DNA of 32,000 nucleotides, from NCBI GenBank assembly GCA_016432445.1, contig CP066689.1, positions 870,001 to 902,000 of the forward strand, given 5' to 3'. Source of the stretch: Candidatus Saccharimonadota bacterium (lineage in GTDB: Bacteria; Patescibacteriota; Microgenomatia; UBA1406; GWC2-37-13). The notes beneath the pieces are model-generated. The model saw only the letters and a program-made list of their open reading frames with translations. It had not been told where the DNA came from and made no database searches. A program made the translations under genes and the position numbers. Below are positions 1-32,000 of the stretch, piece after piece. How positions within the stretch are numbered: position 1 is the first letter of the stretch; each line of letters opens with the position of its first letter.

Positions 1-1
1 A

Positions 2-1225
2 GATTTCATTTATGAAAGATCCCCTATAGATATTGCCGTCATTGGTGAAGGAGAATTGACATTAGAAGAAATATTAAAGCTTGACGAACTGAGTCTTAAT
101 AACTTAAAAAAAATAAAAGGTATTTGTTATTTTGACCAGAAACAAAAAAAGACTATCACGACAGAAAGACGTGAATTAATTAAAGACTTATCAATACTTC
201 CCATGCCTGCCTATGAGGATTTGGATATGACTTTTTATGCGAAACCCAAAAAAAGAGTCATCGGATATGCATATTATTCAGTTGTTCCAGTTTACTCTGG
301 AAGAGGTTGTCCTTTCCGATGTAATTTTTGCGCCGCCAACAGTGTCTGGGGTAAAGGATTATCCCGTAATCATGCCGTCGATAGAATAATTGATGAAATA
401 CAAATGCTTGTTGAAGAATACAAAGTAGATGCTATTTATATGATTGATGATACTTTTACTTTAAGCAAAGAAAGAGTTTTTGAATTTTGTGAAAAAATTA
501 AACCTTTAAATATTGTCTGGGCGGCTCAAACTAGAGTAAACTGCATAAACGAAGAAATGATCAAAAGAATGAAAGATGCCGGCTGCACTCAGCTTACCTT
601 TGGAGTTGAAACAGGATCTCAAAGAATGCTAAATCTCACCAAAAAAGGAACGACTGTTCAACAGGTACGTGATGTTTTCAAATGGTGCAAAAAACACAAT
701 ATGAGAACATTTGCCAATATGATGTTTAATCTTCCTGATGAAACAGAAGAAGACGTAAAGTTAAGCTATGAGCTTTATAAAGAAATTAAGCCTGATGATT
801 TTGGAATGGGTCTAACCGTAGCTTACCCCGGAACTGAACTTTATAATCAATATTTTAAAGGTAAGTTTGATAAAAGCGAGTATCATCTTTTAGCCAGAGC
901 GCGATCCTTCGGAGCAGGCCGATTCAAGCTGGCTAGACATAACTTAGATCCTCAAGAGCTACTGGTGGATTTTAGAATTAATCTAAAATTACAGCATCTA
1001 TTTCCTTTATCAGCAAGAATTATTTTTTCAAAGGAATACAGGGATATGATTAAAAGATCTTATTATAAAAAGGATTATATAAAAAATATTATCAGTGATC
1101 TACCAAATGTTCTTGTAAGATCATCGGGAACGCTTTTTTATAATGTAATAAAAATCTTCCCCAAGGTCATTAGACAGCCGGTTATTGTTCTTGCTAACAA
1201 CGTCGGACTAAAATTCGCTAACTAA
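2..1225 (+). CDS. Radical SAM protein with N-terminal B12-binding-type domain (5' end cut by window edge)
   Basis: The reading frame stays open back to nt 2 (..DIAVIGEGELTLEE..), so the TTG at 56 is not the real start. Canonical radical-SAM cluster motif GCPFRCNFC (CxxxCxxC). Confidence 0.75.
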   Translation, partial: DFIYERSPIDIAVIGEGELTLEEILKLDELSLNNLKKIKGICYFDQKQKKTITTERRELIKDLSILPMPAYEDLDMTFYAKPKKRVIGYAYYSVVPVYSGRGCPFRCNFCAANSVWGKGLSRNHAVDRIIDEIQMLVEEYKVDAIYMIDDTFTLSKERVFEFCEKIKPLNIVWAAQTRVNCINEEMIKRMKDAGCTQLTFGVETGSQRMLNLTKKGTTVQQVRDVFKWCKKHNMRTFANMMFNLPDETEEDVKLSYELYKEIKPDDFGMGLTVAYPGTELYNQYFKGKFDKSEYHLLARARSFGAGRFKLARHNLDPQELLVDFRINLKLQHLFPLSARIIFSKEYRDMIKRSYYKKDYIKNIISDLPNVLVRSSGTLFYNVIKIFPKVIRQPVIVLANNVGLKFAN

Positions 1226-1232
1226 TACTACG

Positions 1233-1241
1233 TGATATAAT
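1233..1241 (+). promoter_or_regulatory. Extended -10 box TGATATAAT, 6 nt upstream of the ATG at 1248
   Basis: TGATATAAT at 1233-1241, then ttctta, then ATG. No Shine-Dalgarno sequence in between. Confidence 0.4.
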
Positions 1242-1247
1242 TTCTTA

Positions 1248-2747
1248 ATGAAAATAGTCAAGAAATTATATGAATATTTTCCTTTAATCTTACTTTTAAT
1301 AGGTGGTTTTTGGTTCCGTTATGTTGGAATTGTCAAAAATCTTTCATTTTGGAATGATGAAATCCATACGGCTATTTTTTCAAGAGGAATCTTATGGTAT
1401 GGTAAACCTGTTACGGAAATTGGTACCGGCACGGGTCTCTATCAGCTACCTTTGTATTATATTACAGCTTTATCTTTTAAAATTTTTGGTATTTCTGAGT
1501 TTGCAGCTCGGATACCTTCAGTCATTGCAGGAACGTTCTTAATCGCCATTGTATTTTTTATAACAAAAAAAATTATCAGTACAAAAGAAGCTTATATTGC
1601 ATCCTTTTTAATTGCTTTTTCCCAAATTCAACTTGCCTGGTCTACTCAGCTTCGTCCTTACATCTGGATTGAAATATTTACATTTATCGTAATGTTTCTT
1701 TGCTACCGTAACATAACAAATAAAGTTAAGATCATTGATAAATCTATACTTATAGCTATTCTCGTGGCATTAACTGCCTCTTTATTTCATGGAACCGGCT
1801 TGATAAATATATTCTTAGTAGCGACAACGATTTTCTTTAAAAGCATAATAAACAGGAAATATTCATACCTTATATTAATAATACCGTTTGCTGTAGTTTC
1901 CTCGTTTATCTTTTATTTTTCTTTAAACAAAATTATCCTTAGTATGCCTTGGATATGGATGATTAGATTTGATACCTTGCATTACCAAGTTTTCTTAAAA
2001 GCTAACTATTCATGGTTAATTTTAGGTGCAGCTGTAGGCTCTGCTTATCTTTTATTTAAAAATAAATTATTATTTATATTACTTACGGCTTTTGTTATTA
2101 TCATATTTGCTTTTGCTATTTTTAAAGTTAATCCTTACTATGTCCGCTATTCCTTGCCTGCTTTCCCTATTTTATATGTTCTTTTTTCAGCTGGTATAGT
2201 TCTTACAGCTAAGATACTTACTTTTTTAGTTAAGAATAATTTCTGGAAAAATATTGTTTTTTACTCAGCTATCATTTTGATTCTTTTTCCAGTAATAAAA
2301 CCTAATACCAAGATTAAGTTTATACCTTCTTATTACTACACAATAAATGGCGATATGCGCGAAAACCCGATTGTTGATTATAAGAAAGCTTTTTTAATAA
2401 TAGAAAACCTTATAAAAGGAAAAAATAGTGTAATTATAATGGACGCTATAAATGATAGAACTCCATGGTACCTTCCAAAACATAAGTATATATACCTAGT
2501 TAAAGAACCTTTATTTAAGATCGACCCTCAGTTTGGAGAAAAAACTCTCTCTAGCATTAAAGAATTTGAACAGGAGAAAACTAAATATAAAAGGGGAGTC
2601 ATACTCATAGAAAACTGGGAAAGCCAAACTTCACCGGACTTACAAAATCACATTAGAAACACTCTGAAACATGAGGCTGATGTTAATAATCTTCCTTACA
2701 ACGAGGCAGATAGATGGAGTGTCAGCATTTACAGTTGGGGATTATAA
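1248..2747 (+). CDS. Polytopic membrane glycosyltransferase, GT-C fold (GT39/ArnT/PMT-like)
   Basis: 499 aa with many hydrophobic segments followed by a soluble C-terminal part. An acidic FWNDE motif lies after the first TM segment, as in ArnT/PMT-type enzymes. Located in the glycosylation cluster. Confidence 0.55.
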   Translation: MKIVKKLYEYFPLILLLIGGFWFRYVGIVKNLSFWNDEIHTAIFSRGILWYGKPVTEIGTGTGLYQLPLYYITALSFKIFGISEFAARIPSVIAGTFLIAIVFFITKKIISTKEAYIASFLIAFSQIQLAWSTQLRPYIWIEIFTFIVMFLCYRNITNKVKIIDKSILIAILVALTASLFHGTGLINIFLVATTIFFKSIINRKYSYLILIIPFAVVSSFIFYFSLNKIILSMPWIWMIRFDTLHYQVFLKANYSWLILGAAVGSAYLLFKNKLLFILLTAFVIIIFAFAIFKVNPYYVRYSLPAFPILYVLFSAGIVLTAKILTFLVKNNFWKNIVFYSAIILILFPVIKPNTKIKFIPSYYYTINGDMRENPIVDYKKAFLIIENLIKGKNSVIIMDAINDRTPWYLPKHKYIYLVKEPLFKIDPQFGEKTLSSIKEFEQEKTKYKRGVILIENWESQTSPDLQNHIRNTLKHEADVNNLPYNEADRWSVSIYSWGL

Positions 2748-2755
2748 TAAAATAA

Positions 2756-4030
2756 ATGATTAAGAAAGGCATATTGATAACTATTATCTTTGTTATTTCT
2801 ACGTTTATTCAGCTATTAAGCCAAATCATTATTACCCGTATATTTGGCGCCAAGCTTGATATTGATATTTTTTTGGCAGCTGTAGCCATACCAACAATTG
2901 CAGTAACTGTAATTTATGGAACCTTAAATGATGCCTTTTTACCTCTTTATGGTGAAAAAAAAGCCAGTAATCCTGAAAAATCAGATGAATATTTTATTTC
3001 CAGTTTAATTACATTAGGAACTATTTCTTTCGTAATCGCTTGGATATTTAGTTTTTTTACTAATCCAATAAGTGCTTTCCTTTATGGAAATAGGGGAGAA
3101 GAGTTTGTAAAGAATGTAGCTGTTCAGATGTCTTACATGTCTTTCAGTCTTCCTCTTTCTGTAATCGCCACTTTATTAGGAGCTTATTATTATACCCACA
3201 AAAAATTCAGTCGTTTTCCTTTTGCCCAACTTATTGGCAGTCTAACTAATTTATTACTTATTGTAATTCTTGCCCCTTATTTGGGAATTTTTTCACTGGT
3301 TATTGCTTTTGTTATTAATATTTTTTTTCAGATAATTTTGGTTATTCCTAAAGCTATTATTAATTTTAAATTTAAACTAGTAAATGTCTTACCTTTGTTT
3401 ATAGCTTGGATACCATTAATTATTGGTAATTTTGCACTAAGAAGTGACATTCTTTTAATGCGGTCATTTGCTTCCAATCTGCCTGAAGGCTACTTTGTTT
3501 ATCTAAACTTAGTTTCCAAAATTTTTGCCTTATCAACCAGCGTCATGACCATTGGTATTCAAGTTTTACTTTTACCCCATTTGGTTGATTATTTTTCTCA
3601 AAAATTACACGAAAAAGCCATTGCCAATGTTGCAAAAGCTAAAATCATTGCTGTCTTTATATCCATAATTGTTACGATTTTACTAATTTTATTAGCTCCT
3701 CTGGCTATTAATATTCTTTTTGTCGGAGGAAAATTCTCTCAAGAAGATGCCAGAATAACTATTTCACTGCTGCCTTTATTCGTCTTACCGGCAATAGGTT
3801 GGGGAGTTAACGCAGTTTTTTTTCAACCCCTTCTGGCTTTAAGAAAGCAGTATCAGCTTGGATTAATTAATATTTTTGCTCTATTTATAAGCTGGACTTC
3901 TGCATGGTTTATTAATAAATATTTAGGACCACTTCCGGCAATTACCTGGGGTTTGATAATTCTCCTGTTTACTGGGATAATAGGAAGTGAAATTCTATGG
4001 CATTATTACAAGAAAAAACTCCTATCTTAA
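2756..4030 (+). CDS. murJ: Lipid II flippase, MurJ/MviN family (MOP superfamily)
   Basis: 424 aa polytopic protein. N-terminal region RIFGAKLDIDIFLAAVAIPT...GTLNDAFLPLYGE matches the MurJ signature pattern (fGa..daF..A..iP......Ga...aFiP). Confidence 0.65.
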   Translation: MIKKGILITIIFVISTFIQLLSQIIITRIFGAKLDIDIFLAAVAIPTIAVTVIYGTLNDAFLPLYGEKKASNPEKSDEYFISSLITLGTISFVIAWIFSFFTNPISAFLYGNRGEEFVKNVAVQMSYMSFSLPLSVIATLLGAYYYTHKKFSRFPFAQLIGSLTNLLLIVILAPYLGIFSLVIAFVINIFFQIILVIPKAIINFKFKLVNVLPLFIAWIPLIIGNFALRSDILLMRSFASNLPEGYFVYLNLVSKIFALSTSVMTIGIQVLLLPHLVDYFSQKLHEKAIANVAKAKIIAVFISIIVTILLILLAPLAINILFVGGKFSQEDARITISLLPLFVLPAIGWGVNAVFFQPLLALRKQYQLGLINIFALFISWTSAWFINKYLGPLPAITWGLIILLFTGIIGSEILWHYYKKKLLS

Positions 4031-4791
4031 GTATCATCATCCTTAATTATCACACTGAAAACTTAGTAACTGATTTATTGAAAAAACTAGGACAAGAAGA
4101 GGATGTTGAGATCATCTTAGTTGACAATAATGAAACTGATAAACTTCATAACCTTGTGTTAAAAGATTATTCGTATGTTAATTACTATTCATTAGAAAAA
4201 AATCTTGGATTTTCCGGAGGAAATAATTTAGGTATAAGTAAAGCAAAAGGGGAGTGGATACTTATTTTAAACAGCGATACTTTGGTTACGATAGATACAA
4301 TAAAAAAATTAATAGAAAAAACTGCAGAACAAGAATATTTAGCTGCTTCACCCAAACTTATTTACGGTAATGGAAAAATACAAAATAATGTTGCTTATTT
4401 CGATTCTTTTTTACGTGATCCAATAAACTGGTTGCTGGCCCGCCCCCGATTTTTAGATTGCAGCAAGGTTTTAAACGAAACTAAGGTGAATTTCGCGACG
4501 GCTGCTGCTTTACTTATTCATCACTCAGTTTTTCAAAAAATAGGAATACTCGATGACAAAAACTTTTTTATGTATTTTGAGGATTTGGATTTGTGCCAAA
4601 GAATGCACCAAACAGGCATTCCTATTTTATATATACCGTCTATTTCTATTATCCATTTGGAAGGAGCTTCTGCTAATCAAAATCCAACTCAAAAAAAAGT
4701 TTATTACAGCCGGGGACTTAATAACTATTTAAGAAAACACAGGGGAATATTCATTGAAAAATTGAACAAATTATTTCCTTTATTTAAGTAA
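3997..4791 (+). CDS. Glycosyltransferase family 2
   Basis: LSIIILNYH..., VDNNETD, NLGFSGGNNLG, ILNSDT and FFMYFEDLDLCQR are typical GT2 (GT-A fold, rhamnosyltransferase-like) blocks. Overlaps the murJ end by 34 nt. Confidence 0.75.
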   Translation: MALLQEKTPILSIIILNYHTENLVTDLLKKLGQEEDVEIILVDNNETDKLHNLVLKDYSYVNYYSLEKNLGFSGGNNLGISKAKGEWILILNSDTLVTIDTIKKLIEKTAEQEYLAASPKLIYGNGKIQNNVAYFDSFLRDPINWLLARPRFLDCSKVLNETKVNFATAAALLIHHSVFQKIGILDDKNFFMYFEDLDLCQRMHQTGIPILYIPSISIIHLEGASANQNPTQKKVYYSRGLNNYLRKHRGIFIEKLNKLFPLFK

Positions 4792-4792
4792 T

Positions 4793-5626
4793 ATGAACAA
4801 AAAAGTAAGCATTATTATCACGGCCTATAACGAGAAAAAAAACATTAAAGATTGCCTTTTGTCTCTAAAAGAACAGGATTATCAACCTCTGGAGATATTA
4901 ACCGCAGACGACGGCTCAACTGATGGAACTTATGAACTAATAAAATCACTGGGAGTCGCTTGTTTTAGGCTTTCTCATCAAGGGACAGCTAAATCCAGAA
5001 ACTATGCAGCTAAAAAAGCAACCGGTGAAATTTTAGTCTTTTTAGATGCCGATATGCACTTTGAAAAAAACTTCATAACTAAGCTCGTTGAACCTATTAA
5101 TGAAAGTCGAACTAAAGGCACATTTTCACGCCTTGAATATGTCAGCAACTGGGATAAACCGCTGGCCAGATGCTGGAATAGAAATAATAATCCACCGCTT
5201 CCTGATAAACTGCGCATTCCACAAGATAAGGAAGAAGGAGATGATTTTAGAGCAATATTAAAATCTGAATTTGAACGGGTTGGCGGATTTAATAATGTGG
5301 GTTATACCGACACCTGGACTTTAAGTAAAAAATTAGGTTATAAACCCATAAATGCGCCTGGGGCTATTTATTTTCATAATAACCCTGAAACTTATTCTGA
5401 AGTTATCAACTCTTCCCAATGGATAGGTAAACGCCAATATCGTCTGGGTAAAATTGGTTCATTAATAGCAATCATCAGATCATTTATTTTATTTTCATTA
5501 TTTAAAGGAATCGTAAAAGCTTTAAAATATAAAGAAGCTACCTTTATTCCGTTTCAAATAATATATGATTTGGGAATCACAGCAGGAGCATTCAGACAAT
5601 TCACTTTAAATGAAGTAAAAAAATAA
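4793..5626 (+). CDS. Glycosyltransferase family 2
   Basis: VSIIITAYNE, DDGSTDGT and FLDADM motifs (GT-A DxD). Confidence 0.75.
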   Translation: MNKKVSIIITAYNEKKNIKDCLLSLKEQDYQPLEILTADDGSTDGTYELIKSLGVACFRLSHQGTAKSRNYAAKKATGEILVFLDADMHFEKNFITKLVEPINESRTKGTFSRLEYVSNWDKPLARCWNRNNNPPLPDKLRIPQDKEEGDDFRAILKSEFERVGGFNNVGYTDTWTLSKKLGYKPINAPGAIYFHNNPETYSEVINSSQWIGKRQYRLGKIGSLIAIIRSFILFSLFKGIVKALKYKEATFIPFQIIYDLGITAGAFRQFTLNEVKK

Positions 5627-5628
5627 AC

Positions 5629-6606
5629 TTATTTTTTGCTTAATCTTTCCAAATCAGCATCCACCATCATCTTTACTAATTCATCAAAGCTAACCTTAGG
5701 CTTCCAACCTAAAGCTTTCATAGCTTTTTCCGGTCTTGATTTTAGGTTAGGCACTTCTGCTGGTCTTTTATATTTAGGATCTATAACAACATATTTTTCC
5801 CAGTCAGAAATTCCGGCATACCCAAATGCTTTTTCTGCAAATTCTTTAATACTGTAATTTTCACCAGTGCCGACGACATAATCATCAGGCTTTTCCTGCT
5901 GGAGCATAAGATACATTGCTTCAACATAATCTCCAGCAAACCCCCAATCGCGTCGTGGTTCCATATTACCCAAATGAAGATCTTTGGCTAAACCAAGCTT
6001 AATTCTAGCAATGCCATCAGTAATCTTTCTGGTAACAAACTGAATCCCTCTAATTGGCGATTCATGATTAAAAAGAATTCCGTTTGAAGTGAATAAATTA
6101 TACGATTCTCTGTAATTAACTGTAATCCAATAAGCGTACACTTTAGAAACACCATAAGGGCTTCGCGGGTGAAAACAGGTATTTTCATCTTGGTAGCCAC
6201 TGGTATGTTCTATTCCAAACATTTCTGAGGTTGAAGCTTGATAAAATTTTGTAGTAGGAGAAAAAAACTTAATCGCATTTAAAAGAGAAAGTACGCCTAT
6301 AGCATTTATCTCCGCCGTTAATCTCGCCTGCTGCCATGATGAACCCACAAATGATTGAGCGGCTAGGTTATAAATTTCATCAGGCCTTATATTCTTAACA
6401 ATATTAATGATAGAAGACTCATCAGTCATGTCTCCCTCCAAATAATCAACCTTATTAGTAATTCCGACATAATTAAGATTTTCGAAATTAGGATTAGAGT
6501 ATCTTCGTATCATGCCGTAAACTTTGTAACCTTTTTCAAGAAGAAGTTTAGCTAAATAAGGTCCATCCTGACCTAGAATACCAGTTATTAAAGCTGTTTT
6601 ACTCAT
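5629..6606 (-). CDS. gmd: GDP-mannose 4,6-dehydratase
   Basis: N-terminus MSKTALITGILGQDGPYLAKLLLEKGYKVYGMIRR closely parallels the Gmd N-terminus. SDR Rossmann fold plus a YxxxK-type core (YGVSKVYAYW). Confidence 0.9.
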   Translation of the reverse strand: MSKTALITGILGQDGPYLAKLLLEKGYKVYGMIRRYSNPNFENLNYVGITNKVDYLEGDMTDESSIINIVKNIRPDEIYNLAAQSFVGSSWQQARLTAEINAIGVLSLLNAIKFFSPTTKFYQASTSEMFGIEHTSGYQDENTCFHPRSPYGVSKVYAYWITVNYRESYNLFTSNGILFNHESPIRGIQFVTRKITDGIARIKLGLAKDLHLGNMEPRRDWGFAGDYVEAMYLMLQQEKPDDYVVGTGENYSIKEFAEKAFGYAGISDWEKYVVIDPKYKRPAEVPNLKSRPEKAMKALGWKPKVSFDELVKMMVDADLERLSKK

Positions 6607-6676
6607 TAAAATATATAAACTAATAAATCAATCTTTTTATTATCTTATTTTTATTTCAATCTGTCAAATATTTATT

Positions 6677-6685
6677 TGATAAAAT
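6677..6685 (+). promoter_or_regulatory. Extended -10 box TGATAAAAT, 6 nt upstream of the ATG at 6692
   Basis: TGATAAAAT at 6677-6685, then gagtaa, then ATG. No SD sequence. Confidence 0.4.
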
Positions 6686-6691
6686 GAGTAA

Positions 6692-7972
6692 ATGACTCCG
6701 AGATTAATAGCGTTCTTTAAAAGACCCACTAGCCGCCACGTAATTATTAATACCTTGGGAAACTATCTAAACGTTTTTTTTTATGCTTTTTTTGCCTGGA
6801 TTTTAGTCCGCATTCTTACACCTTCCCAATACGGAGTCTTAAGCGTTCTTTTGGGCATAGCTTATGTATTAGCTAATGTTTTGGATTTTGGAACAACAGC
6901 CACAATTTACTCTTATCTTCCAGCTCTTATTGAAAAAAAAGACCAATATATATACCGCTTTATTAAAAGCACTGTTTATTATCAATCCATCTTTTCTCTT
7001 ATTGTTATTATCATATTATTAATTAGCTTTCCTTTTCTTGATCAAGTATTTTTTAAAACCCATGCTCCTCAATGGTGGCTTTATATAACAGCTATCTCGG
7101 TTTTATTCCTTATCTGGCAAAATTTCGCATTAAATATTCTTTTTGCCGCCAAAAAATTTCTCCATGCAAATATTTATTTAAACCTAAGTAATTTTTTGAA
7201 AACAGCTGTCATTTTACTTCTTATGACTTATAAATCCATAACTGTTGGCACAGTACTATTTGTTTTTGGTATTCTAGGACCTCTTATTTTTTTCCTTTTT
7301 CTCTTCATAGTCAAGAAGGATATAATTTTTGTACTTTTAAAGTCTGAAGTTAAAAGAGAAGATTTTAGATTTGGCTATACTTTAACTTATTTTGCTGCTT
7401 CTCAGTTTCAAAATTTAGGATTGCGTATGGATCTTTTTCTACTCTCTAACTTAAGAACTCAAGCTGAGGTCGGTTATTATGGCCTTTCTCAAAAAATCAT
7501 TCTTACTATTATTACTACAATAATAAGCATTACTCAAGTATTATCTCCGGGTTTCTCAAAGATAGATAATAAAAAAGAAGCTAAATCCCAACTTAAAACT
7601 GGTTTTCTTTATTTACTTGTTCCTTCCGCCTTGTTTTTAACCCTATTTTTTTTACCAAACTCAGTTTATGAATTATTTTTTACAGAAAAATTTGCCCAAA
7701 CCGCACTTATCACTAAAGCATTAAGTATTCCTTTTATTATCTTCTCATTAAGTAATCTACCTATTCTTTTTATTCTTTACACTGCTAAAAAACCTATTTT
7801 TATTCTTATTGCTAATGTTGTTTTTTTTGCAGCAATAACAATTGGTTGCTATCTCTTAATTCCTAAAATGGGAGTCTATGGCCCACCTTGGGCGATTGGG
7901 ACAGCATTAGTAATGAGCACTCTTACGCTTATTTTTTATACAATAAAAGAATATAAAAAACTTCCTAGTTAA
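6692..7972 (+). CDS. Polysaccharide/oligosaccharide flippase (MOP superfamily, Wzx-like)
   Basis: 426 aa with about 12-14 hydrophobic helices. Architecture and context of an O-unit flippase. Confidence 0.55.
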   Translation: MTPRLIAFFKRPTSRHVIINTLGNYLNVFFYAFFAWILVRILTPSQYGVLSVLLGIAYVLANVLDFGTTATIYSYLPALIEKKDQYIYRFIKSTVYYQSIFSLIVIIILLISFPFLDQVFFKTHAPQWWLYITAISVLFLIWQNFALNILFAAKKFLHANIYLNLSNFLKTAVILLLMTYKSITVGTVLFVFGILGPLIFFLFLFIVKKDIIFVLLKSEVKREDFRFGYTLTYFAASQFQNLGLRMDLFLLSNLRTQAEVGYYGLSQKIILTIITTIISITQVLSPGFSKIDNKKEAKSQLKTGFLYLLVPSALFLTLFFLPNSVYELFFTEKFAQTALITKALSIPFIIFSLSNLPILFILYTAKKPIFILIANVVFFAAITIGCYLLIPKMGVYGPPWAIGTALVMSTLTLIFYTIKEYKKLPS

Positions 7973-7974
7973 TG

Positions 7975-9390
7975 CTATTTGGAGATTTTATAAATAGTAA
8001 TCTTATCAGTTGAATAAATTTTGTTATCTATAAATTTTTCTTTACCAAATTCCTTTGCCTCCCAGCTGTCAAGATTATTAATATTAAAGTTTGGAATTTC
8101 AGAAAAAATATATAGAACTTGTGATTTTTTATACTCAAACTCTAAATTAGGAATAAATCCAGCTTTCCTTAAAAAAAAACGATACTCAAATCCATTAGGT
8201 GATAGTAAATCCGGATTAGTGATCTGAATTACATTAAAAGAGTCCTCTTTTTTGATAATATTGTTTTGAATCAGCGCTTGAGCCGCTTTTTCATAAGTTT
8301 GAACTGATCTCCATGTAGGCTGGTAATAAGATTTAGGGAAATAAATAATCTCAAACAGCAATATAGGTATAAGCACTAAAGTTAACTTACTTTTTATCAA
8401 AACAAAAATAAAAACAAAAAAAATAAAAAAAGTCACTGAAAAAAGATAATGGCTAATAAACTGATACCTTAAAGTTAAAACTAAAAGAAGTAAACTTAAT
8501 AGTGAACAAATTACCAGTATCCTTTCTTTCTTCATGTTCTTTTTGATTAAAACAATCGCGCTTCCTAACAATATCATTAACAACGGATTAATAAGTATTA
8601 ATTCTTTTATCTGTGAAGATAGAAAAAAAATATTATCTATAATGTTTTTCTTACCAGTTAAACCTCCAGGAATATTCTTATTGTTAACCCAATATAAATA
8701 AGATTTATCAATGAAAGTATTTTTAAGCATTATAAAGTTATGTTTTATTTCAAAAAGAATAAAATAAGAAAAAGGAGCAAACAAACCGATAAAAAAGTAA
8801 ACAATAATTCTTTTATGTTTTAAAAGATAAAAAATAAACAAAGTAACAAATGGAACAATGAGAAGATTAACCAGATGAAAAGTAGCTATAATACCAAAAC
8901 CTATACCTATGAAAAATAGCTGTTTTTTTGTCTTTATCTCTGTGAAAAAAATATATGTTAAAAGAATCATCAGAAAGGGAAGATACGAAAAGGCATTACT
9001 TGGGTTTCTTGAAGCAGAAAGATAAAAGGGAAGGAACACAAATACTAGTGAAACTAAAACTGATTTTCGTAAAGATAAAATTGCGCTTATTTTTTTAAAT
9101 AAATAGCCTATGGCTGCTGCAAACAGGAAAGCATTAAAGTATAGAAGGGCATTAATATTTAAATTAGTAATATACAATATTGGGGTAAAAAGGTAGTAAT
9201 AAAATGGCCCTGAATAGATACCGCCAAAAGTCAGCTTTGGACCAATTAAAGTAATTTTTCCCTGGGTAATTTTTAAAATATCATAAAGATCCCGGGCAAA
9301 ATCAGGATTAAATACAAAAGAGGAGGGGAGTTTGTAGGAGAAAATCAGAAATGAAATAATAATAACCCCCGCTCCTACAATAAATCTCAT
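7975..9390 (-). CDS. Polytopic membrane protein, probable GT-C-type glycosyltransferase
   Basis: 471 aa with many TM segments followed by a soluble C-terminal ~110 aa. Located in the glycosylation cluster. Confidence 0.45.
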   Translation of the reverse strand: MRFIVGAGVIIISFLIFSYKLPSSFVFNPDFARDLYDILKITQGKITLIGPKLTFGGIYSGPFYYYLFTPILYITNLNINALLYFNAFLFAAAIGYLFKKISAILSLRKSVLVSLVFVFLPFYLSASRNPSNAFSYLPFLMILLTYIFFTEIKTKKQLFFIGIGFGIIATFHLVNLLIVPFVTLFIFYLLKHKRIIVYFFIGLFAPFSYFILFEIKHNFIMLKNTFIDKSYLYWVNNKNIPGGLTGKKNIIDNIFFLSSQIKELILINPLLMILLGSAIVLIKKNMKKERILVICSLLSLLLLVLTLRYQFISHYLFSVTFFIFFVFIFVLIKSKLTLVLIPILLFEIIYFPKSYYQPTWRSVQTYEKAAQALIQNNIIKKEDSFNVIQITNPDLLSPNGFEYRFFLRKAGFIPNLEFEYKKSQVLYIFSEIPNFNINNLDSWEAKEFGKEKFIDNKIYSTDKITIYKISK

Positions 9391-9396
9391 TAGTCA

Positions 9397-9402
9397 ATTA
9401 TA
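9397..9402 (-). promoter_or_regulatory. -10 hexamer TATAAT, 6 nt upstream of the ATG at 9390
   Basis: The minus strand reads ctaTATAATtgactaATG. Confidence 0.35.
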
Positions 9403-9440
9403 GTAGATTTAATTTTAATGAGCCGGAGACGCAAATTATT

Positions 9441-9455
9441 TTGAACTAATCCTGT
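9441..9455 (-). repeat. Degenerate copy (12/15) of the tRNA-Gly 5' segment
   Basis: The minus strand reads acaGGATTAGTTcAA, against tRNA-Gly GCGGGATTAGTTTAA. It lies about 105 nt downstream of the truncated GIY-YIG ORF in the same orientation. Confidence 0.3.
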
Positions 9456-9560
9456 TTGATTACTTATCTCATTTTAATGATCTTATGGAAATGTATTAAG
9501 CTTGGGAAATTATAAAAAAAGGACAATTACTAAAAGATATCGCAAAGAAAGCAAGGAGTA

Positions 9561-9734
9561 CTACTTAAGTTTTTCGAAATATTCTTCCTTAAAAAGTAAT
9601 TTGAATGGTGCTCGATATTTAGTTGATTTTGACCTACCTGAGTTATGTTGTTCAAATCGTCTTTCAAAATTATCAGTATAACCCACATAGGTTTTTTTGT
9701 CCTTCAGACTTTGGAGGACATAAACGATAAACAT
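9561..9734 (-). pseudogene. GIY-YIG nuclease minigene, C-terminally truncated (57 codons, below the ORF-track cutoff)
   Basis: Translates to MFIVYVLQSLKDKKTYVGYTDNFERRFEQHNSGRSKSTKYRAPFKLLFKEEYFEKLK*. The VYVLQSLKDK stretch matches the 19279 copy. It stops before the conserved C-terminal helix region. Confidence 0.6.
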
Positions 9735-9743
9735 ATATTGTAA

Positions 9744-9782
9744 GGAGCGGGCCGCCCGCCCTTTGGGCGAGGCGAGCCTCGC
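9744..9782 (-). other. GC-rich hairpin pair preceding the truncated GIY-YIG ORF
   Basis: Minus strand: GCGAGG-ctcg-CCTCGC, then GGGCGGG-cgg-CCCGCTC. Sharply GC-rich in an AT-rich background. Confidence 0.45.
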
Positions 9783-9806
9783 TCTTTTTTGTGAAACAAA
9801 AAAGAG
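9782..9806 (-). other. Perfect 11-bp A/T hairpin abutting the tRNA-Gly 3' end
   Basis: CTCTTTTTTGT-ttc-ACAAAAAAGAG. No U-tract follows it, so it is not a canonical terminator. Confidence 0.3.
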
Positions 9807-9875
9807 CGGGATAGGGGAATCGGACCCCTGCCGAAAGATTGGAAATCTTCCGTTCTACCATTAAACTAATCCCGC
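9805..9875 (-). tRNA. tRNA-Gly (anticodon UCC)
   Basis: Manual cloverleaf: acceptor GCGGGAT/ATCCCGC, D stem GTTT/GAAC, anticodon stem GAAGA/TCTTT with loop TTTCCAA, T arm AGGGG-TCCGATT-CCCCT, discriminator T. No encoded CCA. Confidence 0.9.
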
Positions 9876-10129
9876 AGACTGTTCACTAATCTTCTTTTTA
9901 AATAACCTCTCCCAAAACCTGTTTTTAATTGTTTCTCTCTTATCAGTGCATCTGTTTTATTTAAACAGGCTTCGTAATAGACTAAATTAATTTCCGAAAA
10001 CTTTTTAGTTGTTTTAACTTCTTTATTAAGATGTTCTTTATATCTGTTTTTTAAATCTTTACATGAACCTATATAAAATTCATTATTTATCTGTTCATAC
10101 TTACAAAGCAAAACGTACACATAAAACAT
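9866..10129 (-). CDS. Single-domain GIY-YIG nuclease (87 aa)
   Basis: MFYVYVL...FYIGSCKDLKNRYKEH...YYE...REKQLK matches the GIY-(10-11)-YIG, R and E motifs. The last codons CTG CGG GAT TAG are nt -1 to +10 of tRNA-Gly. Confidence 0.8.
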   Translation of the reverse strand: MFYVYVLLCKYEQINNEFYIGSCKDLKNRYKEHLNKEVKTTKKFSEINLVYYEACLNKTDALIREKQLKTGFGRGYLKRRLVNSLRD

Positions 10130-10143
10130 AAACTCATGTTACT

Positions 10144-10170
10144 CCTTACTTTATATTCTGGCAAGTAAGG
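10144..10170 (-). promoter_or_regulatory. 8-bp hairpin CCTTACTT/AAGTAAGG overlapping the AAGGAG ribosome-binding site of the GIY-YIG ORF
   Basis: The minus strand reads CCTTACTTgccagaatataAAGTAAGGAG. The 3' arm contains most of the SD sequence. Confidence 0.3.
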
Positions 10171-10178
10171 AAACGTTC

Positions 10179-10239
10179 TTCGCCGAAAGCTAAAGCATTC
10201 TGGCGGACCCGCCTTAATGAGCGCAGCACTTTAGGCGGA
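10179..10239 (-). other. 61-nt GC-rich twin-hairpin leader (core GCGGGTCCGC)
   Basis: Sequence TCCGCCTAAAG...TTAAGGCGGG then TCCGCCAGAATG...TTTCGGCGAA. Organisation parallels 19207-19264. Confidence 0.5.
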
Positions 10240-10259
10240 TACCATTAAACTAATCCCGC
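10240..10259 (-). repeat. Exact 20-nt duplicate of tRNA-Gly nt 1-20 (GCGGGATTAGTTTAATGGTA)
   Basis: Identical to 9856-9875. The match ends in the D-loop region. Confidence 0.9.
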
Positions 10260-10271
10260 ATGCGGTATTAA

Positions 10272-10280
10272 ATTATATCA
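10272..10280 (-). promoter_or_regulatory. Extended -10 box TGATATAAT upstream of the tRNA-Gly 5' fragment
   Basis: The minus strand reads tttTGATATAATttaataccgcatGCGGG. It lies 12 nt before the fragment. Confidence 0.45.
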
Positions 10281-10295
10281 AAAAACTTGAGGATT

Positions 10296-11039
10296 TTAAG
10301 TTTTTTTTAAAAAAAGTTCTTGGCTTTTAATCAGATCTGAAGGGCTATTAACCCCAATCCCAACTTCCTCAAACGGTACTTTAAAACCGATTACTCTCCG
10401 ACCATCAGTAACTGCCATCTTTATTAAACTGTTAAGGTAATATTCTCCAGTTACTGGAGATTTTTTAATTCTGCCGACAAAATCCTTTAAAAATTGGTAG
10501 TTAAAACAATATAAGGCGGCATTAAGTTCAGTTATCTTCCTCTGATCAACCGTCGCATCTTTTTGTTCAACACTGTCGATTATTTCATAGTTATTATTTC
10601 TAATAATCCTTCCCCAAGCTAACTCATCAGGTTTTGCGTGCTCGGTAGTTATCATTGTTACCGCAGGATGATTATCTTTATGCATTTCAATCAAGTTCTC
10701 AATCGTCTTTTTTGAATAAAACATCATATGGTCGCCATGCCCAACTAAAACACTCTCAGGAGAATAAGAAAATAATGCTTCAATTCCAACCTTAACCGCA
10801 TTTCCTGTACCAACTCTTTCTTCCTGACAAGCATAAATGACATCATAACCTTTTAAACTATCCTCAATACTTTGATAAAAAGCTCCCACAACTACAACTA
10901 TTGGGTAGGAGATATCTTTAAAAAGCTCCACTCCATAAATGATCATGGGTTTACCCATAAATGGAGTAACCACTTTATTTTTTTCTTTTGATTCCATCCT
11001 TTTGCCAAGTCCCGCGGCAAGAATAATTGAAGCAATCAT
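10296..11039 (-). CDS. Sugar-phosphate nucleotidyltransferase, GlmU N-terminal (uridyltransferase) domain-like
   Basis: ILAAGLGKRM (G-rich NTP loop), GKPMI, GTGNAV and VGHGDHMMF parallel GlmU blocks. The ATG at 11039 (MIASII..) is preferred over the TTG at 11054, which overlaps galE. Confidence 0.65.
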   Translation of the reverse strand: MIASIILAAGLGKRMESKEKNKVVTPFMGKPMIIYGVELFKDISYPIVVVVGAFYQSIEDSLKGYDVIYACQEERVGTGNAVKVGIEALFSYSPESVLVGHGDHMMFYSKKTIENLIEMHKDNHPAVTMITTEHAKPDELAWGRIIRNNNYEIIDSVEQKDATVDQRKITELNAALYCFNYQFLKDFVGRIKKSPVTGEYYLNSLIKMAVTDGRRVIGFKVPFEEVGIGVNSPSDLIKSQELFLKKT

Positions 11040-11041
11040 AT

Positions 11042-12052
11042 TTATCTTTCCCAACCTTTAGGATGATTTGTATACCAACTCACCATCGATTTCACACTAT
11101 CTTCTATTGATTTTTTAGGAACCCATTGAAGTACTGCTTTAGCTTTTTCAATTGAAGCCACCATTTTGGCATATTCTCCTTGTCGTGGTTCGGTTTTTTC
11201 TACGTTAAATGTCTTACCTGTTACACTTTGGACTTTATCAACTATATCCATAACTGAGTTACCTGTACCGGTTCCAATATTAATTGCCTCGCTTTTTCCA
11301 CCTGCCATAAGATAATCTAAAGCTTTAAGATGAGCTTCATTTAGATCAACAACATTAACATAATCTCTTATTGGTGTTTTATCGGGAGTGGCAACCTGAG
11401 GACATGTAATAAAAAAAGGGGCAATATCTAAAGCTCCGCGGATGGCATTTTGCATGAGCAGCGTTGAAGGTTTTTTTGAGTCGCCGATTAAACCATCTTC
11501 AGAGGCGCCGCAAACATTAAAATATCTTAAAGTAACATACTTTAAATCTTTAAGATTTGAGTACCACTCCATTATCTTTTCGACCATTTTTTTAGATTCC
11601 CCATAAGGATTAGCCGGATTCATCGGGTGTTTTTCATCAACCGGCACATACTCAGCCTCTCCATAAACTGCGCAGGTTGAAGAAAATACTATCCGTTTTA
11701 TGTCATGTTTTAGCATGGTATCCAAGAGATTCTGTGTACCGCAGACATTATTTGAAAAATACTTCTCAGGCTTTTTCATTGACTCATCAACCAAACACAA
11801 AGCAGCATAATGAACCACCGCATCGATATTGGATTCTTTTTCAAAAATAGAGGAGAGGTCATCGCTTAAGTTGGCCTCATAGTATCTTAATTTTTCTTTA
11901 CCAAACTTATCCTGTAAAAGCTCTAACGGCTGTTTATAACCTCTTGAAAAGTTATCCAGACCGACAACTTCATAACCATTTTGTAAAAATAAATAAGTAG
12001 CCACTGAAGCGATATAACCTCCCGCTCCTGTAATAAGAATTTTTTTTGCCAT
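11042..12052 (-). CDS. galE: UDP-glucose 4-epimerase
   Basis: KILITGAGGYIASVATYLFLQNGYEVVGLDNFSRGY, YGESK catalytic motif, 336 aa. Confidence 0.85.
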   Translation of the reverse strand: MAKKILITGAGGYIASVATYLFLQNGYEVVGLDNFSRGYKQPLELLQDKFGKEKLRYYEANLSDDLSSIFEKESNIDAVVHYAALCLVDESMKKPEKYFSNNVCGTQNLLDTMLKHDIKRIVFSSTCAVYGEAEYVPVDEKHPMNPANPYGESKKMVEKIMEWYSNLKDLKYVTLRYFNVCGASEDGLIGDSKKPSTLLMQNAIRGALDIAPFFITCPQVATPDKTPIRDYVNVVDLNEAHLKALDYLMAGGKSEAINIGTGTGNSVMDIVDKVQSVTGKTFNVEKTEPRQGEYAKMVASIEKAKAVLQWVPKKSIEDSVKSMVSWYTNHPKGWER

Positions 12053-12093
12053 TACCTATTTTACCAAATAGGTTATGAGTTATGGGTTGTGAG

Positions 12094-12996
12094 TTATGAT
12101 CTTAGCCTGTGGAAAGGATGATAATGAAGTCTTCCTTCGCTTATGTAAATTCCTCCAAAAACTAAGACTGAACCAATCAGAAAATATAAGGTCGGATATT
12201 CATGAACCAGAGGAATAGCTATCAAAATAGCCACCACAGGATCAATATAAGTAAAAATACCGACTTCTTGGGCCGCTATTTTTGACAGTCCGTAAAAAAA
12301 TAAAAAATACGCTAAAGCTGATGAAAAAAGCGCGCCAAAGATAATACCTGTTATTCCAGCCGAATTTAAGCTACTAAAACTCCATAATTGCAATTCATTA
12401 AACATAAATGGGGCAAATGTGAAAGAAGCAAAAATAAATCCAATAAAAATAATAGGGTAGGGGCTTAATTTTTTTAACTCATTTTTTAGTAGCAAAGGAT
12501 GTAAAACAGCGCCAAGTGTAGCTATTATATACATAACATTGCCTTCAAAAGCTGATTTTCCCATACTTTTCCCCTCAACTAATATTGGTAAAAACACAAT
12601 AACTAATACCCCAAGTAGTGAGAAAAACATTCCAAATAACGTTCTATATTTTATCTTTTCATGCAAAAAAAAGACTGCTAAAAGAAAAAGGAATAAAGGA
12701 CCACTTGATGCAATAATCGGAGCATTAATGCTATCTGCCCGTTGAAGCCCCATGAAAAAGAAGCTGATATTAATCGTAATGCCAAAAAAAGATGCCAGGA
12801 TAGTTTTCGTCCACTCACGGCGGTTAAGAGAACGGAAATTAAAACGCCATATAAAAGGCAAGAATATTAAAGCGGCTATGAAAAACCTCAAGAAAGCTAA
12901 GGTAAAAGGAGGAATATTGGTTAAAGAATATTTAAAAATGGGAGCCGCTGCTCCCCAAATAATATTAGCAATGATAAGAGCAAGTATTGGATTCAT
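12094..12996 (-). CDS. EamA/DMT-family transporter
   Basis: 300 aa, 10 predicted TM segments in two homologous halves, typical EamA architecture. Confidence 0.7.
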   Translation of the reverse strand: MNPILALIIANIIWGAAAPIFKYSLTNIPPFTLAFLRFFIAALIFLPFIWRFNFRSLNRREWTKTILASFFGITINISFFFMGLQRADSINAPIIASSGPLFLFLLAVFFLHEKIKYRTLFGMFFSLLGVLVIVFLPILVEGKSMGKSAFEGNVMYIIATLGAVLHPLLLKNELKKLSPYPIIFIGFIFASFTFAPFMFNELQLWSFSSLNSAGITGIIFGALFSSALAYFLFFYGLSKIAAQEVGIFTYIDPVVAILIAIPLVHEYPTLYFLIGSVLVFGGIYISEGRLHYHPFHRLRS

Positions 12997-13069
12997 ATAA
13001 GTTAAGAGTCGAGGGTTTAAGGGTTTAGGGCTTCAACTATTAAACTCTTAACCCTTGACCCTGAACTAG

Positions 13070-13969
13070 TCAACGGCTTTGTCTTTTATTTAAGTATACG
13101 ATCAATTCGCCAATAAATCCTGTAACAATAATCTGTACTCCGACTATTACTAATAGTAAACCTAAAAAAAGTATCGGGCGGCGGTATAAAAGTTCTTGAA
13201 AATAAATTCTTTCAATCCCAAGATAAATAAGAATTAAACTTCCTAATGCAAAAATTGATACTCCAACCGTACCAAAAAAATGCAAAGGTTTCTCAACATA
13301 TTTGATCAGAAAGAAATAGGAGATTAAGTCAAAAAAACCAAAAAGCATTCGCCAAAACCCATATTTGGAAACCCCGTACTGTCTGGCATGATGATCTACT
13401 TCAACCTCGGTTATCTTAAAACCTTCATTTTTAGCAAGGATTGGTAAAATTCTATAATTATCACCGTATAAACGGACATTTTCTAATACCTCACGACGCA
13501 TAACTTTAAAACCGCAGTTGATATCATGAAGATCAACATTAAATAACCGCGCAATAAGTTTATTGTAAATCTTTGAAGGGAATGTTTTATCTACTCCGTC
13601 ATTTCTTTTTTTCCGGTAACCATTAACTAAATCATATCCTTCATTTATTTTATGAATAAATTTTGGAATGTCCTGAGGATCATCCTGTAAATCCGCATCC
13701 ATAAAAACTATAATCTCACCCTTTGATTCGAAAAAACCAGTCTCTAAGGCTTTTCCTTTGCCATAATTTTTTCTTAATACTAAGATCTTTGATTTACTGT
13801 CTTTTTCAATCGTCTTTTCAAGCTGAGCCTTACCTAAATCAGTTGATCCGTCATCGACAAAAATAATCTCATACTCAATTTTGAGTTTATTAATCTCGTC
13901 TTTTAATTTATGAAATAATATCGGCAAATTTTGCTCCTCGTTGTGAAAGGGAATAATTATTGAGATCAT
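13070..13969 (-). CDS. Polyprenol-phosphate glycosyltransferase, GT2 (DPM1/GtrB/ArnC-like) with two C-terminal TM helices
   Basis: ISIIIPFHNEE, IFVDDGSTD, YGKGKA, FMDADLQDDP and GYRKKR motifs, plus a hydrophobic C-terminus. Confidence 0.8.
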   Translation of the reverse strand: MISIIIPFHNEEQNLPILFHKLKDEINKLKIEYEIIFVDDGSTDLGKAQLEKTIEKDSKSKILVLRKNYGKGKALETGFFESKGEIIVFMDADLQDDPQDIPKFIHKINEGYDLVNGYRKKRNDGVDKTFPSKIYNKLIARLFNVDLHDINCGFKVMRREVLENVRLYGDNYRILPILAKNEGFKITEVEVDHHARQYGVSKYGFWRMLFGFFDLISYFFLIKYVEKPLHFFGTVGVSIFALGSLILIYLGIERIYFQELLYRRPILFLGLLLVIVGVQIIVTGFIGELIVYLNKRQSR

Positions 13970-13980
13970 ATTTAAAAAAT

Positions 13981-14013
13981 AAATCTAAATGTCAAAATCC
14001 AAATATCAAATTA
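13981..14013. repeat. Left copy of the 33-bp inverted repeat (27 bp perfect)
   Basis: Plus-strand 13987-14013 aaatgtcaaaatccaaatatcaaatta equals the reverse complement of 15481-15507. The extended match is 32/33. Confidence 0.9.
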
Positions 14014-14050
14014 AGTCCAAAATATAAATGTTAAAAAAGTTTGTCATTTG

Positions 14051-15505
14051 TCATTTAGATTTTGGATTTTTCTTGTAAACTACCAATCCGTCTTGATCAT
14101 GAATTTTTTTGAAACGGTTATCCTTAACTAACTTTTCATATACTGGTATAAGCTCTTCCTTCTCCGGATAATTATATATCTCTGTGGGCCTTATTACAAT
14201 GAAATCCGCTAAAACATATCTGTCAGAAAAAGTATAAAAATATCTTCGTGAAGTAAAATGAGGCGCTAGCTGACCAGTGGATGAAACTTTTATTTTTTCG
14301 TCTTTTAATGAATCTTTCCAATATTCAAGCTGTTTATATTCTTTTTGAGGATATTTAAATGGATGAATCTCCTGGCTCAGGGAATAGGGGAGAGGCCCCT
14401 TAAAATAAGCAAACACTAGGGTTGAAATGATTATAATTGTTATAACTATTATAAAATTTATACGGATAAGTTTTCTTGCTCCATAGATTGCTGCAATAAA
14501 AACAAAAGGCTGAATTACTGCTGTGTAATGAAAGACTATGCTTCTCATAGCCCAGCTCTTGGATAACAGATTGATAGCCCACTCTGGAAGAGAAATTAAT
14601 AATTCTAAAGGAGCAAAAATTGAAATAAATCCTAAAGGTCCCAACATAAATAAGAGATAACGGAAGGTATCAATATGAAATATATATTTTGTTAAGCTTG
14701 AAGGATTGTTAAATATGCCAATCATAACTTTTAATGGAGAATCTCCAAAATCATTGTAATAGCTTAATGCAAAATGATTGCTTCCACGAAAATAAGGAAT
14801 AATTACAAATATAGATAAAATAAACCATAATACGCTTAAGGCAATAACAGTTATTGGAAACCAATGTCTTTTAGTTACTCCCATTCTTAGTAAAGCGTAA
14901 GCTCCGAAAAAGGCCGTAGTTAAACCTACCTGCTCTTTGGAAAGAAGACTTAAGATAAGAAACAAAAGACTTAATTTATAGCGTTTTACTAACCAAAAAT
15001 AAAACATAAAAATAATAAAAGACGTCACTAAAGCTACTGCATGAAACTCATACAGGTTAACCCTTTGAAGCGGGGGATAGAGAAGATAACTTAAGGAAAA
15101 TACCAAAGATAAAAGATCTTTATACTTATTTTTACCAAAAACTATTTGAGCGATTTTATAGATACCAAATGCTCCTAAAGCTATTGCCGCAGTTTGAATA
15201 ACAAGAAGAGTCTCAGGACCGGAATAAATAAAATAAAATGGAGCCAGTAAAGCCAGAAGAATATCATTATGAATAGCCATCCTTTTAATCTGCTCTGAGC
15301 CAAATGGATTAGTCAACTCTAAAAATCTTGACCAATCCCAAGAGGCGATGGCTTGGTAGGTGTTATAAACGGTCTGATGCATTATCCCTAAATCAAAATA
15401 AGAAGCATACAGCGTTTGAAAACGGAGAATTGTAAAGTAGGAAAAATAAACCGCATAAGCTCCTATAAAAAACCACAAAATAATTTGATATTTGGATTTT
15501 GACAT
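14051..15505 (-). CDS. DUF2079-like polytopic membrane protein (possible GT-C-type enzyme)
   Basis: 484 aa. The YFDLGIMHQ motif after TM1 resembles the DUF2079 FDLGIFDQ signature recalled from memory. Many TM segments plus a soluble C-terminus. Confidence 0.5.
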   Translation of the reverse strand: MSKSKYQIILWFFIGAYAVYFSYFTILRFQTLYASYFDLGIMHQTVYNTYQAIASWDWSRFLELTNPFGSEQIKRMAIHNDILLALLAPFYFIYSGPETLLVIQTAAIALGAFGIYKIAQIVFGKNKYKDLLSLVFSLSYLLYPPLQRVNLYEFHAVALVTSFIIFMFYFWLVKRYKLSLLFLILSLLSKEQVGLTTAFFGAYALLRMGVTKRHWFPITVIALSVLWFILSIFVIIPYFRGSNHFALSYYNDFGDSPLKVMIGIFNNPSSLTKYIFHIDTFRYLLFMLGPLGFISIFAPLELLISLPEWAINLLSKSWAMRSIVFHYTAVIQPFVFIAAIYGARKLIRINFIIVITIIIISTLVFAYFKGPLPYSLSQEIHPFKYPQKEYKQLEYWKDSLKDEKIKVSSTGQLAPHFTSRRYFYTFSDRYVLADFIVIRPTEIYNYPEKEELIPVYEKLVKDNRFKKIHDQDGLVVYKKNPKSK

Positions 15506-15513
15506 TTGGATTT
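15481..15513. repeat. Right copy of the 33-bp inverted repeat, containing the start codon and first 8 codons of the 14051-15505 gene
   Basis: See 13981-14013. Confidence 0.9.
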
Positions 15514-15516
15514 TAA

Positions 15517-17718
15517 TTATTTATTTCCTGAATGAAACTTATCATGTATCTCTTTTAATCTAATATTAGTCACATGAGTATAAATTTGTGTCGTTGAGAT
15601 ATTTTTATGTCCCAGCATTTCTTGAACCGAACGCAGGTCAGCACCGTGAGTCAGCAAATCAGTAGCGTACGAATTGTGACTCAAGATACCATTAGTTATC
15701 AAATTATGATTCTTCTCTACAAAAAAATCATAAACAGTATGTTGGGATGATCCTAACTTTTTCTTAGTTTTTACTTTTAACCATTTGATATTGTTGGCAT
15801 TAGCCAGAAGATAATAAGCTTTATATTCCTTATCTGAAATAAGATTGAGTTGCCTGAACCCTTTAATAAGGCTCATAAAAGTGTCTTTTTGAGGTAAAAT
15901 TTTTGCGACATAACGGGAAACATGCTTAATGCCGAATTTTCTTTCGAAAATAGGACAATATTGAACTTTATTTTCTTTTGCTTTGGTAATGCATTTTTGA
16001 ATTATATCCTGAAATGGTAATTTCTCTTCAAAACGGGTTTCTTTTAAACTAAAATCATTAACTTTCATTGTCGGGATATGATTGATAAAATTATCAATAC
16101 TTTGTTTATCAATAATCACCAATCCATAAATATTACCCGTGAAGGATTTTCCATTATGAGGCAGGATTACTCTTCGAGTCCTACCCTCTAAATGAGCATC
16201 TATTCCGAAATAAAGGAATAACATCTGGATTTGTTCAAGAAGGATTTTTGAGGAGGAAAATAATCGGGGAGAAGTAGTTAGCCCTTCAGCATCATAAAAA
16301 CCGGCAATAAAATTGGTAATTTCTTCGCCTGTTGCGGAAAAAAGCTTTTGAGGAACTGTTTTTTTATTTGATAGTTCAATCATCCCGAGATCCTCGAAAA
16401 AACGATTTAGCTCTGTATTATAAAAATATAATTGATACGAATTACTGTTCTCGTTTTTCTTAATATGAGACTTTATCTTTAATGTTTTCTCGATTAATTG
16501 CTGGTAAAACTCTAAATAATCTAAATTCTTATCATAGATTCTGATTACTCTTCCGGATAAATTAACAATGCCATCCCCCAGGACATAACCAATAATCCGC
16601 CATAACGGAGGATTTAATATTTTTTTGCCTTGGTGAAATATTTTTTTAACGGCAACTATATAATCGCTAACTTTAAGATCCTTAGCTTTTTTTTCAACAA
16701 TACTGTCTTTTGAAAAAACAAATATCCTATGCTCGCCGGAACATTTCAATTCATAACCATCGGCTTTTATCTCATACAGGTATGTATTATGTTGACTTTT
16801 TTGGATGACTTTATCTTTTTCCACCTTAAGAGATTTTGTATTGAAAGAATAAATATCTTTGCGCGCAGAATAAAATAATTCTCTGGCGGTGAGGATAGAA
16901 TCATTAACGGCGATTAATGTTTGCGGATGTAAACAATGCCTTAATACGTGAGGACCGATACGGAATAAGATACCGGCTTTTTTTCTATACTTATCAATAG
17001 TTCTTTCAATTGAACGCACGGATAATCTAAGCTTATTTTCGGTTAAACCTTCCTCAGGACGCGGTCCGGAGTATCTGATAAACAACGGCTTATAAGGATC
17101 ATCTCTTTTTTGAAGATACATTGAAAGCCAATCAGTGGCTTTTTTGGATAAAAATACCACCCTGGCTTTGCCTCCTTTTCCAATCACTCCAAACTCGCCT
17201 GAGTCCAAATTAATCTGGTCACGGTTAAGACCGGCAAGCTCTGACACACGGAGTCCGGTTGAGAAGAGTACCTCAAGCAAAGCTCTGTCTCTTAAGCCAA
17301 TTATTTCTGAGTAATCAACGGCGGCAAATAATTTTTCTAAATCTTCAGGAGATAAAAACTTAATTGACCGGTCACTCTGTTTTCCCAGTTCGATAACTTC
17401 AGGCGCAATTACTTTAACTTTTTGCTTTATTAAAAACCTAAAAAAAGAACGGAGGGCCACTAAAAAATAATTTTGAGTTTGCCTTTTTAAATCACCCTTG
17501 TGAGGATTTTTATATTGGTGGGAAAGATAAAGACGGAAGTTTCTTATGATATTGTCATCAATCTTTTCAACCTCAAAATCTTCAAGCTTCATTGTGTCCA
17601 ATAGCCAAGTTTGAAAAAAATTAAGGTAGTAACCATACATGCGGACCGTTTTTACTGAAAGATTTCGATCAAGCTCGCAGTATTCCAAAAAACGTAAAAC
17701 CGCCTCTTTTATCCCCAT
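15517..17718 (-). CDS. XerC/XerD-type tyrosine recombinase interrupted by an intein (312-aa extein + 421-aa intein)
   Basis: N-terminal SAM-like domain. Box [13 protein letters not shown]. Box II HVLRH|...|SYATDLL split by the insert. [14 protein letters not shown] carries the catalytic Tyr. Confidence 0.85.
15673..16935 (-). mobile_element. Intein with LAGLIDADG homing-endonuclease domain (Cys262-Asn682 of the recombinase ORF)
   Basis: It starts [10 protein letters not shown] (block A). SGEHRIFV is block-B-like. LAGLIDADG motifs [11 protein letters not shown] and [10 protein letters not shown]. It ends [21 protein letters not shown], followed by Ser as the +1 residue. Confidence 0.85.
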
Positions 17719-17724
17719 GAACCA

Positions 17725-17730
17725 ATATTA
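17725..17730 (-). promoter_or_regulatory. -10 hexamer TAATAT, 6 nt upstream of the recombinase ATG
   Basis: The minus strand reads ttTAATATtggttcATG. Confidence 0.3.
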
Positions 17731-17760
17731 AACGACATCTAGCTTAAAATCAAAAGGATT

Positions 17761-18363
17761 TTATTTTGCAATAAATGCATTCTGAGGAAGTGTTATCCCA
17801 GATTCAACTCGATGAATTGTATGAGCTAACAATCTATGTACACCATCAATAATATGAAGATGCCCATCTGGTCTTCTACCAAAAGGTCTTGGCGTTAATA
17901 TTAATGGGGGTAGCATCGATCCTTTTCTGTATTCTTCAAGAATTTCAAGCATGTCTTTTTCTTTCCAAGGTTTTACATCAAAAAAACAGGTTAAATATTT
18001 GGCAGCTACACTTTCAAGCGTACGATCACGCCCTTTGTCAGTTAATATTGCAGAAATGTGTTTAGGATCCGGTTCATAATACCATTGAATACTATTCAAG
18101 TCAGAAAGAGTAAGAGCAGTTGATACAAAAACTTTATGATATCTGATTGCAGCTATAGCTGTTGAATTAGGATTAACACCTCTTTGATTTTCAAGATTTG
18201 TATAAAATACTTCTATATCTGCAGATGAACGAGTTTTTCCTTCGGAAGGCAATGAGCGAAAATAAGCTTCTCTCAACCTTTGACTAGGTAAATAACGGCC
18301 TACTGCATCTAAGAAATGTCTGTTTGGAATACTACGCGCAAATTTAGCTGAAGTTATTTCCAT
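17761..18363 (-). CDS. Hypothetical protein with C-terminal ParB/Srx-like nuclease motif
   Basis: LPPLILTPRPF...HLHIIDGVHRLLAH fits the ParB-like PPI..(n)..iDGhHR signature. The start was moved to the ATG at 18363 (MEITSAK..) because 18366-18446 is tRNA-Leu. Confidence 0.55.
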   Translation of the reverse strand: MEITSAKFARSIPNRHFLDAVGRYLPSQRLREAYFRSLPSEGKTRSSADIEVFYTNLENQRGVNPNSTAIAAIRYHKVFVSTALTLSDLNSIQWYYEPDPKHISAILTDKGRDRTLESVAAKYLTCFFDVKPWKEKDMLEILEEYRKGSMLPPLILTPRPFGRRPDGHLHIIDGVHRLLAHTIHRVESGITLPQNAFIAK

Positions 18364-18365
18364 TG

Positions 18366-18446
18366 TGCCAGAGGAGGGAGTTGAACCCTCACGCCTTACG
18401 GCACAGGATCCTAAATCCTGCGTGTATGCCATTTCACCACTCTGGC
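18366..18446 (-). tRNA. tRNA-Leu (anticodon UAG), class II with long variable arm
   Basis: Manual fold: acceptor GCCAGAG/CTCTGGC, anticodon stem CAGGA/TCCTG with loop TTTAGGA, variable arm TGCCGTAAGGCGT, T arm GAGGG-TTCAACT-CCCTC, discriminator A. Confidence 0.9.
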
Positions 18447-18463
18447 TTGTGAAGATCATTAAA

Positions 18464-19126
18464 TTATACCATTCTAGACCGTTTTTCTCTAAGCCAGTGG
18501 GCTATGGTGTTACCGAAGATAAATCCACCAATATGAGCAAACCAAGCAATTCCGCCTAATGAGAAAGTTTCCCTGGATAGTGAGCCAATAGTACTAAATA
18601 TCTGAGCAATAAACCAGTACCCTAAAACAAACCAAGCCGGAAGATCAACGATGGTCAAAAAAACGAGAATAACAATTAATGTTTTTACTTTTGAGTATCT
18701 GAATAATATGAAATAGGCTCCAGCCACAGCTGATATAGCACCAGATGCGCCAATCATAGGTATAGGACTAGTAGTGGCAGCAGCATACTGGCTTAAAGCG
18801 GCAATAAGACCGCCTCCTAGATAAAAAAGAATATAACGGAAATGGCCAAGCTTATCCTCAATATTATCTCCAAAAACGTGAAGAAAGATCATGTTGGAAA
18901 TAATGTGAAGAAATCCTCCGTGAATGAACAAAGAGGTAAAGATTGTAAAGTAAGACTCAACAACGGTCAGGTTAAAATTACCAGGTATAAAGGCAAAACT
19001 CCTTATAAAATCTTCAGGATCAGGTAAAAGCAGTTCATAAATAAATATAACGATATTTAACAAAATAAGCAGATAATTTATTACCGGAAAATGCTTCCGG
19101 GGTGTTGAGTCAAATAATGGGAACAT
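18464..19126 (-). CDS. Rhomboid-family intramembrane serine protease
   Basis: GASGAISAVAGAY (GxSG catalytic Ser), HIGGFIFG (catalytic His helix), and HxxxN-like FIHGGFLHIISNM. Confidence 0.85.
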   Translation of the reverse strand: MFPLFDSTPRKHFPVINYLLILLNIVIFIYELLLPDPEDFIRSFAFIPGNFNLTVVESYFTIFTSLFIHGGFLHIISNMIFLHVFGDNIEDKLGHFRYILFYLGGGLIAALSQYAAATTSPIPMIGASGAISAVAGAYFILFRYSKVKTLIVILVFLTIVDLPAWFVLGYWFIAQIFSTIGSLSRETFSLGGIAWFAHIGGFIFGNTIAHWLREKRSRMV

Positions 19127-19137
19127 AGCTATTTATA

Positions 19138-19146
19138 TGATAGAAT
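19138..19146 (+). promoter_or_regulatory. Extended -10-like box TGATAGAAT upstream of the tRNA-Ser 5' fragment
   Basis: Same TGATAnAAT pattern as at 1233, 6677, 10272 and 28029. It lies 43 nt before the fragment. Confidence 0.3.
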
Positions 19147-19189
19147 TAGGTTGTAAGAACAGTGTAAGAAAAGGCTAAAGATTTCATCA

Positions 19190-19206
19190 GGAGGGGTCGC
19201 ATAGTG
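19190..19206 (+). repeat. Exact 17-nt duplicate of tRNA-Ser nt 1-17 (GGAGGGGTCGCATAGTG)
   Basis: Identical to 19539-19555. The match ends inside the D-loop. Confidence 0.9.
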
Positions 19207-19264
19207 CCCGCTCAGAAGCAAGCTTTGAGCGGGTCCGCTCACGAACATAAGTGAGCTGAGCGGA
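19207..19264 (+). other. 58-nt GC-rich twin-hairpin leader (core GCGGGTCCGC)
   Basis: CCCGCTCA-gaagcaagctt-TGAGCGGG then TCCGCTCA-cgaacataagtgagc-TGAGCGGA. Each stem is 8 bp. Confidence 0.55.
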
Positions 19265-19278
19265 GACAAATAACAAAT

Positions 19279-19539
19279 ATGTTCTATGTATACGTATTAC
19301 AAAGTTTGAAAGATAAAAGATTCTATATAGGTTTTAGTGCGGATTTAAAAAAAAGAGTTAAAGATCATAACGAAGGTAGAGTTGTAAGCACAAAGAATAG
19401 AAGGCCATTAGATTTAATCTATTATGAAGCTTATAAGTTTGAACAACAGGCACGTAAACAGGAATTATTTTATAAAACAGGACAAGGAAGACGAGTCTTG
19501 AAAACACGTCTTACAGGTAATGAAATACTAGGAAAATAG
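19279..19539 (+). CDS. Single-domain GIY-YIG nuclease (86 aa)
   Basis: MFYVYVLQSLKDKRFYIGFSADLKKRVKDHN...YYEAY...Q..RKQE matches the GIY-YIG motifs. The final G of the TAG stop codon is nt 1 of tRNA-Ser. Confidence 0.8.
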   Translation: MFYVYVLQSLKDKRFYIGFSADLKKRVKDHNEGRVVSTKNRRPLDLIYYEAYKFEQQARKQELFYKTGQGRRVLKTRLTGNEILGK

Positions 19540-19625
19540 GAGGGGTCGCATAGTGGACTAGTGCGTACGCCTGGAAAGCGTATGTGGTCGCAAGACTACC
19601 GCGGGTTCGAATCCCGCCCTCTCCG
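19539..19625 (+). tRNA. tRNA-Ser (anticodon GGA), class II
   Basis: Manual fold: acceptor GGAGGGG/CCTCTCC (one G-U pair), anticodon stem TACGC/GCGTA with loop CTGGAAA, variable arm GTGGTC-gcaa-GACTAC, T arm GCGGG-TTCGAAT-CCCGC, discriminator G. Confidence 0.9.
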
Positions 19626-19632
19626 CACTTTT

Positions 19633-20949
19633 ATGACTCAAAAAGATGCTTTGGAACTATTAAAACTCGGATATTCCGTATACCTTACTGGAGAAGCGGG
19701 ATCTGGAAAAACATATCTTTTAAATAAATACATAAAATCACTTCATAAACAAAAAGTCGAAGTTGGTATCACGGCATCAACTGGTATCGCCGCCACCCAT
19801 TTAGGAGGAACAACTATTGATTCCTGGTCTGGTTTAGGAATGCGTGATGAAATAACTCATTCCGATCTTATCTATATTAGCCAAAACCACAATCTGCAAA
19901 AAAGAATTAAAAAGACTAAAATCCTTATTATTGATGAAGTATCAATGCTTCATGGTAAAAGACTTGATAGCATTAATAAAATCTGCCAAGCAATACGCAA
20001 AAACAATTCACCTTTCGGAGGAATGCAGGTTGTTTTATCAGGAGATTTTTTTCAATTGCCTCCTGTATCTGAGGAGAGACGGAATTATGATTACGTTTAT
20101 AAATCCAATGTCTGGCATCAAATGAATCCAAAAATTATTTATCTGGAAAGTCAATACAGACAAACAGACCCAGTTTTTAATGATGTCTTATCGGCACTAA
20201 GAGAAAATAGAATAGAGGAGAGGATAAAAAATATTCTCCATCAAACCATTAATAATACCTTTTCCGGTTCAATTGTCCCAACCAAACTTTACACTCATAA
20301 TGTTGACGTTGATCAAATAAATAAAAATCATCTCGATCAGATTAACCAAAAGCCATACGAATATGTAATGACTGCAGTTGGTCACGAAAAACTGGTCGAG
20401 TTCTTAAAGCGTGGATGCTTAGTACCAGAACATCTTACTCTTAAAAAAGGCGCCCAGGTAATGTTTGTCCGTAATAACTATAAAGCTGGCTACTTTAATG
20501 GAACTGTTGGAAAAGTTGTTGGTTTTGACCGGGATAAAACTCCCGTAGTTGAAACTTATGAGAAGAAAAAAATCCATGTCAAACCTGATAGCTGGAATAT
20601 TATGGAAAACAATAAAATTCTGGCAGAGATTAAACAGATTCCGCTTCGGTTGGCCTGGGCAATAACTATCCATAAAAGTCAGGGGATGACCCTTTCTTGC
20701 GCCGAGATTGATCTTTCAAAGTCTTTTGTCCATGGTATGGGCTATGTAGCTTTGTCACGCTTAAGACACCTCAAAGGTCTTCGGCTTTTAGGAATGAATG
20801 ATCTTGCTCTTTCCGTTAACCCTGAAGTTACAGAAGTTGACAAAATACTTCGCCAAAAATCTATTCAAGCCGTTGAAGATTTGAAAAAAATGGGCTGGTT
20901 TAAACGCTTCTTCGCCAGACGAAAATTTATGTATCATCTTACTTCTTAA
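19633..20949 (+). CDS. Pif1/RecD-like SF1 DNA helicase (AAA_30-type)
   Basis: Walker A GEAGSGKTYLL, Walker B ILIIDEVSML, VVLSGDFFQLPPV, and C-terminal AITIHKSQGMT. The start was moved to the ATG at 19633 because the track's N-terminus is tRNA-Ser read as protein. Confidence 0.8.
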   Translation: MTQKDALELLKLGYSVYLTGEAGSGKTYLLNKYIKSLHKQKVEVGITASTGIAATHLGGTTIDSWSGLGMRDEITHSDLIYISQNHNLQKRIKKTKILIIDEVSMLHGKRLDSINKICQAIRKNNSPFGGMQVVLSGDFFQLPPVSEERRNYDYVYKSNVWHQMNPKIIYLESQYRQTDPVFNDVLSALRENRIEERIKNILHQTINNTFSGSIVPTKLYTHNVDVDQINKNHLDQINQKPYEYVMTAVGHEKLVEFLKRGCLVPEHLTLKKGAQVMFVRNNYKAGYFNGTVGKVVGFDRDKTPVVETYEKKKIHVKPDSWNIMENNKILAEIKQIPLRLAWAITIHKSQGMTLSCAEIDLSKSFVHGMGYVALSRLRHLKGLRLLGMNDLALSVNPEVTEVDKILRQKSIQAVEDLKKMGWFKRFFARRKFMYHLTS

Positions 20950-20964
20950 TGGTTTTCATCTCAT

Positions 20965-20994
20965 TTGACATATTTATTACATTAAAGGTATAAT
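20965..20994 (+). promoter_or_regulatory. Near-consensus sigma70-type promoter (TTGACA-18 nt-TATAAT) for the toxin-antitoxin operon
   Basis: TTGACA at 20965-20970 and TATAAT at 20989-20994. Confidence 0.5.
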
Positions 20995-21027
20995 ATAGGT
21001 ATTAATTAAGTTCTATTTATTAGTATT

Positions 21028-21282
21028 ATGCAAACATCTCAAGTTCAATTAAAGATCAGTCTTTCAGAACAATTAAATGATTTATTAAAAGGGAAAGCTC
21101 AACGCCTGGGCGTACCTGTTACTCAATTGGTAAAGCATATTATTATCAAAGAAGTCGAAAATGAAAGATTTCCTACTTTTATAGTTTCTTCTAAGACTGA
21201 AAAAAAAGCAGAGAAAGCACTAAGGGAAATTGACCAATCCGAAATTGTAGATAATGTGGAAGATTATTTTAATAATCTTTGA
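21028..21282 (+). CDS. Antitoxin, ribbon-helix-helix (CopG/RHH)-like
   Basis: 84 aa. The N-terminal beta-strand plus two-helix pattern (VQLKISLSEQLNDLLKGKAQRLGVPVTQLVKHIIIKEV) suggests RHH. Its stop codon lies 2 nt before the toxin ATG. Confidence 0.6.
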   Translation: MQTSQVQLKISLSEQLNDLLKGKAQRLGVPVTQLVKHIIIKEVENERFPTFIVSSKTEKKAEKALREIDQSEIVDNVEDYFNNL

Positions 21283-21284
21283 GT

Positions 21285-21557
21285 ATGAACATTCGTCTAT
21301 CAAAAGAAGTCATTGACTATTTAAAGATACAAAAGAAAAAAAATGCAAAACTTTTTAAAAGAATAGAAAAGCAGTTATCCCTTTTTAAAACTAACCCCAA
21401 ACACCAATCCCTTCGAGTTCATAAATTAACTGGCAAAATTAAAAATATGTGGAGTATATCTATAATTAAAGATATCCGTATGGTATATATCCTTCTTGAG
21501 AACGATTGTCCATATTTTGTTGATATAGGAACTCATGATCAAGTTTATAGAAAATAA
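21285..21557 (+). CDS. RelE/ParE-superfamily toxin
   Basis: 90 aa from the ATG at 21285. ...SLRVHKLTGKIKNMWSISIIKDIRMVYIL....VDIGTHDQVY is the typical RelE/StbE-like pattern. Confidence 0.65.
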   Translation: MNIRLSKEVIDYLKIQKKKNAKLFKRIEKQLSLFKTNPKHQSLRVHKLTGKIKNMWSISIIKDIRMVYILLENDCPYFVDIGTHDQVYRK

Positions 21558-21728
21558 CTCTATTAACTTGGCAACAAAAATTTCCCTATCACCTCCTGAA
21601 AAGGATAAAAAGTTTGATACAAAGCATCAGAACAGCATTTCCAATCCTTCGACTCCGCTCAGGGCGAGCCCGGGAGGTTGAAAAGTTTGAAAAGTTGAAA
21701 TCATTTTGCTTCACTTTCTAAACAAAGT

Positions 21729-21734
21729 TATAAT
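21729..21734 (+). promoter_or_regulatory. -10 hexamer TATAAT, 6 nt upstream of the ATG at 21741
   Basis: Sequence gtTATAATaatttgATG. Confidence 0.35.
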
Positions 21735-21740
21735 AATTTG

Positions 21741-22433
21741 ATGGAAAATAAAGTACTTGTAATATTAAAAAATATTTTCAATATTCTAGCTAGAAACGAT
21801 AAGTTATTTCTTGAAAGTAATAATTTAGTCGAATTTTCAGATAGTGAAATCAAAACTCCAATAGGGGACATCTTTCCTTTTTTGCTTAATCAAAAAAGTA
21901 ATTTAAAAGATCAAATAATCGATACAAACTTCCTAGTAAAACTCGTTGATGCCTTAAGTAAAAATAACTCTATCGTCAGATTAAACCACATAGGATTTTG
22001 TTATAAAGTTGATTCTCAAGAAAAGGAAAAAGAAAGATTGATAGAATTGATTAAACAATCTAAATTTCATTTATACCAAGAACAATCAAATGATGACGGC
22101 TTGTGGCTTTTCATAGGTAATACGGATGACTGGGAAAATCCTTTAATTGAATTATTACCTGTAGAAAAAACAAATGACCATTGGGTAGACTATTGGTTAC
22201 CACACATACAGATTGATATTGATACAGCATTAACTGGAAAGGAAATTGAAGATACTGTTAGATCAACATTTAACAATACTATTGAGCCATACCAAATAAA
22301 AATCGATGGAGTAGTTTATATAGTAAGAAATCGAATCGGTGTAATAGGTGGAGTCAATATCAACATTGATTTAGCTACAAACTCAAGAAATGTGCAAATC
22401 GCACGTCAAAACTCACTAATTAAAGTTATTTAG
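21741..22433 (+). CDS. Hypothetical protein, weak VOC/glyoxalase-fold resemblance
   Basis: LNHIGFCYKV ... NPLIELLPVEK ... WLPHIQIDIDT resembles the beta-alpha-beta-beta-beta module pattern with His/Glu ligands. This is by eye only. Confidence 0.4.
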   Translation: MENKVLVILKNIFNILARNDKLFLESNNLVEFSDSEIKTPIGDIFPFLLNQKSNLKDQIIDTNFLVKLVDALSKNNSIVRLNHIGFCYKVDSQEKEKERLIELIKQSKFHLYQEQSNDDGLWLFIGNTDDWENPLIELLPVEKTNDHWVDYWLPHIQIDIDTALTGKEIEDTVRSTFNNTIEPYQIKIDGVVYIVRNRIGVIGGVNINIDLATNSRNVQIARQNSLIKVI

Positions 22434-22443
22434 TTAAGGTAAA

Positions 22444-22465
22444 TAAATCTGCTCAAATTCTCTCT
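22444..22465. repeat. 22-bp direct repeat, copy 1 (taaatctgctcaaattctctct)
   Basis: Identical to 23601-23622. Contains the stop codon and last 3 codons of the 369-aa ORF. Confidence 0.9.
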
Positions 22466-23562
22466 GCTTTATTTTTTATCAACTGGCTTAAAGCAGTAGT
22501 CATCTCAGAAGCTTTTATAAAATCTATTTTTGGAAATTTTTGTTGCAATAATGGAACTGCATTGTAATATTGTTCATTTACTAAAACTGACCTAATCCCA
22601 CTATCATCAATCAATCTATCAACATCACCCAAAACAATAAATGCTCCATTATCATAAGGACCTACCGCTCCTAAAGCCGCAATGTCCACTTCATTTTCCG
22701 CTCTTAAAGGACACGTATGAAAAGGTCTTTCCGGACTAATACCATGACTTAATAAATAGTTAAGAATCCTCAATTCATCACCTTTGGCTAATCCATGAGC
22801 ATCAAATCGCTCTCCAATATCAACAGATAATTGATTTCTAAATTGGCTAAGTTCATTAGGAATAAAATAATCGTCTTCTAACTTTCTCTCTCTTATATAA
22901 TCTCTGGCCTGCCGATTAAGATTTCCTATTTCCTCTTCTGTTAATATTCCTGGAGTATTTCTTATAGTTTCGAAAAAATCTGGCCGCGCAGTTTCTCTCT
23001 GTTGCCTTAACTGCTTCACTTGTTCATCTGTCATGTCTTGGCACATCACAATCTGAGCTTCACTTAATTCTTCAATAGGTAACCCTAATTTTGTAACTAC
23101 TGAAATACCTTTAGCAACCATTTTTGGAGTTATATCTTTTGAATAAGTTAAATCTGTATTTCTCCATTTTAACCAAGAAAGCATTTGTTCAGGATTTTCC
23201 TTTGGTGGCTTATCTAATTTAAATCCATTTGGATTTTGCTCAGAAACTATTTCAAGTATTTCGGCTGGACTTAAACTAACTATTTTCATCTCTCCTGTTT
23301 CAAAATCGTAAGTTGATAAACTTCTAGGATCATCTATTCCCGCTTTATCTAATGCAAATTTAATATTTGGATCTTTCATTAATTCTTCAACAGTTCTCGG
23401 ATTATCAGCAATGGAAGAAAGGTTATCTCGAGGATCTAAATTATTAGATATATTAATTCCAGGCTTTGGTTTACCACCATCTATTTTAACTACTGATTGA
23501 GAAGTTGCTTCTTGTGCGGGAGTGATGATACTATTTCCTGAAGATTCATTCTTATCAACCAT
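22453..23562 (-). CDS. Hypothetical protein (369 aa, no recognisable domain)
   Basis: Long uninterrupted ORF with a polar, probably disordered N-terminal ~60 aa. No motif was recognised. Confidence 0.5.
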   Translation of the reverse strand: MVDKNESSGNSIITPAQEATSQSVVKIDGGKPKPGINISNNLDPRDNLSSIADNPRTVEELMKDPNIKFALDKAGIDDPRSLSTYDFETGEMKIVSLSPAEILEIVSEQNPNGFKLDKPPKENPEQMLSWLKWRNTDLTYSKDITPKMVAKGISVVTKLGLPIEELSEAQIVMCQDMTDEQVKQLRQQRETARPDFFETIRNTPGILTEEEIGNLNRQARDYIRERKLEDDYFIPNELSQFRNQLSVDIGERFDAHGLAKGDELRILNYLLSHGISPERPFHTCPLRAENEVDIAALGAVGPYDNGAFIVLGDVDRLIDDSGIRSVLVNEQYYNAVPLLQQKFPKIDFIKASEMTTALSQLIKNKAERI

Positions 23563-23568
23563 CTAATT

Positions 23569-23574
23569 ATTTTA
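23569..23574 (-). promoter_or_regulatory. -10 hexamer TAAAAT, 6 nt upstream of the ATG at 23562
   Basis: The minus strand reads gtgTAAAATaattagATG. Confidence 0.3.
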
Positions 23575-23600
23575 CACTATTTGTTAAGTTGTTAAGTGAG

Positions 23601-23622
23601 TAAATCTGCTCAAATTCTCTCT
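23601..23622. repeat. 22-bp direct repeat, copy 2
   Basis: Identical to 22444-22465. The upstream gttaag is also shared, with a 1-nt indel. Confidence 0.9.
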
Positions 23623-23896
23623 TTTGATTACATAACATAAAACTGTAAGTTATTACGTCGCTTTCCTAAAGACACAGGCCCAAAAAAACAAATTGTTCAT
23701 GACCGTCTTTATTTTGAGTGAATATGTTCGTAGATCTTTTTTAAGAAGAACTGAAACGAAACAGATTTAAGCAGGTTTACTTACTTAATTCAATAAATAG
23801 TATTATACCAGACATTAGTCAAAAAAGCAAATTATAAGCTGGACAAAAAATCTACTATCAAAATAAGCGGCTCTACCTTATAATAATCCCTAAGAT

Positions 23897-24646
23897 ATGA
23901 TAACTGTTTGGATGTATTCAATAATTAGTGTTTTATTAGTAAGCGTCGTCTCTCTTGTTGGAGTACTGACTTTATCTATTAATGACAAACTGCTAAAAAG
24001 AGTTCTTATTTACTTTGTCAGTTTTTCTACTGGAGCTTTGTTTGGCGACGCCTTCATTCATATTTTGCCTGAAGTAGTAGAGGAATTTGGTTTTTCTTTT
24101 CAAGTTTCGCTTTTCATTCTGGCAGGTATTGTCGTCTCATTTATTATCGAAAAAGTTATCTGTTGGAGACATTGTCACATACCTATAACTAAAACTCATG
24201 TTCACAGGTTTGCTTTTATGAATTTATTCGGGGATGCTATTCATAATTTAATAGACGGATTGATTATAGGCGCCAGTTATCTGGCTAGTATTCCCCTTGG
24301 AATTGCCACCACGATAGCGGTTATATTTCACGAAATTCCTCAGGAAATAGGAGATTTCGGCATACTTTTACATGGAGGTTTTAGCAAACAAAAAGCCATT
24401 CTTTATAATTTTTTTATTGCTCTCACGGCAATACTGGGAGTCGTGTTATCTCTTCTTCTATCAGCATATGTAGAAAACGCCAATATGTTTTTACTGCCTT
24501 TTGCCGCCGGCAGTTTTATTTATATTGCAGGAAGCGACCTTATCCCTGAACTTCATAAAGAAGTAGAGTTAAAAAAAAGTTTATTTCAGATAATTGCCTT
24601 TATTTTAGGAATCCTGGTTATGCTCTCCCTCCTAATCATTGAATAA
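23897..24646 (+). CDS. ZIP-family divalent metal transporter (ZupT-like)
   Basis: The HEIPQEIGDFGILL signature and GDAIHNLIDGL, with 8 TM segments. Confidence 0.85.
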   Translation: MITVWMYSIISVLLVSVVSLVGVLTLSINDKLLKRVLIYFVSFSTGALFGDAFIHILPEVVEEFGFSFQVSLFILAGIVVSFIIEKVICWRHCHIPITKTHVHRFAFMNLFGDAIHNLIDGLIIGASYLASIPLGIATTIAVIFHEIPQEIGDFGILLHGGFSKQKAILYNFFIALTAILGVVLSLLLSAYVENANMFLLPFAAGSFIYIAGSDLIPELHKEVELKKSLFQIIAFILGILVMLSLLIIE

Positions 24647-24709
24647 ATCCAAATGTCAAAACTCAAATGTCAAATATTTTTTGTCATTTGAAATTTGGAT
24701 TTTGGATTT
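24645..24709. terminator. Large imperfect palindrome between convergent genes (probable bidirectional terminator, REP-like family)
   Basis: aaatccaaa...tcaaatgtcaa-(7 nt: atatttt)-ttgtcatttga...tttggattt. The outer 9 bp are perfect and the inner stem matches 10/11. Confidence 0.45.
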
Positions 24710-26276
24710 ATTTTAATTTTAGGTAGTGCAGATAATAACCGCCGCCCACATCAGCTATTTTCTTTTCATAATTTTGCCACAACTCATCAGTGTAAATATC
24801 ATCCTCCCTTTCATTAATTACTTTATTAAATGGTCTGGCAAACCGCGGATCGTCAAAGTCAAGTTTAAAATCCAGCACCTGGATATTGCCAAGTAATAAA
24901 AAGGTAGGCTTTTGAGAAAGAATATATGGCCCGTCATGCTTCTCATGTCCAGCCGCGCCTTTTCCCAAATCAACCTTTTTATGGGAAATATATTTATTAG
25001 TCAACCCTAGCATATCGTAAATATACCGGTCAGAATAATAACCTACAGCTCCTATAGGCACCAAAGCTATAGTTTCATTTGGTTTAGCGTTTTCTTTTAA
25101 CCATTTACCAACATAAGTCCAGCGCGGGATTTCATAATTTTTTTGATCAAGATAAATTTGGTACTGATTACCAACCAAAGGCTGCGCAAAAGCTCTATAA
25201 ATTAGTATGGCAGCAAAACTAAACATAAAAATATATTTAATGTATGAATTTGGAAACACGTCTTCAATTTTTGCTAAAAAAAATGCAAGAAGAACCGTAA
25301 AGTAGGGGAGAGCGGGCAATAAAAACCGGTACATTGGTAATCCGTCACCTCCAACCAGAACAGTTTCCGTCACAATAGTAAAAATAAACAATAAAGCTAA
25401 CAAAACTGTTCTTGTTTTATTAATATAACCCCAGATAATAAGAACAATAAAAAATAGAATAAAACTGTAATTGAGGAAAAAATCAAATGTATACCTTAAA
25501 CCACGAAGATAAATATCTAAATTCGCTCCCACTTTAGCATAAAAAGTATTTGGCAATAGTTGTCCATACAAACTGTACCTTATAAGAAAAGATGAGGCTA
25601 TAACGAACGTAAATGGCAAAAGATAATAAAATATTAAATTTTTTAGCTTAACTTTAGCTTTAAAAACAAACCATAGCGTTGCCAAAACAGGAACGAATAA
25701 TCCTTCAAGCCGGGTTAAAATTACAAGAATTGAAATAATTGAGAAAATAAATAATTTTTGCTTATCAAATTTTGAGTTCAAGCTCAAAAAAACATAGTTT
25801 AATAAAAGAAAAAAAGAATACATCGTTATCTCCAACCCTCCTAAAGACCAAACCGCAATAATATTGGAAGAGGAAATGAATAAAAGAGCCAGAAAACGAG
25901 ATACTGATGAAATTTTTATTTTTTTTAAAAAAAAGTAAAGAAGAATTATTTGTAAACTTCCAAATAATAGCCCCACATTTCTTCCTATCCAGACTATATC
26001 AAACCCTAATCTCCCCAATAACCCTAATAACCCAAACCATAAAACACTGGTAAACCCCTCTACATATTCACCAGCGTTATAAACCGGCCCTAAGCCGGTA
26101 AGAAAATTTTTAACATAACGGAAAGTAATAAAAGCATCATCACTTAAAAAATTAAGAGAGTAAGAAAAGAAAACAAAAATATACAAACAAACGGCTAAAA
26201 TAATTATGTCTTTCCCAAACTCAGGCGCGTTTAGATACTCATATATTTTGGCTAAATTTGATCTAACTACTTTCAT
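24708..26276 (-). CDS. Polytopic membrane protein, probable GT-C-type glycosyltransferase
   Basis: 522 aa. A DDAFITFRY acidic motif follows TM1, with about 12 TM segments and a soluble C-terminal domain. Confidence 0.45.
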   Translation of the reverse strand: MKVVRSNLAKIYEYLNAPEFGKDIIILAVCLYIFVFFSYSLNFLSDDAFITFRYVKNFLTGLGPVYNAGEYVEGFTSVLWFGLLGLLGRLGFDIVWIGRNVGLLFGSLQIILLYFFLKKIKISSVSRFLALLFISSSNIIAVWSLGGLEITMYSFFLLLNYVFLSLNSKFDKQKLFIFSIISILVILTRLEGLFVPVLATLWFVFKAKVKLKNLIFYYLLPFTFVIASSFLIRYSLYGQLLPNTFYAKVGANLDIYLRGLRYTFDFFLNYSFILFFIVLIIWGYINKTRTVLLALLFIFTIVTETVLVGGDGLPMYRFLLPALPYFTVLLAFFLAKIEDVFPNSYIKYIFMFSFAAILIYRAFAQPLVGNQYQIYLDQKNYEIPRWTYVGKWLKENAKPNETIALVPIGAVGYYSDRYIYDMLGLTNKYISHKKVDLGKGAAGHEKHDGPYILSQKPTFLLLGNIQVLDFKLDFDDPRFARPFNKVINEREDDIYTDELWQNYEKKIADVGGGYYLHYLKLK

Positions 26277-26288
26277 ATTTTTCTTTGG

Positions 26289-27254
26289 TTAAGTTTTTTT
26301 TTCAAGAAACATACCGGCTATAAAAGTGGTTATAGGAACAGCTAGAATAATACCGATACTGCTTACCAAAGTTCTGACGATCTCGGTGGTAATTATCTCA
26401 CTGTTTAAAGCTGTGCTATAAGGCATTTTAGAGTTATAAAAAAGTAAAAACAGAGGCAAAGAAGCGCCAGCATAGACTAAGATCAACGTATTAACTAAAG
26501 AGGCTATATGGTCACGGCCGACAATCATAGCCTGTTTATAAAGTTCTCTAAACCTGTATTTTGGATTGGCAATCTTTAGTCTTTCAACTATTGCAGTTTG
26601 AGCGATAGTAATATCATCTAATACTCCCATCGCTCCGATGATTATGCCGGCCAAAAGCAGGCTGACAACATTTATATTTTCTCCTTGTATAACCTGTAAA
26701 TAAGCGGCCTCCTCCGAAGCAAAACCGGTAAGCCTGGTAAACTTTACAAAAATATAAGATAGTATGCCGGTTATAACCAAGGCAATAAATGTACCGCTCA
26801 AGGCAATGGTTGTTTTCCGGTTAAAACCATGACCTAAATAAAAGGTTATGGGTATGATAAACAAAGCGCCAAGCAGTGATATTAAAACCGGATCATTGCC
26901 AAGAAGAATATTGGGAATAATAAATCCGCCGATAATTACAAAGGTAAAAATCATGCCAAAAAAAGACGTTATACCTTTCCATCTCCCAATTAAAAAGACT
27001 AATGCTAAAAAAATGAAAAAAAGTAAAAGAATTTCATTAGTTCTCACATAGTCATTAATGAAAACTCTTTCTTGCCCTGACGGGCTTTTGGAATAAGAAA
27101 CAGACACATGATCCCCTTTATTAAAATTTATTTTCTTTATCTCATCAAGATTTACATCAAAAGTCTTATCTTTTAATTCTCCTTTTAATAGTTTTAACTT
27201 TACCTTTCCTTGCATTATCTCTAAAACTTGAGCTTCGTTATAAGATGAATTCAT
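26289..27254 (-). CDS. YibE/F-family membrane protein
   Basis: N-terminal soluble beta-rich segment followed by TM segments. The VGRDHIASLVNTLILVYAGASLPLFLL block resembles YibE/F. Confidence 0.55.
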   Translation of the reverse strand: MNSSYNEAQVLEIMQGKVKLKLLKGELKDKTFDVNLDEIKKINFNKGDHVSVSYSKSPSGQERVFINDYVRTNEILLLFFIFLALVFLIGRWKGITSFFGMIFTFVIIGGFIIPNILLGNDPVLISLLGALFIIPITFYLGHGFNRKTTIALSGTFIALVITGILSYIFVKFTRLTGFASEEAAYLQVIQGENINVVSLLLAGIIIGAMGVLDDITIAQTAIVERLKIANPKYRFRELYKQAMIVGRDHIASLVNTLILVYAGASLPLFLLFYNSKMPYSTALNSEIITTEIVRTLVSSIGIILAVPITTFIAGMFLEKKT

Positions 27255-27307
27255 TGAAAAAATTTAAAGAACTTGTATAATGAACATATTAATTCTAGTG
27301 AATTTAT

Positions 27308-27961
27308 ATGAATAAAAATACCATTATATACACAATAATTGGGGTTATCCTTATTATTGGTTTTTTATTTCTTGCTTATAATCTTACCAGTACACCTGAA
27401 AAAAATGTTGTTTATAAAGAAACCCAAACTTTAACATCCTCAGACCATATCAAGTGGTCACCTGACAAAAAAAATCTCTTGGTCGAGTATAGTGACCTCC
27501 AATGTCCAGCTTGTAAAGCTTATCATGATGTCATTAAAAGCCAGATAGAAACAGCCTCTTCAGGAGCTGAGATAACAAAAAAAATCACTTTTGTTTACCG
27601 ACATTTTCCTTTAAGTCAGCATCAATACGCCCAGCCTGCAGCTTATGCGGCTGAAGCCGCTGGCAAACAAGGTAAGTTTTACGAGATGATTGATCTCATA
27701 TTTGAAGCTCAGGATAGTTGGTCAAAAAGCAGTAACCCCAATGAAGAGTTTGTAAAAATGGCTCAAAAATTAAATCTTGACATGGATAAGTTCAAAAAAG
27801 ATTTTGATTCCCAAGAAGTAAAAAACAAAGTTAACCAAGACTACCAGTCAGGAATCCAAGCTCAAGTCAGATCTACCCCCAGCTTTTACCTTAACGGCCA
27901 AAAGCTTGATAAGGTAAGCTCTTTCGACGATTTCATCAAACTTCTAAAAGAAGTAAAGTAA
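27308..27961 (+). CDS. DsbA/BdbD-like thiol:disulfide oxidoreductase with N-terminal membrane anchor
   Basis: CPAC active site (CxxC), thioredoxin-fold spacing, cis-Pro region STPSFYLNG. Confidence 0.8.
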   Translation: MNKNTIIYTIIGVILIIGFLFLAYNLTSTPEKNVVYKETQTLTSSDHIKWSPDKKNLLVEYSDLQCPACKAYHDVIKSQIETASSGAEITKKITFVYRHFPLSQHQYAQPAAYAAEAAGKQGKFYEMIDLIFEAQDSWSKSSNPNEEFVKMAQKLNLDMDKFKKDFDSQEVKNKVNQDYQSGIQAQVRSTPSFYLNGQKLDKVSSFDDFIKLLKEVK

Positions 27962-27980
27962 CTCTACTTTAATATTGGTC

Positions 27981-28001
27981 ATGCTGAACTTGATTCAGCA
28001 T
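27981..28001 (+). terminator. Hairpin ATGCTGAA-cttga-TTCAGCAT downstream of the dsbA-like gene
   Basis: 8-bp perfect stem followed by ctgttt, a weak U-tract. Confidence 0.4.
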
Positions 28002-28028
28002 CTGTTTAGTCCGAAATTATATGAAATC

Positions 28029-28037
28029 TGATAAAAT
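28029..28037 (+). promoter_or_regulatory. Extended -10 box TGATAAAAT upstream of the hydrolase-murF-ddl operon
   Basis: It lies 15 nt before the ATG at 28053. Confidence 0.4.
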
Positions 28038-28052
28038 ATACCTATCTGAAGC

Positions 28053-28829
28053 ATGAAAAATACTTTCCAGAAAAGGAAAATCATTATTAATGATCTCTTA
28101 ATCAATTACTACTGTTTAAGTCAGAATCAATCATTACCGGTACTTCTTTTTCTTCATGGCTGGCGGTCTGAAAGCAGCTTATGGTTTTCAGCTATACCTG
28201 ATTCTTTATCAAAAAACTATCAGCTTTACTTTATTGATTTGCCAGGATTCGGCGAATCGCAGATACCACAAGTTAATTTCGACTTAGATAATTATTCTAA
28301 AGTTGTCAAAGAATTTATAAAGAAGCTTAATCTTCATCCTGTAACATTAGTCGGTCATTCATTCGGAGGTAGCATGACAATAAATTTAGCAGCGAAGTCA
28401 CCTGAACTAATAGATAAAATTGTTCTTATCGGTAGCTCAGGCATTAGAAAAAAAAATCGCTTTAAAGTTACTGCAGCAATAATTGCAAAAATTGTCGGTC
28501 CAGTTTTTAAACTTCCTTTTATGGGAAACATTAGAACTAAAATTTATAAAATGATAGGATCTGAAGATTATATAGCGACACCTGAACTTCAACAAGTATA
28601 TATGAATATTATTAATGATGATTTATCACCTTTACTTTCTAAAATTAAAAAAAAGACTCTTCTTATCTGGGGAAAGCTAGACAGGGAAACTCCTCTTAGA
28701 TATGGCGAAATTATGAAAAAAGAAATTCCTAATTCACAATTAGTCATATTATCTAAAGCCGGGCACTATAGTTTTCTTGATGACCCTTATGGATTTCAGA
28801 AAGCTTTTTTAAGTTTTTTAAACAATTAA
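28053..28829 (+). CDS. Alpha/beta-fold hydrolase
   Basis: LLFLHGW oxyanion region, nucleophile elbow GHSFGG, C-terminal GH (AGHYSFLD). Confidence 0.8.
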   Translation: MKNTFQKRKIIINDLLINYYCLSQNQSLPVLLFLHGWRSESSLWFSAIPDSLSKNYQLYFIDLPGFGESQIPQVNFDLDNYSKVVKEFIKKLNLHPVTLVGHSFGGSMTINLAAKSPELIDKIVLIGSSGIRKKNRFKVTAAIIAKIVGPVFKLPFMGNIRTKIYKMIGSEDYIATPELQQVYMNIINDDLSPLLSKIKKKTLLIWGKLDRETPLRYGEIMKKEIPNSQLVILSKAGHYSFLDDPYGFQKAFLSFLNN

Positions 28830-30298
28830 TGAACAAGCTAAATATTTTTCGCATCATTCATTATCAACATTATTTATTGCAACTAGAAGAATACAATCTG
28901 AGTCGTTTCCTTAAAGTTATTAAAATCACCAAAGGCATCCCGCCAAAAGATCTTAGAAAAAATATTAATCCAACCTTAAAAATTACATTGATAATATTGC
29001 TTTCGCTGTTACTTCAACTGAAAATATCAATTATTATCGCTCTTCTTTTTTATTTCCTGATTGCTAAAGAGCTCATCATTTTTACATTAATTTTTTTGGT
29101 TTTTTCATTTATTTTTTCCTATATTCACTTTATATTTATTTCTACAATAGTCTTTATCTTATCTCCACTTGATTATTTTATTAAAGAAAGAATTATTGCT
29201 TCAGCTCAAAAAAAACTAAAAAGTTATCCTGATTTAAAAATCATCGGTATTGCCGGAAGTTTCGGAAAAACTACTTTTAAAGAAGTTCTGTTTAATGTCT
29301 TATCTGAAAAATATAAAGTACTGAAAACTCCCAAAAACATCAATACTCCTTTGGGCATCTCCAACTTTATTCTTAATAATCTTGAAAAAGACACCAAAAT
29401 TTTTATCGTTGAAATGGGTGAATATTATAAAGGTGATATTAAAAATATCTGCAGAATCACGCCTCCTGATATTATTGTCATCACTGGCATTAACGAAGCT
29501 CATTTGGAAAAGATGGGTTCCTTGGATACCACGATCTCAACCATCTTTGAGATTGCCGATAATTATAAAAAAGAAGCGACTGTATTTATGAATGCTGACT
29601 CTAAACTCGTAGTTGAAAATTACGAAAAATATACTGAATCTAAAAAAACAGTTTTCTTCAGCAGCCACAATAATAAGCTTTCTGAATACGAGTCAAAAAA
29701 CGTACAGTTTGATGAAACTAATTTATCCCTTTCCTTTGATCTTTATTTTGGAAATAAGTTAATTACTAAGATTACTACCTTAGTTTTAGGCGAATATATT
29801 ATCGGTGATATAATTGGCACCCTGCAGATTGCAAAGCTCATGGAAATTTCTGAAGAAGAGATAAAAAAAGGTTTAGCAAAATTAAAACCGGTTAACCACC
29901 GCCTGGAACCCATCATCAATAAAAATACTCAAGTTACAGTAATTGATGACAGCTATAACGGTAACCCTGACGGAGTAGAGGAGGCCATTAAATTACTGGC
30001 TAAATTTAAAGATAAGCGAAAAATATATCTGACTCCCGGCTTAGTCGAAACCGGTGAAAGGAAAGAAGAGATACACTATAATATAGGTAAAAGATTGTCA
30101 GTTGTTGCCGACATCGTAATCTTAATCAAAAATAGCGTTACGCCTTTTATTGCCAAAGGATTAAAAGATAATAAATTTCCTGAAAAAAATATTATTTTAT
30201 TTGAAACAGTCAAAGAAGCGCATGACAGCTTAAGCGGAATTTTAAAATCAAAAGATGTAATCTTGTTTCAAAACGATTGGCCTGACAATTATTTTTAA
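28829..30298 (+). CDS. murF: Mur ligase, MurF-like (UDP-MurNAc-tripeptide--D-Ala-D-Ala ligase) with atypical hydrophobic N-terminus
   Basis: P-loop GIAGSFGKTT, DDSYNGNP (MurF-typical DDSYNANP), located directly upstream of ddl. The start ATG overlaps the hydrolase stop (TAATG). Confidence 0.7.
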   Translation: MNKLNIFRIIHYQHYLLQLEEYNLSRFLKVIKITKGIPPKDLRKNINPTLKITLIILLSLLLQLKISIIIALLFYFLIAKELIIFTLIFLVFSFIFSYIHFIFISTIVFILSPLDYFIKERIIASAQKKLKSYPDLKIIGIAGSFGKTTFKEVLFNVLSEKYKVLKTPKNINTPLGISNFILNNLEKDTKIFIVEMGEYYKGDIKNICRITPPDIIVITGINEAHLEKMGSLDTTISTIFEIADNYKKEATVFMNADSKLVVENYEKYTESKKTVFFSSHNNKLSEYESKNVQFDETNLSLSFDLYFGNKLITKITTLVLGEYIIGDIIGTLQIAKLMEISEEEIKKGLAKLKPVNHRLEPIINKNTQVTVIDDSYNGNPDGVEEAIKLLAKFKDKRKIYLTPGLVETGERKEEIHYNIGKRLSVVADIVILIKNSVTPFIAKGLKDNKFPEKNIILFETVKEAHDSLSGILKSKDVILFQNDWPDNYF

Positions 30299-30306
30299 AT
30301 TATTTT

Positions 30307-31479
30307 ATGCATACAATAGGAGTATTTTTCGGAAGCCGAAGTCCCGAACATGATATTTCAATTATCACCGGCCAACTTATAATCTCGGAACTTAATAAAC
30401 TTGGAAAAAATGTCGTGGCCATCTACTTGGACAAAGAAGGACACTGGCTTATCGGTCAAGAAGTAAGCTCACTTAAAACTTTCATTTCAAATGTTACTTT
30501 ACCTCATAATCTTCAGGAGTATTATCTAGATCTTGAAAAATCTCATGGAAAAATGGTTTTTAAGAAAAAGGGGATTATCGGACAAGAAATCAATATTGAT
30601 TTAGCTTTTCCTGCTTTCCACGGAAAATACGGAGAAGACGGCACTATTCAAGGGATGTTTGAAATGCTGGATATTCCCTATGTAGGTTGCGATGTTACAT
30701 CTCTTTCACTAACTATAGATAAAGTTTTAACAAAACTTCTTTATCAGGCTCAAGGAATTCCCACGACCAAATTCATCTTCTTTCATAAAAACGATTGGAA
30801 CAATGATAAGAATAAATGGATAAATAAAGCTAAAGAAAACTTACAATGGCCGGTAATTGTTAAACCTGCAACATTAGGTTCATCCATTGGAATTGCTAAA
30901 GCTAATGATGAAAAAGAACTCGAGTTTGCCATCGAAGTTGCTTTTCATTACGATACCAAAGCTCTTGTTGAGGAGTGTGTTGACAATCTTTCAGATATAA
31001 CCTGCGCGCTTTTAGGGAACAACGATCCAACACCATCATTACTTCAGGAATCAGTTTTTGAAAAGGATTTCTTAAGCTATGAAGATAAATATCTTAAAGA
31101 AGACGGAACTCAACTGGGTGAAGCTTCTAAAAATCTTTTCATTCCCGCTCGCTTAGATCAGAGAACAACCCAAGAGATACAAGAAATGGCTGTGAATATT
31201 TTTAAAATTTTTGGCTGCTCAGGCACAGCTCGAGTGGACTTTCTTTATGATAAAAAATTAAAGAAATTTTATGCCAACGAGATCAATCCTTTACCAGGTA
31301 CTCTATACCACCATTTATGGCAAAAAAGCGGAATGGATATTTCTGAAGTTTTAAAAAGGCTTATTAATCTTGCTCAAGAGAAATATGAAGAAAAAAAATC
31401 CATAAATTATTCCTTTAAATCAGATCTTCTAAAGTTCGCCAATTCAGTTAAACTTCAGCTTAAAAATAATGAAAAATGA
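30307..31479 (+). CDS. ddl: D-alanine--D-alanine ligase
   Basis: IGVFFGSRSPEHDISIITG N-terminus, ATP-grasp blocks (VIVKPATLGSSIGI, ARVDF, NEINPLPG). Confidence 0.85.
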   Translation: MHTIGVFFGSRSPEHDISIITGQLIISELNKLGKNVVAIYLDKEGHWLIGQEVSSLKTFISNVTLPHNLQEYYLDLEKSHGKMVFKKKGIIGQEINIDLAFPAFHGKYGEDGTIQGMFEMLDIPYVGCDVTSLSLTIDKVLTKLLYQAQGIPTTKFIFFHKNDWNNDKNKWINKAKENLQWPVIVKPATLGSSIGIAKANDEKELEFAIEVAFHYDTKALVEECVDNLSDITCALLGNNDPTPSLLQESVFEKDFLSYEDKYLKEDGTQLGEASKNLFIPARLDQRTTQEIQEMAVNIFKIFGCSGTARVDFLYDKKLKKFYANEINPLPGTLYHHLWQKSGMDISEVLKRLINLAQEKYEEKKSINYSFKSDLLKFANSVKLQLKNNEK

Positions 31480-31507
31480 AAAGTATAAGCTAATTACCAC
31501 GATATAA

Positions 31508-32000
31508 TTAATTACTCAGAGTTTGGGTGGAATATTTAGTACTTAAATTTTGAGTGCGTTTAAGGGAGTTTGCAATCAGTCCGGTTTCTTTGCCATTGAT
31601 GTAAATTGTTATATCATTGACATTAATATTGGCAAACTGGGAAAGAGTTTCTTTAACCTGAGCTTCAAGCCGTTGAACATCACAAACCCCATTTAACTTT
31701 AAATTACCGCTAAAGTGAACCAAAGTTGTTCCGTCCTCATAAACTGTGACATCATCAAGAATTAATTGTGAATCAGGGAAAAAATTATAAAGCACAAATG
31801 CTCCTTTTGAAACTTCCCTTGCATTAAATAATTCTTTTATTGTTAACGCAGTCAAATCTTTTTCATTTTCAAAAAGGATTTTTCTTTCGTAGGAAACTAA
31901 GCTATCATTGCAAGCAACTTTCTTACCGTATTTACCATTGTCAGCCAATGCGACCAGATAAACTTTAGCTGTGGCTATATTTTGAGTCTTTCCTTGAGCA
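31508..32000 (-). CDS. GerMN-like domain protein (5' end beyond window)
   Basis: The frame remains open upstream of the track's TTG to the window edge (..KVYLVALADNG..). The pattern KVYL..(C)..L.SYER.I......AL.ELF resembles GerMN/lipoprotein LpqB-type domains. Confidence 0.4.
   Translation of the reverse strand, partial: AQGKTQNIATAKVYLVALADNGKYGKKVACNDSLVSYERKILFENEKDLTALTIKELFNAREVSKGAFVLYNFFPDSQLILDDVTVYEDGTTLVHFSGNLKLNGVCDVQRLEAQVKETLSQFANINVNDITIYINGKETGLIANSLKRTQNLSTKYSTQTLSN

Follow-up and report, generated by a model that had tools for sequence, protein, structure and literature searches.

At the tRNA-Gly(UCC) gene of a 32,000-nt stretch of DNA (the window), a gene for a minimal GIY-YIG nuclease is enclosed between an interrupted copy of the tRNA 5' end and the intact tRNA, with a conserved twin hairpin (TH) placed exactly at the point of interruption. 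We consider it probable that this arrangement represents a selfish element that invades tRNA genes, composed of the TH and the gene for a minimal Slx1-like nuclease, and spread by homing-type break repair. The element family is widespread and apparently undescribed: the full-text literature, in a coverage that leaves most subscription journals outside, yielded no description of such an architecture. As read from its sequence, the window carries two complete copies of the element and one decayed copy. The copy at tRNA-Gly, ~380 bp long, comprises the following features:

10272..10299, minus strand: promoter-like site (TTAAAA, 16-nt spacer, extended -10 TGaTATAAT)
10240..10260, minus strand: orphan copy of the tRNA-Gly(UCC) 5' end (nt -1 to 20, stopping within the D loop), identical over 21 nt to 9856-9876 in direct orientation
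10179..10239, minus strand: TH module; covariance-model match of 63.8 bits, E about 4e-11
10169..10178, minus strand: relic of the interrupted tRNA-Gly copy, from comparison with the tRNA sequence GGTA/GAACG-GAAGA-TTTCC
10142..10170, minus strand: local hairpin CCTTACTT..AAGTAAGG of the MFE fold, overlapping the AAGGAG ribosome-binding site (10147-10142)
9866..10129, minus strand: ORF for a mini GIY-YIG nuclease, 87 aa, single domain, Slx1-like/UPF0213; Pfam PF01541, E=1.2e-12
9805..9875, minus strand: intact tRNA-Gly(UCC), which shares 10 nt with the ORF; Rfam tRNA, 67.3 bits; ARAGORN, 9804-9875

Both the tRNA and the GIY-YIG ORF ending inside it had been called correctly in the original prediction, and the last codons of the ORF (CTG CGG GAT TAG) coincide with tRNA nt -2 to 10, the TAG being nt 8-10. 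The orphan copy aligns without gaps to tRNA nt 1-20 up to the hairpins. The repeat is exact, as first reported, and its length is 21 rather than 20 nt because the T preceding tRNA nt 1 is also included; by our own estimate from 4^21, the chance expectation of an exact 21-mer pair in 32 kb is ~1e-4. Upstream of the orphan copy, a consensus scan of 9350-10450 placed the extended -10 TGATATAAT at 10280-10272 with TTAAAA 16 nt further upstream. This site scored highest in the scanned region, with 10/12 matches plus the TG, a measure of consensus match and not of a mapped start. It lies 12 nt from the orphan copy as read from the sequence, and the scan recorded no comparable site directly before tRNA-Gly nt 1, in keeping with the earlier view that the sole promoter-like box stands upstream of the orphan fragment. 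The site is probably the promoter of the resident tRNA, now driving the whole unit.

The 61-nt GC-rich twin hairpin was recovered with exactly the predicted boundaries by a covariance model built from TH copies of other genomes. It interrupts the tRNA copy after the A of the D loop, immediately before the 3' strand of the D stem begins (the 21/22 class). Taken alone, its folding energy is unremarkable (z = -1.4); the support for it comes from comparison across copies and not from the fold of a single sequence. Beyond the TH, GAACG (10178-10174) corresponds to the D-stem 3' strand plus G26 and TTTCC (10173-10169) to the anticodon loop, with the 5' anticodon-stem strand (GAAGA) deleted; 5 nt of the tRNA continue after the TH. 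The suggestion that these motifs are a relic of the tRNA body is borne out by the family-wide pattern, in which the right TH flank resumes the tRNA at the position after the break. The hairpin noted over the ribosome-binding site is also present in the MFE fold, where it half-buries AAGGAG (10144-10170). It is specific to the Gly copy of the window and absent in relatives such as locus L001 (L numbers denote related loci), and we accordingly rejected it as a conserved regulator; the distance from TH to ATG in relatives is 6-31 nt.

The remaining two copies in the window are represented by these features:

9735..9803, minus strand: A/T hairpin and, after it, a long GC-rich one, immediately 3' of tRNA-Gly; fold -35.8 kcal/mol, z = -6.1
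9561..9734, minus strand: truncated GIY-YIG ORF of another subfamily, 57 aa; PF01541, E=1.4e-12, covering only profile positions 2-58 of 78
19189..19206, plus strand: orphan copy of the tRNA-Ser(GGA) 5' end (nt -1 to 17, likewise stopping within the D loop), identical over 18 nt to 19538-19555
19207..19264, plus strand: Ser-type twin hairpin with CCGCTCA..TGAGCGG stems; fold -27.7 kcal/mol, z = -5.0, 0/200 shuffles as good
19279..19539, plus strand: GIY-YIG ORF of the Ser-associated subfamily, 86 aa; the last base of its TAG stop is tRNA nt 1
19539..19626, plus strand: intact tRNA-Ser(GGA); ARAGORN, Rfam 55 bits

The hairpins directly 3' of tRNA-Gly are the leader of a second, different GIY-YIG element, and their motif GAGCGAGGCTCGCC also occurs 3' of tRNA-Gly in L007. 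The truncated ORF behind them probably belongs to an element that entered at the 3' end of the tRNA and is now decaying. At tRNA-Ser, the ORF product shares 44% identity with that of the Gly locus, and the hairpin gives a weak match (20 bits) to the Gly-type covariance model and is also present in L095 and L097. Homologs of the Ser subfamily lay upstream of tRNA-Ser in 4/4 contexts looked at.

We then compared 80 related loci from CPR/Patescibacteria genomes, which share a common plan: tRNA nt 1 to a break point p, the TH, 4-12 further tRNA nucleotides, a mini GIY-YIG ORF without a stop codon of its own, and the intact tRNA. Among the 77 loci with a complete ORF, a same-strand tRNA lies within 200 nt past the stop codon in 71, and the ORF ends inside the tRNA in 57; the overlap is exactly 10 nt in 41 (41/71 of those with a tRNA), and the stop is TAG in 51 of the 57 ORFs ending inside the tRNA. 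In L009 and L048, the two clear exceptions with available sequence, the TH follows the intact 3' end of a tRNA-Pro. In ~53/66 loci, nt 1 to p of the local tRNA directly precede the TH without gaps, the duplicated segment beginning at tRNA nt 1 within 0-4 nt, and the right flank resumes at p+1 for 4-10 nt. Together with the tRNA-Ser copy and the split residents described below, these figures uphold the proposal of a cassette that entered tRNA-Gly within its D-loop-coding part and regenerated an intact tRNA behind itself.

The D-loop position holds for the Gly locus of the window, but not family-wide. Values of p cluster at 12-14, 17-22, and 34-35, and TH sites fall mostly in loop-coding sequence (18-22, 35/36, T loop), with others at 12/13 in the D stem and at the tRNA 3' end. 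In L007, L095, and L097, it is the 3' part of the tRNA that is replaced, and elsewhere mostly the 5' part. The partner is tRNA-Gly in 58/71 loci, and a single protein subfamily can be found at tRNAs for Gly(CCC/UCC/GCC), Val, Ile, Asp, Glu, Thr, Gln, Arg, and Asn. A genome labelled Parcubacteria, in which the adjacent tRNA-Gly is very different, has an ORF with 77% identity to that of the window tRNA-Gly locus. Tandem or nested copies occur in L001, L032, L033, and L041. Two simpler identities for the upstream repeat were rejected. Duplication of a target site in the classical way, by a short staggered cut, does not fit a repeat whose length (10-39 nt) tracks the break point and whose start is always at tRNA nt 1, nor the lack of a duplication flanking the TH itself. 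Likewise, the upstream fragment and hairpins do not make up a whole tRNA-like gene: when the flanks of the TH were joined, a tRNA resulted in 1/80 loci, three further cases being THs that follow an intact tRNA-Pro.

The original prediction had treated the twin hairpin as a mere leader, a description that has to be abandoned: the module is conserved, its precise insertion marks where the tRNA is broken, and the tRNA sequence runs on contiguously at its two sides with no target-site duplication. In an alignment of 69 copies, 94.9% of cells are paired and 21/23 pairs show compensatory changes. The module is dyad-symmetric with covariation restricted to Watson-Crick pairs; G-U pairs amount to ~1% on either strand, folding energy is equal on both strands, and covariance-model scores are likewise similar. 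Its two palindromes are imperfect, with a conserved A.A mismatch in the first hairpin, a T.T mismatch in the second, and a one-base bulge. The pairing and the strand symmetry suggest that the module acts as DNA rather than RNA, and a purely RNA-level structure was rejected in view of the lack of both G-U enrichment and strand asymmetry. Searches of the window and 10 loci against Rfam 15, at gathering and at permissive thresholds (E up to 1-10), returned only tRNA and nothing over the TH, which led us to discard known ribozymes, introns, and leaders as its identity.

It is very improbable that the system works through RNA, whether with the TH as an intron-like insertion, by joining of split tRNA halves, or with a guide transcript that marks a tRNA gene for the nuclease. 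Such a mechanism would accommodate the location of most break points in single-stranded parts of the folded tRNA, the start of the duplicated segment at the RNase P site, the mutual complementarity still retained by the split halves in L028, L047, and L005, and the presence of target-identical sequence on both sides of the TH, as for a guide. Yet an intact, uninterrupted tRNA stands beside the ORF in 71/77 loci, so that splicing is not needed, and the upstream copies end 4 to 12 nt after p and cannot yield a tRNA. The lack of a match to any known ribozyme or intron family and the strand-symmetric, Watson-Crick-only covariation also speak against it, and bacteria are not known to possess a tRNA splicing endonuclease.

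A DNA-level alternative that we regard as unlikely, though deserving more weight than an RNA mechanism, is hairpin-guided transposition of single-stranded DNA in the manner of IS200/IS605 or REP/BIME-RAYT. Here, the TH would be the element end read as folded single-stranded DNA, the GIY-YIG protein would replace the HUH transposase as the nicking enzyme, the targets would be loops of a DNA cloverleaf at a fork or R-loop, and the tRNA duplications would be by-products of repair. Consistent with this are the precise TH insertion without target duplication, mostly at cloverleaf loops or the 3' end (18/19, 21/22, 35/36, T loop, 73/74) and at sites that share no sequence motif, the structure equally good on both strands, and the presence of a TH at both cargo ends in L028, L047, L005, L079, and L050. 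The mismatched, bulged palindromes also resemble the hairpins read by single-strand transposases. Further likenesses to REP/BIME (REPIN)-RAYT and IS200/IS605 systems lie in the inverted arrangement of imperfect palindromes with conserved mismatches and in the linkage of hairpins to a small nuclease or transposase gene. Those systems, however, use HUH tyrosine transposases, target short motifs, and regenerate no tRNA, whereas the sole ORF of the present unit is the GIY-YIG gene, with neither a recombinase nor an HUH transposase. GIY-YIG enzymes hydrolyze DNA and form no covalent intermediate, and therefore cannot perform strand transfer themselves. The two ends are not differentiated into left and right, each carrying a full twin module. 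REPs occur as tens to hundreds of scattered copies, unlike the TH: both matches in the window lie beside ORFs, strong matches in the 80 loci lie within ~600 nt of an ORF except L013:1-46, and this is at most the one strong match in ~190 kb of ORF-distal flanks. No solo TH was seen within an otherwise intact tRNA in the 80 loci, the joined construct of L051 being borderline.

A selfish element is supported by loci in which a resident tRNA has been split. In L047 and L005, and less decisively in L028, a hairpin-ORF-tRNA cassette with a differing tRNA of its own lies between the two parts of a resident tRNA-Gly. The outer 5' and 3' parts of all three join to a valid tRNA-Gly(CCC) with 7/7 acceptor pairing, whereas the acceptor of the inner tRNA differs and pairs with only 3/7 (L047), 4/7 (L005), and 6/7 (L028). 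Read at the sequence level, the split residents of L047 and L005 provide direct evidence for invasion with a replacement tRNA, with L028 a weaker case. By our own reading, the inner TH flanks of L028 fit the inner tRNA slightly better (9 versus 7 of 11 and 8 versus 7 of 9 positions), a pattern that gap repair from a donor locus would give. In its fullest form, the element brings along a complete tRNA plus another TH, and the resident tRNA is split into two halves. Its cargo is then an entire replacement tRNA with an additional hairpin module, and not only the replacement 5' segment originally proposed.

Occupancy also varies between genomes. In L089, the closest syntenic genome, the same tRNA-Gly(UCC) is occupied by a different GIY-YIG subfamily. 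A homing gene would be expected to leave both occupied and empty forms of one site in related genomes; the split residents (more weakly that of L028) and the different subfamilies at one tRNA support this only indirectly. Neither an empty orthologous site nor a presence/absence polymorphism appeared among strain assemblies and the contexts of neighbor-gene homologs. Over 910 nt, five other assemblies of the same strain show no difference; homologs of the flanking NTP-transferase gene reach only 55-60% identity at best, and L087 and L090 are non-syntenic. A metagenome scan with this neighboring NTP-transferase returned one distant locus, and an exact-protein look-up only identical same-strain copies.

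The fixation of the element in all assemblies of this strain would also suit a host-kept operon, in which a Slx1-like protein with a cellular role (e.g., in repair or tRNA/RNA metabolism) is co-transcribed with the tRNA, the hairpins belong to an RNA leader that serves stability, processing, or the control of translation, and the partial tRNAs are debris of local duplication. Conservation of the ORF-tRNA junction across many CPR classes, mostly at tRNA-Gly, points in the same direction, as do the clear constraint on catalytic residues, the overlap of one window hairpin with the ribosome-binding site, and the wide distribution of standalone Slx1-like proteins in prokaryotes, with reported methyltransferase fusions (PMC1564403). 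We nevertheless judge this explanation improbable. Three paralogous copies of different subfamilies, one of them decaying, lie within 10 kb of a ~1.1 Mb genome; resident tRNAs are split by the cassette; syntenic genomes differ in which subfamily sits at a given tRNA; and copies may be nested or in tandem. The ~1% of G-U pairs on both strands gives no RNA-strand signature, and between elements at different tRNAs the TH is better conserved at the DNA level (~88% identity, our own count from the alignment) than the ORF (~60%).

The 87-aa protein matches PF01541 with 48.3 bits (cut-off 22.6) over profile positions 1-74 of 78. Y5, Y19, G21, R29, H33, E53, and E65 are invariant among 24 sequences, and by analogy the invariant residues include the putative metal-ligand Glu. 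Profile matches to PDB entries comprise 1zg2 (3.7e-7), 1ywl (2.8e-5), Slx1 (0.04), and I-TevI (0.05). An AF2 model (pLDDT 90.5) displays three strands and helices, and its top structural matches are all GIY-YIG proteins: UPF0213 BH0048, At-HIGLE (TM 0.67, rmsd 2.2), the UvrC N-terminal domain, and Slx1. Foldseek assigned weak E-values (0.02-0.7), which is normal for a query this short (87 aa). Pfam and the AF2 model give the catalytic domain only, with no DNA-binding module of the I-TevI/Seg type, and the NCBIfam group I intron endonuclease model aligns only over its first 40 positions and below threshold. The model and profiles identify the protein as a predicted nuclease of minimal Slx1-like (UPF0213) form with no auxiliary domain, nearer to 1zg2/1ywl and Slx1 than to I-TevI or UvrC; the proteins that its fold resembles, UPF0213, At-HIGLE, and Slx1, are structure-selective nucleases. 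The proposal of a GIY-YIG nuclease in place of an integrase was right as to the domain; given the minimal Slx1-like form without a DNA-binding domain, it is not a classical sequence-specific homing endonuclease. A phage origin or vector was rejected, as phage and viral collections are nearly empty of relatives: a tblastn search of 50,697 phage records gave no match to the protein, and 2.9 M viral contigs yielded a single relative, 43% identical and lacking both tRNA and hairpin.

On the homing-type reading that we favor, transcription of the unit would start at the promoter of the resident tRNA, ahead of the orphan fragment, and RNase P would free the tRNA from the 3' end of the transcript. 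With the ORF stop inside the tRNA, this cleavage would strip the stop from the mRNA and could thereby limit nuclease expression. The intact tRNA directly after the ORF keeps tRNA function. The nuclease would break a naive tRNA gene and double-strand-break repair would spread the element, the donor tRNA 5' and 3' parts that flank the cassette acting as homology arms and everything between them being copied in. Lacking a DNA-binding domain, the nuclease most likely reads DNA structure and not a long sequence; candidate targets are a hairpin or cloverleaf extruded from the tRNA gene or the TH itself, which would be the cis-acting DNA site of the system. Destruction of the resident tRNA would leave the host dependent on the element tRNA, which overlaps the ORF. 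The empty form would consist of the promoter followed by the intact tRNA, for example ...TGATATAATTTAATACCGCATGCGGGATTAGTTTAATGGTAGAACGG....

Several observations count against homing. The intact tRNA is identical around p to the interrupted copy and no sequence-based immunity is visible, so that a nuclease cutting naive tRNA genes should also cut its own tRNA. A single domain of 87 aa has no evident means of target recognition. The use of several break points by one subfamily is unlike a sequence-specific homing endonuclease, and homing leaves de novo TH insertion unexplained. The bias toward tRNA-Gly (58/71) could reflect old vertical inheritance, contrary to a selfish reading. Reasoning alone led us to reject Campbell-type circle integration and cleavage at the TH center, neither of which can give two complete THs at a TH-free target. 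As a tentative further reading, less probable than homing-type spread but still worth considering, the element could represent a new class of structure-guided mobile DNA: a ~85-aa Slx1-like nuclease and a TH of four half-sites would insert at loop-coding tRNA positions, recognized as extruded cloverleaf or hairpin DNA and not by sequence, and the replacement tRNA, its 5' end overlapping the nuclease stop, would be essential once the resident tRNA is destroyed and so make the host dependent.

Among known systems, integrase islands and prophages likewise target tRNAs, bring a copy of the displaced segment, leave a direct tRNA repeat, and keep the gene functional. Their integration requires an att site together with a recombinase of the tyrosine or serine type, it is the 3' end that they replace, and they extend over kilobases; the present element is ~380 bp, has no recombinase, replaces the 5' end, breaks mostly at D and anticodon loops, and has a hairpin at the junction. 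tRNA introns offer another parallel, with bacterial group I introns in anticodon loops and archaeal introns at many positions, the latter reported to transpose. They share insertion at tRNA loop positions, including non-canonical ones, and the archaeal case suggests mobility between tRNAs, but here there is no match to a ribozyme or intron model, the truncated copies are unspliceable, and a separate intact tRNA supplies the function. In Allomyces atp6, a mobile mitochondrial endonuclease ORF reportedly carries a duplicate of the terminus of the invaded gene. In such fungal mitochondrial cases, as here, an endonuclease ORF invades an essential gene, a replacement piece restores function, and the displaced relic stays; they differ in having protein-coding hosts and a replaced 3' terminus, compared with a bacterial tRNA and mostly its 5' part. 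The double-hairpin elements of mitochondria, or GC clusters (Paquin et al. 2000, cited in PMC3787672), are similarly short, GC-rich, mobile in AT-rich genomes, and found at such junctions, but dispersed in many copies, unlike the strictly ORF-linked TH.

Closer in enzyme class are the free-standing GIY-YIG homing endonucleases of T-even phages, especially SegB, encoded in the T4 tRNA gene cluster, which is multi-domain and site-specific, recognizes 27 bp including the T-psi-C motif of tRNA genes, and spreads with flanking tRNA genes by break repair as neither intron nor integrase (PMC2330249). Both systems place a GIY-YIG nuclease gene among or next to tRNA genes. The element protein, in contrast, is a bare Slx1-like domain of 80-90 aa, and SegB, lying between genes, shows no tRNA interruption, partial duplication, stop overlap, or conserved hairpin module. 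By size, fold, and best matches, the element protein belongs to the standalone UPF0213 Slx1-like proteins (1zg2, 1ywl), whose description includes neither a tRNA-invading architecture nor a hairpin module. The family has been regarded as mainly vertical and of unknown or repair-related function. A 2006 phylogenomic survey recorded fusions to TrmH-like tRNA methyltransferase and COG4123 methyltransferases, and left open a parasite role for other superfamily members (PMC1564403).

Annotation pipelines should learn to recognize the orphan tRNA fragments, ORFs lacking their own stop, and hairpin-interrupted pseudo-tRNAs to which these loci give rise. The genomes of CPR/Patescibacteria are tiny and their tRNA genes are expected to be few. 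An element family that repeatedly breaks such genes, and survives by rebuilding or replacing them, would constitute a compact form of addiction at the level of a single gene and, if the reading is true, would explain the abundance of small genes annotated as 'GIY-YIG nuclease family protein' in CPR genomes, for which the profile search gives ~14,700 clusters at 50% identity. The combination of a minimal nuclease and a conserved DNA hairpin suggests targeting directed by structure rather than sequence. If confirmed, the element would rank among the smallest self-mobilizing systems known, may provide a scaffold for structure-specific DNA tools, and would assign to the standalone Slx1-like proteins of prokaryotes a definite, testable function, that of molecular parasites.

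At the tRNA-Gly(UCC) gene of the window, the original prediction placed a GIY-YIG cassette that had landed in the D-loop-coding part and regenerated an intact tRNA. Using ARAGORN, Rfam, the PF01541 profile, and repeat analysis, we recovered every part of this layout on the minus strand and in the predicted order:

10299-10272, minus strand: promoter-like site TTAAAA-16-TGaTATAAT (consensus match)
10260-10240, minus strand: orphan copy of tRNA-Gly nucleotides -1 to 20 (exact 21-mer repeat)
10239-10179, minus strand: pair of GC-rich hairpins, 61 nt (covariance model match, 63.8 bits)
10178-10169, minus strand: GAACG + TTTCC (sequence)
10170-10142, minus strand: hairpin overlapping AAGGAG (sequence)
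10129-9866, minus strand: 87-aa GIY-YIG ORF (PF01541, E=1.2e-12)
9875-9805, minus strand: intact tRNA-Gly(UCC) (ARAGORN; Rfam, 67 bits)

ARAGORN and Rfam agree on the tRNA, nucleotides 8-10 of which form the TAG stop of the ORF, and the repeat of its 5' end, put at 20 nt beforehand, is an exact 21-mer. A promoter-consensus scan bore out the claim of a sole promoter-like box before the orphan fragment: the best site of the region lies there, with no comparable site directly before the intact tRNA. The GAACG..TTTCC stretch after the twin hairpin (TH), suspected to be a relic of a tRNA body, is confirmed as one by related CPR/Patescibacteria loci fetched for comparison (denoted L001 and so on), in many of which the sequence following the TH matches the anticodon stem of the tRNA at that locus (L011, L018, and L025).

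This element design, comprising a 5' tRNA copy ending at a break point p, the TH, a few more tRNA nucleotides, a mini GIY-YIG ORF, and an intact tRNA, is not unique even within the window:

19189-19206, plus strand: orphan 18-nt copy of the tRNA-Ser(GGA) 5' end (same arrangement as the tRNA-Gly locus)
19207-19264, plus strand: Ser-type twin hairpin with CCGCTCA stems, a sequence type unlike the Gly-type (z = -5.0)
19279-19539, plus strand: 86-aa GIY-YIG ORF of another subfamily, its stop codon ending on tRNA nucleotide 1
19539-19626, plus strand: intact tRNA-Ser(GGA)
9561-9734, minus strand: third GIY-YIG ORF, truncated to 57 aa, directly past the tRNA-Gly 3' end

At the Ser locus, three further tRNA nucleotides (GAC) follow the twin hairpin. 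Ahead of the truncated ORF, the 9561-9803 segment (minus strand) contains an A/T hairpin and then a long GC one (z = -6.1). The tRNA-Leu at 18365-18446 has nothing of the kind attached. The GAGCGAGGCTCGCC motif of 9561-9803 recurs behind the tRNA-Gly of L007; ~110 nt further along, 20 nt of that tRNA's 3' end are repeated, giving a mirror-image architecture. Separately, a repeat family, TTTGTCATTTG..ATTTGGATTTT, occupies three gene boundaries of the window (14040-14074, 15491-15525, and 24680-24714) and could represent a regulatory or terminator-like motif common to them.

We examined the recurrence of this architecture with ARAGORN and scripts in 80 loci from species-representative genomes, all drawn from one scan and centred on the ORF. 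A same-strand tRNA lies within 200 nt past the stop codon in 71 of the 77 loci with a complete ORF; in 57 of these 77 the ORF ends inside the tRNA, the overlap being exactly 10 nt in 41 of the 57 and the stop being TAG (U8-A9-G10) in 51. Gly tRNAs predominate (Gly(CCC) at 42 loci, Gly(UCC) at 13, Gly(GCC) at 3), and tRNAs for Val, Ile, Asn, Asp, Glu, Thr, Gln, and Arg are found as well. Nucleotides 1 to p of the local tRNA abut the TH on its left in ~53 of 66 informative loci, p falling at 34-35 (anticodon loop) in ~28 loci, at 12-14 in ~17, and at 17-22 (D loop) in ~11, both window copies included. On the right, the tRNA resumes at p+1 for 4-10 nt. Thus, the TH has been inserted precisely into an incomplete copy of the tRNA, without target duplication. 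The duplicated segment starts at tRNA nucleotide 1 plus 0-4 nt, except in the tandem elements L032 and L027. The break point lies in the T loop in L045. In L009, L048, and L038 it lies at the 3' end of an intact tRNA-Pro, a position that requires no duplication (no tRNA follows the ORF in L009 and L048; tRNA-Gly(UCC) does in L038). Mirror-image loci, with the tRNA 3' end duplicated downstream, are L007, L095, and L097.

A TH of the same kind precedes the ORF in nearly every locus. According to a covariance model trained on 16 copies, its end mostly falls 6-31 nt short of the ATG (median near 17); the same model gave the window's Gly-type TH 63.8 bits and matched the Ser-type copy weakly (20 bits). 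In an alignment of 69 copies, standard pairs fill 94.9% of cells versus 79.6% in shuffles, and 21 of 23 pairs show both-sided changes, a signal destroyed by sliding the partners. Both hairpins retain a single bulged base and a conserved mismatch, A.A in the first and T.T in the second, and the second is the reverse-complement form of the first. By our reading of the alignment, the module comprises four half-sites in the order alpha> <beta beta> <alpha (alpha, CCGCCNAAAG; beta, CCGCC(N)NAATG). The model scores about equally on both strands, folding energies are equal, G-U pairs make up ~1% on either strand (21/1961 versus 30/1960), and an Rfam search returned no family matching the TH. Because of this covariation, dyad form, and strand equality, together with the scarcity of G-U pairs and the Rfam result, the sequences point to a DNA site, either a cruciform/hairpin or a symmetric protein-binding site, rather than a functional RNA; mechanisms acting at the RNA level are a less likely account.

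Within the ORF-centred loci of the one species-representative scan, the module does not appear to be dispersed: strong matches lie within ~600 nt of a GIY-YIG ORF, bar one at the edge of L013, and the window's only two copies both sit beside ORFs. The type of hairpin covaries with the protein subfamily and with the identity of the tRNA; in each of the four Ser-type subfamily contexts examined, the ORF precedes tRNA-Ser and the hairpins are of the CCGCTCA type. Between L050 (Val) and L070 (Ile), the TH is ~88% identical (manual alignment count) and the ORF DNA roughly 60%, with similarity stopping 2-5 nt before tRNA nucleotide 1. Another hairpin type, the single hairpin CCTGCCCGCC..GGCGGG, occurs near positions 1330-1390 of L009, L048, L010, and L055. 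It either interrupts or merges with the initial 5 nt of tRNA-Pro or of tRNA-Gly copies, its 3' arm providing the tRNA's GCGGG or CGGGG, so that acceptor sequence is used.

Close homologs of the 87-aa protein number in the hundreds, all of 80-125 aa and almost all from Patescibacteria; with clusters drawn at 50% identity, a subfamily profile search retrieved 14,732 of them at E<=1e-3 and 2,369 at the stricter E<=1e-10. Among solved structures, the UPF0213 proteins BH0048 and EF2693 are closest in sequence, with Slx1 next. The AlphaFold model (pLDDT 90.5) best matches UPF0213, At-HIGLE, Slx1, and the UvrC N-terminal domain, superposing on the catalytic domain of At-HIGLE, a Slx1-lineage Holliday-junction resolvase, with TM 0.67 and rmsd 2.2 A. 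The active site is conserved, with Y5, Y19, G21, R29, H33, E53, and E65 invariant. Based on these sequence neighbors, model matches, and residues, the protein is predicted to be a nuclease of the Slx1-like branch (PMC1564403) reduced to a single domain, lacking the DNA-binding domain of I-TevI-like and Seg-like enzymes. A 2006 survey found prokaryotic Slx1-like domains fused to or in operons with COG4123 methyltransferases and a TrmH-like tRNA methyltransferase (PMC1564403); given the tRNA association at the present loci, these links may reflect insertion beside tRNA-related genes or real tRNA-structure binding. L087 encodes a 93-aa GIY-YIG protein of yet another subfamily (1150-1530) between the AT-richer hairpins TCATCCCGAACTTGTTTCGGGATC and GATGCTGAAACAAGTTCAGCATGAC, with no tRNA nearby and a 23S_rRNA_IVP protein gene ~1 kb downstream, past an EamA gene.

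In ~15 loci, the intact tRNA is followed by a short tRNA fragment, a TH, and the remainder of the tRNA through its 3' end. When joined, the outer 5' copy and outer 3' part make a valid tRNA-Gly(CCC) in L047 and L005, with L028 a less decisive case; their acceptor strands pair 7/7 in all three, while the inner intact tRNA has a different acceptor stem, with which they pair 3/7, 4/7, and 6/7, respectively. Thus, a cassette consisting of a TH, the ORF, a tRNA of its own, and another TH split the resident tRNA gene at 35/36, less decisively so for L028. Nested or tandem copies in L001, L032, L033, and L041 indicate repeated hits. In L032 (1857-2070), the unit of tRNA fragment, twin hairpin, and tRNA 3' half is tandemly duplicated with a period of about 130 nt, suggesting that partial units can amplify locally as repeats. 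The only syntenic relative found, L089, retains the flanking genes (neighbor protein 59% identical) and has the same tRNA-Gly(UCC) occupied by a different GIY-YIG subfamily, arranged as tRNA nucleotides 1-25, a small hairpin, and a 79-aa ORF with the last base of its stop codon at tRNA nucleotide 1. An operon of ORF and tRNA kept by the host is, beside these split and reoccupied genes, a less likely reading. Among the related loci and assemblies examined, we found no empty site or polymorphism, and five other assemblies are identical over 910 nt.

We infer that the element would be transcribed from the resident tRNA promoter, that RNase P would release the tRNA and thereby also strip the stop codon from the mRNA, and that the nuclease may recognize DNA structure rather than sequence. 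Spread would proceed by repair of nuclease-induced breaks, the tRNA parts serving as homology arms. A TH with arms of about 8 nt marks each junction. In L028, the inner TH flanks fit the inner tRNA slightly better than the outer (9 versus 7 of 11 and 8 versus 7 of 9, by manual reading), as double-strand-gap repair from a donor locus would produce. If the carried tRNA then recombined with the 3' half left behind, the outcome would be the common arrangement, also present in the window, of 5' copy, TH, ORF, and tRNA. The main rival is hairpin-guided single-strand transposition.

Among the systems closest in logic are mitochondrial mobile ORFs, which bring a replacement gene terminus, integrase-borne tRNA-targeting islands, and REP/BIME-RAYT systems. 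The same holds for mitochondrial double-hairpin elements, as cited in PMC3787672, and for free-standing GIY-YIG homing genes like T4 segB, which recognizes the tRNA T-psi-C motif (PMC2330249). None of these, as so described, parallels the four-way combination of a bare Slx1-like domain, a linked symmetric twin hairpin, within-tRNA break points, and tRNA regeneration or replacement with an overlapping stop codon; the literature searched, incomplete in coverage, yielded no prior description of the architecture. That the element represents a distinct class of structure-guided mobile DNA is a tentative proposal, less likely than not but with a real chance of being correct; we classify it with the homing-type selfish nuclease elements.

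Follow-up and report, generated by a model that had tools for sequence, protein, structure and literature searches.

Short, GC-rich and mobile elements are known from AT-rich genomes, such as the double-hairpin elements of Allomyces mitochondria and the GC clusters of yeast mitochondria. The mitochondrial double-hairpin elements insert in intergenic DNA and in the variable regions of structural RNA genes, and a mobile endonuclease insert, which copies part of its host gene, can be found next to them. The REP/BIME-RAYT and IS200/IS605 systems depend on imperfect palindromes that are recognised as folded single-stranded DNA and insert without target-site duplication; their units are paired, the gene for the enzyme has hairpins of its own on either side, and the enzymes are HUH (Y1) transposases. 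Homing endonuclease genes of fungal mitochondria can bring along a replacement copy of the gene end that they displace, leaving the original as a pseudogene. Bacteria very commonly encode small stand-alone GIY-YIG proteins of the UPF0213/YhbQ type, to which, to our knowledge, no function has been assigned.

These small proteins (UPF0213/YhbQ/YazA) have been grouped with the structure-selective nuclease SLX1, which cleaves branched and stem-loop DNA (PMC7017083), and no activity, target, tRNA-gene link or hairpin link was found in the literature for the bacterial UPF0213-type proteins. SegB, a free-standing GIY-YIG homing endonuclease of T4/T6-type phages, lies among tRNA genes and cuts within tRNA gene sequences, has a statistical association with many tRNA isotypes, and drives segmental duplication by way of microhomology that the 3′ end of its gene shares with the 5′ region of a tRNA gene (PMC2330249, PMC13096335). 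In CPR bacteria, rRNA genes carry GIY-YIG-encoding insertions that are neither group I nor group II introns and are located at the tops or bases of stem-loops (PMC11270868).

The window considered here, the whole stretch of 32 kb at 33% GC, holds three GIY-YIG loci (A, B and a truncated copy, C); loci from other genomes or contigs are given as L-numbers. A sequence-only reading of this DNA had described a twin-hairpin leader ahead of each GIY-YIG ORF. The twin hairpins that it reported at loci A (10179-10239) and B (19207-19264) are both present, but they are tied to tRNA fragments and not to the ORF start: in both cases they are clean insertions in a duplicated 5′ fragment of the tRNA gene that lies downstream. 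That reading had missed the tRNA sequence that resumes past the hairpins, as well as the overlap between ORF stop and intact tRNA. Our main reading, to which we assign a probability of about 0.45, takes the twin hairpin for a palindromic and portable module of DNA, lodged in a dead tRNA copy at the edge of a selfish nuclease/tRNA cassette.

At locus A, on the minus strand, a promoter-like site (10272-10299; TTAAAA, a 16-nt spacer and a TG-extended TATAAT, with 10/12 matches and TG before the -10 box, judged by consensus match alone) sits directly upstream of the dead 5′ fragment of tRNA-Gly(tcc) and is presumably the original tRNA promoter. The fragment (psi5′, 10240-10259, 20/20 identity to 9875-9856) equals nt 1-20 of tRNA-Gly exactly and breaks in the D loop after GGTA. 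There follow hairpin 1 of the twin, TCCGCCTAAAGTGCTGCGCTCATTAAGGCGGG (10208-10239, built as TCCGCC TAAAG ... ATTAA GGCGGG), and hairpin 2, TCCGCCAGAATGCTTTAGCTTTCGGCGAA (10179-10207, arms TCCGCCAGAAT ... CTTTCGGCGAA); hairpins homologous to hairpin 1, with the conserved internal motifs TAAAG and CATTAT, occur at L299, L300 and L302. The tRNA-Gly sequence then resumes as GAACG (nt 21-25, 10174-10178), possibly continued, after a 5-nt deletion, by TTTCC from the anticodon region. L299 is arranged likewise, with GGTA, twin hairpin and GAATAGC..TTCC. The GIY-YIG ORF of 87 aa (9866-10129; PF01541, E = 1.2e-12) encodes the catalytic domain only, and its stop codon TAG falls at nt 8-10 of an intact tRNA-Gly(tcc) (9804-9875; Rfam tRNA, 67.3 bits).

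On the same strand, at 9780-9808, nucleotides of the tRNA end and their inverted copy form a palindrome (CGCTCTTTTTTG, loop TTTCA, CAAAAAAGAGCG), and L028 is built alike, with a tRNA end and its own inverted copy. A long nested GC hairpin (9744-9784, minus strand; GAGCGAGGCTCGCC, inner unit TCGCCCAAAGGGCG, GGCGGCCCGCTC) comes next, recurring at L028 minus the inner unit, and its terminal CCCGCTCC is a possible, if weak, candidate for an 8-nt dead 3′ fragment of tRNA-Gly. This third copy (9784-9745) had been taken for a related hairpin pair; though rich in GC and with a strong fold (z = -5.6), it forms a single long nested hairpin and no twin. The truncated ORF C beyond it (57 aa, 9561-9734, minus strand) clusters with L028 and L052, in a clade whose members are found downstream of tRNA-Gly(tcc).

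Locus B, on the plus strand, repeats this layout with tRNA-Ser(gga). Its dead 5′ fragment (19190-19206, 17/17 identity to tRNA nt 1-17) breaks in the D loop after AGTG and is followed by hairpin 1, CCCGCTCAGAAGCAAGCTTTGAGCGGG (19207-19233, arms CCCGCTCA ... TGAGCGGG), and hairpin 2, TCCGCTCACGAACATAAGTGAGCTGAGCGGA (19234-19264, comprising TCCGCTCA, an inner stem, a bulged C and TGAGCGGA). The resumed tRNA-Ser sequence amounts to GAC only (nt 18-20, 19265-19267), 3 nt in the window, and is longer in relatives (8 nt in L178 and L218, 13 nt in L216). ORF B (86 aa, 19279-19539; PF01541, E = 7.8e-14) ends in a TAG whose final base is nt 1 of the intact tRNA-Ser(gga) (19539-19626), itself matched by the Rfam tRNA model.

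An identical 10-mer, GCGGGTCCGC, had been reported to join both hairpin pairs, and this is borne out: it occurs twice in the window, each time at a twin-hairpin junction (A, B), where 0.09 occurrences are expected by chance and two matches arise in 0/100 shuffles, and it is found again at the equivalent junction in other genomes. At locus B the folding energy stands well apart from that of shuffled sequences (z = -4.9; 0/200 shuffles as good); at locus A it is not exceptional (z = -1.4; 19/200 shuffles). Support for the structure at locus A comes instead from its homologues, a two-hairpin consensus of five homologous sequences showing compensatory changes in 6/22 pairs. GC-rich hairpins with a perfect stem of 6 bp or more are found in the 32-kb window at the three GIY-YIG loci and as two small intragenic ones (12940 and 26083), so that the expected tie to GIY-YIG/tRNA loci, as opposed to REP-like scatter, holds here. 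The description of these blocks as the most GC-rich non-tRNA sequences is only roughly true, locus A staying below 65% GC in every 40-nt window whereas this level is reached at 893-933, 21635-21685 and 27625-27668. In Rfam only the three tRNAs match at the gathering score, and at E <= 1 the hairpins match no model, intron models included. Terminator-like sites are absent from 18950-19750 and occur in 9450-10400 only on the opposite (+) strand, at 9765-9784. An intrinsic terminator was rejected, as the twin hairpins run into GAACG (A) and GAC (B) with no T run.

The tRNA sequence breaks at the hairpins and restarts directly beyond them at a series of loci, between nt 20 and 21 in window locus A, 17 and 18 in L178 (GTTGATCG), 14 and 15 in L222, 35 and 36 in L218 (GAGAGCGT), 13 and 14 in L040 (AGTGGTCAAT), and 21 and 22 in L061 (GAGCGGCA); in L216, L007, L062 and L071 the hairpin substitutes for 4-12 nt of the tRNA. 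The hairpin modules consist of one to three stem-loops, often nested (units within hairpin loops: L206, L001, and copy C of the window compared with L028), and their positions are always loop-coding (D, anticodon or T loop) or nested in the loops of other hairpins. Inverted tRNA-end sequence within junction palindromes is seen in L009, L053, L080, L028 and copy C, and L009, L053 and L080 also show 13-18-bp inverted repeats with a 6-10-bp tRNA duplication, resembling a TIR and TSD. An inverted repeat matching the ORF 3′ end was not found at the window loci.

Several simpler accounts of this architecture were considered and rejected. More specifically, (i) a group I or tRNA intron does not fit, since in the window the copies that are interrupted are also incomplete (A has 25 nt, or possibly ~30 if TTTCC is counted, and B has 20 nt), a full tRNA without interruption lies downstream of the ORF and no intron model matches; (ii) split-tRNA halves, or again a tRNA intron, would not leave fragments without an anticodon arm followed by an intact tRNA; (iii) a tRNA-like fold of fragment plus hairpins is ruled out by the missing 3′ acceptor strand; (iv) P-nucleotide-type palindromes made from the flanks are not what is seen, the twin-hairpin arms not being the inverse of the flanking tRNA; and (v) a plain tandem duplication of the ORF with the 5′ part of the tRNA is contradicted by fragment/tRNA identity that ends within a few nt of nt 1, L003 being the exception.

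The tRNA-linked layout recurs in several phyla, at over 25 independent loci that together involve 10 or more tRNA identities. Among 80 genome loci, 16 have a same-strand tRNA start between -14 and +18 nt from the ORF stop, and most of these 16 also have a duplicated 5′ tRNA fragment. In 42 low-GC loci, 28 GC-rich hairpins lie within 100 nt upstream of the ORF and 12 within 100 nt downstream, against 0-4 per 100-nt bin elsewhere, a concentration at the ORF/tRNA junction that holds for tRNA-linked loci only; around 40 related GIY-YIG genes without an adjacent tRNA have no such hairpins. At some loci, further hairpins and a dead 3′ piece of a tRNA follow downstream. Right-hand borders of this kind, with hairpins beside a dead 3′ fragment whose break lies in the T loop, are present in L003, L178/L220, L141 and L099, and in L003, L141 and L099 the hairpins and dead 3′ fragments lie downstream of intact tRNAs. 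L299 has its locus A-type twin between ORF and tRNA. At L099 there is a pair of homologous twins, each in the T loop of a separate dead tRNA fragment, the first in sense and the second in antisense orientation to its fragment; no ORF is near them, so that copies without an adjacent GIY-YIG gene do exist. Such placements (between ORF and tRNA, downstream, ORF-less and antisense), together with the hairpin-free relatives that lack a tRNA, do not support the idea of a leader in front of each ORF.

Tandem arrays are found in L003 and L069. The L302 and L301 contigs encode an identical protein and differ by a block of ~115 nt (dead tRNA fragment plus twin hairpin) that is bounded by GGATAA repeats, an instance of turnover within populations by microhomology-bounded indels. 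A search by way of the orthologues of the PIF1 helicase beside locus B (70-73% identical), around which gene order is not conserved, found no empty site in a close relative of the window genome; mobility is therefore inferred from the architecture and from two population polymorphisms. A metagenome scan for the DNA pattern of the junction palindrome GAGCGGRTCCGCTCA gave 3/125 sites that are genuine twins among the matches listed, a low yield due to chance matches in high-GC contigs; no other sample of the element was unbiased. In viral contigs a pattern search found no relative of ORF B, and 0/71 DNA-pattern matches were a twin hairpin. A PADLOC search for defence systems returned marginal, unrelated matches only, and the literature held no description that we could find of a GIY-YIG/tRNA cassette with a hairpin-bearing dead tRNA copy.

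The hairpins also fall into families. Protein clade follows tRNA identity and hairpin type: in the clade of locus B, tRNA-Ser is present in 11/11 members and YCCGCNC-type stems in 10/11; for L002, whose contig ends, this is the dead fragment of tRNA-Ser alone. Similar stems of the form TCCGCC..GGCGGA are found across distant clades and phyla (locus A of the window, L040, L062/L071 and L099). In an alignment trimmed by hand to the outer stems, the Ser-type stems are 96.5% paired, with 6/16 pairs changed on both sides and none on one side only, values equalled in 0/500 shuffles, and G·U intermediates are absent. The A-type stems (five sequences) show the 6/22 compensatory pairs given above, and the asymmetric internal motifs TAAAG and CATTAT are kept in copies that are sense-oriented in 5/5 cases. 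Across both families, pairing is almost entirely Watson-Crick, and C·A mismatches on the sense strand are as frequent as G·T, without wobble bias. The compensatory changes that had been anticipated are thus found in both families, and the element is real, structured and conserved. Palindromes in which one arm is copied from the other would covary without selection, and conserved A-type motifs in sense orientation would also be expected of a functional RNA element.

At E <= 1e-8, ORF A has 721 relatives. Protein length is 80-97 aa, the GIY-YIG catalytic domain (PF01541, E 1e-12 to 8e-14) spans residues 1-74, and a separate sequence-specific DNA-binding domain with its linker is absent. A model for group I intron endonucleases and families of phage homing endonucleases match weakly, below the cutoff. 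Among solved structures the nearest are two of the UPF0213 family, 1zg2 (E = 1.7e-5) and 1ywl (E = 5.3e-5), matched over residues 2-67, the match to the SLX1 homologue 7wme being weak (E = 0.23). In size, single-domain build and best structure matches the proteins resemble UPF0213/YhbQ. They share the GIY-YIG catalytic domain with nucleases of the Seg or I-TevI type, unlike which they have no linker-joined DNA-binding domain, and the cutting of branched and stem-loop DNA by SLX1 is the activity that would be required of them. Judged by co-occurrence only, the hairpins are probably the substrate of this domain-only, SLX1/UPF0213-like nuclease.

In the proposed scheme the cassette comprises a minimal GIY-YIG nuclease gene, its stop codon reaching into an intact tRNA gene, and the dead 5′ tRNA copy marks the upstream border. 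The cassette would interrupt or replace a resident tRNA gene while providing a working tRNA, and the resident gene would survive as the dead 5′ fragment on the upstream side, joined at some loci by the dead 3′ fragment on the downstream side, each bearing hairpins. The hairpins may act as DNA, in the form of extruded cruciforms or single-stranded stem-loops at heavily transcribed tRNA genes. As an 86-aa nuclease without a DNA-binding domain, the enzyme would find its target by DNA shape, namely the cloverleaves of tRNA genes and the hairpins. It may cut in or beside loops, and repair of the break could copy the cassette and hairpin units to new loop positions, which would explain the near-identical twin arms and the nesting. 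In the window, the original tRNA promoter may transcribe fragment, hairpins, ORF and tRNA as a single unit. The intact tRNA of the cassette shares its loops with the dead copies and yet would have to be spared, which counts against this explanation. We consider it unlikely that the full version of the scheme applies, in which the GIY-YIG nuclease recognises folded single-stranded DNA, cuts loops, and moves both the palindromes and the replacement-tRNA cassette into tRNA genes.

Three other explanations compete with that of a portable DNA module. The hairpins could form an RNA leader, that is, a 5′ stabiliser, a processing signal related to RNase III or RNase P, or a translational regulator of the nuclease, in which case the transcript would begin at the old tRNA promoter and processing would part the dead fragment from mRNA and tRNA. 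Both window twins do have a promoter-like site or tRNA fragment on one side and the ORF on the other, the fold at locus B is strong (z = -4.9) and the stems covary, the A-type copies keep their asymmetric motifs and are all five in sense orientation, and the overlap of ORF stops with tRNAs means that RNA processing must matter for expression. Yet a leader would leave unexplained the precise insertion at tRNA loops and within other hairpins, it is absent from the ~40 relatives without a tRNA, and modules are also placed beyond the intact tRNA and a terminator-like hairpin (L178, L003, L099), between ORF and tRNA (L299), or without an ORF and once in antisense (L099). The lack of G·U intermediates in the Ser-type stems and of any Rfam match even at E <= 1 points the same way, and we regard the RNA leader as improbable; roles in RNA processing, stability or translation, as suggested by the sequence-only reading, are weakened by these results and less likely.

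A similarly doubtful alternative treats the palindromes as independent selfish units, i.e. miniature GC-rich mobile elements, comparable to the mitochondrial double-hairpin elements, GC clusters or REP-type MITEs, moved by some other factor without involvement of the GIY-YIG protein, which would pile up in the only neutral DNA on offer, the dead tRNA fragments. ORF-less copies in either orientation, units that nest and form tandems, the TCCGCC..GGCGGA stems shared by distant protein clades and phyla, and the scarcity of non-coding DNA in these genomes all agree with it; what it does not account for is the restriction to three GIY-YIG loci in the 32-kb window, the concentration at the ORF/tRNA junction in the 42 low-GC loci, a hairpin family that follows the GIY-YIG clade, and the fact that no other candidate enzyme is present at these loci. 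Very unlikely, in our view, is that the palindromes are passive scars, that is, repair filler from breaks in tRNA genes, possibly kept as immunity (by removal of the nuclease target) or as a guard against ORF-deleting recombination with the intact tRNA. Small target deletions are frequent, target-site duplication is absent, hairpins lie near the broken ends of dead fragments, and the L302/L301 indel is bounded by microhomology, as repair would have it. However, stems and internal motifs are conserved at loci whose proteins are 60-78% identical and whose insertion positions differ, which random filler would not show; moreover, splitting a repeat of 20-40 nt barely hinders recombination, and the intact tRNA is left unprotected.

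Read as a portable module at the edge of a nuclease/tRNA cassette, the twin hairpins resemble the mitochondrial double-hairpin elements in form only, with two adjacent GC-rich hairpins at structural RNA genes in an AT-rich genome (33% GC); the mitochondrial elements are dispersed in many copies, whereas the bacterial copies found all lie beside tRNA fragments. Paired units, and hairpins around the gene of the enzyme, are also known from the REP/BIME-RAYT and IS200/IS605 systems. REPs are likewise dispersed and extragenic, in contrast to hairpins confined to three GIY-YIG loci in 32 kb, and the enzyme here is GIY-YIG and not HUH (Y1), the target being a position in a tRNA loop. An element of the IS200/IS605 type was in fact rejected, as the sole ORF per unit is an 86-87-aa GIY-YIG domain and not TnpA or TnpB. 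As in the fungal homing cases, an essential gene is disrupted, a functional replacement is brought and a piece of the original is left as a pseudogene; there, however, the host gene is protein-coding and its 3′ end is replaced, while here a whole tRNA gene accompanies the nuclease gene. Like SegB, the ORFs have a 3′ end overlapping the 5′ end of a tRNA, and partial tRNA duplicates flank the ORF here. Unlike SegB, a phage protein with a DNA-binding part, they encode chromosomal proteins of ~86 aa with the catalytic domain only, found in several bacterial phyla, and the hairpin module and split resident tRNA seen here are not mentioned for SegB (PMC2330249, PMC13096335). The insertions in CPR rRNA genes share the host group and the carriage of a GIY-YIG ORF in a structural RNA gene, which is a tRNA gene in our case, and neither a duplicated gene copy nor a hairpin module was described for them (PMC11270868).

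For annotation, these loci hold several pitfalls: pieces of tRNA genes, ORFs called too long, across the hairpins, and ORFs with stop codons inside tRNAs. For the protein family, they tie some UPF0213/YhbQ-type clades to a specific behaviour, being fused to tRNA genes and placed inside the wreck of an older copy, and tRNA-gene DNA with defined hairpins offers a concrete biochemical target for an orphan GIY-YIG family; the compact pairing of a structure-specific nuclease with its hairpin would also be a possible tool. Under the full and less likely version of the scheme, this would be structure-targeted DNA mobility in which a GIY-YIG enzyme takes the part that HUH enzymes have in the REP/RAYT and IS200/IS605 systems, and a homing element that compensates its host through a spare gene rather than through splicing. 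If the main reading is true, a selfish nuclease gene would invade an essential gene equipped with a spare copy and not as an intron or intein.

The GC-rich hairpins beside the GIY-YIG genes of the window are most probably (about 0.8) palindromic insertions in a dead tRNA fragment, i.e. a partial tRNA gene copy, which borders a cassette of GIY-YIG gene and intact tRNA gene. The window has a GC content of 33%, and its perfect GC-rich hairpins (stem length 6 bp or more) are those of the three GIY-YIG loci (A, B and the truncated copy C) and two small intragenic ones. Locus A (10239-10179, minus strand) carries two consecutive hairpins, hereafter a twin, TCCGCCTAAAG..TTAAGGCGGG and TCCGCCAGAATG..TTTCGGCGAA, and locus B (19207-19264, plus strand) carries CCCGCTCA..TGAGCGGG and TCCGCTCA..TGAGCGGA; both agree exactly with the sequence-only reading, and the 10-mer GCGGGTCCGC that it had noticed at both twin junctions has no other site in the window (0.09 expected by chance). 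Compared with shuffled sequence, locus B is much the better folded (z = -4.9), which by energy alone is not the case for locus A (z = -1.4). The third copy (9784-9745) is structured (z = -5.6) as a single long nested hairpin instead of the suggested pair. On the plus strand (9765-9784) the copy C GC hairpin, together with the TTTTTT behind it, is scored as an intrinsic terminator, with no plus-strand gene end close by. The hairpins have no match in Rfam, even with the cut-off at E <= 1.

The idea that the twins are free-standing leaders was not borne out. Specifically, the twin at locus A is preceded by nt 1-20 of tRNA-Gly(tcc) (10259-10240, minus strand) and that at locus B by nt 1-17 of tRNA-Ser(gga) (19190-19206, plus strand), each an exact copy of the 5′ end of the tRNA after the respective ORF and each ending in the D loop. 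Behind the hairpins the tRNA resumes, with GAACG (nt 21-25) and possibly then the anticodon-region TTTCC at locus A, and with GAC at locus B; the hairpins are therefore insertions within a dead fragment. The window tRNA-Gly is followed by a palindrome made of its terminal nucleotides and their inverted copy, a nested GC hairpin, CCCGCTCC (possibly an 8-nt remnant of the tRNA-Gly 3′ end) and the truncated ORF C. At 21641-21680, ATTTCCAATCCTTCG is identical to the tRNA-Gly(tcc) anticodon arm at 14 of 15 positions, and the GC-rich TCCGCTCAGGGCGAGCC after it includes an 8-mer from hairpin 2 of locus B, TCCGCTCA; the site may be a fourth tRNA-fragment/hairpin remnant, without an ORF. Between the PIF1 helicase gene and the gene that follows it, in an otherwise long gap, two small overlapping ORFs (84 and 92 aa; 21028-21557) are laid out like a toxin-antitoxin pair.

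The locus A fragment is directly preceded by a good promoter-like site (TTAAAA, 16-nt spacer, TG-extended TATAAT), and on the simplest reading fragment, hairpins, ORF and tRNA would form one transcript from the old tRNA promoter. The TAG stop of ORF A is nt 8-10 of the intact tRNA-Gly and the final base of the ORF B TAG is nt 1 of the intact tRNA-Ser, the overlaps of stop codon and mature tRNA 5′ end lying at 9866-9875 and 19537-19539. If ORF and tRNA share a transcript, its cutting by RNase P would hence produce an mRNA without a stop codon. Such overlaps, of up to 14 nt, are also found in many related loci. The ORFs adjoining the hairpins at all three loci are GIY-YIG catalytic domains, and ORFs A and B hold this domain alone (residues 1-74 of 86-87). 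Among solved structures, the UPF0213 proteins BH0048 and EF2693 match best, and an SLX1 homologue is a weak match; the UPF0213 family (YhbQ, YazA) has been grouped with the structure-selective nuclease SLX1 (PMC7017083). A pattern-based scan of viral contigs gave no close relative.

A scan for ORF B relatives, with one genome per species, yielded 80 loci, 16 of which have a same-strand tRNA starting -14 to +18 nt from the ORF stop (Ser-gga, Ser-tga, Ser-gct, Cys, Pro, Val-cac, Val-gac, Tyr, Asn, Leu, Gln), while in 7 further loci a tRNA ends within ~110 nt 5′ of the ORF; most of these contain partial tRNA duplicates. Protein look-ups added loci with Ser-cga, Gly-gcc, Arg-tct and Thr. Across 42 low-GC loci, the 100-nt bin directly before the ORF holds 28 GC-rich hairpins and the one directly after it 12, with 0-4 in each remaining 100-nt bin, and this concentration is limited to tRNA-adjacent loci, there being none in ~40 loci without a tRNA. 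A verrucomicrobial clade without an adjacent tRNA (L019, L026, L029, L032, L043, L045, L050, L056 and others; L-numbers denote related loci elsewhere) has a recurrent (G)CCGCGT-stem hairpin upstream of the ORF, which in L026 lies between 97-nt direct repeats; these loci may show an element of the same kind at another target.

The hairpin insertion points lie in the D loop, anticodon loop or T loop. The tRNA is broken, and resumes exactly after the hairpins, at 17/18 in L178 (GTTGATCG), 14/15 in L222, 35/36 in L218 (GAGAGCGT), 13/14 in L040 (AGTGGTCAAT), 21/22 in L061 (GAGCGGCA) and 12/13 in L074; elsewhere a hairpin takes the place of tRNA nucleotides (31-34 in L216, 12-20 in L007, 26-37 in L062 and L071). 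In a Bacteroidales locus (L069, 1170-2200), tRNA-Pro copies alternate with GIY-YIG ORFs and have GCCCCGC..GCGGGGC hairpins instead of the D arm and T loop, one such copy still being called a tRNA by ARAGORN.

Downstream of the intact tRNA, several loci add a dead 3′ tRNA fragment whose break lies in the T loop and which has hairpins at its border: CGGGAGG..CCTCCCG, CGCCCGGC..GCCGGGCG and then AATCCCTCTCTCTCCGC in L003, and the common hairpin CCCCTCGAAGCTTCAGCGAAGTGGGG in L178 and L220; L007 and L075 are further cases. A full locus begins with the dead 5′ fragment and its hairpins, continues with the ORF and the intact tRNA (and a terminator-like hairpin), and ends with further hairpins and the dead 3′ fragment. 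The cassette, with a tRNA of its own, thus splits a resident tRNA gene. A cassette-borne tRNA fits the sequence differences between intact tRNA and dead fragment (L001, L013), the end of their identity a few nt from tRNA nt 1 (the tandem array L003 excepted) and GIY-YIG protein clades that follow tRNA identity. The ORF B clade adjoins tRNA-Ser in 11/11 cases (L002 with the dead fragment only, because the contig ends there), ORF C groups with genes downstream of tRNA-Gly(tcc), and ORF A relatives occur at Gly-tcc, Gly-gcc and Arg-tct. A transposon-like variant within the same family is seen in L009, L053 and L080 (ORF at 1501 or 199), where 13-18-bp terminal inverted repeats surround the ORF, 6-10 bp of tRNA 5′ nucleotides are directly duplicated and tRNA nt 1-4 are rebuilt by the end of the right repeat.

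The hairpins also behave as separate units. The sole unbiased sample, a metagenome scan with the junction palindrome, gave 3 genuine twins among the matches listed, many others being chance: the first is an ORF leader (L178), the second lies at a contig start, within the T loop of a 3′ fragment of tRNA-Ser (L141), and the third is antisense to a 3′ fragment of tRNA-Thr, in whose T loop it lies (L099). The last has an intact tRNA-Thr beside it and its nearest GIY-YIG gene 6 kb off; a second L099 twin, which occupies the T loop of a 3′ fragment of tRNA-Gly in sense orientation and has no ORF, is homologous to it (common hairpin 1 loop TCTTCG and hairpin 2 3′ end ATGTAGCGGA). Copies without an adjacent GIY-YIG gene, raised as a possibility by the sequence-only reading, do therefore exist. 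In L299 a homologue of the locus A twin, with the same junction GCGGGTCCGC, is placed between ORF and intact tRNA, and a second twin lies 5′ of the ORF. Hairpin units are nested in hairpin loops in L206 (TCCGCTCA[TCCGCTCAGATTTTTGAGCGGA]CTGAGCGGA), in L001 hairpin 2 and in window copy C compared with L028. L302/L304 are ~115 nt longer than L301/L303, with identical encoded proteins, the difference lying ~120 nt 5′ of the ORF at 701; the extra block, tRNA-Arg nt 1-34 plus a twin flanked by GGATAA direct repeats, is a recent, microhomology-bounded gain or loss. L219/L221 and L220, with an identical GIY-YIG protein, differ 3′ of the tRNA (at ~1062 / 767), their hairpin and tRNA-fragment content being wholly different from the tRNA-Ser 3′ end to the next conserved block; in L221 a second GIY-YIG ORF then begins. 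The tRNA next to the ORF in L219-L221 (973-1062; 679-767 in L220) is called tRNA-Ser with anticodon ACT by ARAGORN, although bacterial tRNA-Ser does not usually have A at anticodon position 34.

Compensatory changes are indeed present in the stems. For nine distinct twins of the locus B kind (Ser-type), hand-trimmed to 8-bp outer stems, 96.5% of cells are paired, and 6/16 pairs are changed on both sides and 0 on one side only, values reached by 0/500 shuffles. For five twins of the locus A kind (A-type), RNAalifold gives both hairpins, with 6/22 pairs compensatory and conserved internal motifs TAAAG / CATTAT (hairpin 1) and AAAAT / TTTTG (hairpin 2). Such covariation would also be expected without selection if repair copied the arms from each other. 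On the sense strand, C·A mismatches are as common as G·T (L004, L178, window A hairpin 2, A-type column 34/65), with no sign that wobble pairs in the RNA sense are tolerated.

Direct observation covers the anatomy and how it recurs, insertion at loop positions, ORF-less and (once) antisense copies, nesting, covariation and population turnover. That the hairpins are DNA-level modules linked to the nuclease is a tentative reading, put at slightly under even odds. A role as RNA leader would suit their position in the window and the sense-oriented asymmetric A-type motifs, but it is unlikely given the exact insertions at tRNA loop positions, the hairpin-free tRNA-less GIY-YIG loci, the L099 and L299 twins and the nesting. 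Independent selfish palindromes, with the nuclease unconnected, are just as doubtful, and passive scars or protective disruptors are less probable still.

If the hairpins are nuclease-linked modules, a nuclease without a DNA-binding domain would have to find its target by shape, and tRNA genes, being heavily transcribed and cloverleaf-forming when single-stranded, would be natural structured targets, as would GC hairpins. If loops were cut and the breaks repaired with a donor as template, this would bring in the ORF-plus-tRNA cassette, place copies of hairpin units in the loops of tRNAs and of other hairpins, and duplicate a unit beside itself, giving twins with near-identical arms; the proposal gives no account of the intact tRNA escaping cuts.

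The arrangement of tRNA fragment, hairpin, minimal GIY-YIG gene and tRNA was not found described in the literature searched. Mitochondrial double-hairpin elements, GC clusters, REP/RAYT and IS200/IS605 ends have a form similar to that of the hairpins. The nearest known system in behaviour is SegB, a free-standing phage GIY-YIG endonuclease associated with tRNA genes, which causes segmental duplications by way of microhomology that the tRNA 5′ region shares with the segB 3′ end (PMC2330249, PMC13096335), and in CPR rRNA genes non-intron GIY-YIG insertions are found at the tops and bases of stem-loops (PMC11270868). The finding is real and of more interest than a leader motif; with a mechanism that is a proposal, it would join two known kinds, a selfish cassette of the homing-endonuclease type and miniature palindromic elements.

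Follow-up and report, generated by a model that had tools for sequence, protein, structure and literature searches.

A predicted class-1 intein with a LAGLIDADG endonuclease in the catalytic box of a Xer-like tyrosine recombinase of Candidatus Roizmanbacteria

The minus strand of the window (here, the whole 32-kb stretch of DNA that was analysed) carries an ORF for a 733-aa protein that resembles a Xer-like tyrosine recombinase but is broken by 421 aa within its catalytic box, which raises the question of what the insert is and how a recombinase so divided could work. The reading we favour, at a probability of roughly 0.85, is that of a class-1 intein with a double-motif LAGLIDADG homing endonuclease, lodged one residue past catalytic Arg II (H-x-x-R-H/S, the slash marking the splice junction) of a Xer-like recombinase from Roizmanbacteria.

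Layout of the interrupted gene and identity of the insert

The ORF ends in a stop codon at 15517-15519, and its product is 100% identical to a database protein (P0001) named 'tyrosine-type recombinase/integrase [Candidatus Roizmanbacteria bacterium]'. The insert in the Xer gene is real and every element described for it is present. Its junctions read ...GPHVLRH/intein/SYATDLL and thus lie between His261 and Ser683. The features, with the evidence for each, are as follows.

15517..17718, minus strand: precursor gene, Xer-like tyrosine recombinase with intein (ORF list; identity with P0001)
16936..17718, minus strand: N-extein, residues 1-261 (Pfam Phage_int_SAM_1; Phage_integrase profile positions 1-135; alignment with XerD, 1a0p)
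15673..16935, minus strand: putative intein, residues 262-682, 421 aa, from Cys1 to His-Asn and then Ser+1 (HMMs, AF2 model, Foldseek)
16624..16935, minus strand: Hint N-terminal half, intein residues 1-104, with block A (Cys1) and block B (beta strands at 7-96 in the model; conservation)
16720-16746, minus strand: block B, K-C-S-G-E-H (His in 120/120, Ser or Thr in 120/120)
16066..16623, minus strand: LAGLIDADG homing-endonuclease domain, intein residues about 105-290 (Pfam LAGLIDADG_3, model, Foldseek)
16564-16596, minus strand: LAGLIDADG motif 1, residues 375-385, containing IIGYVLGDG with Asp382
16279-16308, minus strand: LAGLIDADG motif 2, residues 471-480, containing IAGFYDAEG with Glu478
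15796..16065, minus strand: helical stretch, intein residues about 291-380, that separates the endonuclease from the C-terminal splicing part (model, dN/dS)
15673..15795, minus strand: Hint C-terminal half, intein residues 381-421, with blocks F (VYDF) and G (intein_Cterm; conservation)
15520..15672, minus strand: C-extein, residues 683-733, SYATDLL..., which holds catalytic His704 and, as nucleophile, Tyr713 (junctions; XerD alignment)

Profile searches identified the insert with scores far above chance and above the curated cutoffs. Pfam Intein_splicing reached 83.8 bits (cutoff 35.8; E 1.4e-23) and LAGLIDADG_3, in two stretches, 64.4 bits (cutoff 22.5; E 1.2e-17), while the NCBIfam models intein_Nterm and intein_Cterm scored 28.6 (cutoff 24.5) and 28.9 (cutoff 15.6). 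The residues that define class-1 inteins are in place as well. All 120 intein-bearing homologues carry the element at the same site, H-x-[LMI]-R-H/C...S-H-N/S; the intein opens with Cys262, a Cys in 120/120, block B contains S-G-E-H (residues 327-330) with an invariant His, Asp664 and Phe665 of block F are each kept in 120/120, and so are His681, Asn682 and Ser683 at the block G junction (...SHN/S). In 6 species-representative loci, Cys takes the +1 position. At the block B Ser/Thr position, where inteins more often have Thr, the query has Ser, and its homologues divide into 87 with Ser and 33 with Thr. The homologous inteins, which have diverged to about 37% identity, are all full length (405-425 aa), and dN/dS for the intein is about 0.11.

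The structural model agrees with the profiles. The AF2 model of the intein (pLDDT 91, pTM 0.90) shows a well-formed Hint fold in which both intein termini meet in one domain, and Foldseek matched it to solved inteins with a probability of 1.00. Taken with the colinearity and the XerD alignment described below, these data support the preliminary description of a full-length LAGLIDADG intein, including its bounds (421 aa between His261 and Ser683), its splice ends (Cys first, His-Asn last, Ser next) and its two endonuclease motifs. A canonical class-1 intein is therefore supported, and its conserved residues and fold predict that it splices. The GC content of the intein (31.5%) relative to the N-extein (38.1%) is suggestive, if weakly, of a foreign origin.

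The endonuclease domain looks maintained, judging by its acidic residues, the uniform length of the inteins and its dN/dS of about 0.13 against the closest relative. Asp382 of motif 1 is kept in 118/120 homologues, and the corresponding position of motif 2, Glu478 here, is Glu or Asp in 119/120. In the model the domain forms two alpha-beta-beta-alpha-beta-beta-alpha halves, as in a pseudo-dimer, and resembles I-DmoI (Foldseek TM about 0.65-0.69, target-normalised), with I-Tsp061I also matched; on the basis of these residues and this fold, the protein may well cleave DNA. The region that follows consists of helices (309-378 in the AF2 model, block-mean pLDDT 72-93) and has the highest dN/dS among the intein parts (0.23); one might guess that it is a putative DNA-recognition add-on.

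The host recombinase, a proposed homing cycle and the distribution of the element

Conceptual removal of the intein leaves a 312-aa Xer-like tyrosine recombinase. Pfam Phage_integrase, which matches the precursor in two stretches, gives one match on the spliced form (profile positions 1-169 of 172, 145.8 bits). The N-extein comprises a DNA-binding domain of the SAM-like type and the beginning of the catalytic domain, to which Arg157, Lys184, His257, Arg260 and, at position -1, His261 belong; together with the C-extein it yields the catalytic series R-K-H-R-H-Y in order (Arg157, Lys184, His257, Arg260, His704, Tyr713), aligned with the XerD motifs. The spliced extein also aligns without a break to E. 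coli XerD (1a0p) across PHVLRH/S, and it is colinear with intein-free orthologues. The search for the latter returned at least 120 intein-free clusters of about 303-329 aa, most of exactly 312 aa, at 76-85% identity and 97-100% coverage (nearly all 100%); intein-bearing proteins, even the identical P0001, were absent from its matches, and no ratio of occupied to empty alleles can be derived from it. One syntenic intein-free orthologue, at locus L004, is colinear codon for codon and shares an identical stretch of 41 aa. Extein pN (0.15) lies far below a saturated pS (0.82), which puts dN far below dS. The early reading of a Xer-type host whose box II is split at RH/S is thus supported.

The spliced extein missed the equivalog cutoffs for XerD (241.6 against 329.6), XerC (238.7 against 335.15) and XerA_Arch (205 against 220), and so falls outside these equivalogs. 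It probably belongs to the 'Cand' subgroup of Xer-like proteins that is described for candidate phyla (PMC8138268). Because the cutoffs were missed, it is on this published subgroup that the assignment of a housekeeping role, namely chromosome dimer resolution, would rest. No second tyrosine recombinase or intein was found by tblastn in the 32-kb window; a weak match at 8465-8602 (E 0.054) falls within the gene for a 471-aa membrane protein and is spurious.

On the model of characterised inteins, a precursor of 733 aa would be unable to assemble the recombinase active site, since 421 aa part Arg157, Lys184, His257 and Arg260 from His704 and Tyr713. Cys1, helped by the Ser-x-x-His of block B, would begin an N-S acyl shift at the His261-Cys262 bond, the N-extein would be transferred onto Ser683 (+1), cyclisation of Asn682, helped by His681, would free the intein, and an O-N shift would restore a native peptide bond. 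This would yield a Xer of 312 aa whose PHVLRHSYATDLL box is uninterrupted, together with the 421-aa endonuclease in free form. The latter would cut intein-free Xer alleles at the point where its own coding sequence interrupts the gene, and repair of the break would copy the intein in (homing). Such a cycle would leave the intein scattered among close relatives and, combined with horizontal transfer, would place it at an identical site in the Xer of many Patescibacteria lineages and in XerA of DPANN archaea.

When the occurrence of the element was analysed, the same intein was found at the same Xer site in at least 120 protein clusters and in about 76 of the 80 species-representative loci examined. 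Its hosts span Patescibacteria and include some DPANN archaea, with hundreds of copies in sequence data. The proteins that carry it are Xer, XerA and, in a few cases, integrase-like paralogues. The survey of intein-less alleles that had been proposed at the outset found intein-free Xer homologues with the intein-bearing ones scattered among them: in neighbour-joining trees built on raw identities, from sequences picked by their similarity to the query, the nearest neighbour of each of the 10 closest intein-bearing exteins is an intein-free allele, giving 10 separate singleton clades. No occupied and empty pair of alleles within one species was found among the sequences compared.

The archaeal hosts are genuine: four of their exteins score above the equivalog cutoff of NCBIfam XerA_Arch, and one archaeal locus (L066) has genes for TFE-alpha and archaeal Trm56 as neighbours. 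When bacterial copies are compared with archaeal ones, mean identity is 40.5% for the intein vs. 31.0% for the extein, and the intein is the more alike of the two in 424/424 pairs; the corresponding share of pairs within bacteria is 3%. In trees of the same neighbour-joining kind, the archaeal exteins are monophyletic and the archaeal inteins are not. That inteins are more alike than their hosts across this divide points to inter-domain transfer, and the best cross-domain intein identity, about 50%, indicates that such transfers were not recent. A viral vector finds no support in the sequences searched: the inteins that tblastn found in 50,697 phage records were all distant (22-24% identity) and sat in helicases and terminases, and the best of the IMG/VR matches listed had 28% identity.

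Alternative readings and the neighbouring inverted repeat

The position of the intein allows another thought, that it has been domesticated as a conditional switch in which a splicing cue (redox state, binding of DNA or dif, or temperature) gates Xer, and with it chromosome-dimer resolution, post-translationally. With the insertion right beside catalytic Arg II, the precursor must lack activity, and all 120 copies are full length. Moreover, Cys326 (intein residue 65), directly before block B, is kept in 106/120 homologues and could in principle form a redox trap with Cys1; conditional splicing is documented for the Pho RadA recombinase intein (cited in PMC8987985). In ultra-small, host-dependent cells the intein might then act as a checkpoint on dimer resolution that responds to a cue such as redox (Cys1/Cys65) or binding of the recombination site, by analogy with the RadA intein responding to ssDNA, and its retention at one site in CPR and DPANN would amount to repeated recruitment of the same switch. 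However, scatter among intein-free relatives and discordance across domains form the pattern of a selfish homing element, and an intact endonuclease active site is unexpected in a domesticated, vertically inherited regulator. We regard both the switch and the checkpoint as unlikely.

The surroundings of the gene prompted a different suggestion in the preliminary description, that the recombinase might drive an adjacent inverted-repeat segment. An inverted repeat of 33 nt, whose arms (13981-14013 and 15481-15513) have a single mismatch, indeed lies around the gene for a 484-aa membrane protein (DUF2079), which starts 11 nt past the Xer stop codon. Each arm carries the same ATG and 8 codons, which would leave the ORF intact in either orientation, and the chance expectation of a 33-nt inverted repeat is 0. 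These features could be taken to mean that the protein is a dedicated invertase that flips the DUF2079 gene (phase variation), with the intein as a gating switch, and not a housekeeping Xer. Yet the intein-free locus L004 keeps the order Xer-DUF2079-GT2, with overlapping genes, and lacks the repeat, which speaks against the suggestion; the closest species-representative intein locus (L005) has only AT-rich low-complexity repeats, the recombinase family is conserved across Patescibacteria whatever its neighbours, the arms contain no dif or core-site type of dyad by eye, and no assembly in the opposite orientation was seen. We accordingly consider an invertase very improbable, and the repeat was rejected as a conserved feature of the locus. 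A promoter and terminator scan of 13800-18600 gave the same counts as shuffled sequence, and Rfam found three tRNAs only in the whole window.

[quoted passage not shown]

Relation to known inteins and wider meaning

A mobile class-1 intein, as favoured here, has well-characterised counterparts. The best structural matches are TliVMA (7qss; Foldseek E 1.8e-23, TM 0.70) and PI-PfuI (8.2e-22), with TM values of 0.6-0.7, PI-PkoII and PI-SceI were also matched, and a profile search of PDB sequences returned the same proteins (best E about 4e-15). TliVMA and PhoVMA (7qss, 7qsu, 7qst) and PI-PfuI (1dq3) have the same three-part build of split Hint, double-motif LAGLIDADG and an extra domain, but occupy other insertion sites in other hosts (the V-ATPase A subunit and ribonucleotide reductase) and share 16-19% identity with the Xer intein. 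The prototype homing intein PI-SceI, from yeast VMA1, shares the class-1 chemistry (Cys1 ... His-Asn and a +1 nucleophile), and its LAGLIDADG endonuclease acts against the intein-free allele, as proposed here (structural match E about 1e-11); it differs in being eukaryotic, in its DNA-recognition region and host protein, and in sequence (9-12% identity). The Mtu RecA and Pho RadA inteins, the second of which was matched by profile, likewise sit in a conserved functional region of a recombination protein and make its activity dependent on splicing. However, their hosts are RecA-family strand-exchange ATPases rather than site-specific tyrosine recombinases, and the Pho RadA intein, unlike the Xer intein, has no endonuclease.

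Recombinase activity has also been made dependent on splicing by design, in phiC31 integrase and Cre/Dre with split inteins (PMC6868429, PMC3973285); these are artificial trans-splicing constructs with DnaE split inteins at chosen positions, whereas the Xer intein is natural, mobile and predicted to splice in cis. LAGLIDADG endonucleases of the same superfamily are abundant in CPR bacteria, where those described in PMC11270868 sit in rRNA insertions and spread at the level of RNA introns; the Xer enzyme, in contrast, lies within a protein-splicing element of a protein-coding gene. Tyrosine recombinases are absent from the top-15 lists of intein hosts in a 2016 survey (PMC4760082). An intein in a Xer or other tyrosine recombinase was not described in the full-text literature searched, and the co-mentions of an intein and a recombinase that were inspected always concerned separate genes or engineered constructs. 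The kind of element is known, while this host protein and site were found in no paper searched. JGI automatic annotation labels some copies 'site-specific recombinase XerD/intein/homing endonuclease'. The early remark that a characterised example is not known holds for the literature searched, but the element is not rare in sequence data, given hundreds of copies, some of them so labelled.

The finding extends the natural hosts of inteins to tyrosine recombinases of the site-specific type, namely Xer, XerA and a small number of paralogues that resemble integrases. Inteins favour conserved active-site motifs of DNA-handling enzymes, and a site one residue from the catalytic arginine fits that preference. 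Annotation pipelines call the 730-aa proteins plain 'tyrosine-type recombinase/integrase', and length-filtered surveys of Xer will miss them. For splicing-dependent recombinase tools, the Xer intein offers a natural template. In the clamp loader, the bacterial and archaeal insertion points do not overlap, and the inteins themselves were judged to be independently acquired (PMC4760082); the Xer intein, at the same site in both domains, contrasts with that case. Sharing of this intein allele by CPR and DPANN orthologues marks past DNA exchange between these ultra-small symbiont radiations.

An intein within box II of a Xer-like recombinase

The preliminary description had proposed that a LAGLIDADG intein splits box II of a Xer recombinase in this window, and its coordinates, motifs and lengths all proved exact. 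The precursor is 100% identical to a database protein labelled 'Candidatus Roizmanbacteria', and the N-side flank of the intein reads ...GPHVLRH.

Features of the precursor and of the AlphaFold2 intein model
15517..17718 (-): precursor ORF, 733 aa
15673..16935 (-): intein, residues 262-682, 421 aa; Cys first, ...GILSHN last, Ser683 following
Intein residues 7-96 and 383-420: split Hint domain, beta strands
Intein residues ~105-290: endonuclease, two alpha-beta-beta-alpha-beta-beta-alpha halves
Intein residues ~291-380: helical region

Checked against intein and LAGLIDADG profiles, the insert exceeded the curated cutoffs of both Pfam and NCBIfam, as expected of an intein: Intein_splicing scored 83.8 bits (cutoff 35.8), LAGLIDADG_3 scored 64.4 bits over two stretches (cutoff 22.5), and intein_Nterm and intein_Cterm were each above cutoff. 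The residue pattern is that of class-1 inteins, with Cys1, block B S-x-x-H, block F V-Y-D-F, block G S-H-N and Ser +1. The model, for which 16 intein sequences were aligned, reached a mean pLDDT of 91 and a pTM of 0.90. Foldseek matched it in the PDB to the TliVMA intein (7qss; E 1.8e-23, TM 0.70) as well as to PI-PfuI, PI-PkoII, PhoVMA and PI-SceI, with I-DmoI resembling the endonuclease part, and a sequence-profile search of PDB chains returned the same proteins. Every defining feature that can be tested in sequence is present, and the insert, in its predicted mechanism and fold, is a typical class-1 LAGLIDADG homing intein. We put the probability that it is splicing-competent at about 0.85, and lean toward an endonuclease that is active now or was recently. 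Cys326 (intein residue 65; 16741-16743), which immediately precedes the Ser/Thr of block B, is kept in 106 of 120 homologues and could form a putative redox-sensitive disulfide pair with Cys1.

The Phage_integrase match is split in the precursor, but deletion of the 421 aa turns it into a single continuous one (profile positions 1-169 of 172). The conceptually spliced extein of 312 aa aligned without gaps to E. coli XerD (1a0p) across the junction (PHVLRH|SYATDLL vs. PHVLRH|AFATHLL), in agreement with the proposed interruption of a contiguous box II between RH and S. Since this alignment is gapless at the junction, the intein site lies one residue past the second catalytic arginine (Arg247 of XerD). 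The N-extein contributes Arg157, Lys184, His257 and Arg260 to the catalytic set of the recombinase, the C-extein His704 and Tyr713; the set is complete only after splicing. A survey of related Xer proteins for intein-free alleles, suggested in the preliminary description, found at least 120 clusters with 76-85% identity to the spliced extein. Nearly all matched it over its full length, nearly all were of 310-329 aa, most of exactly 312 aa, and several were labelled Roizmanbacteria. The orthologue at the intein-free locus L004 is codon-for-codon colinear with the spliced extein (81% amino-acid and 72% nucleotide identity) and identical to it for more than 40 residues across the junction. The host is a Xer-like tyrosine recombinase whose spliced extein reaches none of the three NCBIfam equivalog cutoffs (XerC, XerD, XerA). 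It is probably a member of the 'Cand' Xer-related subgroup reported from candidate phyla (PMC8138268).

Spread and probable mobility of the intein

At least 120 precursor-like clusters of ~730 aa shared the same four-Pfam architecture, some under the JGI automatic name 'site-specific recombinase XerD/intein/homing endonuclease'. The site consensus H-x-[LMI]-R-H|C...S-H-N|S was found in all 120 homologues compared, in which Cys1, the block B His, the block F Asp-Phe, His-Asn and Ser+1 were invariant. The acidic residues of the endonuclease were also kept (Asp382 in 118 of 120, Glu or Asp at 478 in 119), and intein length remained 405-425 aa despite identity down to ~37%. When the intein alone was compared with 1.84 billion 50%-identity representatives, 27 relatives were found at E<=1e-30, followed at far weaker scores by inteins from host proteins that are longer (up to ~2400 aa) and evidently different. 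With each GTDB species represented by one genome, a scan confirmed 83 loci; 80 were retained, and ~76 of these have the intein at the identical site. The bacterial hosts are Xer proteins of Microgenomates (Roizman-, Woese-, Gottesmanbacteria), Saccharibacteria, Parcubacteria lineages, Kazan and Peregrinibacteria; judging by their CPR-type exteins, several records seem to bear placeholder taxonomy in their titles, for instance 'uncultured Gammaproteobacteria'. In six species-representative loci (L027, L035, L044, L052, L057 and L076; ...SHN|CFATDLLS), the +1 residue is Cys, not Ser, and the spliced box II would therefore read RH-C-FATDLL. Separately, the intein of a Saccharibacteria-labelled contig (L025) is interrupted close to its C-terminus by an in-frame stop or a frameshift; the copy may be decaying, or the sequence may contain an error.

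Among intein-bearing exteins, the 10 most similar to that of the window (75-82% identity) each had an intein-free allele as nearest neighbour, and neighbour joining of 133 exteins placed them in 10 separate singleton clades, a scattered distribution that fits a mobile element. Relative to the closest relative (P0002/L101), dN/dS was ~0.13 for the endonuclease and ~0.11 for the whole intein, values that indicate purifying selection on the endonuclease. In the same comparison the extein (pS 0.82, saturated) had more synonymous differences than the intein (pS 0.66), which is compatible with a more recent common ancestor of the intein, with composition as a possible contributor. Together with the lower GC content of the intein (31.5%, 15673-16935) relative to the N-extein (38.1%, 16936-17718), the lower pS hints that the intein is younger than the host gene in the window's lineage.

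Archaeal-type exteins (SFATHLLE) occurred at eight loci; four of them were scored with the NCBIfam XerA_Arch equivalog profile, and all four exceeded its cutoff. The Iainarchaeum locus (L066) is genuinely archaeal, since genes for TFE-alpha and an archaeal tRNA Cm56 methyltransferase flank it. Among bacterium-bacterium pairs, mean identity was 50.8% for exteins and 40.8% for inteins, the intein being the more similar in 3%; among bacterium-archaeon pairs, the means were 31.0% and 40.5%, with the intein more similar in 424 of 424. Furthermore, the archaeal exteins are monophyletic but the archaeal inteins are not, their common ancestor spanning 37 of 61 tips. These sequence relationships would be explained most simply if the intein had passed horizontally between CPR bacteria and DPANN archaea, a move that the near-universal target H-x-x-R-H-S-[FY]-A-T allows. 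At L041 and L069, the same intein occupies the same H-x-x-R-H|S position in shorter, integrase-like, non-Xer tyrosine recombinases (SFAINWIK, SFAIHCIK), and may thus have entered paralogues now and then by ectopic homing. A viral carrier is without support, no close relative of the intein having been found among GenBank phages or among the IMG/VR matches listed.

Neighbouring repeats and GIY-YIG genes

On the minus strand, tRNA-Leu is followed in order by a 232-aa ORF, Xer-intein, a DUF2079-family membrane protein and a GT2 glycosyltransferase.

Repeats and GIY-YIG genes
13981-14013 and 15481-15513: inverted repeat, 33 nt, one mismatch, bracketing the 484-aa DUF2079-family gene just downstream of Xer
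14033-14070: third, weaker repeat copy
24651-24674: motif related to the inverted repeat
19279-19539: GIY-YIG gene, 86 aa, abutting tRNA-Ser(gga) 19539-19626
9561-9734 and 9866-10129: GIY-YIG-like ORFs, 57 and 87 aa, either side of tRNA-Gly(tcc) 9804-9875

It had been suggested that the recombinase might drive the repeat-flanked segment. The DUF2079 ORF would survive inversion, because both arms hold an ATG and the same 8 codons (MSKSKYQI). However, the repeat is absent from L004 despite the same Xer-DUF2079-GT2 order; a role as local invertase is thus highly improbable, and the repeat is no travelling companion of the recombinase. We regard the repeat as an observation separate from the recombinase. 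On the minus strand, its left arm pairs with the third copy into a hairpin that precedes a T-run. In three Logan assemblies of the same gene (L001, L002, L003), contigs end 31 nt past the Xer stop, inside the right arm; these ends are by themselves no proof of inversion, since a 33-nt repeat breaking an assembly graph of (assumed) k=31 would explain them. The 232-aa ORF (17761-18459, -), also a public gene call, overlaps tRNA-Leu(tag) (18365-18446, -) at its 5' end, and its true start is probably the internal MEITSAKF. Its C-terminal IIDGVHRL presumably resembles a ParB/Srx-type motif.

An exact 18-nt copy of the tRNA-Ser(gga) 5' end (AGGAGGGGTCGCATAGTG) lies at 19189-19206, 349 nt upstream and on the far side of the GIY-YIG gene, an arrangement that looks like a small cassette inserted at the tRNA gene with target duplication. 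The 57- and 87-aa ORFs are clear homologues of this gene, giving three GIY-YIG minigenes beside tRNA genes in 32 kb.

Novelty and significance

The preliminary description knew of no characterized intein in a Xer or integrase active site, and likewise full-text searches of about 8 million openly searchable papers and preprints turned up no account of a Xer or other tyrosine recombinase with a natural intein. Literature co-occurrences of intein and recombinase concerned separate genes or engineered split-intein recombinases. In a 2016 survey, the top-15 host lists are without a tyrosine recombinase, and bacterial and archaeal clamp-loader inteins are stated not to be orthologous (PMC4760082). 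The family's sequences are already public and partly auto-annotated; what is new is the host protein and the insertion site, the intein type itself being known. Even the host would hardly surprise a specialist, being a DNA enzyme with the intein at an active-site motif. What is noteworthy is the breadth of the family across Patescibacteria and the one intein allele held in common with the XerA of DPANN archaea.

Follow-up and report, generated by a model that had tools for sequence, protein, structure and literature searches.

How a gene for a GIY-YIG nuclease of fewer than 90 amino acids comes to lie between a complete tRNA gene and a partial copy of that same tRNA gene is the question raised by two loci on opposite strands of the stretch of 32,000 nucleotides analysed here (the window). 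The parts of both loci, the protein that they encode, and their relatives in other genomes are considered in turn, followed by the explanations that may account for them.

The tRNA-Ser locus

The initial annotation of the plus-strand locus described a copy of tRNA-Ser nt 1-17, hairpins, an 86-aa ORF, and an intact tRNA, all of which are present, and the locus is composed as follows:

19138..19146, plus strand: extended -10-like box TGATAGAAT, recognized in the sequence
19190..19206, plus strand: tRNA-Ser stump, an exact copy of nt 1-17 and the leftover of a disabled tRNA copy (sequence repeat)
19207..19233, plus strand: hairpin H1 (CCCGCTCAGA...TTTGAGCGGG), from folding, retained in 11 Ser-clade leaders, which show compensatory changes
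19234..19264, plus strand: hairpin H2 (TCCGCTCA...TGAGCGGA), from folding, where the covariance model R1 scores 59.5 bits
19279..19539, plus strand: GIY-YIG nuclease ORF of 86 aa (Pfam, PDB profile, AF2/Foldseek)
19539..19626 (ARAGORN) or 19539-19625 (Rfam, 55 bits), plus strand: intact tRNA-Ser(GGA)
19633..20949, plus strand: Pif1-family helicase gene, starting 7 nt past tRNA-Ser

The first 17 nt of tRNA-Ser(GGA), GGAGGGGTCGCATAGTG, occur in two exact copies, at 19190-19206 and 19539-19555 (100 shuffles gave no match), and the repeat amounts to 18 nt once the preceding A is counted. The stump does not score as a tRNA in an Rfam search. The box TGATAGAAT, which now lies 43 nt 5' of the fragment, is presumed to be the tRNA promoter by its resemblance to the consensus; it lacks a -35 partner and for that reason was not called in the sigma-70 scan. 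The 3' arm of H2 overlaps a Shine-Dalgarno-like GGAG motif, and at the other end of the ORF the final base of the TAG stop codon is G1 of the tRNA. No terminator was called between tRNA-Ser and the Pif1-family helicase gene, which probably shares its transcription unit. The identical nuclease gene was found in contigs of several independent sequencing runs, in the same rhomboid / GIY-YIG / helicase context, so the arrangement is not an assembly artefact. Since most relatives in the Ser clade, including L001, the closest to the window, break at tRNA nt 35, the 17-nt stump is probably a shortened version.

The tRNA-Gly locus and its tandem array

The same layout had been claimed for a tRNA-Gly locus on the minus strand, and it holds there from the nt 1-20 copy through the hairpin leader and the ORF to the intact tRNA, with a further set of parts beyond them:

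10272..10299, minus strand: promoter-like site of TTAAAA, a 16 nt spacer, and TGATATAAT (sigma-70 scan, called with -35 and TG)
10240..10259, minus strand: exact copy of tRNA-Gly(TCC) nt 1-20 (sequence repeat)
10144..10239, minus strand: leader with GC-rich hairpins at 10239-10208 and 10207-10179 and a third at 10170-10144 (sequence, fold)
9866..10129, minus strand: GIY-YIG ORF of 87 aa (PF01541)
9804..9875, minus strand: intact tRNA-Gly(TCC) (ARAGORN, Rfam)
9741..9808, minus strand: terminator-like hairpin including the tRNA-Gly 3' end, then a GC-rich compound hairpin
9561..9734, minus strand: truncated, pseudogene-like GIY-YIG ORF of 57 aa (HMM E = 2e-19)
9441..9452, minus strand: degenerate remnant of the tRNA-Gly 5' end, GGATTAGTTcAA (repeat family D1, three copies, spacing 384 and 420)

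The segment GCGGGATTAGTTTAATGGTA is found in two copies on the minus strand, 10259-10240 and 9875-9856 (0 in shuffles). The promoter-like site lies 13 nt 5' of the tRNA-Gly fragment, and its role as a promoter is only a resemblance to the consensus. The third hairpin of the leader carries AAGGAG on its 3' arm. As had been noted for both loci, the nuclease ORF enters the 5' end of the tRNA: the Ser stop codon reaches tRNA nt 1, while the Gly ORF reads on to nt 8-10, where U8-A9-G10 serves as TAG. The 17-nt and 20-nt stumps of the window are probably decayed forms of the longer fragments found in relatives.

The hairpins at 9741..9808 precede the third GIY-YIG copy of the window, which breaks off before E62, and the remnant GGATTAGTTcAA sits where this third ORF would have ended. 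The ORF at 9561..9734 represents a decayed unit, the second in a tandem array.

The GC-rich hairpins

A similar twin hairpin had been described at both loci. At the Ser locus this stands, the segment 19207-19264 folding into two adjacent hairpins of -30.3 kcal/mol (z = -4.87; 0 of 200 shuffles as stable); in the Gly leader two hairpins are also drawn, yet their energy is no better than that of shuffles (z = -0.8). Most stem positions of the Ser-clade leaders are invariant, with 3 of 16 pairs covarying, and the covariance model R1 matches solely 5' of Ser-clade ORFs in the 507 kb searched. The leader matched no Rfam family at gathering thresholds or at E <= 10.

Within the window, whose GC content is 33%, GC hairpins are present at the three GIY-YIG sites only, which rules out a general genome repeat. 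An unrelated GC-rich stretch occurs at 21641-21685. In the census described below, the hairpins follow the disabled tRNA copy at 28 of 34 upstream-type and nine of 11 downstream-type loci, and so mark that copy rather than one side of the ORF. A role of the disabled copies as folded, tRNA-like processing signals has been rejected for now, as the Rfam tRNA model gives none of them, in the 10 loci searched, an E-value of 0.1 or below; the sole partial tRNA match in these loci lies 3' of the intact tRNA in L037.

The nuclease protein

The Ser and Gly ORFs match the GIY-YIG family PF01541 with 52.2 and 48.3 bits, respectively, at a cut-off of 22.6, and Y5, Y16, G18, R26, H30, and E62, which include the GIY and YIG tyrosines, the arginine, and the metal-binding glutamate of the family, are invariant in an alignment of 24 sequences. 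The AF2 model of the 86-aa protein (pLDDT 92.3) was matched by Foldseek to Slx1 (TM 0.62-0.67), UPF0213, and the I-TevI catalytic domain, and the PDB profile matches include BH0048 (1zg2, E = 7e-11), EF2693 (1ywl), and Slx1. The UPF0213 proteins matched are deposited as "hypothetical" with no stated function. The nuclease domain covers nearly all of the 86 residues, with no DNA-binding domain, and by its profile and structure matches the protein is a minimal nuclease of the Slx1/UPF0213 type, consisting of the catalytic domain only.

Membership in the phage Seg / group I intron endonucleases was not obtained, TIGR01453 giving 19-29 bits against a cut-off of 56; PHROG matches all had E >= 2e-4, and three weak matches were found among 50,697 phage records. 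Assignments to a defence system, a phage family, or an NCBI family were dropped, the matches being sub-threshold.

Census of tRNA-linked GIY-YIG loci

The census comprised 80 homologous loci together with the window, containing 97 GIY-YIG copies in 83 sources. In these, 55 tRNAs have a GIY-YIG ORF on the same strand no more than 60 nt away, where about two would be expected by chance according to a rough estimate from background tRNA density. A partial self-copy (at least 14 nt, within 700 nt of the tRNA) was found near 45 of the 55 adjacent tRNAs (82%), so that duplicates are the rule, and the pairing is not the coincidence that the initial annotation had considered. Among the non-adjacent tRNAs, 14 of 58 have a self-duplicate, and nine of those 14 are 61-256 nt from a GIY-YIG copy. 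Approximately 14 isotypes are involved, in hosts of the candidate phyla radiation (CPR), Acidobacteriota, Omnitrophota, Bacteroidota, and others. The census supports the existence of a genuine and widespread family in which minimal GIY-YIG genes are physically linked with tRNA genes and with partial duplicates of tRNAs.

Two generalizations drawn from the window alone do not extend to this family. The fragments had been thought to break in the D-loop region; their breakpoints fall at nt 9, 16-18, 20-27, 33-37, and 54-67, that is, from nt 9 up to the T-loop, and these ends together with the mirror-image loci contradict D-loop-specific insertion. The supposedly fixed five-part architecture is likewise broken by eleven mirror-image loci, in which the intact tRNA is followed by the ORF and then by a 3' fragment up to the tRNA 3' end. 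What is constant is that one end of the duplication is always a tRNA end, either nt 1 or the 3' end. About half of the upstream-type loci, both window loci among them, have their stop codon at the 5' end of the tRNA or within it, and tandem arrays occur in 12 of the 83 sources, the repeat in L012 being 100% identical.

Presence, absence, and phylogeny of the cassettes

A near-identical tRNA-Ser in L091 has neither a nuclease gene nor an upstream fragment, in a genomic context that is not demonstrably orthologous, and it does not fit the suggestion that the fragments are present regardless of the nuclease. The near-identical tRNA-Ser of L090 and of the window are occupied, and that of L092 harbours a GIY-YIG gene of another lineage, without demonstrated orthology of the flanks. 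Contigs of close strains with the identical nuclease gene are occupied in every case. Synteny gave no orthologous empty site because the Pif1 helicase relatives, at approximately 70% identity, do not keep the neighbourhood.

The borders of the cassette are best seen in the syntenic genomes L012 and L013, which share a 343-nt hairpin+ORF unit at 98% identity while their tRNAs are 76% identical; by eye, the aligned flanks are visibly more diverged than the unit, with most sites conserved. The cassette is therefore much more similar than its flanks. Its borders are sharp: tRNA nt 35 meets TCCGCTC at one, and ...TTTT meets tRNA nt 1 at the other. The two tRNA-segment copies are identical in L012 and differ at three to four positions in L013, whose copies resemble each other more than those of L012; both flanking tRNA segments are host-specific. 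Transfer between unrelated genomes was dropped as an explanation for this pair, since the alignment shows syntenic flanks, and the contrast between cassettes and tRNAs does not support the whole downstream tRNA as cargo of the element.

The comparison of nuclease phylogeny with tRNA identity showed hopping between tRNA species, which the initial annotation had proposed to look for, with isotype switches between Glu and Leu and among Val, Lys, and Ile at approximately 75% nucleotide identity. Such switches are occasional, and the clades mostly track tRNA identity, which does not support the proposed targeting "by structure rather than by sequence"; given the Slx1-like fold of the model, structural recognition is possible. 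Within one Arg(ACG) clade, either copy can be the intact one. In Acidobacteriota, tRNA identity is 95-100%, as against only approximately 70-77% for the ORFs, a pattern as compatible with long vertical residence as with mobility. Relatives lacking a tRNA also exist: a sister clade has terminal inverted repeats of 13-24 nt with CTAG on both sides and ORF-less miniature copies, and a UPF0213-like relative in L084 has neither a tRNA nor a fragment.

Origin and maintenance of the cassettes

The Ser and Gly loci probably, though by no means certainly, belong to a large family of selfish cassettes, free-standing and homing-endonuclease-like, inside tRNA transcription units. Each cassette consists of a single GIY-YIG gene of 80-90 aa placed between an intact tRNA and a disabled partial copy, in which GC-rich hairpins replace the missing part of the tRNA. 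By analogy with phage T4/T6 SegB, the nuclease may cut or nick tRNA genes that lack the cassette, and recombinational repair would then copy the cassette in and yield tandem [tRNA-ORF] units, the arrays themselves being observed. Survivors would keep one complete tRNA, as the observed loci do, with the redundant copy truncated and interrupted. The layout suggests that the cassette has no promoter of its own and that transcription from the tRNA promoter runs across the fragment and the hairpin leader into it, after which RNase P would release the tRNA. Where the stop codon lies at or inside the tRNA 5' end, tRNA processing may leave a non-stop mRNA, which, together with a GGAG motif half buried in H2, would keep expression of the nuclease low.

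Several observations count in favour of homing: the tRNA coupling, far above chance and mostly with self-duplication; the empty L091 beside the occupied L090, L092, and window; the discrete, sharply bordered 343-nt unit; the tandem arrays and the decayed second unit in the window; the isotype switches and the two orientations within one Arg(ACG) clade; the conserved catalytic residues and the Slx1/UPF0213/I-TevI-like fold; the site-specific hairpins following the disabled copy; and the precedents of SegB, fungal mORFs, and predicted transfer from Patescibacteria. Counting against it, a bare catalytic domain has no DNA-binding module with which to find a specific tRNA gene, and the adjoining intact tRNA should still carry any tRNA-borne target, which raises the problem of self-immunity. 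The host-specific tRNA segments of L012 and L013 are not predicted by simple homing with co-conversion, the context of L091 is not demonstrably orthologous, the Acidobacteriota tRNAs are more conserved than the ORFs, and the hairpin stems are mostly invariant.

The sharp borders of the 343-nt unit between host-specific repeats could also suggest a transposon-like element, in which the nuclease is its own excision and insertion enzyme and reads DNA secondary structure (hairpins or an extruded tRNA-gene cloverleaf), the GC hairpins or inverted repeats are cis-acting ends, and the tRNA segment from acceptor end to loop is a long target-site duplication. Together with the inverted-repeat sister clade, the cassettes would then form a new class of autonomous mobile elements whose sole protein, an Slx1-like GIY-YIG nuclease of 80-90 aa, recognizes hairpins or the cloverleaf in place of a long sequence and inserts at their base or loops, that is, a structure-guided GIY-YIG "transposase" or homing system. 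The constant duplication end at tRNA nt 1 or the 3' end, the resemblance to Slx1, itself a structure-specific nuclease, and the CTAG-bounded repeats and miniatures of the tRNA-free clade agree with such an element. The window loci have no terminal inverted repeats, only AT-rich chance pairs; the hairpins go with the broken tRNA copy instead of a fixed ORF end; duplications varying from 17 to 55 nt are unlike the product of a fixed staggered cut; and we know of no GIY-YIG transposase. Both the element and the new class that it would represent are considered unlikely.

Slightly more doubtful still is a resident cellular gene, namely a small housekeeping GIY-YIG repair nuclease co-transcribed by chance, with fragments from unrelated decay of tandem tRNA duplications. 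UPF0213/YhbQ-type proteins are indeed common on chromosomes, relatives such as that in L084 have no tRNA linkage, and the Acidobacteriota tRNAs are far more conserved than their ORFs. Against this stand the rarity of self-fragments at tRNAs remote from GIY-YIG genes, the empty allele L091 without a fragment, the truncated copies and tandem arrays, the many isotypes with switches between close ORFs, and a unit that is nearly unchanged where the tRNA has diverged. An RNA-level device, in which stump and hairpins are a functional leader (a processing signal, an acceptor-strand decoy, or an antitoxin-like RNA) controlling a nuclease directed at tRNA or pre-tRNA, is very improbable. The leader structure is conserved, with a few compensatory pairs, the Shine-Dalgarno-like motif overlaps the H2 3' arm, and the overlap of ORF and tRNA would couple translation to RNase P processing; however, the disabled copies do not score as tRNA in the 10 loci searched, the leader lacks an Rfam match, and the tandem arrays and the presence or absence of cassettes are left unexplained. 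The characterised members of the GIY-YIG domain family, to our knowledge, all act on DNA.

If the loci are selfish homing cassettes, tRNA-associated GIY-YIG homing elements occur beyond T-even-type phages, on chromosomes across many uncultured bacterial phyla, including the genome-reduced CPR, and among self-contained nuclease cassettes at essential genes this one is possibly the smallest known. It would account for many "tRNA fragment" or "tRNA pseudogene" oddities and short GIY-YIG ORFs in metagenome-assembled genomes, and it raises the question of how a bare catalytic domain finds a tRNA gene. The overlap between the stop codon and the tRNA 5' end suggests a simple coupling of tRNA processing with expression of a selfish gene.

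Comparison with known systems

Like integrase-borne islands and prophages, the cassettes use a tRNA gene as the insertion site and are flanked by a direct repeat of part of the tRNA. tRNA-targeting islands are kilobases long, carry a recombinase of the tyrosine or serine type, and leave a duplicate of the 3' end of the tRNA; in contrast, the insert here is approximately 350 nt long and encodes the nuclease only, and the window duplicates the tRNA 5' end. No recombinase gene lies inside the element, the nuclease being the only ORF between the repeats. A group I intron was also not found, as there is no Rfam intron match at the locus and the downstream tRNA is complete on its own; the ORF is borne by neither an intron nor an intein, with no intron or ribozyme family in or around it, and has a tRNA fragment on one side and a complete tRNA on the other. 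In sequence and structure, the nuclease is matched best by the UPF0213/YhbQ/Slx1 branch. Slx1 itself carries a zinc-finger/RING domain at its C-terminus and has Slx4 as its partner; the cassette nuclease lacks both, and unlike I-TevI, it has no DNA-binding module. GIY-YIG genes are among those that Patescibacteria are predicted to have passed to other bacteria by horizontal transfer (PMC12455944).

SegB of phages T4/T6 is, like the cassette gene, a free-standing GIY-YIG gene situated among tRNA genes. The enzyme cuts inside tRNA genes at the TpsiC motif, its gene is statistically over-represented beside tRNAs of many isotypes, and it promotes, through homologous recombination, the amplification of tRNA+segB units in tandem (PMC2330249; PMC13096335). 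While SegB is a phage protein of approximately 220 aa with a C-terminal DNA-binding part, the genes described here are chromosomal and encode 80-90 aa of catalytic domain only, with no meaningful sequence match to phage families. Hairpin-capped partial tRNA copies and ORFs terminating inside the tRNA also set the cassettes apart from the published SegB accounts compared, and a full-text literature search did not find the arrangement described; the cassettes look like chromosomal relatives, hitherto undescribed, of the phage homing-endonuclease genes that live in tRNA genes.

The fungal mitochondrial mORFs are LAGLIDADG or GIY-YIG ORFs whose insertion into an essential gene is accompanied by a duplicate of that gene's end, so that one copy is functional and the other is left as a fragment, and they are often in phase with the host gene or without their own stop, as exemplified by Allomyces atp6 and Glomus atp6, atp9, cox2, and nad3 (PMC3630166). 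As in the mORFs, the endonuclease ORF of a cassette has a functional target gene on one side and a partial copy of that gene on the other; mORFs differ in being organellar, in targeting protein genes, and in duplicating the 3' end. Among the systems compared, phage SegB and the fungal mitochondrial mORFs are the closest to the cassette in behaviour.

GIY-YIG genes and tRNA duplication

A family of small GIY-YIG genes is tied to duplication of the 5' or 3' end of the neighboring tRNA; the initial annotation had proposed this for the 5' end. The 86-aa protein of the Ser locus has hundreds of relatives of 80-90 aa, the majority from Patescibacteria. Of 231 loci found in a scan with one genome per species, 80 were retained; together with three metagenome contigs and the window, they give a census of 97 GIY-YIG copies from 83 sources (L numbers denote homologous loci or contigs compared with the window). 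There are 55 tRNAs within 60 nt of a GIY-YIG copy, all on the same strand as that copy, while about two adjacencies would be expected by chance, as estimated from the background tRNA density of the census loci. A self-duplicate of at least 14 nt within 700 nt was found for 45 of these 55 tRNAs versus just 14 of 58 others, nine of the 14 lying 61-256 nt from a GIY-YIG copy.

Two types of loci were identified. In the upstream type (n = 34), a tRNA 5' copy is followed by the ORF and the intact tRNA, the ORF reading into the tRNA in about half of the cases; in the downstream type (n = 11), the intact tRNA is followed after 0-20 nt by the ATG, the ORF and a 3' copy reaching the tRNA end. The census covers about 14 isotypes, and hosts include CPR groups, Acidobacteriota, Omnitrophota, Bacteroidota, Ignavibacteria, Verrucomicrobiota, Planctomycetota and Elusimicrobia. 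Tandem GIY-YIG copies occur in 12 of the 83 sources. At L035 (2436-2940), four tandem partial tRNA-Asn copies (nt 1-37 and 46-59; period 108 nt) stand 5' of an intact tRNA-Asn and a GIY-YIG ORF.

The Ser and Gly loci

Features of the two loci in the window
19190-19206, plus: copy of the tRNA-Ser(GGA) start, 17-mer GGAGGGGTCGCATAGTG
19207-19264, plus: adjacent hairpins H1 and H2
19279-19539, plus: 86-aa GIY-YIG ORF
19539-19626, plus: intact tRNA-Ser(GGA)
10299-10272, minus: promoter-like site ahead of the tRNA-Gly fragment
9734-9561, minus: truncated GIY-YIG copy (57 aa) directly 3' of tRNA-Gly
9441-9808, minus: whole tract of that copy, the GC-rich hairpins preceding it and the tRNA-Gly remnant following it
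9452-9441, minus: degenerate tRNA-Gly 5' remnant

The tRNA 5' copy, twin hairpin, ORF and intact tRNA described for the Ser locus were confirmed. The 17-mer has two copies in the window (18 nt when one extra base is counted) and no match in 100 shuffles, the hairpins fold at -30.3 kcal/mol (z = -4.9 against shuffles), and the GIY-YIG domain scores 52 bits (cut-off 22.6). The host belongs to Candidatus Roizmanbacteria (CPR), and the same arrangement is present on contigs of several independent sequencing runs. The proposed promoter box TGATAGAAT resembles a -10 element but received no call in a sigma-70 scan. A Pif1-family helicase gene starts 7 nt past the tRNA (19626-19633), with no terminator call in the gap, and probably shares one operon with tRNA-Ser and the cassette. 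At L084 (2242-2501), a GIY-YIG gene from another subfamily, one resembling UPF0213, lies 1 nt 5' of a helicase relative (71% identity), with neither tRNA nor fragment.

The Gly locus on the minus strand repeats the order of parts, as initially described (promoter-like site, copy of tRNA-Gly nt 1-20, GC-rich hairpins, 87-aa GIY-YIG ORF, tRNA-Gly), but its hairpins are no more stable than shuffled sequence in the fold test. The third GIY-YIG copy, absent from the initial listing, is truncated, and the tRNA-Gly remnant marks the expected end point of its full-length ORF; the locus is thus a two-unit tandem array with a decayed second unit. GC-rich hairpins of the cassette kind occur at only the three GIY-YIG sites of this 33% GC window. 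An isolated intergenic GC-rich stretch (21641-21685, containing TCCGCTCAGGGCGAGCCCGGGAGG) has no GIY-YIG ORF nearby and shares the motif TCCGCTCAG with H2.

Elsewhere in the window, a 733-aa tyrosine recombinase (Phage_integrase domains; 15517-17718, minus) is split by an intein that contains a LAGLIDADG endonuclease domain, as called from precomputed Pfam matches of the identical gene in contig L085. The 232-aa ORF at 17761-18459 (minus), as listed, overlaps the same-strand tRNA-Leu(TAG) at 18365-18446, and its true start is probably 3' of this tRNA.

The disabled tRNA copy and its hairpins

The proposed rule that the copy breaks in the D-loop did not hold, since segment ends range from nt 9 to the T-loop in the census. 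At many loci the disabled copy is near full length, with a short GC hairpin instead of the anticodon arm or with D-loop insertions of the type YCCGCC...GGCGGR. The anticodon-arm replacement GTCGCC-N3-4-GGCGAC is nearly constant beside Gly, Val, Ile, Lys, Arg and Pro tRNAs and is shared by distant nuclease clades, while GTCCGCC-N-GGCGGA is found beside Arg and Ala tRNAs.

Loci with the GTCGCC-N3-4-GGCGAC hairpin
Exact: L030, L037, L038, L055, L061, L071, L072, L077
Imperfect variants: L059, L063, L069, L073, L078

Hairpins accompany the disabled copy on either side of the ORF (28 of 34 upstream-type and 9 of 11 downstream-type loci), and a tRNA model search of 10 loci (E <= 0.1) gave the disabled copies no tRNA score. 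The hairpins may regulate expression, disrupt the homology shared by both tRNA copies, or serve as a protein binding site.

Members of the Ser clade, the nuclease clade beside tRNA-Ser, share a conserved twin-hairpin leader: first YCCGCTCRG-loop-CYGAGCGGR, then TCCGCTCA-[variable inner hairpin]-TGAGCGGA. Paired cells make up 99.4% of the leader alignment, with compensatory changes in three pairs and the majority of positions invariant. The covariance model suggested initially was built and matched solely 5' of Ser-clade ORFs in the 507 kb searched; the leader matched no Rfam family. Since nt 1-35 are retained in the majority of Ser-clade relatives, among them the one closest to the window (L001), and 'TG' precedes the junction in both forms, the 17-nt stump of the window is plausibly a later shortening.

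Overlap of ORF and tRNA

At many loci the ORF lacks its own stop and ends on the near-universal tRNA U8-A9-G10 (TAG), whereas beside tRNA-Ser it ends at tRNA nt 13-15. In the Ser locus of the window, a single G serves both the TAG stop and tRNA nt 1.

Loci with U8-A9-G10 as ORF stop
Window 9866-9875 (Gly locus, offset -10); L030, L037, L038, L061, L069, L072, L077-L079

Nothing promoter-like lies between ORF and tRNA, and the GGAG 5' of the ATG is partly within H2. This layout suggests that one transcript, started at the tRNA promoter, would span both genes. RNase P, on releasing the tRNA, would take away all or part of the ORF's stop codon, and this loss, together with the partly enclosed GGAG, may limit nuclease expression.

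Evidence for and against mobility, and the tRNA-free sister clade

Several observations speak for mobility. Among near-identical tRNA-Ser genes, one lacks fragment, hairpin and ORF (L091, matched by its tRNA sequence), a second comes with fragment 1-35, a single hairpin and an ORF of the Ser clade (L090), and a third with another GIY-YIG lineage and a copy full of hairpins (L092). Between the syntenic relatives L012 and L013, a 343-nt hairpin and ORF unit is 98% identical with sharp borders at both ends, whereas identity is 76% in the tRNA and the aligned flank parts are more diverged by eye; the flanking tRNA segments are host-specific on both sides, and L012 holds two 100% identical copies of the unit. 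In CPR, ORF similarity is often equal to or above that of the adjoining tRNAs, and a decayed, truncated GIY-YIG copy is also present. When nucleases were compared with tRNA identity, as had been proposed, isotype differed between ORFs about 72-76% identical in DNA (Glu versus Leu; Val versus Lys or Ile), but Acidobacteriota run counter to mobility, with tRNAs 95-100% and ORFs about 70-77% identical. Targeting purely by structure was not supported.

That the cassettes are themselves transposon-like elements is unlikely, and this reading is retained because the nuclease family has a tRNA-free sister clade with inverted repeats of 13-24 nt on both sides (consensus CTAG-TGCCGTTCCAACTT ... AAGTTGGAACGGCA-CTAG).

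Loci of the inverted-repeat sister clade
Around 2940-3290: L020, L026, L029, L032, L039, L046, L050, L057, L070, L075, L076
CPR variants: L021, L034, L067

The right repeat holds the ORF stop codon, and the gene upstream often takes its stop codon from the left CTAG. The unit resembles a small inverted-repeat element with CTAG target duplication. MITE-like derivatives with the same CTAG ends, about 55-100 nt long and devoid of an ORF, also occur (L050 1727-1826, with both repeats; L070 2910-2964, with the right repeat only), one of them in tandem with a full element.

The nuclease and known systems

The 86-aa protein is a bare catalytic domain with invariant catalytic residues in the alignment. 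Among solved structures it comes closest to the Slx1 nuclease domain and to BH0048 and EF2693, both UPF0213 proteins, with I-TevI farther away. No curated family past PF01541 was matched, a defense-system search gave no match, and a phage search gave next to no relatives. In the literature, of which coverage was incomplete, no account of the tRNA-fragment/GIY-YIG/hairpin arrangement was found.

SegB of T4/T6, the nearest system in behavior, is a GIY-YIG homing endonuclease sited in a tRNA cluster. Its cleavage site in tRNA genes is the TpsiC motif, and it is enriched beside tRNAs and leads to tandem tRNA and segB amplification via recombination (PMC2330249; PMC13096335). The cassette nuclease was not assigned to the SegB family, as sequence and domain tests of membership failed; the cassette nevertheless most likely works like SegB. 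Fungal mitochondrial mORFs, whose insertion brings a second copy of one end of the target gene (PMC3630166), come nearest in architecture. The cassettes differ from these systems in several ways: they are chromosomal across many bacterial phyla, encode a minimal Slx1/UPF0213-branch nuclease without a DNA-binding domain, substitute GC hairpins for parts of the spare tRNA copy, and end their ORF within the tRNA.
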